Shown piece after piece: positions 1 through 64,000 of a DNA stretch of 64,000 bases. Under the pieces are notes generated by a model. The model did not search any database. It was not told the origin of the DNA and was given only the letters and a program-made list of their open reading frames with translations. Source of the stretch: Vitrella brassicaformis CCMP3155. Lineage: Eukaryota; Protista; Chromerida. Position 1 is the stretch's first letter. Every line of letters begins with the position of its first letter. Where the stretch lies: contig CDMY01000198.1 in assembly GCA_001179505.1 (NCBI GenBank), positions 1-64,000 of the forward strand, read 5' to 3'. Both the position numbers and the translations under genes were made by a program.

Positions 1-6509
<6,509 letters not shown>

Positions 6510-7912
6510 ATGGTCTTCACCGTTGTCAAAGAGGAACCGATGACGAATCGATGGTGCGAGCTTGCGAGCCGAAGGTGTGAGCCCACTTTTCCTGAAAAAT
6601 GAAGGAAAGGAATGGATGCCTTCTCTCATGTAGTACCTCCTGCGTAGCTCAACGACATTCAGCCAGCGAGGACAGCCACACGCTCCGCCTTCAGCCTCTC
6701 GCCGGGTCAGTCAGCTTCAGGTAAGTTCGAAGTGAGCCGATGACCTTCATTCATCCGTTGATAAGCCACTGAATTCTTCATCATGAGGTTTGTGTGTGTG
6801 CAGCGCATCACCGTGCCCATTTCACCCGTTTTCCCTGCATCGCTGCCTCTCGGCTTCCCCGGCAGTGACTGTCTGTCTTGAGGCTTTCTGTTCGTTCTCA
6901 TGGTTATGCCCCTAGATCTTTCAGATTCTGCCATCTCTATCGCCTCTCTTCCTTCATCAATGACCTCCTATCTCTCTTCTCGCTCGATAACCTCATCTTT
7001 GCAATGGAGAAGCCGACTGCCGGGCCACAAGCTGACGTAGGAAAGGAGTCCATATCCATGATGCGCAGGTGAGAAGAGGTATAGAGAGCGGGTGAAGGTA
7101 TGGTCAACTGCTCTCCATCTTGCTCTGTCTGTCAGCTGCTGACCGGCTGCATGGCGTCAGCGTCTCGCATAATGCTCTCCGTCAACGCCTGCCTGACCGC
7201 ATCGAGAAGAGTGACGTTTGCGGAAGGTCTTCTTACCACGAGTGCCCTTGCGTTGATTGTGCCGATGTCGACGCATCAAGGAAGATAGACCAGCGGCCAT
7301 CAGCCACTCTGCCAGAAGGCACGGGAAGCGAGGAGAGAAGGGCGTAAAAGTGCCAGGCCAGCTAGAGGAGGGCGAGAGGAGTTGGCGGCTCGAGGACGAT
7401 TGAGAAGACACTTGAAGCGATTGCGTATACCTGACAGGTACACACACACACACACACAGAGCCAGACGATAGCTGTCAGTCCGCTGCTTGTAAGTCCTCT
7501 CTCTCCTTTTCTCTCCCTCTCCCTGTCCCTCTCTCTTCTCTGTTCTTTGTTCTTTGTCCTTTTTGTCCTTTCCCATCAGGCGCGCGGACACGCCTCCGCT
7601 TCTGCCGATGGTCCCAGCTCTACAGCATTTGAGAGGCTCAGCTTTCGTCATTTCACCCATCCCGCGCTCCTCCGTTTGCCATTTTATATGATCCAGATGG
7701 CGCTGCAGCCTCCCGCTATCTGCCCTCGTCTCTTGTTCAGCCACCGTCCCCCTCCCCGGCCCTTCTGGCGCCGCCTTCTTTCGCCTCACGCCAGCCATGC
7801 CATCTCCCGGCTGCCTCCCCGGCTGCTTGCCTGCCTGCTGCTCCGGATTGACTCCACGTCTCCAACACTCGCCATCCTCCCGGCCACAATGTCGGCAAGG
7901 ATGTCCGCTCCC

Positions 7913-8843
7913 TGCCGGTGGCTGCAGCTCTTCAGCCTCTCAAGAGACATCAGATTTGTCATCCCTAGTCTCCTCTCTACCGCTCTTCTCTAGTATAATG
8001 CGCCATCGAGTGCGGCTCAGCCTGGGTCGACAGGGCGGCAAAGGGGAGAATCTCTCTCTTTCTTTCTCTACCGAATGCTAGAATTACTACATCGCCTCGA
8101 GTGCCTCTGGGCTGGCTGTGTCGCTTTTAACGGATCGCTGAAGAGAGAGGGAGACGCCGGCGGCCGGCCAGCCAGGCTACAAGAGGGAGAGGTATGTGGA
8201 GACAGAAATGTTGCTGCTGCCTGAGAGCTGTCGGTCCCAGGAAGGCGAGATCCGCTTGAAGAGGCACCCCATTGCGATGATCCCCAGCGAATGCAGCCGA
8301 CCAGGACCTGATGGATGCACACACATCACATGCAAGACCAAACAACAGGTATCATACCACTTTCTTGCCCTTCTTCTGTGTGTCCCTTCCTTCCTGTTCC
8401 CCGCTGCGTGTATTGCCAGCTCGGCCACCTGGACAGTGCCATAAACTTGCCGGTGTCCCTCTTGAGGACAGGGCCACCAGGACATTGTCTGTGCGCCATG
8501 CGCACACACTCACCTGGGTACGCACAGACAGGAAGCAACTCATGTCACATGTACATATGCGCCGAGTGTGTGTGGGTCTCTCTCTCTCTCTCTTTGTGTT
8601 TGTGTGTGTGTGGCTTGAAGGATACGAGCCAGCTGGTCCAGATGGCCGCTTCAGCCTTCAAAGTGGCGAAGGAGGACCGCCCCCGCCCTCGCCCTCGACC
8701 CCCTCTCCTCTATCACCACCCCCATCCTCAGCGTCAGCCTCGCCGGTGGCTGCAGCTCTCCACCCTCTCGAGAGACATCAGATTTGTAACCCCTAGTCCC
8801 CTCTACCCCCTTCCCCGTACGTAATCCGTCATCGATTGCGGCT
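7913..8843 (+). repeat. Imperfect direct repeat of about 105 bp (7913-8017 and 8742-8843)
   Basis: Both copies read gccggtggctgcagctct..c.ctct..agagacatcagatttgt.a.ccctagtc...ctctac...taat.cg.catcga.tgcggct. Confidence 0.85.
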
Positions 8844-9745
8844 TTCCCTTCCCGCCAGGCGGCCAGAGAGGAGAATGGTCGCAATGGCTGCCGATGATTG
8901 GAAGTGCTTGTTTGCCTCAATGAACGTTGGTGCGTGACTCATTGACTCGATATGCCGAGGAGTGCACGTGCCACATCACCATGCTTTCGCACACCACCGC
9001 ACAGAGGGCCCGGCAACCCCATGGGGGCCGGCCTCTGTGTCCCTAGAAGGGATGCATTTCTGCTCATGCATTTGGTCGGGGCCCTTTGCAAATGCCATCG
9101 TGTTGACATGAATGATGCTGTAGGGACCTCAAAGTGGAGCCCCGAGATGCCAAAACGTCGCAGGACCACGCCCAAATCGGGGCCCGCTCAATTTTGGGCC
9201 CGCTCAAATCCGGGACGTGCTGTTCCTGTAGATCTTTGCCGAGATCTCCAGCCTATGGCAGGCTCCTGATGCCCTCTATCGAATCCACTCGCATGCATTG
9301 CGTGGGGAAAACTTTTCTGCTAGCTTAGCTTCTAGATCTGCACCTGCATTCATTTACCCAAGGTGTTGCATCTGCAGGGTTTGTTTTATGGCCCGTGTTC
9401 ATCTGCGGTGTGGGGCAGGAGTCCGCAGTTCGATTTCCGTGCGTTGAATGTTTGCACCGTGGCCGACCCGATGAAAGATCTGAACGGAATGGCCTGCAGA
9501 CGGACTGCCGGCAGGCGTCGCACAAAGGCGGAGGAGGCGCTGGGCGGTTCTGTTCATTTCTGCGCCACGGCTCAGCCTGGCCGCCTGGGAACGTCTGAAC
9601 GGCTTGGGGTTACGATGAAGCCAGCTCATGTAATGGTCAGCTCATAGGACTCACAGAGTACATGCGCACATCAAAAATATCCGTAAGCAACAAGGAGCGC
9701 TTCGCCCCACTGGGCTCCCATCTCTCGGTCACTCGGCAGAGTCCC

Positions 9746-11978
9746 TCAGGTACTCGGGCTGCACCCATCCATCCATCGACAGCCAACACACGTCCACACC
9801 AATCAATGCACGTGACAAGGCAGGCAGAGCCACTCATACCTTGATGATGAGGTATTTGAGTCCGTCCTTCTGCGGCGCCGAGAGGGTGGCCACCTCCTTG
9901 AGAATGTCCCCTACTAGCTTGGTCTTGGCGTCACCCTTCTTGAGCTTCAGACGAGATATCACAACCTGATTCACGATACACACAAACAAAAGCCGTGTGG
10001 GTCCCGTGTGTCTTCACTGGTCGGCTTGGTCACCTTGGTGAGGCATCTCCCTCCGTCTCTCCTCAGCTCCCGGATGATGCGGTCCTTGAGCTGCTTGTAC
10101 TCGCTCGGAGGACCCCTGCATCCACACAAACACACGTACGTCAAGGATGTGTGATTTTCGTTCTCTCCCCGTCCCCCCGTACTTGGTCGGCTGCATGAGC
10201 CCTGGCGGCGCCCCAGGTGCCCTCTCTGGCGGCCCGGCCTCGGCAGATGGGGCAGGGGGGCCGTCTCGTGATGGCGGCCCCTCCGCCTCATTCTCCTCCT
10301 CGCCCTCGTACGCCGCCAGCTCGTCATCGGCAGCGACCTCCTCAACATCCTTCAACAGGTGCTTGACGTCCTGGACGACACACACATGGCACGATGATGT
10401 GGGTGGGTGAGTGGTCGCGTGGCGCATAAGACTGACCTTGCCGAAGTTGGTGAGGGGCTCGTCTCTGTCATCCTCGTCGTCATCGTCTGACGGCTCCTGA
10501 CACACACAGCCAACACACAGGCACGTCAGTCCCTCCCTCCCTCCCTCCCTGGCCGCACCTGCTGCGCCTTGGCATTCGCCTCGGCCTGAGAGTCTTTGTC
10601 CTCCTCGTCGTCACTGGCCCGGCCATCGTCGTCCCAGTCCCACTGCACGGCGTCCTTCTCGAGATTCAGCATGGCCAGCGACCTGACACGACGCGGCAAT
10701 GGATAGTCCAACACACGTGACGTTATGGACTGCGTATGTGTTGTGTGCTAGGTACGTACGAGTCAGGTATGTCGGCCTCCTTCCTCCCCTCGCCGCGCTT
10801 GAGCTTCTTCATGCGCGCCAGCTTGTGGCGCTCAGTGCTGCATGGACCACATCACACCGACCGGCATAGAGGAAAGGTGAGGTAGATGGACGGAATTAAC
10901 GTTGCTTCTGTGTATGTGTGTGTGGGCATCTGGGCAGCGTACTTACGTTTTCCTAACGTCTTCTTCTTCGAAGACGTCATAGTCGTCCTCATCCTCATCG
11001 GCATCCACATCGTCCTCCGGCAACCGACGCTTCACTGAACACACACACCGCACAAGTGGATCCGTAGACAGGCAGAGCAGCCATTCATCGGATGTCACTG
11101 ACCTCTCTTTGCTGCGGCGGCATCCTCTTGCTCGCCCTCCTCCTCGTCGCCCTCCTGACCATGGTGGAGGACCTTGCCTGCACCCACACCAACCCACAGA
11201 CACACCCATGACTTAGGCACCATGTGGGCGCGGCGCTTCGGATGCACTCACGATCGCGGGCTCTTTCGGCAGCCGCCAACGCAGTCTTCCTCTGATGGCA
11301 AACCAAACGAAACGCAGCCAAACGCAACAACAATCAGATCAGAGATGAGCATCCTCGCCATTCTCTGAGCGCTATTTGCCCACCGTTCGTTCCACTTCCT
11401 CCACTGAGAGCTTCGTCTTGCGCATCTTGGGCTGGAAGTCGTACCATGCCGACAGAGGGATGGCCTCAGCACGATTGCCCTGCACACAAACACACAACAG
11501 CCAACACATGTGAAAGGATGCACACGCACATCCATGTCAGCTGTTCGTTCCTTCCTTTGGCTGTTGACCTGTTCGACAACGACGAAGTAGGTTGATGTGT
11601 CGAGGGCACTCTTGGAGCCGCTGAACTCCTTGTGGCGTGGATCACCGCTGTCCCGCAGCAGCCAGGGCAGCTTCTGGATGTCATCCTGAGTCAAGGGCTT
11701 CGGCGGCTGGCTCTCCTCGCCCTCCTTCGCCTCTGGCTGAACACACCACAGCACCACAGGCACAGAAAGAAAAGCACACAGATCATCCATCCATCCATCG
11801 ACAGCAAGATCTATGGCTGTGTGTGTGTGTCTGAGCTTACGACGTCTTTCATCATGATGAGCGGCTCCGTCAGCTTCCGCAGGTTGACATCTGGAGGGTA
11901 CTTGGCGGCGAAGAAGCTCTTGAGGTTCGCCTTCTTTGACAGACGAAGCTCCACGGTGCCGCGACGACCGTCTGACAT
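9746..11978 (-). CDS. GTF2F1: Transcription factor IIF large subunit (RAP74/Tfg1-like), multi-exon
   Basis: Starts MSDGRRGTVELRLSKK. Contains LPWLLRDSGDPRHKEFSGSKSALDTSTYFVVV and WYDFQPKMRKTKLSVEEVER, resembling RAP74 PWLLR..KF.G..YYIF and WYNFTP..TLTAEEAE. Acidic middle; C-terminal winged-helix-like LKDRIIRELRR..VISRLKLKK..LKYLIIKPEYL*. Confidence 0.75.
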
Positions 11979-12145
11979 TCTTGGTCACAGGAACACGCAG
12001 CGTAAGGTCGGGATCACTTGCGGCAGCCCATGGCTGTCCTCAAAAGCCATACGTGTTCACCAATCTACTCCAAGCTCGCATTTTGGCGCCTAGGGTGCTC
12101 CCTGAACCGCTGCCACTCAGCGGAGAAGCCAAGCTGGAAAGGGGC

Positions 12146-13079
12146 ATGATGACGGCATCGGCACTGTGGTGCATCTTTCCCATCTTTGCCCTCCCCATCT
12201 CGCATGCCTTCCGACCCCTCCCCGCACCCGTCCCCCTTTCCCGCCCTCCACCCACACCTTTCCACGCAGAGGCGCCTCATCGGTCGCTGAGGCGGCACGC
12301 CACTGCTATGTCTGCGCGTAAGAAGAGTCGGATCTTTGAGCAGATCGTGGCTGCCGAGGAGGAGGCTGAGCCGGAGCCTGTGGACGACGTGCGGCTTGAT
12401 TGGGAGGAGGCCGCCTTGCCGTCGCCGACGAGGGATTACAAGATCTACATGCAGTTCAACCCAGAACGATCTGACCTCGAGCTTAAAAAGGTCGGGCAGT
12501 GTGTCCATGATGCAGAGGACAGTCTGCATGGCTTTCCATGTGTGTGTGTGTTGTGCAGGTGGTGTATGGCTACGTGCAGCAGCTGCAGCGGCTAGGGTGC
12601 GGCGACAACATCAAGGTGTTTTACCGGGGAAGGAAGCCGATCAACCCGCCGTTCATCCAGGGCTACGACTCGTTCCACTTTGTGGAGATTTGGGTGGGCC
12701 TCTTCCCAAGCGCCGTGCAGGTCCTCAAACTCACATTCGACGCAGACAAGGACCTGCTCAGGTGAGGGAGGAGCGGCAGGCATGGCAAGGCTCGGTGTGT
12801 GCCGTCATGACCACTCCTGTGTCTGTGTCTGTGTCTGTGTGTCTGTGTTAGGTATATGATCATGAAGCGCCTCAAGATGAAGAAGAAGGAGCAGGAGAAA
12901 TACATCGAAGAGACCGCTGGTGAGAGAGACATTCTGCCACCTCGTGGATGGCTCCATCCACCTGTGAGTGTGTGTGTGTGTGTGCGTCTGCAGCTCAAGA
13001 GGCGAGTCGGTTCGGCGGCCCTCGTGACGACTACAGCTATGTGGAGGGCGTGTCTTTCGACCCTGCCATGAACAGATGA
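12146..13079 (+). CDS. rps6: Nucleus-encoded organellar (probably plastid) ribosomal protein bS6 with bipartite leader
   Basis: Core RDYKIYMQFNPE..G..IKVFYRGRKPINPPFIQG..FVEI..DADKDLLRYMIMK follows the bS6 pattern (YE..F..P..G.+.LAY.I..L..DEDVLR.LI). N-terminus MMTASALWCIFPIFALPISHA|F is signal peptide plus Phe, followed by a Pro/Arg-rich transit-like stretch. 4 exons. Confidence 0.7.
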
Positions 13080-13682
13080 CGCACGTACCTACATGAATGG
13101 GATGCATGGTGGATGGCTACTCGGCTCTACTGGCCCCCTCCCCTGCTGCTGCCGACGTGCCTTTTTCGGTGTGCCTTGTGGTCTACCCAATGAAGGAAGC
13201 CATACACATGACATGACGCTCTGCCGATGACTGACGTGCTGCCGTGTCTGTCCGTCTTGCCCATCTGTCTCTCCCATTCTCTCTGCACCGCTTTCCTTCC
13301 CCTCGGTCCGTTGTCATGCTGGTTGGGTGGCCATGCGCACGTACATAACATACGTGTGGACGAGCCTGTCACCGGAGTGATGACGGACAGGGGGCAGGCA
13401 GGCCGTCTGGTGTGATGTGGGTTGGTGTGCGTATGCGTTGACAAAGTCGTGAGCTCGCTCGCTGCACACACGGATGGGATAGATGAGGTGATGAGTGACA
13501 CTATCTTACCTGCTCGTCTCCCTCGCGCCTTGCTGGGTGTGCGTGTCTGTGCGTGGAGGCGCATGTCGGTGTTTGTAGACTGGCCTCAATCTCCCGGCCA
13601 CACACACATGTGCAGACAGACAGACTGATCGGTCGCTTTCAAGGCTGTCTGTCATGAGAACCATGAATATGCAGTACTCACC

Positions 13683-15072
13683 TCAGCTCACACACCCCAA
13701 GCCCCCACGGCATCCATCTCTGCCCACCAGATCAGTCAGCCTGAACAAGACATCCGTCCACTGAGTCAGCACAGACCAGTAGGTGCCCTCATCCGTTGGA
13801 TTGAAGAAAGCCAGACACTCCGCTGCGGTCATTTCCCCCTCGGATGAGGCAGCACTGACCACCTCACCTTGACCCAGCTGCAGCCACGAGCTCGCCACCA
13901 GAGCCTCACCGTGTCTCTCCCTCTCTAGCAGCTCATCGAGCGTCATGTTCATCAGCCGCTCATACCTTGAACGCAGTGGGGGCCTCTCGCTCTCGGGCAA
14001 GAAAATCTCCAGGGCAAAGGAGTAGCTCTTGAGCGTGTCATAGGCGAAATCAAGGCCGCTCCCCGGGCAGTCGCCCCCATTGAGAATGGCGGCTGGTCCG
14101 AAGGGCACCTTGACGGTGGCCGATGAGAGCTGCCTGAGCCAGGTGTGCATCTTCTGCGCGCCCCAGGAGAGGGCGGCGCTGCGCGAGAAGGCATACGGAT
14201 GATAAAGTCCCATATTGCCGCTGCCAACACGCAGAGAGGGAGAGAGACACATGTAATGAAGCTCCCGCCTCCTCTCTCAGCCTCCCAACCTGTGAATGGT
14301 CGCCATTACTCTCGGCCTGAAGGTCGTCAGCACATCCCGAAACAGCCGCGTCTCAGCCTCGCTGAACGCGTTGGGGCCTCCCCATTCCACATCATTGCAA
14401 CTGCCGTGTTCCCTCCAGTGGCTGTCCCAGTTGCGGTTCAAGTCCACCCGATTTGGGTTCGCCCGGATGCAGTAATCGCCTGTCTCCACTTTCTCCCGTG
14501 ACCGTGGGTTAGAGTTGACCAAGATGCGGAAAGAGGTGGTCCGCAGTGCATCAGCCGCTTGTTGCAAAAGGGCCTGGGGCAGTGAGGCCGACGTGTCGTT
14601 GCAGAGGAGTCTCACGACAAAGAGGCCTGCACATCACATCACAGGCACCACCAGAGACAGTGAGGATGCCGCGGCATTGCCGCCAAGCACCGACACTTAC
14701 ATACCCATCTCGGACGATATCAGCTCCCTTGCATGTTCGCCGAAGAAGAGGAAAGCGCGATTTGGCGTGTCCTTGGCTGCGCTGATGTCCGCCACATCAA
14801 TGACAAGATGATCATCAGCCCTCTGCTGATGCAGATTGAGATGTGGTCACGAGCCGTTGAGCCGCATGAGCTCTTGATGCAGCTGCGCTGCCGTGTGGTA
14901 GAAGGGCAGCCTTTGCAGAAGGGCGGCTGATGTCGCTGAGGAGCCATTCGATAAGTCGATGACGTCGGCCCGGGGATGTGCTTATGCAATGGCCTTTGTT
15001 GGGGCTGCAGGCTCGATGGCCATCCATGGGCGGCAAGTGTCCAAAGCAATGGTAAGAAGTGCCAAACGAACA
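13683..15072 (-). CDS. M14 zinc carboxypeptidase; 5' part disrupted as assembled (possible pseudogene)
   Basis: FFGEHARELIS (HxxE), RANPNRVDLNRNWD, GGPNAFSEAET, TIHSG (third Zn ligand), GSGLDFAY..SFALEIF (catalytic Glu). In-frame TGA at 14847-14849, and the signal-like ATG exon is out of frame with the catalytic domain. Confidence 0.85.
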
Positions 15073-15370
15073 TGACAAGGGTTCCAAACCCCAAGGGTTC
15101 AACGGCGAAAAACGTTCGCCTTTCGCGGCGTTTTTCGACGGAAGGAGGGGATCCGAGAGAACCCACCCGATCACCTGTTCTCTGTTGTCTTGAAGTCCGT
15201 GGTTTCCCTCACACCAACGTTCCCGGTCACGCCGTCCACTATTTCCGCTTCACCCTCCAACTGGTTGAGAAGTCCGACGATCAGAGGACTCACCGTCTCG
15301 CATTCCACACCAGGGCACCTGTTTCGCAACGCTCAGCTCTGTTTGTTGGCTCCCCCCCTCCAGCTCAGCA

Positions 15371-18300
15371 ATGTTCGGCAAGATCAAGCTCCCCAAGGCG
15401 GGCCGCTCGCGCAAGCAGCTGTTCGACGAGGGGGATGGCGACTTGGACTTCAACCCGGCCTCGATGCTCCCACCGGACCCCCCCACCCGCGGCGCGCCGC
15501 GATCCGCCCCTCCACCCTTCCGACAAGACTCCACCCAGAGCGAGCGGGACAGAGGCAGAAGCACGATATCAGGGGGGCCTGGCAGTGGAGGCAAGATTGA
15601 CACCGCTGGGCTGGCAGCGAGGCTGGGACGCACGCCGTCGTCATCTGGTCGAGCGTCGTCGGCTGGCCCGCCTGCTGCTGCTGCTGCTGCTGAGGGCCGC
15701 ACCCCGAGCAGACGTAAGCTGAAGAACGACAAGGGAGACGGGGGCGGCGAGGGGAGGGCCCGCAGCGAGGTGCGGCAGGAGGGCATGGACATGGCGATTG
15801 GAAAGGGCGGGGGCTTCGCGTCGACTCCCCCGCCACCCCGCTCGCCGCGGATGATGCAGGGGATGCAGACGAACAACTCGATGACGGCGCCGAGGCCACC
15901 GGTGCCCTTCAAACAGTCGGCACAGTCGCCTCCCATGCGGCCACAGCAGCAAGGGGCACAGGGCGGGCATGGGGGGGCTGCAGGTGGGTCGTTCTGGAGT
16001 ACGATGGCTGCTGGTCCTGATGACGGACAACAAATTGTCGTCTCCCCCGTCGCTCAGCCACAGCAGCAGCCACCGCAGCAGCCACAACAGCAGCCACCGG
16101 CACAGCAGCAGTGGCGCCCTGACAGCAAGGGGCAGCAGCAAGTCACGATGCAGCCCCAGCAGCAGCAACAGCAGCAGGTGCACCCAATGTACGCCACGAC
16201 TCAGCCCAGCGCAAGACAGCAGCAGCAGCAGCAATATCACCCACAGAAGGCGCTGGAGCCCTTCACCTCGTCAGTCAACAAAATGGCTACGGCCGACATG
16301 GTACAGTGGGAGCAGTTGGCACCCCAGCGGCCGGTGCAGCAGCAACAGCAGCAGAGACCACCACATCACACCCAACCACAGCAGACGGCGTATGGTGGCC
16401 AGTGGCAGCAACCAGGAGTCCAAGGACAGCCGCAACCGCCCTCCCAGCACCAGATGATGCCGCAGCAACCTCAGCAGACAGGTAGCGGGACAAGGAAATG
16501 TCAGCGTGCATCCCATGTCCTCTCTCCATTTGTGTGTGTGTGTGTCGTGTTCTTAGGCGCTGGTCGTTACGCGGCCCAGTACCACACGACACAGGCGATG
16601 CCGTCACACCTGCAGCAACCACAGCAACAGCCGCCATTCTATGCCCACCAACAGCAGCAGCAACAGCAGCCCCCAAACCGTCCTCCTCAGCCAATGCCCT
16701 CACCCCATCAGCAGCATCAACAGCAGCAGCAGCAGCAGCAACCGGCACCAACGCGTTCCTACGGTCAGGCGAGTCTCGACGACGTGCTGTACGGCGGGCA
16801 GGCCCCCCCGCAGCAGCCCACATACGCACCACAGATGCAGGTGACCCCCCCTCAGCGGCGCCCCCCCTCGCCGCAGAGCAAGCAGCTGGAGGATCTACTC
16901 GACCTGGGGGACGAGCTAGCTAGCGGCCCAGCCCCTCCGCCTCTTCCCGCGTCTGCCCCGGCATCTGCACCGGCCGTGTCGTCATATCCTTCAAAGTCGC
17001 CGCCGCTCTCTCCGGTGCTCATGCCTCAGCCGACGGCGACGCCACCGCCCTCGCAGCGAGACACGTCACCGTGGTCGGCACTCAGCCAGTACCCGGCCAC
17101 ACCACCGGTGTCTTTGGCGAACACGCCGCAGACACACACGCCTTCCAGCACACCGGGGCTGCCGGTCAACCAGTGGGGCCAGCATGGATCGTTTCAACAA
17201 CAGCAGCAGCGACAGCAGCAGCAGCTCCAGTGGTCAGGTGTGACTCATGGGGGCGTGCAGGACAAGGTTCAGGGAGGGCTATGGAGCACTCAGATGCCGC
17301 AGCAGCTTCAGCAAGGTGGGTCTCTTGATGATTTTCTGTGTGTGTGACGACCACTCCCCAACCGCAATACGCATGTGTCTGTCGTGGTTTTGTCTGTTGA
17401 TCTCAGGTGCGTTTGGTCAGGCCGTCACCCCGACGCACGGCCAGCAGAGTCAGTTCAGCCCACCCCAGCAGCCCAGCGAGCCATCTGAACACCAGCAACG
17501 TTCCAAGAGTGTTTTCCATCAGATCTACCATACGCAGCCGGGGCCCAGTCAGCAGCAGCAGCAGCAGCAGGCCCCTGCCCCCTCTCCCCCCCAGCAGCAG
17601 CAGCAGCAGGCGCCCACTCCACCCTACACGCCATCTCCTGCCGCACAGGAGCAGCACCCGCAACTCGGCGGCTTTGTGCAGCCACAACAACAGCAGCACC
17701 AGCACCAGCAGCAGCACCAGCATCCCGCGATATCCCCTCGCGGCACATATGGGCAACCAGGGCCGCCCCCTGCATTCACCGTGACACCTCCCGCAACCGA
17801 ACAACAACGCCCCTCGTCAGGTGGCGGTGTGGGCGAGTGGGAGGGCATGCCACTGGGCGACTTCGACATGCCCCCCTCCATGACGGTCAGCATCGACATA
17901 TCACCGGCAGACACCTACACCATGGCCACCTCCTCCACATCCCCCCACGGCACCATGGCGTCGTCGAGCGGCGGTGGAGGGCAGATGACGCGCGACACCT
18001 TGTGGTCCACCACCAGCGGCCTCAGTGGGGGGCAGACCAGCACCAGCCAAATGGGCAGTCAGGAGACCGCTCTCTCGGCCTTCGGCCACTATCCCCAACA
18101 CCAGCAGCACCAGCAGCACCAGCAGCAGCCGTCGTCGGGCGTGCTGCCGCCCTTCCATTCGCAGCCACCGTCGCGTGGGCACCTCACACCGTCAAGCGCA
18201 TCGTCACAGATGGGCAGCATGCCCCCGTCTCCCGTGCCGCAGGAGGCAGCCGCGATGGGCAACATTCCAGCACCGGCACCAGCACCAGCACCTGTTCCGC

Positions 18301-19854
18301 CCGTCATGCTGCAGTCGATGCAGCAGCCACAGCCACAACTGGTGAGGGATGACCCTTTTGCCGAGGCGGACGCTTTCAACCCCTCCCTGTCCAAGGGGCA
18401 CACCCCGAGATCGGGAGGGCAGATGGGGCAGTCGCCGCAGATGGGCTACCAGCAGCCAATGGGGATTGTTGATGAGAAGGCGGCGGCTCATGCGTTCAGC
18501 GATCTGACGAGCATGCTGATGGGGCAGGGGCAGGGGCAGGGCCGCCAGCAGCAGGTTGCGCCGCAGGTATCGACTCAAGAGATCTGTCATGCTCATGGTT
18601 GTACGAGTGTGGCTTCTTCCTGGTTCAGAATAAGTCGTTTGTGTCACTCCAGCAGCAGCATTTGCAGTCACAGCCAGGTGGCAGCACACCGCCTCAAATG
18701 CAGCCCTTCCCCCCACTGCCACCACACCAGGTGACAAAGATGAAAGGACAACAAAAAAACAAACGTCACTCCTTCTCTGTCTTTTATCAGGGGGGCGGTG
18801 GTGGTATGGCACACCAGCACCATGAGCAGAAGCAGCAGATGCAGCCACAACAGATACCATTCGGATTTCCCCAACAACACGCGCACCAGCAACAGCAACA
18901 GGCCCCTCCCATGCAGCAGAGCGGCCTGTACCAGACGGTGCCGACGGCCGCCGCCCACCTGCAGTTGCCGCAGCAGCAGATGGCCACCACCAGTCTCAGC
19001 AGCAGTCTCAGCAGCAGCCTCAGTACCCCTATGTTCGGCCAAAAGGGGACTGGCCACACGCACGCAGCTGACCCCCAGGGCATGCAGGAAGCCCTCGCAC
19101 ACCATACACAGGTGGGTCAGACCACACACCAGACCAGGTGACAGAGAAAACATTGTGCGCCACTCCTCTCTCTCCCTGTCTGTGTGTGGTGCAGGCATCA
19201 GCGGATCGTTCAGCGGCATTTTTGACCGCTCAGCTGGCGTCGCTGCGGCTGCCTACCCGAGAAGAGGCCGATCAGGCCTTTCAGAACCTCCTGTCTGGAG
19301 GAGGAGGCGCGGACAACAAGCCTCCTCCTCCCGCCATGCCGACCGCCCAGCCATTTGCACCCGCGGTGCGCGCCAATCAACGCACCGCCCCCAACCAACG
19401 GGCACACACACCATGGGCTCCCTCCTCCGTGTCCCGTGTGTGTATGTGTGTGTGTGTGCAGGGTTCTCAGGTGATGGCTAAGGCGGCTGGCGTGGGTGCG
19501 GTGATGTCTCATCAGGACAGTCTCTCGCCCGGCGTGGCCATGAGCCGCCAGACGGGGCTGGGGCCATACGGCCAGCAGCAGGTGGTCCACCACCCTCAGC
19601 AGCAGCAGCAGCAGCAGCAGCAGCCTGGGGCTATGCACGGGTTCGGACAGCAGCCGCAGCCGCAGCAGCCGCAGCAGGGGTGAGAAGGACAGCCTGACGA
19701 GTTCGCGTGTGCATTGATGTGTTGCGCTGTTTGTGTGCACTGCAGTGGGTTTGCGCAAGGGTTTTCTCAGCAGCCGGCAGCAGGACAGCAGCAAGCAGCA
19801 CAGCAGCAGCAGCAGCACCATACACAAGGAGGCCACGGTCATGGCCTTCTGTGA
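15371..19854 (+). CDS. Large Gln/Pro-rich intrinsically disordered protein, multi-exon
   Basis: Consecutive long + strand ORFs (658, 495, 180 and 181 aa) joined by GT-AG introns; CAG-encoded polyQ runs; stop after GGHGHGLL at 19852-19854. Confidence 0.7.
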
Positions 19855-20460
19855 GTGAGTCCGCTTCCGTCGTTTCTCTCTCTCTTTCTTCCGCCTTTTG
19901 GCGACCTTGTGCGTGCGAGTGGCGTGAAGTGGTGTGGGCGAACACAGCTGAGATGAAGGGCACGGGTGTGTGTGAGGGAGGGATGGCTCAACTTCTTGAG
20001 TGGCTGGCTGCCGATGGCCATTCGTTCCTTCTCTTACTTTGTATGGGTGATGGGACACACACACAGAGAGAGAGAGGCCAATTCGTTTGCTTTCGCGCAC
20101 TATACTCCATCCACCACACACATGCTCACACACCTGACCTGCACACCCACACTCTTACGTAAATTAGTCAGCAGTCTGTCTGTTTTCCCGCGCACCCGTC
20201 TGTTTTTCGCTACCCTTGCTACACCACACATCCACACCCACACGCATACCCTGGCTGGCTGGCTGGCTGGCTGACTGACACGATGCACGCACACACGCGA
20301 GAAGGGGTGCGCCTTTCCTTCCAGGCCTGTCTGTTTGCTGTGCGTTTCTTTTTCGTGTTGCTGCGTATTGCTTGCGACCGATGGGTGGGATGGATTGACA
20401 CGTCAGGCACGTCAGGCACGTCAGACACGTCAGACACACTGTCACTCACGTCAATCAAGG

Positions 20461-22333
20461 CTACACGACTATGCCGGTCATCGGCTTGAGGAAGTGGGAG
20501 GGGTGGTGCTCGTCGCCCAGCTCTATGCGCAGCAGAGGGGGCAACCTGACACACACACACACACACACAGGGACACACACCCCGACACACAGTGCGCAGG
20601 CTGGCACATGAGTGAGCCAGCCGTCTTGACGCACCTGTTGTCGAGTGGTCTGGGTGGCAAGTGGTAGTCCTCCCCCATTACAAGGTGCCACAAGAACTCA
20701 AACACAAAACAATGAGACGACCTGACCACCCCCCGCCATCCCGCCATCACACACCCCACACACACAAGAACAGACACAGTGAACAAATCATCTCATCTAG
20801 ACAGCCAGCCCCCCACAGCCCACCCCACCTGTCCGGCAGTCCTTTCTCGACGCATGTGTCTCGTATGGACCCGTCCACCATGGTGGCCATGTGCCGATAG
20901 AAGGAGGGGGGCCGCTGCGTCAGCCGCTCCCTCGACACCACAAACTGCGCGCAGCAGTAGGTGCTCAGGATCTTATCCTTATCCGGCGGCTTGTCGAACA
21001 AGACCCTGCTCAGAACGAACATAACATGCCCACCATCACCATTGAATGCAGTCAGGTCAGCGTGTCCCAACCAGTGCTTGCCTACTCAAAGGTGGACTCC
21101 ATGCAGGGCGTGACCGTCTCAAGGTGCCTGACACAACACACACAACACATCCAATCCACCTCCGGGCACCTCCCCACACACATCCACTCGTTCGCACCTG
21201 TGTGTGTTGAGGTGAAAGAACGGCACCTCCCAGGTCCCCTGCTGCATGGCCGCCAGCACACTCGCCAGCAGCGCAACCCTCAAATGATTCGGCGCGTCGC
21301 CCTGCAGCATGACCAAGTAGTCACTCAACGGAAACATCCCGCCCCCGTCCCTCTCCCCCTCCCCCCCTCCCAGCACACTATTGATGTGCGTCAGGTAGGC
21401 CGTGCACTCGTCGCCCCGCACAGTGCCGTCCGAGAGGGGGATGACTGTGAGCGATGCCACGTGCTGGCGGAGGTCTGAGAGGAGGGTGGTGTTGAGGCCG
21501 TAGGTGGCGAGGTTGGCCGGGGGTGGCTCGGTGGGAGAGATTGGTATGGGGGCGGAGGACGGCCTCCTGCATCACACAGCACAGCACAGCACAGCCATCC
21601 ATGGGAGGGAGAGCTGTGGGCAAGGTCTCTCTCTCTCTCTCTGCTGCATGTGTGGTTTGGTTTTTAGCCACCCTTCTGGTGCGCCGTGGTCGGTGCTGGT
21701 GCTGCACTTGGCGTACAGGTAGATGTGGCTCTCCACCGGCCACCTCGTGAAGTCCATCGCATGACTCGCCAGCCACTCCAGCCCCTCCATGCAATGGCAC
21801 ACCACCACAGACACCGAAGCCGACCTCTGCCCTTTGCTCCTTCTCTCGTCAATCAGCCTCTCCACCCTCTCCACAGCCTCTCTCAGCGGCCACACGCGCA
21901 CCAGCACATCCTGGTGCTCCACAGACACCTCCCTCTCCCTCAGCAGCCGCAAGCCCTCCGCATACACACCGGCAACAACGTCCAGCGGCTCGGTCAGCAG
22001 CAGCGCCTCGGCAGCCAGCAGGTGCGCAAACACTATCAGCCCGGGACACTCGGCCACGAACTGAGAGCGGAAGTCTGGCGGGATGCGCAGGAGAAAGAAG
22101 GCCCCGCGGATGGGCGGCGGGCTGGTCTGTGTGGTGGCATGTGTGCCATGTGTATGTGTGGCGTAGAAGGCTTTGATCTTGGCTTGGAAGGCCGCCGCGT
22201 TGAGGCGGAACTCGTAGCACTGCTCGTCCACACACCAGGCCAGACTGTACTCGGAGAAGCACTGATGCGCACCGATCGGCCAGGCGTGGATGAGCCACAG
22301 ACAGACGAGAGATAACCAGATCCACTGCTCCAT
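20461..22333 (-). CDS. Secreted DUF3431-family protein
   Basis: Hydrophobic N-terminus MEQWIWLSLVCLWLIHA. Motifs VVVCHCMEGLEWL, GDECTAYLTHI, YCCAQFVVSRERLTQRPPSFY and FEFLWHLVMG match the DUF3431 pattern as recalled. Confidence 0.7.
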
Positions 22334-22580
22334 TCGCCAGATCTCTCCCAGCCGGCCAGAAAACCCGGCCACACCTGCGAGCTCAGAATGATTTGAAGGG
22401 TGCGAACTGTAGAGGTTGCCGTCAGCAGACTGTTCCCTTTTATCTCGACAGAATAATCGCACCACTGTGAGAGACTCCGTCCTTCTCGAGGCGCGTCAGT
22501 CCAGCGAGTAGCATCGCACATCGGCCTAGCATCGGCCAAGGCGCAGGCGGCGGTCCATCTGTCTGTGTGTGCGCGTGAGT

Positions 22581-24672
22581 ATGTCGGTCTCGCCGTCGGC
22601 TCGGCTCAATCGTCTCCTCGACGGCGACGATGGGGCGGAAGACACTGAGATGACTGAAGGTACGACGTCGGTAGTCGCTAGGACTCACGTGTGTTGGCTG
22701 GTGCATCTCTCGGTGCTGTGGTGTGGTGTGCCGACTGTCAGGTGAGAATGAGGCGCTGGAGAAGCAGGAGGAGGAGGCAGAGAGCCACCCGGTGAAGTAC
22801 GAGAACTTCGACGACCGCACGCTCGCCGTCCTCAACTCACTCAACAGAGAAAACATATTCAAAGGCACGGCAGGAGGCACACGAACCACACGAACCACAC
22901 GAACCACACGACACACAGACACCCACACATCGTGTCTGTCTTTCCTTCCTCCCTCTCAGTGCTGGATGGCGTGGTGGGGGGCGAGCAGGGCAAGGCGGTC
23001 CTCGCACAGACCCTCAAAGACGTGGCGGGAGACCTGCTGCAGCAATACGAACGGGTCAGTCCAGTCAGCACCTCACCTGAGCTCATCTGACCTGAGCCAA
23101 TCCCACCTGAGGATGACGATACAATATATCTCTTGATTGATCTATAACCAGGCATCGGCCGAGCAGTACAACACGCTGGAGACCGGCGGGACTGGCGGCG
23201 CCTCGGCGTCTGCGTCTGCCATGGTCAACAGGCAGCCGTCGTCGTCGGACAAAATGGACGTGTCGGTGGAGCCCTCAGAGAGCGGCGATAAGGACGGCGG
23301 CCGACACGAGGAGGCGGACGAAGAAGTCGATGGGCTCGAGGGAGAAAGTCAGTCAGCGAGATAGATTACCCATAGTGTCTGTGTGTGTGGTGGGTGGACG
23401 GAAGTGTGTGTGTGTGTGTGTGCAGCTGAGTTGGAGCAGAAGTTCCGCAAGGATCCCAACATCTTCATGAGGAAGGCGAGATACGTGCCGCTCAGACTCA
23501 CATACGACGGTATGTGCGGTGTGCAGCGGACGGACGGACACCATGCCGTCCGCAAACACACAGCTGCTCTGGGGCCATGTGTATCATCACGGGTGTGTAT
23601 CATCGCGCGCGCGTGTGTGTGTGTGTGTGCAGAGCGTAGTCTGTTGCGTCTGTTGGAGAGTGCCTTAGAGGTGTCCGAGTACACTGACAAAGTCGACGTC
23701 TTCACCGGCGGCAACAAAGCCAGACTGTACCCCAACACACACACACACACCACCACCACCATGGCCTCACTCGTTGATGGCTTCATGTGTGCGTGTTGTG
23801 TCTGTCATGTGCAGCATGGCGGTCCAGATCCGTCAGATCTGCTCCATCCTGTGTGGGCTGGTGGTGGCGCACAACTACGAGATCGGCCAGGCGCTCATCA
23901 AAGACAGAGAATTCGCCGACAACGCCGTAAGAACGAACAACAAGACGAAATGCCACAGCCACCGGCCACCGACAGACTGTGTGTATGTGTGTGTGTGTGT
24001 GTGTGATGGATCCCTTCCCTTCAACATCAGGATTTTTTCAAGATAGTGTTTGAGATCGGCCGGCGTTACAAGATCCTCAATCCAGAGAGGATGCGCGGAT
24101 CCTACGGCAAGCTGCTCTTCCTACTACAGGACAGGTGGGTGCCGACGCCAAACAGCCAAAACAACCAGCCGCTGGATGTTCCCACGTCTGTGTGTGTGGT
24201 GTGTGGTGTCTGGTGTCTGCAGTGTGAAGCCTGACGTGCGCGAGCTGCTGGGGTTTTCGCCGGTGGCTGACGAGGTGGTCACCGTCTACAAGGTGGGTGT
24301 GTGTGGTGTGGTGGGTATGGTCACCTCACACGGACATGCACGGATGGATGGATGTGCAGGTGTTGGAGCACAAGAAGAATGGCCTGGCGCTGCTCAAGGA
24401 CCCGCTGCTGTGCAAGGCTACCATGGGTGGGTCTGCCTGCAGTGGATGGAGTGGCCACACAAGGACGGCAGCCAGCCAGCCAGCCAGCCAAGACGTGCCG
24501 GCGAAAGGATATGATCCCATGTGTCCCTTTCTCTCCTCTCTGTTGCCTTGATTCAGAGATCCTGCCCGAGGGCAAGTCACGCGCACAGATCCAGAGGGAG
24601 ATAAGAACCAAAGAGGTGCGTGCGCAGGAAGACAGACAGCCGCCATGACATGACCACGTCCAATGACGAAAT

Positions 24673-24704
<32 letters not shown>

Positions 24705-26262
24705 CTCTGTGTCCAGGACGCCCAGAAGGCGCTGATCCGCAAGTACGCCTCGCGCAACGTCACGAGACAGGCCCAGAGGGGCGGCAGGTTCTTCACTCTC
24801 AGCCTAGGTACACAAACCGACCACCGGCACACGGCGCACACACAAACCACTGGCGCATCCGTGTGTGTGTGTGTATGTGTGTGTGTAGGGTTATTTGAAG
24901 TGACCAAGGGGACGCACCCGGGCGGTTCTGACACGGACAGCGACGATGAGGACAAAGACAGAAATGCACCGCTCCTGCCTGATGACATCGAACAGGTGCG
25001 CTGCGCATCGGCAGCCATCCATCCATCCATCTGTGTGTGTGTGGTATATGTGTGTGTGTGTAGTGCATCTACTCGTTGGGCGACCACAACAGCCACCTGC
25101 GGTTCAACCGCTACCCCTGCGACAAGATGATCAAATACCTCAAGGACCACTTCAGCCCTGACGAATATGTCAGACACACACACAGACAGACAGACAGGAA
25201 CTCGCCCACCTTATCCACCGGTCGATGGACCATGCATGTGTGTGTGCGTGTGTGTGTGTGTGTAGGAGGATCACTATTCCCTGGCCATCTCAGCCGGCCG
25301 TGGCGGCGCGCGCCTCTCCCACTCGCACAAGCGGCAGTACACCTACGTCCTGCAGTCGCTCGAGCTGTGGAGAGACGTCCTGCACTTCGTAATTAATAAC
25401 CAGCCACCCCTCAGACACACACACCACGGCCCCTGGGCATCATCCATCCATCAATTCAGCCCCTCCCTGTGTGTGCGTGAGTGTGTGTGCAGCTGTTTGA
25501 GTTGTGGCATCGCACCGAGAAGGATTTGCTGAACCCCAATAACCCCTACAGGCTGCGCGACACCGGCCAGGGGCTCAACAGAGTCCAGAGCGCACCGAAC
25601 GTGTCAGACGCCGTTCACAGGATCATCAAGTATGTAGGCCAAGCAGCTGTCAGCTGCCCTTGGCTGCCTGCGTACGCTCTGTGTGTGTTTGTGTGTGTGT
25701 GTGTGCAGTCGTGTGCAGAATCGTGTTGGCGGTTGGGTGGGGTCGTCAGTGGTGCACCTGGGCGACCACAACGTTCCCAACGCCCTCGTGTTTATCGACA
25801 AGTACATCCAGGTGCGTCCCTCAGTATAAGCGACCACACACACACACACACACAGCAAACACGCGTGTGTCTGTGCTGTGTGGTGTGTATCGTGTCAGGT
25901 GCCGCGCATCCTGAGCCCGGTGGTGCTGTGCCTCGACAAAATCGACGAAGTCTACACGCAGCAAGACGGTAGGTACGGTACCCACATCAAGTCAAGGGCA
26001 GCACACACGCGCCAGCCATCACGCCACCGTTGATGCGGTGTGGTGTGTGTGTGTCTCGGATGAGTGCAGGTCTGAAGAGCTACATCGACTCGACCTTCGG
26101 CGGCCCCACCAAGCTCAAGAAGCTCATCCTCTGCGACTTCTTCAGACACGCATTCGACGGCAGCGGAGCCGACAACTTCTTCGACGCAGGTCGGTCAGGC
26201 GCCCTCTCCCCCTTACTCGTTGTCCCCTGTCCCTCATCAAGGCGCATGTGTGGCTGGGCGTG

Positions 26263-26295
<33 letters not shown>

Positions 26296-26417
26296 CAGGT
26301 TCGTGCATCGACGGACGGCTGACGTCGGCATGGAACTGGTGTTCGAAGGTCGAGAAGAAGTCCTACTTCCCCGTGTTCCTGCTCACGGGCTTCACGGGAT
26401 TCGACGGACGATTCTGA
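22581..26417 (+). CDS. UPF0652/DUF2009 family protein, multi-exon
   Basis: [140 protein letters not shown]. Confidence 0.9.
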
Positions 26418-26451
26418 AGCCACACACTTATCGGTGTGTGTGGGGGGCGGG

Positions 26452-26751
26452 NNNNNNNNNNNNNNNNNNNNNNNNNNNNNNNNNNNNNNNNNNNNNNNNN
26501 NNNNNNNNNNNNNNNNNNNNNNNNNNNNNNNNNNNNNNNNNNNNNNNNNNNNNNNNNNNNNNNNNNNNNNNNNNNNNNNNNNNNNNNNNNNNNNNNNNNN
26601 NNNNNNNNNNNNNNNNNNNNNNNNNNNNNNNNNNNNNNNNNNNNNNNNNNNNNNNNNNNNNNNNNNNNNNNNNNNNNNNNNNNNNNNNNNNNNNNNNNNN
26701 NNNNNNNNNNNNNNNNNNNNNNNNNNNNNNNNNNNNNNNNNNNNNNNNNNN
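26452..26751. other. Assembly gap (300 N)
   Basis: Run of N. Confidence 1.
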
Positions 26752-27070
26752 TGCGTGTGTGCGTTGCGATGCAGCGGGCGGGCGCATCCGTTAATTACTT
26801 ACAGGGTGACACACATGTGGTAGCGGGGCCGGCTCTCTCTCTCTGTCTTTCTGGTGGGTGGTGGGTGAGGTGGACTGGTGTAGCGTGTGCAGGGAGGATG
26901 TGTGTAAGGGTGCATGTGGAATACTCTCTCACTCACTGGATGTCGGTACTGTACGTTGGTGTGATTTTCATGAATTACTCGCTCCGTCCCTTACCGTCCA
27001 GAGTCCACACACGCTGGGCCCTCCACACATGCAACGGGTTCACGACACGAACAGCCCACAAAGAGAAGCC

Positions 27071-28846
27071 TCACAAGGTTGCTGGGAGGAGCCGCTGCTC
27101 AGCCTGTGTATGCAAACGACAGCACACAGGCATACACACACACACACGTGCGCCTCTCTATGTATCCTCTTACCAGTCTGAAGTATCGCATGGCGTTGAG
27201 GGTCTGCCGATTGGCGTCACCCACAGCCTCACTGAAGCCGTCCACAGCCTGATACCAACACACACACACACACACAGAGAGACACACACATGGACACCCA
27301 TGGCCGGGTATCAGGCCTGCCCCCACTTGGACATCACACCCTGTTGAGCTGTTCTCTTGCGGCCTTGTAGTCGCCGGCGTGCAGGAAGAGCAGCCCCAGG
27401 GTGCATCTTGCCTCGGCGGTGGGCGCGGTCATGTCGCCGAATCGCTTGCCGCGGTGCTCGCTGATGTGCCGCAAGATCTCGGCCGCCTCCTCCATCTCAA
27501 CCTCACTCACCAGAGCGTCGCTCTCTGCACACAACAAACACACACTCCGGCTGTGGGCTGGGCTCCTTCCCTGTCTGTCTGTCTCTATGTCTGTGTTGCC
27601 GACTTACCGGGTCTCTCCGCGCCCCTCTCCCCTCTGTCTTCTTCGCCCTTTCCCCTCAGCATTATCTTCTCGACGTCGTCGCCCGTCTCCCTCTCCAGCT
27701 CCTCGACTATGTCCCTCTCTACCGCAGCTGCAGCACCCTGGGTGTGGTCCTCCTGGGTGGGCGAGGGGGCGGGGGCAGGGAGTGCCTTGTTCAGCCACTT
27801 GTTGTAGATCTGCAGCACCTTGTTGTATAAGGCGTGTGCACGGTCCAGCTGAAAGAGAGACAGAGATGAGGCAGGGAGGGGGGGATACAGGAGGGGTGCG
27901 TGTTGGTGCCTCTCCCCACTTGTTGGTGTGACTGGAAGACCCGCGCCATGTGGAAGTAGGATGGCGCAGTGCGGACGGACTGCGGCCCGAACTCACAAGC
28001 GGAGTAGTAGATATCGCTCGCGAACGCCTCCAGGGACTCGTTGTACCGCTGCTGAGCTGCATACAGCCGCCCGAAGTTCCGCTGCAGATTGCTCATCAGA
28101 GCAGGCCCCGCCTCTGGGTGCTTGACCAGGCTCCAGTTGGCGAGAGAGAGGAACTCTTCGGCAACCTTCAACCGACGCAGACCTGCCCACCAACACACAG
28201 ACACACACACACACATCCGTGCAGACGCATTGTGCCTTCCTTGATTCTTATCACCAAGATTGGCTTCGGCGAGGAGGAGGTACGAAGGCACCAGTTCCAG
28301 GGCCTCGCTGCCGTAGGTCGCGATGGCCAGCTTGAGGGAGTGGAGGGCCCCCGGCACGGCGAGCTGATAGTTGCCCTGCACCAGGAACTTCTGCGCCGTC
28401 TCCGTGCACAAGTCCAAGACCTCTTTCTGAACACACACACGAAGCACGACACATGACAACACAGGATGCGAACGAACTTGATGGCTTCGTTCTTCGTTCT
28501 CACTCTGATTGCTCTGAGTTCCTTCTCCCTCTTTTGTCTTTCCTCCTCCGAGCCAATCATCTTGGGTTTGCTCCGCAGCAAAGTCAGGTCCTGACCGATG
28601 AGGTGCAAGATGCCCCGCCAATCCTGCTCGAAATGCTCCGGAGTGCTGCACACATAGCAACAAGGGGGCACAATGGCGTCCATCAAGGCCTTCCCGGTGT
28701 CCCACTGTCCCGGTGCGTGTGTGTTACCAGTAGTAGGTTGGCACATCCTTGCACTGGAGCGATGCGGGTCTGCCGCAGAGTTCGCATTCCAAGCGGATGG
28801 TCTCGCCCTTTGGACGGGCCAGCAGGTTCACCGGAATGGCTGACAT
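27071..28846 (-). CDS. ZMYND12: ZMYND12 / inner-arm dynein d p38-like subunit (degenerate MYND plus TPR)
   Basis: MSAIPVNLLARPKG..CELCGRPASLQC..YYC..H..DW, GSEEER, AVPGALHSLK, ELVPSYLLLAEANLG, RNFGRLY, DIYYSACEFGP..T..YFHMA closely follow the ZMYND12 pattern. Last exon approximate. Confidence 0.9.
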
Positions 28847-29695
28847 TTCCCCGTCTTCGGCGGAACGGCCCCCCGCGCCCCCAGCTCTACGATCGAACTC
28901 ATTGCAATCATGACCTGAACTCCTGCGGTTTGATTGAATACGCAGGGTGACTCGGTAGGTGAGTAGACGGCAAATTCGATGGGGGGCCTTCTACATGTGG
29001 TGAGATTCATTCCACGTAAAAATCTGGATAGGGACAATTTGCCAAGAAGGCTTCGCGTGTTTCAAGAAGGAGACACCCTTCTGCCTTCCAGCCGCACACA
29101 GCCAGCATGGCATGAGGACGAAGAAGAGCAAGCCATTGCACGAAACAGAGACACCGAGCTCAATGGATGAGTGTCAGCACACACCTCTTTCTCCCTGCAG
29201 CCAACAAACGAGAAACGCACGCACGCAGCGCATGGCGTGGTGTTGGGGCGATGGACGGGGCTGGGGTGTTCTCATCGGATGAGTGAGCGTGCCCTTTGTG
29301 CATAGGCATATGTGGATAGATTCATGGAGGCGATTTGGACAAGCGAGTGCATGGATGCCATCTGTCAATTATCTCTCCTCGGATGCAAAAAAAAAACGCA
29401 CGCAGCGCATTCATCATCATTCTTCGCAGCGCTCGTGTGATGCCCACTTTGGCCGAAAGCCTTCGTGTTTTCTCACATCGGCTTGGTTCCCTTCTTGTCC
29501 AGGGTCGACCACCCCGGGTCGATACAATGGTGACACACAGGGATCCTACACCTGAACGAACAAATCGAATGAACCTGAACAAACAAATCGAATGCACGAC
29601 AGTCTGCGCATCTTCTTGTCAACGGGCCATTACCAGATGAACGCCGAGATGGATGTTGGGTGCTGCACATGAGTTTGGGTTGGAACGCTTCAGAC

Positions 29696-29722
29696 AAATA
29701 TAAAATGTAGACAGCGATAGTT
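29696..29722 (+). promoter_or_regulatory. Conserved TATAAAA-containing motif, copy 1 (others at about 34767-34800 and 37035-37068)
   Basis: aatataaaatgtagaca(a/g)cgat occurs three times; the latter two copies also share cacgtccgtc. Confidence 0.5.
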
Positions 29723-29769
29723 CATCGCCACCTCTGTCTGCGTCGAGGCGGCTGCGCTATGTTGTTTGG

Positions 29770-31874
29770 GGCGGGGGGTGCTGAAATCAGCCACGGAAGG
29801 CCGAGGAGCTACATCATACACACACATAGGTGCAGCATTGCCGAGGTGGCGAACATTTATGTGTGTAGTCCCAATGCTCACTTACCTCTTGTGCTGTGCT
29901 GTGCCCGTGGTAAAGCTGTAGAATGAAGTAGATGAGCTCCCCGGACGGCTGGTACGGCATGAACGACGCCAGCATGGCCGCCACAGACTGTGGTGTCTGC
30001 AAAGCGCGAAAATAGGAAAGAGAGAGAAGTGTGTGACGTATGCGTGTGTCTTCATCTATCTGTGTGCGTACGTACCGTGAGTGTGGCGATGCGCTCGATG
30101 GTCTGTGGGTCGGCCCCCAACGCCGTCAACAGCACCTTTCCTGGTCGATACACACGCACAGAAGGCAAAGCAAAAGGCATGCGTCCTGCCTGCCTGCAGG
30201 TGTCCTCCCTCGTGTGTGGTGCAAGCAGCCCATCTACCTGTCTTGCGGAGGTCATCCGCTGCTCCCGAGCCCTGCAGACAGACCATTGAACACACACAAA
30301 AACGGCAATAACATGTCCCTCCACCCAGGCTCTTTCCCTCATTGCAACCTTACCGAGGAATCGTCATAGTCTAGGTGGTCCAGGTCGATCAAGACCGCCC
30401 TGGCCTTGAGGACCATGACGTTGTTAGCCTTGACGTCGCCGTGTGAGAGCCTGCGGTGGTGGAGGAAGCCGAGCGCCTTCGTAGCCGGCCTGAACGGAAC
30501 CAAGGGAGGGAGAGAAGCAGGTGAGGCTGTTGATGCGTGTGATGACGAGTAGATGAGGCATCTCAACCGACCGGCACCTGATGACGCACACAACACAGGA
30601 AGGACCACACACAAAGAAGCCGCCTTCACCTCTCTCCCTCTCCCTCCCTCCCTCCCTCTCTCTCTGATACGATGCGCGCGTACATGAGGGTGCCTCGCGG
30701 GATTTCTGCAGTGTTGTTGTACCCCTCACAGAAGTCGTGGAACGTCCGGGTCGCCACCGCGTGATCGTGTATTTTGGCTGCGATGAGGTACACGTCGCCC
30801 ACCCGCTCCACCTCCGATGGGTGACGGCACAGTAGTGTCATGTCATATCTAAAGCCAGCCTGCACACGTCCGCACATCCACACACACACACACACACACA
30901 CGTCTGGCGCAAGGTGTCACGGATGACACACTTGGCGCCGGCCTCCGTCTGACAAGCCAGCTCCCCCACGGTCGTCCCTGTAGACACGTACACAGACGCA
31001 GGAGAAAGCGGATGGGATGGATGAGTGCTGTGTATGCTATGCGATGCGTGTCTGACGAGACGTACCCCTCAGGAGCTCCATGACGTACACTGTCCGCCCT
31101 CCGACGTTGAAGGAGAAGTAGTAGCGGGGCAGGTGCAGACAGTGTCGGAGTCCTTGCTCGCAATACATGCGATACGTGTGGCGGGCGTACTCCTGACATG
31201 CCGTGCCGCATAGGCACACAGACAGACAGACAGACAGGCAGAGACAAGCCGTTTAAAGATGGCAGATCTGTGTGTTCTCTCTCTGTGCGTCTCGCACACG
31301 TACCCCCCCGGCAGACATGTTCGGGTCGAGGACTTTGACCGCATACTGCCCCGCCCGCCACACAGACCCCTGGCCGCCGAAGCCGAGCTCTTGTCGGCCT
31401 TGAGGCCGTACCGGTAATAAGGGTACTCCTGCACACAAACGACACAGCAGCAGCTGGTGAGCCGATTGCTGCCTTGTTGCTGTGATCTGCCTTGCTTACG
31501 GCCACTGCCCTCTCGCCCACGTCGTTCTGCTACTTCTGCGGTGCAGACAGACAGACAGACAGACAAACAGAGAGACAGGGAATGATGTGATGGACACAAA
31601 CGGAGACGGAAGACCACACATGAAGGGCGTGTGTGCCTGACTGATCCCATGCAGCCATGTCACGCAGTGCAGCCCAGCTCACCCGCTCCACCTCCTTGTA
31701 CTTCCTCCTCGTGGCGATAACCTCCTCCATCCTTTCCGGCTGGTGCTGCCACCTGCGCCAACGGGCCGCCTCGTCGGCCGCGATGGCCTCCTCGAGGGAC
31801 GGCAGGGGCTCAAAGGCATCGGGATCTTTGTTTATTGGCGCATAGCAAAGCACCTTTTCCATTGCGCTGCTCAT
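29770..31874 (-). pseudogene. Protein kinase-like family copy A (frameshift and inserted segment)
   Basis: LGFGGQGSV, YAVK, VYVMELL, HGDVKANN, VLIDLD. 1-nt deletion at about 31390; about 430 bp insertion between RDTL and KALGFLH. 3' end approximate. Confidence 0.75.
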
Positions 31875-32599
31875 CGTGCTCCTGAAAGAACAGACATGGG
31901 AATTCTGTGTGTGTGTGCGGCGGTGGCACAGGCTGACGAGTGTCATGTGCATGTGTCAACCGACCGACCTGCTCGAGGGATGTATGATGATGTCGTCGTG
32001 CATCCCTCGGTACTCGCTGCAGAGCTGTGTCAGTGTGTTGTTGTCAATACCCACACGGGAGACCGTTGCAGGCAGCCCCGCCTCTGTCCAATCCACCCAT
32101 CCACAGCGCCACGCCGACGGGTGGTCGTGCACCTTCAGACGCACCGCCTTGGCAAGCTGCCCTACCACCGGACACACACAAGAGAACAACGCAACCAATG
32201 TGCGGGGATGGTCATCCGGCTTCCTGGCTGCCTCTTCTCTCTGCTCACCTGATCTCGCATCAGCTTTACTATGACACGCCGGGCCGATTGCTTGCTTCCC
32301 GAGAGCCGCTCCGAAATCTGAGGACGACCCACACGTCTACGATATCGAATTTGCTCAGCCATCCTGAACGTCAGCACAGGGGTTCGTGTGCGTATCCGTC
32401 GATGGATGATGGATGAGCGGCTGGCTCTCACCTGTGTGTGAACCGCAGTGGTGCCGGCAGAAGGAGCCACAAGTTTGTAATCGCCGATGCAGCGGAAGCA
32501 AAGGAAATACCGCGGATATAAGATGTAGACAGCAATTGGAGCTCCCTCCGCTCTGCACGATTCTATCATGAGGAACGCAATGATAGCATGCTCGGAGGC

Positions 32600-34649
32600 A
32601 TGTTCTGATGTGTCACTCGCCGTGCTGGGGCCAGGGGGGCACTCTCGAAGATGAGACACGATGAACCGACATGGGCGCGCAAGGTTTGGTCGGTCAACGG
32701 GCGATAAAGGCCGCTGCAGCGGGAGGAGGCGGGGTGGCAGGCGGGCCATGGACGATGGGGCTGGGACGTCGGAATGGCGGGCTGCACGACGGGCACTGCA
32801 CAGATGACGACATAACAACACGAAGAAACAAACACAATGAGAACATCCTCCGCTGATTGTGCGGCTGTTGTTGTCTTGCGTTGTGTTGTGATCGGTTGCT
32901 CCCCGTGCTGGTACGGCATGTGCTGTGCCCCTTGTGGCCGCACATAGATGTCTGTCGGGGCGGCAGTCTCCTTTGGCGGCGGAGGCGGGGGCGATTTGAT
33001 GGTAGTGCTGGTACGGCATGTGCTGTGCCCCTTGTGGCCGCACATAGATGTCTGTCGGGGCGGCAGTCTCCTTTGGCGGCGGAGGCGGGGGCGATTTGAT
33101 GGTACTGGGGGGTGCCGATTTCAGCCATGGGTGGCCGAGGAGCTGCGAGCAGAGACGAACAACACCGACATGAGGGCGCATGGCCGATTGATTGTGTGTT
33201 TGTTTGTGTCTTGCTCACCTCTTTTGTCGTAGAATTCCCGTGGAACAGCTTGTGAATGAAGTCGGTGAGCTCCTCGGGGGGCTGGTGCAGCAGCTGGGAC
33301 GCCAGGATCGAAGACACCTCAGATGGTGTCTGAACAAGCAGAGACGCAGCCACGCCCTGGTTGTGTCGCTGATAGGCTGTGTGCGATGATTGCCTGGCTT
33401 ACGATTAGATCGGCGATGTACGCCGCAATGTGCTCCTGTATTCCTAGCGCCGCCAGCAGCACCTCCCCTGAGCGAGAGAGACGAGACAGACAGAGCAAAA
33501 CGATATGATGCCTGCGGGTTGGCTGTGTGTGTGTCTCGTCCGTGCCGGTCTTCTGCACGTCCTACACTGCCCCCGAGGCCTGCCGTCAACCCAGCAGCAC
33601 ACAGCAGACATGCATGGATGGTGGTCGGATTGTGCTATCCCCCCACCTAACTTACCGACACATCATCGATGTCCAGGTGGTCCAGGTCGATGAGCACCGC
33701 ACGGTCGTCACACACGATGATGTTGTCGGCCTTGACGTCACCGTGGAAGTGTCGCGAACAACACGCTTGGCGCCGGCCTCCCCCAGGCGGCCAAAATTCC
33801 ACACGGTGCGCTCTGTACAAATGGACACATAGAGTCAGAAGGGGGATGAGAATGTATGCTTGTGGTGCGGTGCGGTGCGGTGCGGTCAAGTGCGTTTCTC
33901 ACCCTGGAGGAACTCCATTACGTACACTGTCCGCCCGCAGGTGTTGAATGAGAAGTAGTGCCGGGCGATGTGCGGACAGTGCTGGAGTCCTCGTTGCCGG
34001 TACATGGAGAAGGTGGGCCGGGCGTACATCTGCAGAAACATTAACAGCATGACACGCACAGGGGTGTGTGCATGATCTGTTCTTATATATCTGTGTGGTA
34101 TGCGTACCCCTCCCAGTGAGTGGTCCGCTTCAAGGACCTTGATGGCGTAATCCCCTGCCCGACACACCTTCCCTTGCCGCCCGCTGCCCAACGCGCCCTC
34201 CTTCCTTAGGCCGTATCTGTAGAACAGATACTCCTGCAGAGCGGAGACAAACAGGCAGGCAGGCAGACAGACAGAATCTGCTGTGGCGGCGTAGCTCCGT
34301 CTTTGAAGACCTACCTCCGCGCTCCTCGCGGCCGCCTGCGCCTCCCAATCCTGCAATGACACACACAGAGAGAGAAGGTACCACCAGTGAGACCATGCAG
34401 CTGGAGAGTCTGACGGCATGAGTCTTTCTACTAGAGTTTAGCAGAAAGACTGACCTGCTCCGCCGACTTGAGCTGGTGACGGGCGGTGAGGACCTCCTTC
34501 AGCTCCTCTGCCGTGTCGTTGTCAATGGCGGCCCTGATCATCGCCTCCTCCTCGGCGACGAACTCTTCAAGAGACGGCAGCGGCGAGAACTGATCCTCAT
34601 CTTTCTTGATGGGCGCATAGACGTGGATTCTCTCCATGGCGCCTGTCAT
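32600..34649 (-). pseudogene. Protein kinase-like family copy B (frameshifting deletion, 100-bp tandem duplication)
   Basis: LGSGRQGKV, YAIK, VYVMEFL, HGDVKADN, VLIDLD, LLGHPWL. RDT is fused out of frame to HGDVK at about 33750-33760. 3' end approximate. Confidence 0.75.
32905..33104. repeat. Perfect 2 x 100 bp tandem duplication
   Basis: gtgctggtacggc...gcgatttgatggta at 32905-33004 and 33005-33104. Confidence 0.95.
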
Positions 34650-34966
34650 TCTGCCGTCTGGCGGAGCCTACATCGCCCCCAGTTCCAAGTCATGTGCTGG
34701 GTGCTGTCACTTCTGGTGGCAAAGCCAATCTGTCCGCGGATTCGGACTGCGGTGAGCTCTTTGACACGTCCGTCGAATATAAAATGTAGACAACGATGTC
34801 TGGAAGAAGAAAGAAAAGAAAATATGTTAGTCGTGGACCTCTCTTTCTCACCTTTGTCTCCTTCCTTCCCTCCATCTGTCGGCAATGTCTCTTCCCCCCC
34901 ACCCTGCGGGCCTTCCTTTCGTCTTGAAACGGAACTCACGAGGGACCGCATTGTGGCGCAGACAGG

Positions 34967-36899
34967 CTAACGGGCGAGAATGGGCGGCGGCGGGAGGAGG
35001 AATGGCCGGTGGCCGCGGGGCAGCAACAAGGGCGGCATCATGGCGGGGGCGAATGGCCACACTGGCGGGCGATATGGCGGTGGGGGCGGTGCGACATGGG
35101 CTGTCAAGAAAAAGGAGAGAATCAATGGCAATAAGCTGGATGAGTTGTGTCTTTTGTCCGCTCACCGATAGGAACTCGTTGGGGCGGTGGTGGCGGCAGC
35201 CGATACACGGGCGGCACATACGTCGGGCCTGTCAAGGCAAAGACCCCATACAGTGTCAGAGATCAGGTTCCCTTATTGCAATGGATCTCAGTTGTGTCTC
35301 TCCTCCACTCACCGGCAGCGGCAGCAGCTGGTGCTTGTGGTGGGGAGGTGGTGAGCCACGGGTGGCGGAGGGCCTGCACAACCGAAGGAGCGAGGGACAT
35401 ACAGGCGACACACAGCACACAAGACGTCCACGAATCTGACAGGGAGAAGTGTCCTTGTTTCTTCCCTGGCTAACTGACCTCCTCAGCGCTCATGCCCTTG
35501 AGAAGCCCTTCGATGAAGTCCACCAGGTCGGTGGACGGGGCGAAGGGCAGCAGGGCCCGGCGGATGGCCTCCTCCGTCGGCTGCATTCCAATGGGGGGTA
35601 AAGCAGAGAGGGAAGCCGTTAGGCTGAATGCCCGTCTGTGACGATCATTTCATTGGTCCTCTCGTACCGTGGAAGCGGCGATCTGCGAAGCCTTGGCATG
35701 GTCAACCCCAGCCATCCGCAGCAATGTGACCACTGCCAGATAGCAGCGACAGAGACAAAGAGAGAGATACGACAATCCCAAATGCCCATCGGTCATGGGA
35801 ACCTACCCGTATCAAACATGTCTCTCCTCGCCCCCTCGCCCTTCTGCACGCCAAAAGCACACACAACACACAGGAAGACCAATCAGCCAGAAAGCCAGAA
35901 AGCCATCGATCGATCGATGGTCTCACCTTGTCCTCATCCATGTAATCCAGATCGATCAGCACAGTCGACCCGTCTCGGCGCTTTATCAAATTTTCTGGTT
36001 TGACGTCGAGGTGGGCGAGCCGGCGGCGGTGGAGGAAGGAGAGAGCGTGAAGGAGGTCGCTGGCGACGGCCCTCACGTCTCCCTCTCCCAGGCTGCCGCA
36101 CAGCTCCCACACACCCCGGCCTGCACACATACACAGACACACACATCGGTGGATGCATGTCTCGGCTCGTGTCGCTCTTTCGCCTACCTTCAACGTGTTC
36201 CATGATAATGCAGCTGCGGCTGCTCCTTGTGACCGCGAAATCCCCCACTAGCCGCACGATATTGGGGCAAAGGGCGAGGCCCTTCTCGATGTATCGGCGG
36301 TATGTGGGCTTGTGGTGGAACTGATGAGACACAAGCAACAAAGTAAGCAAGGATATGTCGACGAGAGGAGATGTGCAAGTGATGCCTACCCCGCCGATGG
36401 AGTGCTCCGTGTCGAGCACCTTTGCCACCTTGCCCCCCTCGAGCCGCCACAAATCGGCTTGGCCGCCCTCCCCCAACTTGCCCAGCACACGTAGCCCATA
36501 CAAATCATGCAAGACGCCCTGCAGACATCAGAGAGCAAGCAATGAGAGACAGACCAATGAGTCTGCGCAGCCTGCCGGGTCACTCACTGACCTCCACGTC
36601 CCTCTTCCACACCTTGATGTCCCATTCCTGCAGACAGACCGACAGACAGACGGAGACAGCATGTGAGACAGGAGTATCCTGACGTGCGTGTCTGCCGGTC
36701 AGTGTATATCTCTCACCCTCTTGGCCAACTCGTTCTGCTTCATGGCCTCCACCACCCCCTGGGCCTCCTCCATGGTGTCGCCGTCGTCCAGGCAGACTCG
36801 GAGGGTCTTCTCCTCCAGTTGGCGGACGAAGTCCGCAGGAGGCTCCAGGGGCAGCGGCGGGTGCACTCGAGTGTGCATCTTAGCGGCGGCGCTCATCAT
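34967..36899 (-). CDS. Protein kinase-like family copy C (apparently intact), lacking activation loop; Pro-rich tail
   Basis: LGEGGQADL, KVAK, IIMEHV, HLDVKPEN, VLIDLDYMDEDK-KGEGARRDMFDT, SAEE-ALRHPWL, then a PPPPYRPP tail ending in TAG at 34967-34969. I found no frameshift when splicing by eye. Confidence 0.75.
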
Positions 36900-37749
36900 T
36901 TTCTTTGGCTTTTGCGAGATTCCCCCAGTCTGCACGCAGAGGTATTGCCAAGTGTTTGTTGGAAGCTGGCGGTCTCTCGTTGTTGCGTTACTGCATACCT
37001 CAGCGCCAGATGGATTCGCGGCAACCTTTGTTCCACGTCCGTCAAATATAAAATGTAGACAACGATGTGACGACCTGTCGCTCGCCCTGAACGACAATGG
37101 ACAATGCAGACACAAGGCAGATGACCGCACATGATGTGAACAGACCCCTCGCCCAATACTTCTGTAGGCCGTCGTCAGTGGGACCCATGTGCACCAGCTC
37201 CCCTTCTGCTCCACTCCGAACGGTACCGCGCGATGCTGCCCACACACAGGAAAGCACAGTACGTGATCTGTCCAGTCATCCATCCATCCATCCTCGGCTG
37301 CTGACTTACCGGGTCATTGATGAAGTCGGCCAAGCCCACCTGCGCATCTGCGACGGTCCAGAGGGGAAAGAGCACATCAGAAGCTCTCTGCGCCAACCTG
37401 ACAGCGCCTGAAGTCGCCGACGCGCACTGAGCTTCTCTTCAATGCGTCGTTTCTCGCGTCCTTTCAGTCACCCCTGATAAAGCGTCTAGACACATGCAAG
37501 CCCTCGCCAGCTACATCTACTGTCCGTTTCTTAGTCACCCTGACAACGCCACACAGACAGAGGCACACACATTTTAGTGTAGTGTGGTGTGCGCGTCATT
37601 TGGTCCCCCGTTCACCTTGTCGTCGTCGTGGAGGTCTCTGTTGCTGCTGCTGCTGTAAGTGTTGTCCTCGCTAGTCTTGTCCTGACCGGACCCGCCCTCT
37701 CCCAACCGTAGGTCATGAGGCAGTGACAAAGGTGGCCCCTGTGACGGTC

Positions 37750-40140
37750 GATCTACACACGCGTCGCAGAGTGCACACCCACAGGCATTGATGTACTCCA
37801 GGGCCACTTACACACGCTCCGGCGCATGTGCATCGTTAGGTTAGGTATGTTAGGCCCCTGGAACGTCCCCTGCCTGTAGCGGTCCTGCGCCTCTGAAGGA
37901 AGCCAAGACACACACACACACACACACACAGAGAGAGAGAAAGAGATCCACGAATGATGCGGCACTCCCATATGCGCACATCCACACACTTCCCCTCCCA
38001 CGACATTCTCTCCATTTGCTCGCACTGAGGCTGGGGCCGCAGGGGAGACGTGGGCGTCACCTCGGACGGCCGCTGTTTCATCCGCGCCTGATTGATGGAC
38101 AATGCAGGCAAAAATCAAACCACATTGCGTGCCATGTGCAGAAGGGCCCTTTCCCCGTGTGCATCTCCTGTGCCAGCGTACCTGAGACTCTTCTCGCGAC
38201 GGTATGGGGATGGGTGGAAACTTCGGATACGACCCAACTGCACCACGCACACACACACACACACACCAACAACCCACATTCACTCATATACAGACGTACA
38301 CAGCTGTGCATTCTTCTACTCACACACGGGGAGGGTCTTGTTGACGAAGTTCACCGAGTCCGGGGAACGCTGAAACGAGTCTGCACAGAGAGGACATGTA
38401 TGTGTGGGAATGGAAGCTCTCACAGTCATGGTGCCCCGTGTGTTTTGGCGCGAATGGTGTCTTACGCCTAGGCGGCTGCCTGTACACGGCCATTGTGGGG
38501 TAGCAGGGAACGTACGCGATTGCAGCGCACACACAAACAAGGAAGGCATCCAGGTGTACACATATACACGAGTGTGGTCTGTCTGTCTATCTGTCTGTGT
38601 GTGAACTTACACGCTGCCGGAGGTGGAGGCGGCGGCATCAGATTGGCACCGCCAGCAGGAGGCGCGTTCACCACCACAGGGGCCGGCCGCACCGGCGTCA
38701 CACCCGGGTTGCCGGCAGGATGATGCACAAAGACAGGAGGCTGAACGGGCCTCCGGGTGCACGAGGCCGCACGTTGAGTTAGGGATGCTGCCCCACAGAG
38801 GGCGGAGGCTGCTGCATCGAGAACCTGAGAGGCTGAGGCCCTGGCCGACCAGCAGCGGCCACATTCGACACCGACGGCCCAGCAACCTGAAGGACAGACA
38901 GCAAACACACGCGTACACACACAAACGTGATGAATGGGCGGATGCATACTGTGATGGCCGGCGCTTTGGGTCGCTCAGGTGTCCCAAACGTCGGAGGTAC
39001 CTGCGCGCCAGAGGGAAGAGAGGGAGAAGGCAATCAAGTGCCCTCAGGTTGATACCATACGTGTGTGGGTGGGTGGGAGCAGTGTGCAATGGGCGTACTG
39101 GAATTTTGTAATATGGTGAGTGCGGTCGAGGAACCGATGACGGAACTGGCGGCGTCGCAGTCGGGGGCGACCAGTGCTGAAAGCAAGACGGAGGAGACAA
39201 GAGAGTGTCGTGTGGACGGATGGATGGATGGATGGATGGGTGTGGATGTAGATGTGTACCAGTCGGGGCGCAGGCGGCGAGCGGTCCACCTGAGGGAACA
39301 GGCGGGGAGGCTGTGTGCCGGTCTGCACACGCACACACACCAGCAGCACACATGCGGCAATGCACCAGCTGCAGGAAGCAACCGGTATGTATGCATCACT
39401 TACACATGTGATGTGCGGGCGCCCGCGTTGAGAAGTCCACGACGTGTGGATCGACCAGATCTCCTTGGTCGTACAGCTGCAGGGCGGCTGAAGGCAGCCA
39501 GCACACACACAGAGAGAGGACTTGAGTGTGTGTGGATGGATGCACACACAAAGGCACATGCGCATGCGCACGCCCACATTCTTACCTTGAAAACCCACCA
39601 CAGGCATTTGGTTGTATTCCTCTCGTGGCCGCAACGCACGGGGCGACGTCTCGAGTTCCGATGGCCTCTGCTTGACCTGGGCCTGATTAACCGACATGGC
39701 AGGCAACGAGCAGACCACAGCGATTGCGCGTGTGTAGAGGGACTGTCCTTTCCCATGTGCACGTGGACCGCCGAGTCCTCCCGTGGCTGAATGGGGACGG
39801 CAGGATAAGTCGGATAATACGCAACTGCACCACACAGCACGAAGGCAAGGAAAGCATCCAGGCTTTGGCTCACATACAGGTGTCGCATGTCTGTCTGTCT
39901 GTCGGTCTGTCTGTGCGTACATCGGTTGCCTCAAATGGGTTGGCCATGCTGACGTGCGCGTCAACACCAAACTCAATGAGGCAGTCACCCACCTCACCCA
40001 CGTGAAGAGAATTGCGTCGAGAAAAAGAGACGGGTAGAAAAAGAAAAAGCCGCTGGTTCATCTGCACGCACAAACACGGCAACAGGAGGCATCTGAACAC
40101 ACCCATGGCAACGAAATGCACCATGTAATCATCCCTACAA
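37750..40140 (-). pseudogene. Two tandem decayed units of a Pro/Tyr-rich hypothetical protein family
   Basis: Repeated modules AYYPTYPAVPIQP / AYVPCYPTMAVYRQP and SVNQAQVKQRPSE / SINQARMKQRPSE. The acceptor before the second AYVP module reads CAA (about 38520) where the 53600 paralog has CAG. Boundaries approximate. Confidence 0.5.
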
Positions 40141-41189
40141 ATCATCCACACACCACACCATCACCGCACCCAAGGAACATGACTCACGAGGCCACACTCA
40201 TATATACTCACCTGTTCGACGTCGGTTCAGGCGAAGAAGGCGCGTGCGCACTCTGCAGACGCCAGGGAGACGCCAGCCGCTCCACAGAAGGCAGGGCACC
40301 ACCAAACGAGGCCTGGCCCGGGGCACGGCGGTGGTCGAAGAAAAAAGTGGCGGACGACATTCTGACGAGTTGGGAGGGGTAGAGGAGGACGCAGCGGACA
40401 ACACAAGCCAACAACCAGTCAAAAAGAAAGGGAAACGGAGGAGATGTGGCTGAAAGAAGGCTGGAAAGCCGAATCCGGCAGAGAATCTGAAAAATGAATT
40501 CCAAAATTGTAAATCAGGGTTTGCGGGGTTAATTTCGTCTCTGTCTCCCGTCGCGAAAATCTCGCCGACTTCGACATGCAAAAACCTGCGGCCACAAAAG
40601 GGCGGCAGGACAGGAGGAAACACAAGGGTATAAGGGCACTTTGATCGTGTGAGAATCTGTAAGTTTTGACCGCTCACTTTTTCTGTGTAGAATGAACTGC
40701 TCTTTGATCTGAGTGAAAATGATATGAGTGAAGAGAGCATGACATTCAGATCGCAGCTTATCGATTTCCTCACCGCTGTGCAGGCTGCAATCGTTGCCAT
40801 GGATAACAGAGCGGAGGAGGCAGCGGAAATCGCTCATACTTCAATGCATTAACTCAAAGGTCACAGACACAACACTTACTCCATTTGTCTCTGTCTGCCT
40901 ATTTGCCAAACGACAGGGTCACAGACAGAGGCACACCGCAGTCCACTAGCAAATCGCACACACACACGGCCTTCAAATGGTCTCGTCTTCTCTTGTGGCC
41001 GTCTGCCGGTGAGCCAAGACGGACTCTGCAGAGAGAAACGACGCACAGCAGACAGTCACATGAATCGATGTATATGTGTCTGCGCACTGGTGTTCATTTG
41101 GATGAGTGAGGGGTAGTAATGGCCGTCAGTGCTCGGGTTGTTCGCCGGCAGGCCGAAAACGAAATCCTCATCTGAGCGATACACACACG

Positions 41190-42636
41190 TCAAGAGGCAG
41201 CTGCTGTTGCCATCAGCTCGCTGGTGTCGTAATGCCCATACCCTTGCTCAGCTGTGGGAAAGCTGCCTGGTTCTCGTTGGCCATCTGAATCGTGCTGCTG
41301 CCTGCACCGACACACACTTATCATGGGGGTTGTGACCGACTCCTTCGTGGCCATCGATGTGTATGTGTCTCGTGACCATTGGCAGCTGCAGCGCTGGTTT
41401 GGACGAGGGATGAGCCGCCTCCGACACACATGTGTGTGGTCACACACTGCATGAGGGGGTTGGGTGCGGCGTCCATGGCGGGCAGCAAACAGTCGGTCAG
41501 CTTGTCCTGGCTGCAGCACCCCGAGTCACCTGGACTGCCCTGGCCGACACAGTACACAAAGGCGAGACACGTACATGCTCTCAGCGGCGCTGTGTGGCGC
41601 CAGCTGCGTACAGATGAGGAGAAGGTGCCTCCCTGGAAGGCCGCACTTAGCGTCGCCTTGATCTGGAGCAGCTGATTGCGGCGACTCTCCTGAGCAAAGC
41701 ATGCCACAGTCACATCTGCACCATCTATATATGGTGCGCTCCTGAAATATCTGACAATCTCGGCTTTGATGGCGTTCTGCTGGGCGGCGGCCTCTCTCTC
41801 GTGCTGTTGCTGCACGCAGTAAGACGCACGGAGGAGGGATGATGGGCTCGCCACCCGCTTTGCCCCCTACGGTGTCTCTTTGGATTTGGGCGAGGGCGTC
41901 GTGGCACCGCTGGATGGCCTTCCGCAGGTTGGCCTCCATCGTGGCCAAAGCCGACATCGTCAAAATCTCCTGCACGCATCCGACGGGAGGGCACCCATAG
42001 GAAGAGTTGTCTTGTGGTCCTTCCTCCCCTGCTTACGTGTGCATCAGTGGCGACTTTCCTCTGAGATGTGGCGAGAATCTTCTGGAGGTGCGCCACTGCA
42101 GCGTCGCAGCGGGCCGTGGCCTTGCGGAGAGCCGTCTCCGCACACAACAGCTGACGAACACACACAGAAGACTGATGCTTTGCCTGCCTGTCTGCCTGTC
42201 TGTCTGCTTGCTGGGGCTCTCACCGACCAGGTGCTTTTCGACGAGCGTCTGCACCTGATGCACTGCACCGTAGAGAGCAAATGACAGTAAGGCAAGGACG
42301 TATCCTTTCTCTCCGTTCTCTGCGTTCCTTACCGAGGTCGTAACTTCCTGGCTGCTGCATGGCCAGCATGGAGACGGCCGTCCCATTTCTGTCCGGTGCT
42401 CCTGCTGCTGGTGTCTGTCTGTGGGTCTCGAGCACGTGCAGGACGTCCTTGGCGGCATTGTGGGCCGACTCGTGGAGGAATGCGGGGTCGACACTGAGCC
42501 CCGACTGCTCCAGATGATTGCTCATCTCAGTGAAGGCCGACGAGAGGATGTCATGCGTTCTGTCGAAGTCATGGGCCAGGAGGGAGGCGGCTGATGACGC
42601 TGTGAGTAGGAGGAGGACAGCGGAGAGATGCTGCAT
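41190..42636 (-). CDS. Hypothetical secreted, helical/coiled-coil protein
   Basis: Signal-like MQHLSAVLLLLTASSAA. Helical exons ETALRKATARCDAAVAHLQKIL and EANLRKAIQRCHDALAQIQ, then a Cys-rich exon. 3' end uncertain. Confidence 0.5.
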
Positions 42637-42975
42637 GGTGAGAGAGAGAGGATGGACGGGATGACGGGCGGCACGCTGCTCAAGGGAGGCCGGGCTGGCT
42701 TGGAGGGGGATGAAACGGGATGGATGGGATGATGGGATGTGGGCGCAACGGCACGGAAGCGAGGGCAGAGACAAGTGACCGAAGCCCCCAGTCTGCCCCC
42801 GCCTGCATGTCGCGCATGCAAATCTCTAGACCTGTCATGCAACGCAGATCTCTGAGTCAGAATGCAGCGATGGGCAACGTCCCTCATCCGTTCCCCTCAA
42901 TCACGTCACAAAAAGGCATGCATGTGCTCGCCGGAAAAAGACACCAAATGGTCAGTCAGTGATGCAGTCAGTCAG

Positions 42976-44248
42976 TCAGTTGCCTGACCGCAGGAATGAG
43001 CCCCTGATCATGTCGACTCCCTTCCGAATGAAGCTCCGTTCGTCCTCGTTCGACCGCCGCTGCTTCTTGCTGGCCTCCTGCGCCTTCTTCTCCTCCTTCT
43101 CTTGCTTGTACTTCCCCAGACGAGCAGAAAACAGCGCCTCGTTGTACATGGCAACTTCACACACAGTCGTACAAAGAGAGGTTTGTGACGCGCGAATGGA
43201 TGTCGGTGGCTGAGTGTGATGTGCTGCCTACTAGGGCCAAGATGCCTCGAGTGCGCTGGGAGAGAAGGAATCCGAGAGCATACATGAGCATGGACAATCA
43301 ATGGATGGATGGATTGGATGATTGGATGTGCGTGTGCGTATGGGTGCACATACCGAGGAGCATCGAGCTGGGTTTGAGGAAGCTGAGGCAGGGCTGGTAG
43401 GTCCCTGGGGGCTTCTGGCCAGCATCCGTGTGCCCAAGAATCGTCCCATGCTTCTCCTCGACATACCCTCGAGAAACTGACACCAAACGAACAAGGCAGC
43501 CAGCCAAAGATGAGTGCACGAATGGACCAACATGCACCGATGCCATCTCACCTGTCCTCTCCTTGCCCTGCCTCTTCTGGGCAGCTTCCTTCTTCTCAGC
43601 GGCGATCTTGTGCTGAAAGGACTCGTAGCACTCGCCCACCACACCGATGATCCTGTGCTTGATGGCGTCGTCGATGGGCTTCTTCGACGTGCAGATGAGC
43701 CACTGGTCGTGGTCCCCCTCCCCCCGGATGGCGAATGCGACGCTTCCCTTGAAGGCCCGTTTGAGGCTCTTGGCGATGCCCAGCTGGAAGTCCTTCCGGC
43801 GCTCTGACGGCACGCCATCGGCAGGCGGCAAATAGAGGCTCTCCTGATAGTTGCCGACGGGTGCGGGGAACTCCACTGGGCGTGTCAGCCTGCTGGCCAG
43901 TTCAGCTGCCTGCGCACGGATCTTGTGGTTATGGAATTCTTCGGCAAGCATCCTCAGGGGGTCGATGATGTTACTCTCCATCTGCAGCTCCGGCAGGATG
44001 AACTCTGCAAGGGCCTCCAGGATCGCCACAGCCGCAGTGACCGCGTGATCGCCGCCCCTGAGCCACGCCGGGATGTGCATCACTATCACGGGCAGCTGTC
44101 CGCGGATCTCCTGCACCGTTTGATGGAGCACGGCAGGGTCTCCGCATCGCTTGCTTTCGACGAGAGTGGCGACTCTCTCCTTGACCCACGCTATCCTCTC
44201 TTGCTCGGCCTGTTGGTCCGCATAGGAGGTCGAGGATGCACCCGGCAT
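42976..44248 (-). CDS. Hypothetical protein
   Basis: Long open first exon (324-aa ORF) with globular composition, GT-AG introns, and a Lys/Glu-rich last exon ending at 42976. Confidence 0.6.
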
Positions 44249-44670
44249 GGTCCCGCTGATGAGTCGCCTCACCGATCTTGACGTCAGCTCATCTTCGGGG
44301 ATTTTTACTGGATTACCTCACGTGCTCCTGCTCCATGGCACGTGGCGAGAGGAGCGAGAGGACTTGATCACACTGCTCGGCCTCCGGGGCCGTGAAACTG
44401 CTCTATCCCGAGTCGGACACGTCATCCTTTCGCATTGCGTGTGTGTGTCCCCTCCATTGCATGGGAGGCGACACTCGGTATTGTGAGCGTGCGTGAAGCC
44501 TGCGTCGCCAAAGAAGGCCCCTTGCAAACAAATCTCGCAGCCCGACTCGTGACTCTCCGCAGCGATGAGGGGCATCCTGGATGTGGTATCTATACACACA
44601 CAAGGGCAGGAGAAGGCGCACGCACATTTCGTTGTTGCTTGTGTGTTTCTGCCCGCAGCTTCCCCCACAG

Positions 44671-46583
44671 ATGCTCGCGCAGATCACACCTTTGCTGCGC
44701 ACGCTACTGAACGATGCGACCGAGATGCTGATGGGTGAAGAGCCTCAGCACCACACTGTCGAAGCGGTGAGCAGGGAGCGCACACTGAACCAAACAGATC
44801 TGCACTACCTTCGTCGTTCAGGACCTGTGGGACGATGCCTACACACAGCGCCTGCTGCGTGACTGCCTGTGCTCGGTGGGCGAGGAAATTGCGAATCGTA
44901 TGCGTGGATGTTGCTTACGATAGTGTGTGCTGTGTGTTGCATGAATCAGATCGGCTACGAGCCGTGGGGAGAGGCAGCATCCCAACCCGGGTCCGACCCT
45001 TCCCACCTGGTGCTCACAAAGCTGGACTACCGGTGCGTTGCGTCAGTCAGAAGCTGCAATGGCCACCTCACTTGCCACACGTCAGGCCCTTGTTGTGCCT
45101 TCAGGTTCGTGGATGCTCAGCGGGCGATCGACGAGAAGGCCTCCCTGCACAACTACCCTGTCGAGCCCTCCCGCAGCACCACACAAGTCACCCCCGCCCT
45201 GTCCGTGGATATGCAGCAGCCCCCCAACGACCCGATGGACGACCAGGTGGACCAGGCAGAGATGACGGCCGGCCTCCAGCCAGAAATGGGAACCACAGAA
45301 GAGGACCAGCAGGGCGAGGGTGCTGGCAATGGTGCTGCTGCTGGTGACGGCCTCGTTCACGACACCGAGCCCGTGGAGGACGAAAATGCAAACGCTACGC
45401 GACGTACGCCGACAGCCGACGCCAAGACTCAGGAAGGAGAATACGGTGGTTGCCTGATGGTGTGTGTGTGTGTGTGTGTGCTGGGAGGTGTATAGACTGG
45501 GTGTGCAATAGCGGCGGCAAGGCCTACCGCGAGGAGCCGGCGAGCATGCGCGTCCTGCACGCAGCCCTCTTCAAGCTGCTCCTCGGCAACGTCGAGGGAC
45601 GCATCAAGGTAACCGAATCAACCGCATCACACACAGACCCATTGCACGGTTGCGTGCATCGTCAGTGGCGGAAGCGAGAGCTGGTGGCGCAGCACCATCT
45701 CCACCAGGGGGTGGCGCAATACCGCTTCCATGTCAACACCAGGTAGCTGCGGGATGACAGAACACGATGAGGGAACTTGTCTCTGTCCATCTCATCTGTC
45801 TGCTTGCGTGTCAGGATCAGGTTCTCCAAGCGCAAGAAGAAAAGGGGACGATGGGGCTGGACAGTGCTGGTGCAGCACCGTGACACACAGGGGCTATCGG
45901 TGGGAAGAAGAAAACAGTCGAAGCGAACATGATATCATGCTATCATGCTTATGTATGTATGTGTGTTGCAGGAGTTTTCTCTGGACACGCCTGATTCCAT
46001 CACGCGGGAGGACCTCCAGAGCGCCCTCAGTGAAGTGGAGGCCCTCATGGCCATGCCAGCATGCCACGAGTACGCAGAAACAACAGAGCAGTGAGCATCA
46101 CTTGCTGAGTGTCTGGGCGATGGATGGATGGATGGATGGACGGATGGATGGCTTGATGGTCTGTGCAGGTGGTTGGAGGGCATTATCTACTTCGAGAGCA
46201 GGGGCAGCAGCAGCAACACGGCCATCCTGCTGCAGCGTCACAACATCGTCAACGCACCGGGCGAGTGGGTCAAGCAGGAAACGGTGCTCGCGACGGGAAA
46301 CTTCGATCGTCTGGTCAGTGGCCGCCATGGATGGATGGCCTTTTGCCCATGTCTCCTGTCTTCCCTTCAGGATCGTCTGGTGCAGGTGCTTCAGGGGTGC
46401 GGCATCCGCGATTTGCACAAGAAGCGCCGCCCCATCGAGCGCTCCCCCAGCCCGCCATCCAAGCGACCTGCGCAGGAGGCCGAGGCCGCTGCACCGGTGG
46501 CCGGTGCAGAGAGTGGGGCTGCTGCATCGATCAAGGTCGAGGATGAGCATGACTGTGAGCATGAGATGACAAATGGGGCATGA
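44671..46583 (+). CDS. Hypothetical protein, multi-exon (true start probably further upstream)
   Basis: Chain of exon-like ORFs separated by microsatellite-bearing introns; acidic linker; basic RFSKRKKK and HKKRRP stretches; stop at 46581-46583. Confidence 0.55.
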
Positions 46584-46986
46584 CACAGAGTGACGGCATG
46601 CATTTACTGTGGATGGAGGGGGAATCGTGTGTGAAGACGCTCAATGCTTGTTGCGTGTGCATACGTCTTTTATCGCTTTGCGCGTGTGTGGAGTGCAAGA
46701 CTCTCGTGCTCAACTCGTTTATCCACATGACTGTTGCCTGTCGTGTCGGCAATTCCTTTGTGTCCTGGCCGCCCCCAGGAAGATCTCACCCTCTCTGGTC
46801 GGTCGATCCAAAGCATCAACCAACAGGTGCGGTGCGGCCGGCGATGTTGCCGTAGGACGGACGATATGATATGTACAGAGAGAAACCATTCTGTTATCTA
46901 TCGTCATGCATTGCATCGGTGCACGAAACGTGGGTCCACTGGAACAACACAAACACACAGCCTAGCCACAAACCTCACTCCCTCCT

Positions 46987-49967
46987 TCATGCCGTCTGCT
47001 CAACGGGCACCGGCTCTCGACGATCAAAGCGGCCCACTCTGCGCTTCGTGCCGGGTTTCTCCGCAGCATCTGGTGGCGGTGGCGGGGGCCGTTGGGCCAC
47101 CTCCAGCCCTAGCGATGAAGCGATCTGGTTGTACCGCTCGATCAGCCCTGGCTCGCTCAGACGAGTGCCCTCCAGCTGGTTGCCTGCCATGACACACCAC
47201 AACACAACACAACACAACACAACCCAGACACACCTGTGCTGCCGTGTATGGTGCCCCCCTTTCTCCCTGAACGACGTACCTAGTGTGATCCAGTTCTTCC
47301 GCGTGTTGTGCATCCGGCCGAAGAGCTCTAGCTTGAGGCATTGCGGCGCCATGCGTTCGATGATGCGGTAGACCTCGTCCGGCTTGCGTGAGGTCTCGCG
47401 GACCTCCGAGAGGATGATGTCGCAGTCGATGTTGGTGTTGAGCCACGACGGATTGCCCTTTATGCCCACCAAACAGTGCTCCTGAACGATACGCACACAG
47501 AGGGACGGTAGATGTATTGTCTGATGTGGTTGTTGTGTCTTGGTGCCGGTGACTGACTGCCTGCCTGCCTGACCTTAGAGTGGTTGAGCCAGTGTCCCGT
47601 CCTGCCTGTCCTGATGATGCGCTGCAGCTGGTTGCATTTGACCCACAAGACCTCCTCCACACGACGGTATCCCCACAACTGAATGAAACACGACACATGA
47701 GGGAACGTATGTTGGCTGTTTGATGGATTGACGCCGTGCCGCCTGTCTCCCTTGTGTGTGTATGGACCTCCATGCAGTCTCTGCCCAGCTCCATGGCCCT
47801 CCCCGTCACCCACAGAAACAGCACGCCCTCACGCTGAATCTGATCCACCTGACGCCCACACAGACAGCCGACATACACACATGGTGGAGCCTGCAGGGCC
47901 CGGCCCCGTGTTTGTGTTGGTTACTTGACTTGGTTACCTACCCTCATTTCCTTCATTTCTTTGTCGGTCATGGTGCCGTATGGGAGGTCCATGTGGATGT
48001 CCCATGGGGGGTCGGCCATGATGACCTTGATCAAGTCGCCGAAGATCGAAAAGTCAAACTTGCTGCACACACAACGACGCACCCACACGGCCACAACAAA
48101 CAGACAGAGGTGCCTGTGGGTGGAGACAGAGGACTATGCGTACCGAATGTCACATTTGATCCACTGAGGCTCCCACTCCTCGAGCTTGACCTCACTGATC
48201 GCACCGATGTCCCACTTTGTCGCCCTAGACAGCCCACACGCAACCAACAGAGGATACAAACATCAATCACATCAAACAATACGTGTGCACGTATTGTGTG
48301 CACACAAGCGAAAAGGCAGGCAGGCAGCGCAGCGTGCGAACACCACCCATGCCATGCAGTGCAGGTGTGTATCCTATGCTCCCATCCGTCCGTCCGTCAG
48401 GTCGGTCAACAGAGAGTGATGCTTTAGTTAGTGTATACGACGAGCCAGAGTCCCATTGGCAGCCAGCACGTATGTATGTCTGTCGTCCCATGGCCACCCC
48501 ACCCCACCCACAGCCCTACTCTAGAGACGTACATGGTCTGCGAGAGTAGCTTCTGCCGCTGCTCGGGTGCCAGGTCCTGGTCGATCTCGTAGTGCACATA
48601 CTTGCAGGTGTTCATGTGACGACACGAATCCAAATACGAACAGTCGCCCAGACTCACATCTGAGACACAACACACACACGAGACAGACACAGGTGTGAGC
48701 GACCAAAGAGAGTCAGTCTTTTCCGTGTGTTGATATGCGTTTGGATGACTTTCTTTGCGTACCGGTGTGTGGCAGTATGATCCGCCGGAAGTGGACCTTG
48801 TTGCAGGCGACGTGTGTCTTGTTGGCCCTGCAGCAGTCCTCTCTTGTGCCGTGGAAGCAGAACTGCAGCAGCTGAGACCCCTCCTTGTTCTGGAAGGTCT
48901 GCGCCTTGAGCGTCTGCTTGGCCGTGGGGGCCGCCAATAGCTCACGCAACTCGTTGCCCGTGTCCTGGATCTGCTTCACCTGCACACATACACACAGACA
49001 GATGGCATGGAGGGGGTGGTCCATGTGCACACGCCTTTGTGTGGTCATGGTGAGCGTGTGTGTACTTGCCTTTGCTGAGGGCGCGTTGAGCAGCGCATCG
49101 AGATCCATGGAATCGTCCCTGTCGGGAGCTGCACCAGGGATGGACGCCAAACCGTTGCCCTGAAACCGAGGCCGCTTCGCCATGGCCACACCACCTGACA
49201 GACAAAAACAGCACGCACTCGTGTGTCAGTCAAATCGTTCCATCCAGTCCTCACTGACTTCCTGCATCACTCGAGGCGCCCTTTGACACGGATGGCGACC
49301 GCGAGGGCTCCCTCCTCTTGACGCCAAGAAGCCTCCCATCCACCCTCTCTCCCTCCCGGCCCGACACAAACGCCTTGGCCACCCACTGACTCATCCGCCG
49401 CCTGTCCACACGCTTGAGCACCACACTGCCCTCCACACTGTCCATGTCCAGCACGCCCGACAGCTCACGCAGCCCTCCCCACTCGAGCAGCAGCCGCACA
49501 ATGTCGTCATGCTTGATGACCCGCTGCGCCGCCACGTCCTTGCGGTACTGCTGGCGGATCTGGCGCATCAGGCTGCTCGACTCGATGGGCGGCGCGAACA
49601 GCCCATCCACACACAGGTAGTGCGCCAGCACACGCTTCAGCTCCTCCAGCGACCTCGGAGGCTCCTTGACCAAACCAATCGACACCTCTAGGAAGTCGCC
49701 GTCTTGCTCTGCGGCGGATGGAGTGGCTGCCAGCTGGCGTGAGGCTGACTCCAGGACCTCATCAGTGGGCGGTTGACGGCCGGGAGGATGGATGTCATGC
49801 GAGAAGGGCTGCGGGGGAGGGGCGGGAGCAGGACGAGATGGTCCTACTGGTGGTGCTGGTGGCGGCTGTGGCTGCGCGTTGACGGATGCAGGCTGACTCT
49901 GCCGCTCCTGCTCCTGCTGTTGCTGCTGCTGACGCTTCTGATACTTCTCCTTGAGTTTTGACATCAT
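46987..49967 (-). CDS. METTL3: mRNA m6A methyltransferase catalytic subunit (MT-A70/METTL3/Ime4)
   Basis: Two CCCH-type fingers ([15 protein letters not shown]; [20 protein letters not shown]), [69 protein letters not shown]. Confidence 0.97.
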
Positions 49968-50181
49968 CTTCGGTCAACGACAATATATGGGAACGTTGAT
50001 CACAAGCGTTCGACAAATCACGTCACCCCCTTTTGCCCCTTCTTCCAGCTAGTAAGCTCGCAATGGAGGTCGCCCCTCTGAATCGTCAAGCATTCCGCCA
50101 GCAGAACCCCACGACGCCTCAGTACCGTCGTCCGCATCGGCCTCATCACAGATCTTGGCATAGAACCTTCTCGTTGCCAAC

Positions 50182-52312
50182 ATGATGATCTCGCCATCAG
50201 GGAGGTTCAGCGGTTTCGCAAGATCCATGCCAGCAGCCGCAGCAGCCGCCACTGCTTCGCACCTGCCCATCTGCCCCACCCCAGCCCCTCCGCCCTTCGC
50301 CAGGGTCCGCAGCTTCGCCAGCCATGGATTCTCACTGCATGGGCGTGAGCGTGAGTTTCGGCAGCGAGGGGTGATGGCCAATGAGGTGTATCGGATGGTG
50401 GCCAAGGAGCCGCCTGATACGGATGAGTGGCGGCGGATGGCCAAGAGGATAGCTGAAGACTGTGAGCAGCTGACGGAGGAGGACCTCGCATACGTCATCG
50501 GTCAGCAGTGCAGAGGGAGATGCGATGCCACATACTATACGCGTCCACGTGATGTCATGTGCTGTATTGTATTGTATTGCAGAGTGTCTGAGTCGGCCGC
50601 CGAGTGAGCTGCTGTCCGACATCGGTGACCTGTACAGATCTCTCGAGGCCACTTTGATCAGTCGCATGGCGTCGTTCAAAAGCCACCAGCTGAAGCGCAT
50701 CGTGGCATCCTATGCCCTGGTGGGTGTGCGGCTGCCAAAGCTGCTCGACGCCCTTGCCGACAGGGCGGCACGGACCGTCGAACAGATCTCTGGAGGCGAA
50801 TACAGCTCTATGGCTGGAGGTAAGGGAGCTGCCGACTCGCGAATGCTCTCACACGCACTCAGGCGATCTATCTTCTCTTATATTCTTTGTCTTGTCCTTC
50901 TGTCTGTCTGTCAGCGTTTGCCCGCCTGAACCATCAGCATTTTGCTTTCTTCGATGCTATCGCGGATCGAGCCATCGCCGACGCGTCGGATGACGTCACC
51001 ACTCCCTCCTCCGACTCCCCCCGGCTGTCGTCCATCGACATCACCCACCTCCTCTACGCACACGGCCACCTCAACATCCGCAACATGCGCCTCTTCAAGA
51101 CGCTCGGCGAGGCCCTGCAGCAGCAACAGCAGCTGGCGGAGCTGACGACCGTCAATGCCGCCCTGGCGTTGAATGCGTGCGCAAGGGTCGGCCACTGTGA
51201 CGCTGGGCTCTTCGATGGGGTCGCTGACAGGCTACTGGGCCAAGACGGTGAGTGAGGCAACGCAGACAGGAGAAAGATGACCCAGAAGCGGCATCACGGC
51301 GTCTGGGCGGATGTGTATTGGGTGTGTTAAAAAAAGGCACCAAGCCGATCTCCGCGGAGGACTTCGAGGCGCGTCATGTGGTGCTGATGCTGAACTCATT
51401 TAGTCGGTGCAACATGCGGCGGCCTGCCGTCTTCAAGCGGCTCACTGGCCTGCTACTCGACCCACCCCGTGTGCAGACGCTCTCGCCACAGCAGCTCGCT
51501 ATTGCGGTAAGAATGGCATGGCAGACGGACGGACATGGGACGCCTTCGTGGGTTGTCGTTTGAGTCTGTGCAGGTTCATGCGTTGGCCAAGGTGGACGCG
51601 TTGCATCGGCCCTTTATGGAGGCCGTGGGCGTGAGGGCAACAGAATGTGCAGAGGAGTTCCAACAACGAGAGCTGGGTACGTCCACACGATGATCTGACT
51701 GACACCAACCCTGCACACCAATGCATTCTCATCTCTTTCTCGTGCTCTCCGTCCAGGCAACCTTCTGTGGGGTTTTGCGAAGCTGGGCTATCGCGATCGC
51801 CTCATGACTGCCGCCCTGTTGGCCGAGGTCAAGAAGCACGCCGAGAGCTTGGACGATATCACCACGGCCCAGGTGCTGGACGCCATGCGGCGGTTCGATT
51901 GGCGGGGCGACTATGTGCTCAACAACGCCCTCAGGGACAGGTTCTTGACCTCCATTGAGACCAGCGACAACCACAACCTCACACAGTCTGCTTGGTGGGG
52001 GAGGGAGGGGTGGCTGGGTGAGAGGCACCGATGTACACCCATGTCTGTCTGGCTGGCTGCAGGTGTTTGACGGAGCTGGATGCCTTTCCGCAGCACGACG
52101 GGACGATGGGTCGCGTGTTGAAGCGGCTGATGGCCCTGCAGGACGCCATGGCCACCAACAGCCACACATACATCAGGCAGCTCGTCAGGTCAGCGCCAGT
52201 GACCCACGCAAACACGAGTAAGGTACGTACGTGTATCTGTCTCTGGTGCAGGACCTTCCAGCTCAAGTACTCGCAGGACTTCGCCAAGCTGCCGCAGCCA
52301 GAGAAAGAGTGA
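50182..52312 (+). CDS. Organellar helical-repeat RNA-binding protein (HPR/FASTK-like), probably mitochondrial
   Basis: Presequence-like ARVRSFAS. Roughly 37-aa repeats such as FKSHQLKRIVASYALVG..LLDALA, LSPQQLAIAVHALAKV and NLLWGFAKLGY. No clear RAP domain seen. Confidence 0.7.
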
Positions 52313-53229
52313 GCAACACACACACACACACACACACCGGCGGGTACCCATGCGCCAATATTCTCTCCTGTGCGTGTGTGTTGGCTGTGTGACAGTTACG
52401 CCTTGTCGATGGTCAAGACTGAGCGTCTTCCCTGGTCTGCGCGCGAGAACAGAGGGATGACTAGCCGCTTGGTGGACACACACACGGCGGGGAGGGCAGC
52501 TATTGGCGAGCAGCAGAGTGCTGCTGCATCCGGTGTGCCGGCAGAATGAACTGGATGGGTGGTCTTGTGTCAGTCAATGCTTGGTCGGCGGGTCCGTTCT
52601 CTTCGTCCATTCTGAGGCGTCATGTGGTGCCTGTCACTGCCTGTCTGTTGGTCCACTCGAGAGGGCATTCATGTCTTGTCGAGTGTCCCAGCATCCTGGC
52701 CATGGCAGACACCACAGGGTGCTCAGCCATCCCCTATAGGATGTGATGACAGCTCTGTCGTCGGTCGCCTTGTCTCTGTGTGCGACGTGATGCATTAGGG
52801 TGTCCAACTGATTCAGGAGTCCGACATATGTGACGTTATGCGTTGATGTGAAGGCGTGGATGGGTCTGGTCTGTGTCGCAACGCATAAGCCAGCCAGACG
52901 TCCGACCTCGGAGGGAGGGAGGCAGTCAGCCAGCCATTTCATTTCGCCACACACACAAGCCAAGCTATCGTGTCACACATCCACGGCAAGCAGGCAGGGC
53001 AGGCGAGGGTGTGTCGCGCTCCTCTGCTGTATGCATGTATCACACGGAGAGAAGGGTCCCCTCCACAGGTAGGTATGTATGTATCTGTCGCTCCCTCCCT
53101 CCCTCCCTCCCTCCCCCCCTCCAATCAGCTAAGCTACATCTACTTGATGGCCCCCACCGGCCCCTCCAACGCAGCCTAGCCTGTCGATATCAGCCTTGTG
53201 CGTACCAGAACCCCTGACCACACCCCACA

Positions 53230-54060
53230 GACAGGCGCAAAGGAAGGCACACCCATGGTGGTTTGTGGTGTGGCAGATGTCGTGCATTCCTTCATTTCAC
53301 CTGCTGGTAGCTAGGCGGAGACATCGCCCGCGGGCCGGGAGGGACGCCCACCGGTCCGTCTGCAGTGCACGGACCGCCCACACAGCAACGACAACACACA
53401 TACACATGTGCACACCTAGGCAGCCCGGCGCACTTACACATGGGAGCTTGGTCGGGGAAATTGATTGACCGAGTTGGGGGCATCAGAGGAGAATACATTA
53501 CCGTGCAGTGCAGTGCAGTGTGTCTGAATGATGGGCTTACGCATGTGCATATGCGGTGCTGGCTGGTACACGGGCGCAGCGGGGTAGTAGGGAACATACG
53601 CAACTGCAGCGCACACACAACCAGAGAGGCAAGCAAGGCATGCGGGCGGGCGCACACGCAGGTGTGCCCCCTTACGCTTACACTGGGCCGGTGGAGGAGC
53701 CAGAAACACATGCTCAGTCGGGCCACGGATGGGAACCTTCACGACAAACCAAACAGCACACACAAGACAGACACATAGGAAGGATGTGTCGTGTGTGTGG
53801 GCTGGGCGATGCGTCGATGATGAGTGGGAGGATGGATGGATGGCTGATGCGTACATTGGTTGTCCTGGGCCGGAGGATGCGTCTGACGGTGCGGAGAACC
53901 CCAGCCACCCCTGGCATATGGTGCAGGCCCCGTTCGTGTTGGTCTCGGGTCGTCTCGCGTGGGGAGCCTGCGTGACACGAGGGGCAACAAGGAGGGAAAC
54001 AGTGCTTTTGGAGGCAGAATCGTACAACGCGCGGTCTGAATGCGTGGTCAGTGCCGTCAT
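53230..54060 (-). CDS. Pro/Tyr-rich hypothetical protein (paralog of 37750-40140)
   Basis: Exon KLAYVPYYPAAPVYQPAPHMHM with intact CAG acceptor and a homologous flanking intron; PTRSINFPDQAPMC resembles PDSVNFVNKTLPVC. Boundaries approximate. Confidence 0.4.
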
Positions 54061-54079
54061 CCTGAAGGGAAAGACAGAT

Positions 54080-54565
54080 TTATGGCAGGCACGCAACCCA
54101 TAGAAACCCCTGTCTGTCTGCCATCTGCTGGCTCACCCATGACGCAATCGTGAGCCAGTAGTTGGGCGTGAACCAGTACTTCTGCTTCATCGTCCACAGC
54201 AGCTCCTGGGCGATCTTGAGGGCGGCATCAGAGCGGCGCATCTCCATCGGCACACTATACAGATGCAGGCCGCCGGGCTTGGTCGTCCGGACGTACACGA
54301 CATCGCCCTTCCGCCTGACGCGAAAAGCGATGGAGAGCTATGCGCACAGAGAGGGAAGGCGCAGCCAAACCCATGATGCCCACCATCCATAGGCTAAGCC
54401 CATACTTACTTCTTCCGCGAGGAGGCTGGACAGGGCACGCTCTGCGGCACCACGATTGGCCGCTTCAATCTCCAAGGTCCACAGGACACTTGTGGGCAGT
54501 GCGACATCCCTCTTGTCCGGCTGAAACATGGCAAACAACTCCTCAAGGCTGATATGGCCCACCAC
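54080..54565 (-). CDS. Small hypothetical protein, 2 exons
   Basis: MVGHISLEELFAMF...SLLAEE, an intron, then LSIAFRVRRKGDVVYVRTT...WFTPNYWLTIASW; globular-looking composition. Confidence 0.4.
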
Positions 54566-54614
54566 TCCCCCGCCCCCGTTTACGTGGGGGCGTCTCGAAA
54601 GAGAGACTGCCAGG

Positions 54615-55900
54615 ATGTATGTGCACGCCCGTGTTCACCCGCCCGTGCCCGTGCACCTGAGGAGATGTCCGCCCCTGCCCCTGGACCCGCCGGCCGACTT
54701 CATCCGGCAACAGGAGATGGCCGTCTACAACCACGCCCACGTCCACGCCCGCAGCGTTATGGGCAAGACGGATCCCGGCCGAGGCGAGGACGAGAGCCAA
54801 ACTGGCGAAGGAGGGCGGCGCTATCGAGAGGGTGAGCCAGCCATCAGTGAGAGCTGTCGCAAGCCACCTCTCTTGAAGGATGTTGCGGAGTTCTAGTGAA
54901 GTTCTCCGTACCTTCTCCTGTTGTGTCTGCGTGGCTGCAGGGTTGGAAGCAGGGACCCGTCGGGGATAGGGATGTCGAGGTCAGTGGCCCTGCAGACAGG
55001 CAGACACGCAGGCAGCTGACCGCGCAGGTTTCACTGGTCTGTCTCTCATTGCGTGCTGTCTGCTGGTCGCTGTGTGCAGGGGGCGCTACATGATTTGTAT
55101 TGGCTGCGTGTGGAGGGCAAGTTGGGGGGAGGCGGCCAAGGCCAGATATGGCGGCTCGAGGGGGGCAAGGTGGCGAAGGCTCTCGACACGGAGCACTCCA
55201 TCGGCGGAGTAGGCATCACTTGCACTCCATCGCTCTTGATACGGGTAGGTTCCCATGACCGATGGACATTTGGGATTGTCGTATCTCTCTCTTTGTCTCC
55301 GTCGCTGCTATCTGGCAGTGGTCACATTGCTGCGGATGGCTGGGGTTGACCAAGCCAAGGCTTCGCAGATCGCCGCTTCCACGGTACGAGAGGACCAATG
55401 AAATATATCGTCACAGACGGGCATTCAGCCTAACGGCCTCCCTCTCTGCTTTGCCTCTCATTCCAATGCAGCCGACGTAGGAGTCCATCCGCCGGGCCCT
55501 GCTGCCCTTCAGTCCCCCTGCTGGCCTTGTCAGTTTCATCGCCGCCCTGTGCAATGGCGCATCCGCTGAGCAGGTCAGTCAGTCAACAGACACACAACTC
55601 CACCTTCCCATGCCTTGTCATTCCATCTCTTGGTCATGCAGGCCCTCAAGCATGAGTGGTTGACCCCACCACCGCCTGCTGCCATGCACATGCCCCGACC
55701 AGTCGCTGCCGGTGAGTGGGCAAGGGACACTACTCATCCAGTCTATTGCCATTGATTCTCTCCTGCCCTTCACAGCCCCACCACCGCCACCGCTCATCAT
55801 GCCGCCTCCAGCACCACCTCCTGCCCCGCCACCCACCCCAATCCCGGCCCGCTGATGCCTGCCTGCAACCATGTCGTCCCTTGTGAGTTCCGCTTCCAAG
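54615..55900 (+). pseudogene. Protein kinase-like family copy D; inverted paralog of C with internal deletion
   Basis: HPP..PLDPPADFIRQ, LGGGGQGQIWRLEGGKVAK. Nucleotide-level match to C introns and exons at 55235-55570. The catalytic-loop exons are missing (junction about 55233); in-frame TAG at 55478-55480. Confidence 0.85.
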
Positions 55901-56386
55901 AAGGGAAGGCCCGACGGACCGACACGGGCACAGGCAAGCTGAGGTGGCCGGGGAGGGGGAGGGGGAGGGACGCCAAGAGAGGACGGCGTGAGTTTGGAAT
56001 GTTTGGTGGTTTGATCGAGTGGTTGAATCGTTGAAGAGAGTCGATGCGAAGCTTGAGGGGGAAAGGGTTGTTGCATGACGGATGATGAGAGATCCTGTCT
56101 GTCTGTTTGACTTGGGTGCCATGAATGGCTGTGAGACACTGACATTCCGTAATGGAAGAGCACAATCCCCAAGCACTGCGTCACACATCAATGTCCCTCA
56201 TCTATCATCGGTCACTCAGCAGGAACGAAAAAGACACAAACGCCATTGATTCCTTAAGTCAGGAGACCCAACAATTCCACCAACCAACACACCCTCAGCT
56301 CCATTCGCTCGACCGGCCTTCATCAGGGGAGCCATGCTCGTCACGTCACTCGGCTTACGAACTCCAGATGCCGCGGCCGGGATGGT

Positions 56387-57082
56387 CTACGGCTCCTCGG
56401 GCTCTCTAAAGCAGCCGCAGCAGTCGGGGCAGTCGAGCAGCCACGCCCCGCATCTGCTCTCAGCGCACCGGTCGATGCGGTCGGCAAGCCCGATAGCAAA
56501 GCGGAGGGCGACGAACATGAGTGCGACCGCAAGGCAGACTCCCGACCAGAAGACACCGTGGAAAGTCTGACCGCTTGTCGCGAGTATGACGATGGCGATC
56601 GCCAGAAACAGAACTGCCATCCAGAGGTAAAAGCAGCCGACCCGCCTCTGTCAACACAGAATGAATGACGCACGCACACATCTCAAATGAAATGGCCATC
56701 CATCCCTGCCCCCCTGTCGCCTTACTTGTTTTCGTGCGGCATCGCTCTCGCGTAGTGCCGGTGGTTGTCCCAGCCCCTCCACGCCCGCCTCGACCCTTAT
56801 GGAAGGCTGGCCCTCCCCGCCATGCCCAGGGAAGCTGTTAGCGTCGATTGTCACGTCGTCAGCTGTCAGATCTGGGTGATCCGGGAACTTGATCAGGGCC
56901 GCACTGTAGCCGTCAAGGACCGGAGCAAATGCAGCTTTGAGCAACCTTTGAAGCTCACTGCGAAGAATGCCACGCCTGAAGGATATCGATGTGCTGTTCG
57001 GAAGGTTCACAAGCCGCTGAAATGTCCGCTCATCTGGCCGGTTGTCGTAGAATCGGAGGCGGAACTCCAGCCGTATGCTCAT
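56387..57082 (-). CDS. Small membrane protein: soluble N-domain, two TM helices, Cys-rich tail
   Basis: Exon 1 MSIRLEFRLRFYDN...ARKQ splices in phase 0 to RRVGCFYLWMAVLFLAIAIVIL..FWSGVCLAVALMFVALRF..RCGAWLLDCPDCCGCFREPEEP*. Confidence 0.55.
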
Positions 57083-57566
57083 CGCCTTCACGTTCACGTT
57101 CGCTGACGGCTGTCTGGTAGGGGAGATCTGCCGCCGCGTCACTCACTGCGGAAGAAATGGATGAATGATGGAAATGCTGAAGTGGCACGCGGTCAAATGA
57201 GGGTGGGATCTGCCGCACAGCTGTCCTCCACAACGCCCCTTTCAACTCTTCTCCTCAGCGATCGGCGTTTGTGCGAGCTCGAGTCGTAAGCAGCCAAGGA
57301 GGGCAAGGGTTGGGCAAGGAGGCTGTGAGCCAAAGGCCGCAAAGGAGAAAGCAGGGTCCCTCCAGCTGCCATCTTTCCTTCTGCAGCCCTTCCGAATTCC
57401 GCATTGCACCTCCTCCCCATCCCATCTGTGAGAGTCGACTCGGAGGCGTCCGTCAGCTGTGGCCTGCCTGCCGTGTGCGAGGTTGCTGGCTGGGTGCTGG
57501 CTGGCTGGCTGGCGAGTGAAGGAGGGGAGTGTGGTTGTTGCTCCCTGCCCGCGGTTCGTGACGGCG

Positions 57567-58354
57567 ATGGCGGAGCCTCGCTTTGATCTGGAGCAGGAGA
57601 CCAGCGCACTGCGCGAGGAATACTACAGCGTACGGAACCAACCACACTCCACACACGAAGGGAAGGATGCTATGCACGTGGCGACTTGGACATCTGCGTG
57701 TGTCTTGTGTTTGTGTGTTTTTGTGTATGTATGTGCAGCAAGCGCAGGCGTCCAACCCCTCCCCCCGGCTTCAGTTCGAGTATGCCTGCCTGCTCTCATG
57801 CAGCCCCAACAGAGAGGAGATCAGGGAGGCACTCGAACTCTTCAACGAACTGCTGGAGATCGGATTCGACAGGTGGGTGGGTATGAGATGGATGGGAGGT
57901 ACTGTCACGTGCTGTGTTGTGTGTTGTGTGTTGTTGCGGTGCAGGCCTGATTGTTTGTACCAGATCAGTTTGGCCCACTTGAAGCTGGGCGAATATGCCC
58001 TGGCCAAAAGACGGGTCGAAATGCTCCTCAGAATAGTAAGCAAGCCGACCCAACAGAGCCAGGCTAACCACAGGAACACAAGGAGGACCATTGCGTTGTG
58101 GTGTTTTGCTTGATCAATCCAATCAGGATCCGAGGAATTTGTCAGCCCTCTCCCTCCACTCCCTCATCATGGACCGGACATCTCACGGTCAGTCAGCAGA
58201 AGAATATCGCATCCAACACACTCGCCTTCCATGGATGTCTGTGTGTGTGTTTGGCTGAGCAGACGGCATCGTGGGTACGATCATCATTTTGGCAGTGACG
58301 GCCGGGGTGGTCATTTATCTCATCCAGACATGGAGAAAGAAAATGCAACACTGA
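57567..58354 (+). CDS. FIS1: Mitochondrial fission protein FIS1
   Basis: QFEYACLLSCS..EIREALELFNEL, DCLYQISLAHLKLGEYALAKRRVEMLLRI, DPRNLSALSL, C-terminal TM GIVGTIIILAVTAGVVIYLI followed by basic WRKK. Confidence 0.93.
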
Positions 58355-58358
58355 CTCT

Positions 58359-58414
58359 CTCGCCCACTCGCCCACTCGCCCACTCGCCCACTCGCCCACT
58401 CGCCCACTCGCCCA
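58359..58414. repeat. Minisatellite (CTCGCCCA)x7 just downstream of the FIS1 stop
   Basis: Seven exact 8-bp units. Confidence 0.95.
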
Positions 58415-59773
58415 CTCGCTCGTGCATCCATGCACCCGTCCGTCCGTCCATCCGTGCGTGTCTGTGTGTGCATCCATGTGAGAGGGGAGAGCTGCAGACA
58501 GTGCATCAATGGGGGTAGGGAGGGGGTGACTGACTTACTGACTGACTGACTTCTGAGGGCCGTGCGTGAGTCACGAGTCCAGGCCACACACAGTCCCGAC
58601 GAGGGACCGATTTGTATCATATCCTATGCTGCTATCGTACCAATCATATACCCTACCCATGGGAACAGAGGGAGGCGGGGAGGGGGAAGGGCTCTGCTGC
58701 ACACGGGAGAGAGATCGTCCGTCTTGCATTGATTGCATCCACGTGCCTTGTCGCTATTTTTGAGGCTGGTGGAGGCTTCCTGACTGACTCACTCACTCAC
58801 TCAGTCACCTGTCGACCTCTTTCTCGCCCCGTGTGTCTATCTGCGTTACTCATTCATTTTCTCTGCCAGCGTTGTTTGTCTTTTCTCGTTTTGCTGTCGA
58901 TCTTGGATTCGTTCGCTATGTGGTGGTCTGCACGTTTGCGTGCTCCGTTGCCGCCGGTCAGCTTGATGTGCGGTGCTCAGTGGTCACTCGATCGCCGCAG
59001 ATTGAGTCGAACAGCGGTAGCATGAAACGTGCATGGGCGGCCCATCCACGGAGCGGCCCCAGAGGATAATGCGTTTTACTGCGATACACACCATGATGGC
59101 TGTGCGAACTGTGTGCGCTGCACATCGGTCTGACGGCATTCCGTCTCCGCTGCTGTGTCATGGGGACAGTGAACGACACAAGTTTCACGAACCCCCTGGC
59201 GATGCAGTGTGGATGGGTTGCCGTCAGCCGAAGCAGGTGCTCACATGTGGGGGGGTGCGCTTCGGTCTCCCCTTTCCCACCTACCCGCCCCGTGATGTCG
59301 TTCGTTTCTTTGTCGGTCCGTGTCGCGTCTGGGTGTCTTCTTTTCGCCCTCTCCTTGTCTCTGAGTGTGTGAGCCGTTCGTTCATGCAGCACAGGGTCGG
59401 GTTGGCCGCTCTTCCCCTCCCTCTTACATTCCTACATCCGCGTGTCTGTCTTGTCATGCTTCTTGGCTCTTTGTCTACATGTCCCTCCCTCTGTCTGTCT
59501 GTCGAGTGTGTGGCTTGCCTGCCTGCAATGGATGGATGGATGGATGAGTGGCTGCCTGGATGGCTGTAGTGTAGTTGTATACAGACAGACATACGGACTT
59601 GCACATGAGTGAGTGACTGCGTGTGCGTGTGTGGGGCACGCCACGCATGATGAACATTCGGACGGACACATTTATAACCCCTCTGTGTGTGCCGCCCGCG
59701 TATGGGAGACGGGCAGCACAAGTAAACACCACGCGCGCACAACATACACATGCACACGCACACACGTGTCTGG

Positions 59774-62700
59774 CTACCCGAATGAGCACAGTCTGAGTAG
59801 CATCATCAGCTGCCGCGTCATCTCAGCAAACCGGGCCGTCTGGGGGGAGTCCAGCCGCAGCCGCATCGCGTCAGCTATCTTGCCCGCCTCCTACACACAC
59901 ACACATCCACACACACCACCGACCCCCACAATCATTGCCACTCCATCCACTCGTGTGTCGCCCACCTACCTACCTCTAGTGTCAGCCTGAGCGAGGCGTG
60001 CGTGACGCTGCCCTCAGGGATGGTGCACGCGTCCGCCGACTCCTCCTCAGACTCAACCGCACACGCCAGACTGACCAAAAGCGGACCAGACTTGTGGTCG
60101 GTGGGGTGGATGGGTGTCTGTTAGCCATTTGTGTGTGGAAACCTGGATTTGTTGTGCCAAAACATGACCGGCGTCCAGTCGGTCTCAAAGTCGAGGTCAT
60201 TGGCGTCAAAGTCCTCGTGGTAGACGTTGTCGTGCACCCGGACCAGGAGTGTGTCGCTTTGAGTCTTCTTGTTGTGTCTCGAGCTGGCGATGTCGAAGCA
60301 GCATGCGATGCCGCTCAGGTCCCAGTAGGCCTTGGCCTCCACTCCCACATCCTTGACGCTCACGTGGCCATTCCTCGGCTGCCCCGGGCCGCTGTCCCCT
60401 TCATGTGAGCCGTCCACTGTCTCTCCCCCACCCTCGGCCCCGTTGACAGCATCCTTGGACTGCTCTGGCTGCTGCTCCTGCTGCTGGTTGTTGCCATTCT
60501 TTTCCTTTGCGGCAGGGGATGTCTCGTCTTCTGCGTCCTCGTGGTCGCCCTCGGCCTCCCCCTCTTTGCTCTCATTCTCGCCATTCTCCGTGTGTGTGGG
60601 GCGCGAGAGGCGGCGTGCAAGCAGCTCGGCGTCATGGTCATTCGGCAGACAGTTGATGCCACAACTGAGATGGAGACGCAGACAGACAGACCGACAGACA
60701 GACAGTCTGTCGGCCCGTAGGTATCTCTCCCACTTGCGCAGCTGCAGCAGTAGGTCCGCCGGGGAGAGGATCTGTTCCCTCAGGGCCGCCAGCTCAGGTC
60801 TGTCGGGGCCTTCCAGCTGCACACCGTCCTGATGACATAAAGGGCAAAATGGATACAAATCTGTGTGGGTTCGTTCAAGTCAGGTTGGCTTACTTCTGTG
60901 ATGGCGAACGCGATGAGAAAGTCAGGGCCCTGGAGGAGCAGCTGTGCTGATGTGGCTGACCGAGCCTTGATCTGCCACCAACTGTTTGATGGATACATAC
61001 ACACACACACACACACACACTGCCGTCAGAAAGGAGTGTCGAGCAGTGCCGACCTGTAGGGCAGGTCGAGGGTGCGGTCCTGCGTCAGCGCAAAGGACGC
61101 CAACCTGCATCGTATCGCACCAATTGGGGAGGGAGGGTGCGCAGCACACCTCTTGTGCTGTGTGTGTGTTATGCTATGCGTGCCTGAGTGAGAAGAATGA
61201 GCATTTCCGCGTGCTTTCATCGAATGCGATCTCCCCTATGTTGTCGTCGCACCACGTCAACGCCTGACTGTCCCACAACTGAACCTGAACACAACCCAGA
61301 ACGGTCTCGTCACAAGCTTATGCAGTCAGCACTTGCATCAGTCAGTCTTCTTGCCCACGAACGTTTGGCTCCCTGACGATGACGTTGCTGGGGATGGTGT
61401 ACTCGATCTTCACCGGCTGAATCGAACCAGAGGCCGGCGTGGTCGCATCTGACACACAGACACGAATGAATGAAGAGAAGGAGGGAGACACACAGTGTCC
61501 TTTGCCATCTTTCTGTTCGGCTCAATACCTACCTGTGTTGGGGTAAGACAGTTTCTTCATGGCTTCCTCTGGGGGCGGGACGCTCCTGACTGTCCAGCCC
61601 TTGATCTTTTTGGGGAAGTGGGGGATCGACAGCAGGTCAACGTGGACCATTCCCCCCAACACCACCTCAGAATGGCTGGGGGACAGAAACGCCACTGAGT
61701 CGTACGACGTGTAGAATACGCGCACACCTGCAGACAGACAGACAGACAGACAGACAGCGGACACACAGGGAGGCCTGTGCGTCAACTGGGCGTTCCCCTT
61801 CTCGTCTGTCTCCCATCCCTCACCGATGCAGTGTCCCATTGCCTGCAGTGCAATAGACTTGGGAAGTTCCATGCCGATGCCGATGGAGGGGAAGTCGATG
61901 ACCTTGGCCCTGAAGCCCTTGGACTGCAGGTAGCCCCAGAACCCCACCAGCAGCCCCTTCTGCGTCGGCCACGCGTTCTGCACCTCGTTGCGCCCGTTGG
62001 ACGGCTCGTTCTCAATGTGCTGCGAAATTTGATTTGGGAGGGGGGGGGGGGGNNNNNNNNNNNNNNNNNNNNNNNNNNNNNNNNNNNNNNNNNNNNNNNN
62101 NNNNNNNNNNNNNNNNNNNNNNNNNNNNNNNNNNNNNNNNNNNNNNNNNNNNNNNNNNNNNNNNNNNNNNNNNNNNNNNNNNNNNNNNNNNNNNNNNNNN
62201 NNNNNNNNNNNNNNNNNNNNNNNNNNNNNNNNNNNNNNNNNNNNNNNNNNNNNNNNNNNNNNNNNNNNNNNNNNNNNNNNNNNNNNNNNNNNNNNNNNNN
62301 NNNNNNNNNNNNNNNNNNNNNNNNNNNNNNNNNNNNNNNNNNNNNNNNNNNNGGGGGGGGGGGGGAGACATGACCCGAGCGGCGTGCTGAATGCCTCGGT
62401 CTTGTCCGTTGCTTACCGCCAGCAGGTGTGCTGTGGCGTCGTCGATGGTGTCGAGCTCAACAGTGCGAATCTCATTGATGTACCTGATATGGGGGAAAGG
62501 GAGAGGAGCATGCAGGCACCGAAGGGACGGCAAAACCGCTGCCCGTCCTGATTTACTTGAGGCAGAATTGCTGCCGTGGCGTCAGCCCACCCTCGGCGGC
62601 GCGACACCACTCCCGCAGAATGTCAGAAACCACCTCCTCTGACACAATGCAACACACGAACACACACACACACTGACATTTCTGCCGTCCGTCCATGTCT

Positions 62701-63239
62701 CACCCACCAGCATAGACACACTTCTCCAGCGCACACGTCATGGGGCTCTTGACGACAGCCCCGCCCTTGAGGCCCTCCACACCCCCATAGCCCTCCTCCT
62801 CACGCCAGATGGTCAGAAACGCCGTCAGGTCGCTCTCGTTGCGGGGATCGGGCAGCGAGTAGCACTGCTGGAAGCGGACCCACTCCTTCTGCTGCTTCTT
62901 GGCCCGCTGCTGCTCCTCCAGGTGCTGCTGGCGGTCCCTGTCGGCCTCCATGACTCTGGGCGCCTCCTCCTCGAGACGCGCCGCTTCCTCTGCCCGCATC
63001 TTCTCGAGCATCTCCTGGCGGAGGCGCTCCTCCTGCATGCGACACACACATGCAGCGTATAGATGTGTGAGACCTTAAGGCCGTCGTGCATCTATCTATC
63101 TGTCACATTCACTGACCTCTTCCTTTCGCTTCTTGTCTTCCTCGGCTTTGATTCGGTCCTCTTCCTCCTTTTTCTTGCGCTCCTCCTCCTGCCGCCGCAT
63201 CTCCTCCTCAATGGCCTTCTTGCTGCGCTTCGGAGCCAT
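59774..63239 (-). CDS. DNAI7: Dynein axonemal intermediate chain 7 (CASC1/IC97), with a 300-N gap in an intron
   Basis: Charged coiled-coil N-terminus MAPKRSKKAIEEEMRRQEEERKK, then WVRFQQCYSLPDPRNESDLTAFLTIWREE (Casc1_N-type W..Y..C..PDP..+..L.LW). Later exons DLLSIPHFPKKIKGWTVR and GINCLPND. Confidence 0.8.
62053..62352. other. Assembly gap (300 N) flanked by poly-G
   Basis: Run of N with G runs on both sides. Confidence 1.
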
Positions 63240-63825
63240 CTTGCATGGCCGCTCTCCGCAGAGACAGCGAGCTCGGTGGGGGTCCGAGGGGGCCTGTCCA
63301 GAGCGAGCTTCTGACAGACCGAGAAAGTGCTGACGAATCGCTATCGGTGTTTCAGCTTCGATTTGGCTGCATTCAGAAGGCGGCGGTCCGCACGCGAAGG
63401 GTTAGGGCCGCAGTTCCTCTCAAACACGACGTCAAAGGAATCGAATCGGGGTGGACGTCTTGGAGGGAGTTTTAAGCTGTTTTGGGTAGCTGGGCGCGTC
63501 CAGGGCGATATCTGAGTGTGTATGGCCCATTTCGAGAACTTTTCTCGCAGTGTTGGTTGGTGGCCTGTCGGCGCTGGACATCCCACCCTGACAAGGGAGG
63601 CTGCAGCAGCTGCTGATCTTGCGGGGATCTCGGCTGAGCGTCCCCTGTGATCGCCAGAAGGCGCCCTTCTTGTGTTTCAAGAGGCGCTGCATCCATCTCG
63701 AGTCGCTGGTGTGGAGGTCCCCTCTCTCTGCGGAGCCAAGGCGCTTACGGACGGCCTTTTAGTGGGCGTGTTGGTTTCATATTGGTGACCCCCGTGGCGC
63801 CCCGTGGCGTGTCTCTGGGATCAAG

Positions 63826-64000
63826 ATGGACAGCGACGAGGCTCTGTTTCAGCCTCTAGCCAGGCCGGGGCATGTGGGAGACATCGACTACGACAAGGAC
63901 TGCCAGATCTGCTTCGAGCCCTTCATCTCGGGGCACTTCTTCGACATCCGGCACCCGACCCGCGTCAAGATCGAGACGCTCTGCTGCCGCCAGTCCATCT
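63826..64000 (+). CDS. RING-finger-like protein, 5' fragment (truncated by window edge)
   Basis: MDSDEALFQPLARPGHVGDIDYDKDCQICFEPF...ETLCCRQSI: CxxC followed by a CC motif. Confidence 0.55.
   Translation, partial: MDSDEALFQPLARPGHVGDIDYDKDCQICFEPFISGHFFDIRHPTRVKIETLCCRQSI

What the first reader, a model, noticed from the sequence alone, without database searches (positions are those of the whole stretch)
29770..36899. Expanded family of miniature kinases lacking the activation loop/APE segment
Seen in the spliced products of A, B and C: Gly-loop GxGxQ, VAK/AVK lysine, catalytic H(G/L)DVKxxN and Mg-binding IDLD in place of DFG. Only about 13 residues follow (DYMDEDK-KGEGARR; DHLDYDDSS-GSGAAD) before the subdomain IX Asp, with no APE. 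A shortened C-lobe still ends in ePK-type EAL(R/G)HPWL. All copies share an N-terminal P.LP.LE/DF helical domain and a Pro-rich tail. The same microexon layout recurs in divergent copies, so this is not random decay. Knowledge: loss of the activation segment is typical of Bud32/RIO-like kinases, but subdomain XI HPW is an ePK feature. Inference: an undescribed, possibly constitutively active, lineage-specific kinase family.
Basis: partly seen in the sequence, partly recalled or inferred. Interest (0 to 1): 0.75.

Follow-up and report, generated by a model that had tools for sequence, protein, structure and literature searches.

The report
Kinase family without an activation loop
The alga Vitrella brassicaformis carries a small, species-restricted family of shortened protein kinases that keep every ATP-handling residue but have lost the whole activation loop; only one of the four copies in this window is intact, and whether the proteins are enzymatically active is untested.

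Summary
The window is Vitrella brassicaformis CCMP3155, contig CDMY01000198.1.

- **Copy A (34967-36878, minus strand):** an intact 11-exon gene, identical to the public model P0002 (358 aa). It has a Gly-loop, a beta3 Lys, HLDVKPEN and IDLD. Only 13 residues lie between the IDLD motif (16 residues from its Mg-binding Asp) and the alpha-F Asp, against 35 or more in canonical kinases. There is no APE and no subdomain-XI Arg.
- **Hidden exons:** the flanking introns are 62-98 nt in four paralogs on four contigs, so none can hold a missing exon.
- **Fold:** AlphaFold gives a confident ePK fold. The best structural matches are ordinary Ser/Thr kinases, not RIO or Bud32.
- **Copies B and C:** both are broken by frameshifts and in-frame TAG codons.
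- **Copy D (54615-55855, plus strand):**
- **Distribution:** exhaustive searches find the architecture only in Vitrella, at about ten loci, roughly half of them decayed.
- **Open points:** no RNA evidence was obtainable and no paper describes the family. Catalytic activity is inferred, not shown. NFR5-type pseudokinases are the main natural precedent.

The scan noted the same kind of kinase on another piece of this genome (s1-205754).

The parts
34967..36878 (-). Copy A: intact 11-exon gene for the 358-aa mini-kinase (public protein P0002). Exons lie at 36878-36717, 36627-36592, 36518-36390, 36320-36188, 36120-35927, 35843-35807, 35732-35668, 35580-35479, 35373-35313, 35228-35166 and 35061-34967.
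   Evidence: P0002 maps exon by exon with GT-AG at all 10 introns. Pfam Pkinase scores 47.1 bits against a cut-off of 31.7.
35927..36120 (-). A exon 5 (194 nt): alpha-D/alpha-E, catalytic loop HLDVKPEN and the IDLD motif that stands in place of DFG.
35807..35843 (-). A microexon 6 (37 nt): encodes the short linker KGEGARRDMFDT that replaces the activation loop, P+1 loop and APE and runs into alpha-F. It is flanked by introns of 83 and 74 nt.
   Evidence: The linker is modelled with block-mean pLDDT 97-98 over residues 211-230.
32694..34649 (-). Copy B: pseudogene-like. Exon 5 (33812-33656) is 157 nt instead of 194, which shifts the frame and removes the end of alpha-E. TAG lies at 33562-33564 in the microexon-6 relic, next to a GC donor. 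Its Pro-rich tail carries a perfect tandem duplication of about 99 nt.
   Evidence: The public model P0008 lacks alpha-E and microexon 6. DNA contigs of runs X1 and X3 are identical to the window over 33075-35430.
29722..31873 (-). Copy C: pseudogene-like. TAG at 31530-31532 replaces the conserved Trp codon of the 36-nt exon 2. One base is missing in exon 3 near 31390. A roughly 420-nt intron with (TG)n lies at the position of the intron that splits this block in P0005. The ORF stops at 29722-29724 with no Pro-rich tail.
   Evidence: The public model P0014 reads the shifted frame and has no Gly-loop or beta3 Lys. Against the P0005 gene, exons 4-10 give dN/dS 0.38.
54615..55855 (+). A deletion runs from intron 3 to the end of exon 6, so all catalytic exons are lost. 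TAG lies at 55478-55480 in exon 8. It is annotated publicly as P0001 (237 aa).
37045..37058 (-). Short conserved intergenic motif CTACATTTTATATT, inside a conserved block of 25-38 nt. Other copies lie at 34776-34789 and 29697-29710, with a degenerate copy at 32515-32528. It sits about 130-170 nt upstream of the start codons of A, of B and of the long public model of C, and just after the stop of C.
   Evidence: Three matches against 0 expected; alignment. Its translation also appears inside the broken paralog P0004. Its role was not tested.

Best explanation
This is a Vitrella-specific family of eukaryotic-type Ser/Thr protein kinase domains that gains and loses copies and from which the whole activation segment has been excised.

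Shown:
- Copy A encodes a 358-aa protein with four parts: an N-terminal helical hairpin, a kinase core of about 220 residues, a Pro-rich disordered tail, and a conserved C-terminal PPPILAR.
- The core keeps the Gly-rich loop, the beta3 Lys (K99), the catalytic loop H-x-D-x-K-P-x-N (D192, K194, N197), the Mg-binding Asp (D210 of DLD) and the alpha-F Asp (D226). A Glu on the short alpha-C (E121) is present in three of the four intact paralogs and shifted by one position in P0007.
- A 13-14-residue acidic linker encoded partly by its own microexon replaces the activation loop, P+1 loop and APE. The subdomain-XI Arg that normally pairs with APE is absent as well.
- B, C and D are decaying copies.

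Inferred:
- The intact members bind ATP/Mg and are probably capable of phosphotransfer.
- They cannot be switched by activation-loop phosphorylation, and they lack the usual peptide-docking platform. Control and substrate choice would therefore have to come from the N-terminal helices, the Pro-rich tail or partner proteins.
For: - Identity and gene model.
- Pfam Pkinase passes its threshold but matches only profile positions 51-147, up to DFG.
- Residues invariant across four intact paralogs at 32-55% identity include K99, D192, K194, N197, D210 and D226.
- The spacing from the DFG Asp to the alpha-F Asp is 16-17 residues in the family. It is 35-75 in nearly all of the 257 kinase domains that could be scored among the proteins fetched by then; the four shorter values came from non-family proteins and I read them as chance pattern matches, which I did not check.
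- AlphaFold2 of P0002 gives mean pLDDT 84.9, with block means of 94 or more over most of the core (residues about 60-250). DLD at 210-212 leads into an alpha-F helix at 221-237. P0007:1-300 gives 88.3.
- Structural matches are canonical ePKs: Wee1 at Z 21.6 and rmsd 2.2 A over 212 residues, tied within 1 Z with ASK1, CaMKK1, PknB and Myt1.
- The family profile's best PDB match is an MK2 chain (3kga_A) whose DFG-to-alpha-F stretch aligns along its length to the family's, continuing through the C-lobe to HPW.
- dN/dS is 0.38 between C and the P0005 gene over 192 codons.
- Exon layout is conserved on four contigs.
- Only Vitrella proteins share the architecture.
Against: - No transcript evidence could be obtained. 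The three runs laid that hold the stretch (X1, X3, X4) are DNA contigs, and the one possible RNA run holds none of it.
- About half of the known loci are broken, and every family protein is a singleton from one genome.
- The P+1 loop and its Thr, which help position substrate and the catalytic Asp in ePKs, are gone. NFR5, a natural ePK with a truncated activation loop, is catalytically inactive (PMC11572979).
- The alpha-C Glu is shifted by one position in P0007.
- Active-site geometry of the models could not be inspected.
Confidence: 0.6

Rival explanations
1. The intact members are pseudokinase scaffolds, like NFR5. The fold and perhaps nucleotide binding are retained, but there is no protein phosphorylation. 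Signalling would go through the N-terminal helices and the Pro-rich tail.
For: - The P+1 loop, APE and subdomain-XI Arg are absent.
- NFR5 has a truncated activation loop, helices preceding the kinase domain that mediate interactions, and no activity (PMC11572979; PMC12750493).
- The N-terminal helical hairpin is confidently modelled and the tail is Pro-rich and disordered.
Against: Unlike NFR5, which has a degenerate Gly-loop and NFA in place of DFG, every catalytic and Mg-binding residue is invariant among paralogs that share only 32-55% identity. That pattern is hard to explain if catalysis or nucleotide handling were dispensable.
Confidence: 0.27
2. The whole family is non-functional debris. 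A and the other open copies simply have not been hit yet.
For: - B, C, D and P0004 are broken.
- There is no RNA evidence.
- The family occurs in one species only.
Against: - dN/dS is 0.38 over 192 codons.
- Open frames, GT-AG sites and intron positions are kept in paralogs as divergent as 32% identity on four contigs.
- The folds are predicted confidently.
Confidence: 0.08
3. This is a gene-model artefact. A missed exon or alternative splice form supplies a normal activation loop and APE.
For: The public models are Augustus predictions that used RNA-seq intron hints (PMC4501334).
Against: - The introns on either side of the linker microexon are 83 and 74 nt in A, and 62-98 nt in P0005, P0007 and P0003.
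- Read-through of intron 5 gives no APE-like sequence.
- The same spacing occurs in paralogs with independently split exon 5.
Confidence: 0.02
4. The family belongs to the Bud32/RIO-type atypical kinases.
For: - It has HGD-type catalytic loops and no activation loop.
- Single exons and P0005 give weak or faint RIO1, APH and Kdo hits.
Against: - Pfam Pkinase is the only family above threshold.
- The model has alpha-F to alpha-I helices and an HPW terminus.
- No RIO or Bud32 chain is among the top 50 matches in either structure search.
Confidence: 0.02

Closest known systems
Canonical eukaryotic Ser/Thr protein kinases (Pfam PF00069). Best sequence matches are PAK1/3, RAD53, Aurora A and MK2; best structural matches are Wee1, ASK1, CaMKK1, PknB and Myt1.
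   Same: Bilobal ePK fold, Gly-rich loop, beta3 Lys, alpha-C Glu, D-x-K-P-x-N catalytic loop of the Ser/Thr type, Mg-binding Asp, alpha-F Asp, alpha-H/alpha-I helices and HPW(L) terminus.
   Different: The spacing from the DFG Asp to the alpha-F Asp is 16-17 residues, against 35 or more. There is no activation loop, P+1 loop, APE or subdomain-XI Arg. DFG is DLD, alpha-C is short, and Gln and Trp are invariant in the Gly-loop region. No ePK group can be assigned: the best matches come from several different kinase families.
MAPKAP kinase 2 chain 3kga_A (also 3m2w, 3m42).
   Same: It is the top PDB hit of the family profile. Its DFG-to-alpha-F stretch aligns along its length to the family's, and the alignment continues through the C-lobe to HPW.
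   Different: I take this chain to be an engineered crystallisation construct. That is my own inference from comparing it with longer MK2 chains in the same table, and I did not check it in a paper. The Vitrella proteins are natural genes.
NFR5/NFP-type LysM receptor pseudokinases of legumes.
   Same: A natural ePK fold with a truncated activation loop, and helices preceding the kinase domain that matter for function (PMC11572979; PMC12750493).
   Different: NFR5 also has a degenerate Gly-loop and NFA for DFG, is a membrane receptor, and is inactive. The Vitrella family keeps all catalytic residues, and its proteins showed no domain other than the kinase.
Bud32/PRPK and RIO atypical kinases.
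   Same: No activation loop; HGD-like catalytic loop in some members.
   Different: Established descriptions of those families say they lack the ePK C-lobe helices. Here alpha-F to alpha-I and HPW are present, and no RIO or Bud32 chain ranks among the best structural matches.

Membership tests
Eukaryotic protein kinase (ePK, Pfam PF00069) | Profile match above the curated threshold | tested here: met
   47.1 bits against a cut-off of 31.7, E 2.7e-12. Only profile positions 51-147 of 263 are matched.
Eukaryotic protein kinase (ePK, Pfam PF00069) | Gly-rich loop, beta3 Lys, catalytic D-x-K-x-x-N, Mg-binding Asp, alpha-F Asp | tested here: met
   G84, K99, D192, K194, N197, D210 and D226 are invariant in four paralogs and align with canonical kinases.
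Eukaryotic protein kinase (ePK, Pfam PF00069) | Activation segment ending in APE (subdomain VIII) | tested here: not met
   The family has gaps across the whole activation-loop/APE block of the 32-sequence alignment. The spacing is 16-17 residues against 35-75.
Eukaryotic protein kinase (ePK, Pfam PF00069) | Subdomain XI Arg that pairs with the APE Glu | tested here: not met
   The family has G-MSAEE with an invariant G281 where canonical sequences have D-P-x-x-R.
Eukaryotic protein kinase (ePK, Pfam PF00069) | Bilobal fold with alpha-F to alpha-I C-lobe | tested here: met
   AlphaFold2 mean pLDDT 84.9, with helices at 221-237, 242-250, 255-261, 269-279 and 284-288. VIA Z is 19-21.6 to canonical kinases. 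These are predicted, not solved, structures.
RIO / Bud32 atypical kinases | Family profile match, and a reduced C-lobe without the GHI helices | tested here: not met
   RIO1 appears only at E 0.12 on one exon and as 'weak' on P0005. C-lobe helices are present. Neither family is in the top 50 structural matches.
NFR5-type pseudokinase | Degenerate Gly-loop and DFG together with the truncated activation loop; LysM receptor architecture | tested here: not met
   The Gly-loop and the Mg-binding Asp are conserved. No LysM domain was detected; a transmembrane segment was not looked for. Only the truncated loop is shared.
Wee1/Myt1 kinases | Specific sequence relationship beyond the general ePK fold | tested here: inconclusive
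   Wee1 and Myt1 are among the top structural matches, but they tie within 1 Z with unrelated kinases. They are absent from the best 60 sequence matches shown in either PDB search.
Catalytically active protein kinase | ATP binding and phosphotransfer | not testable with these tools
   Needs biochemistry.

The most novel reading that the evidence does not exclude
The intact members are catalytically active kinases or ATPases that work without any activation segment, P+1 loop or APE/Arg anchor. That would make them a natural minimal ePK core. It would show that the GHI C-lobe can be stable and the active site competent without the element thought to couple them, and that substrate recognition can be moved entirely to flanking regions or partners.
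Probability: 0.35. Interest if true: 0.65.

Novelty: new variant of a known kind. Interest (0 to 1): 0.45.

Why it matters
In established accounts of eukaryotic protein kinases, the activation segment and its APE anchor are the main regulatory switch and the substrate platform, and they are among the features that separate these kinases from their bacterial-like relatives. This family has removed that element cleanly while conserving every catalytic residue and the rest of the C-lobe. It therefore offers a natural test of what the segment is needed for: fold stability, catalysis or substrate choice. It could also serve as a compact scaffold for kinase engineering.

The significance is limited. 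The family is confined to one alga, half of its copies are decaying, and neither expression nor activity is shown.

Tried and rejected
- **RNA evidence:** the one sequencing-run search found only DNA-type holders (X1-X4). One possible RNA run (X5) held none of the stretch. Laying the runs produced no splice joints.
- **Single-exon Pfam scans:** only weak, mixed kinase-like hits (Pkinase, APH, RIO1, TCAD9), which were not informative.
- **Word search with an ORF fragment:** found only the remnant copy D. The full-length public protein of A was reached through it.
- **ESM Atlas look-alikes:** generic kinase clusters only.
- **YabT:** I recalled it as a natural kinase without an activation loop. 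The paper shows that it has one, so the idea was dropped.
- **Wee1/Myt1 kinship**, suggested by HLDVKP-N and the top structural hit: not supported by sequence searches.
- **P0095:** a bacterial metagenome two-kinase protein with a 19-residue DLG-to-alpha-F spacing. I take it as an independent case, not a relative.
- **Splice mapper on P0014:** it could not reproduce the public model of C.
- **Spliced models of my own:** I handed none to any search tool. Exons were searched by reference, and all full-length work used the public database proteins. That joined step was left out on purpose.
- none occurred.
Full report
**Where this is.** A word search with an ORF fragment, followed by a search with its hit, returned public proteins of Vitrella brassicaformis CCMP3155. 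The protein P0002 (358 aa) is encoded on contig CDMY01000198.1 of assembly GCA_001179505.1. It maps exon by exon onto window 34967-36878, minus strand, with GT-AG at all ten introns.

I passed no spliced model of my own to any search tool. Exons were searched by reference and full-length analyses used the database proteins, so that joined step is deliberately left out.

**The observation.**
- Gly-loop GEGGQA and the VAK lysine.
- Catalytic loop HLDVKPEN.
- IDLD in place of DFG.
- Thirteen residues before the alpha-F Asp (DMFDTVVTLL).
- No APE, and EEALRHPWL at the end of the domain.

The Pfam Pkinase profile passes its threshold (47.1 against 31.7 bits). It aligns only from alpha-C to the DFG position, profile 51-147 of 263.

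I scored 257 kinase domains among the proteins fetched by then. The distance from the DFG Asp to the alpha-F Asp was 16-17 residues in the Vitrella family and 35-75 in nearly all the others. The four shorter values came from non-family proteins; I read them as chance pattern matches and did not check them.

In a 32-sequence alignment the family is gapped across the whole activation-loop/APE block. It is also gapped at the D-P-x-x-R of subdomain XI.

**Could an exon have been missed?** I mapped four public paralogs onto their loci on four different contigs. Exon lengths were:
- P0002: 162, 36, 129, 133, 194, 37, 65, 102 ...
- P0005: 186, 36, 126, 127, 66+128, 34, 65, 111 ...
- P0007: 204, 36, 126, 127, 119+75, 37, 38, 63 ...
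- P0003: ..., 133, 194, 37, 65, 111 ...

The 34-37-nt microexon encodes the short linker. The introns beside it are 62-98 nt, too small to hold another exon. The 194-nt block is split at different places in P0005 and P0007, yet the protein spacing is the same. Read-through of A's intron 5 gives nothing like APE. This is strong indirect support for the models.

Direct transcript support could not be had. The three runs laid that hold the stretch (X1, X3, X4) are DNA contigs without splice joints, and the one possible RNA run holds none of it. The genome paper says the models are Augustus predictions that used RNA-seq intron hints. It does not discuss these kinases (PMC4501334).

**B, C and a fourth copy are broken.**
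- **B.** Exon 5 is 33812-33656, 157 nt instead of 194. This 37-nt out-of-frame loss removes the end of alpha-E, at the site where the P0005/C lineage has an intron. The microexon-6 relic has TAG at 33562-33564 in place of an Asp codon, and its donor is GC. DNA contigs of two runs are identical to the window over 33075-35430, so this is not an assembly slip.
- **C.** TAG at 31530-31532 replaces the conserved Trp of exon 2. One base is missing in exon 3 near 31390. The frame ends at 29722-29724 without a Pro-rich tail.
- **Public models of B and C.** P0008 and P0014 splice around or read through these defects. They lose alpha-E or the Gly-loop and Lys.
- **D.** It is an A-like gene with a deletion from intron 3 to the end of exon 6, and TAG at 55478-55480.

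Over 192 codons of exons 4-10, C and the intact P0005 gene differ by dS 0.19 and dN 0.07, a ratio of 0.38. The subfamily has therefore been under constraint, and C's inactivation is recent.

**Family size and range.** An exhaustive phmmer search of 1.84 billion representatives gave P0002-P0005, P0007, P0008, P0014 and P0001. All are singletons from Vitrella. Every other hit is a canonical kinase matched only from the N-lobe to DFG, at 107 bits or less. A profile word search added nothing, with a gap from 220 bits to 54 bits. Local tblastn found one more paralog next to P0007, at L003 843-2386 on the minus strand.

That makes about ten loci, four or five of them intact. P0004 is a broken fusion. 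The scan's note s1-205754 ('YYD catalytic loop, DLD for DFG') describes the P0007 type of the same family.

**What kind of kinase it is.** AlphaFold2 with a 32-row alignment gives mean pLDDT 84.9, with block means of 94 or more over most of the core (residues about 60-250). The tail from residue 303 is disordered. The model contains:
- an N-terminal helical hairpin (15-31, 36-73);
- a five-strand N-lobe with a short alpha-C (115-121);
- DLD at 210-212 leading into alpha-F (221-237);
- four further C-lobe helices ending at HPWL.

The most reduced member, P0007:1-300, also folds confidently (pLDDT 88.3). It has no helix corresponding to alpha-G.

Foldseek and the Foldseek-independent VIA search both return ordinary ePKs. 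Wee1 scores Z 21.6 with rmsd 2.2 A over 212 residues, tied within 1 Z with ASK1, CaMKK1, PknB and Myt1. No RIO or Bud32 chain appears. Sequence matches to solved structures come from several different kinase families (PAK, RAD53, Aurora, MK2, greatwall), so no ePK group can be assigned.

The family profile's best PDB hit is an MK2 chain, 3kga_A. Its DFG-to-alpha-F stretch aligns along its length to the family's. I take that chain to be an engineered loop deletion, which is my own inference.

**How it probably works.** Across four intact paralogs at 32-55% identity the following residues are invariant:
- Catalytic and nucleotide-binding: G84, K99, D192, K194, N197, D210, D226.
- Family-specific: Q86 and W90 in the Gly-loop region, S106-x-G108-G109 after beta3, and D217, G222 and A223 in the linker.

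The D-x-K-P-x-N signature is the Ser/Thr type (established knowledge). I infer that intact members bind ATP/Mg and are likely capable of phosphotransfer. They cannot be regulated by activation-loop phosphorylation and lack the P+1 peptide platform. Control and targeting would then fall to three elements:
- the N-terminal hairpin, with its conserved P-x-L-P-x-L motif;
- the Pro-rich tail, which contains PPxY-like motifs;
- the conserved C-terminal PPPILAR.

The main rival is a scaffold pseudokinase of the NFR5 kind. NFR5 has a truncated activation loop and functional helices preceding the domain, and it is inactive. Unlike this family, it has also lost its Gly-loop and DFG (PMC11572979; PMC12750493).

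**Novelty.** Seven full-text searches, most of them on this question, and the genome paper revealed no description of the family. It is a new variant of a known kind: an ePK lineage with a clean natural excision of the activation segment.

Interest is moderate. The structural point would intrigue kinase specialists. However, the family is small, decaying and confined to one species, and it lacks expression and activity data.

Noticed in passing
window 37045-37058, 34776-34789, 29697-29710 (all minus strand); degenerate copy at 32515-32528: A conserved block of 25-38 nt around CTACATTTTATATT lies between the kinase genes. It is about 130-170 nt upstream of the start codons of A, of B and of the long public model of C, and just after the stop of C. 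There are three exact hits against 0 expected. Its translation (IVVY.LYLT) also appears inside the broken paralog P0004, at the point where that copy is truncated. It could be a promoter or terminator element, or the edge of a duplication or mobile unit.
   Followed up: partly
window 54615-55855 (+): A fourth, deletion-bearing copy of the kinase gene (copy D) lies about 18 kb from the tandem trio on the opposite strand. It is publicly annotated as a 237-aa protein (P0001) by a model that splices around its stop codon.
   Followed up: yes
window 31308-31537: In run X3, which carries a different organism code from X1, the only contig over exon 3 of C carries one extra base after 31388. That base restores the reading frame. 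The contig also has 7 listed base substitutions, while neighbouring contigs of the same run are identical to the window. This looks like a patch of gene conversion or a strain difference. The TAG in exon 2 is unchanged there.
   Followed up: partly
window ~32910-33110 (-): The Pro-rich tail of copy B contains a perfect tandem duplication of about 99 nt, read off the sequence.
   Followed up: no
window 30492-30910 (-): Copy C has a roughly 420-nt intron starting with a (TG)n run, at the position where P0005 has a 98-nt intron. In B the same place carries a deletion that removed the intron plus 37 nt of exon. This looks like an imprecise intron loss.
   Followed up: partly
L003 843-2386 (-): A second YYD-type family member sits about 3.6 kb from the P0007 gene on contig CDMY01000342.1, in divergent orientation. 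It was not among the best 150 hits listed by the exhaustive protein search.
   Followed up: partly
L005 215-3019 (protein P0095): A two-kinase-domain protein from a metagenome-type assembly (taxon not shown; GCA_050303175.1) has a first domain with only 19 residues between DLG and the alpha-F Asp and no APE. It appears to be an independent natural loss of the activation segment.
   Followed up: no
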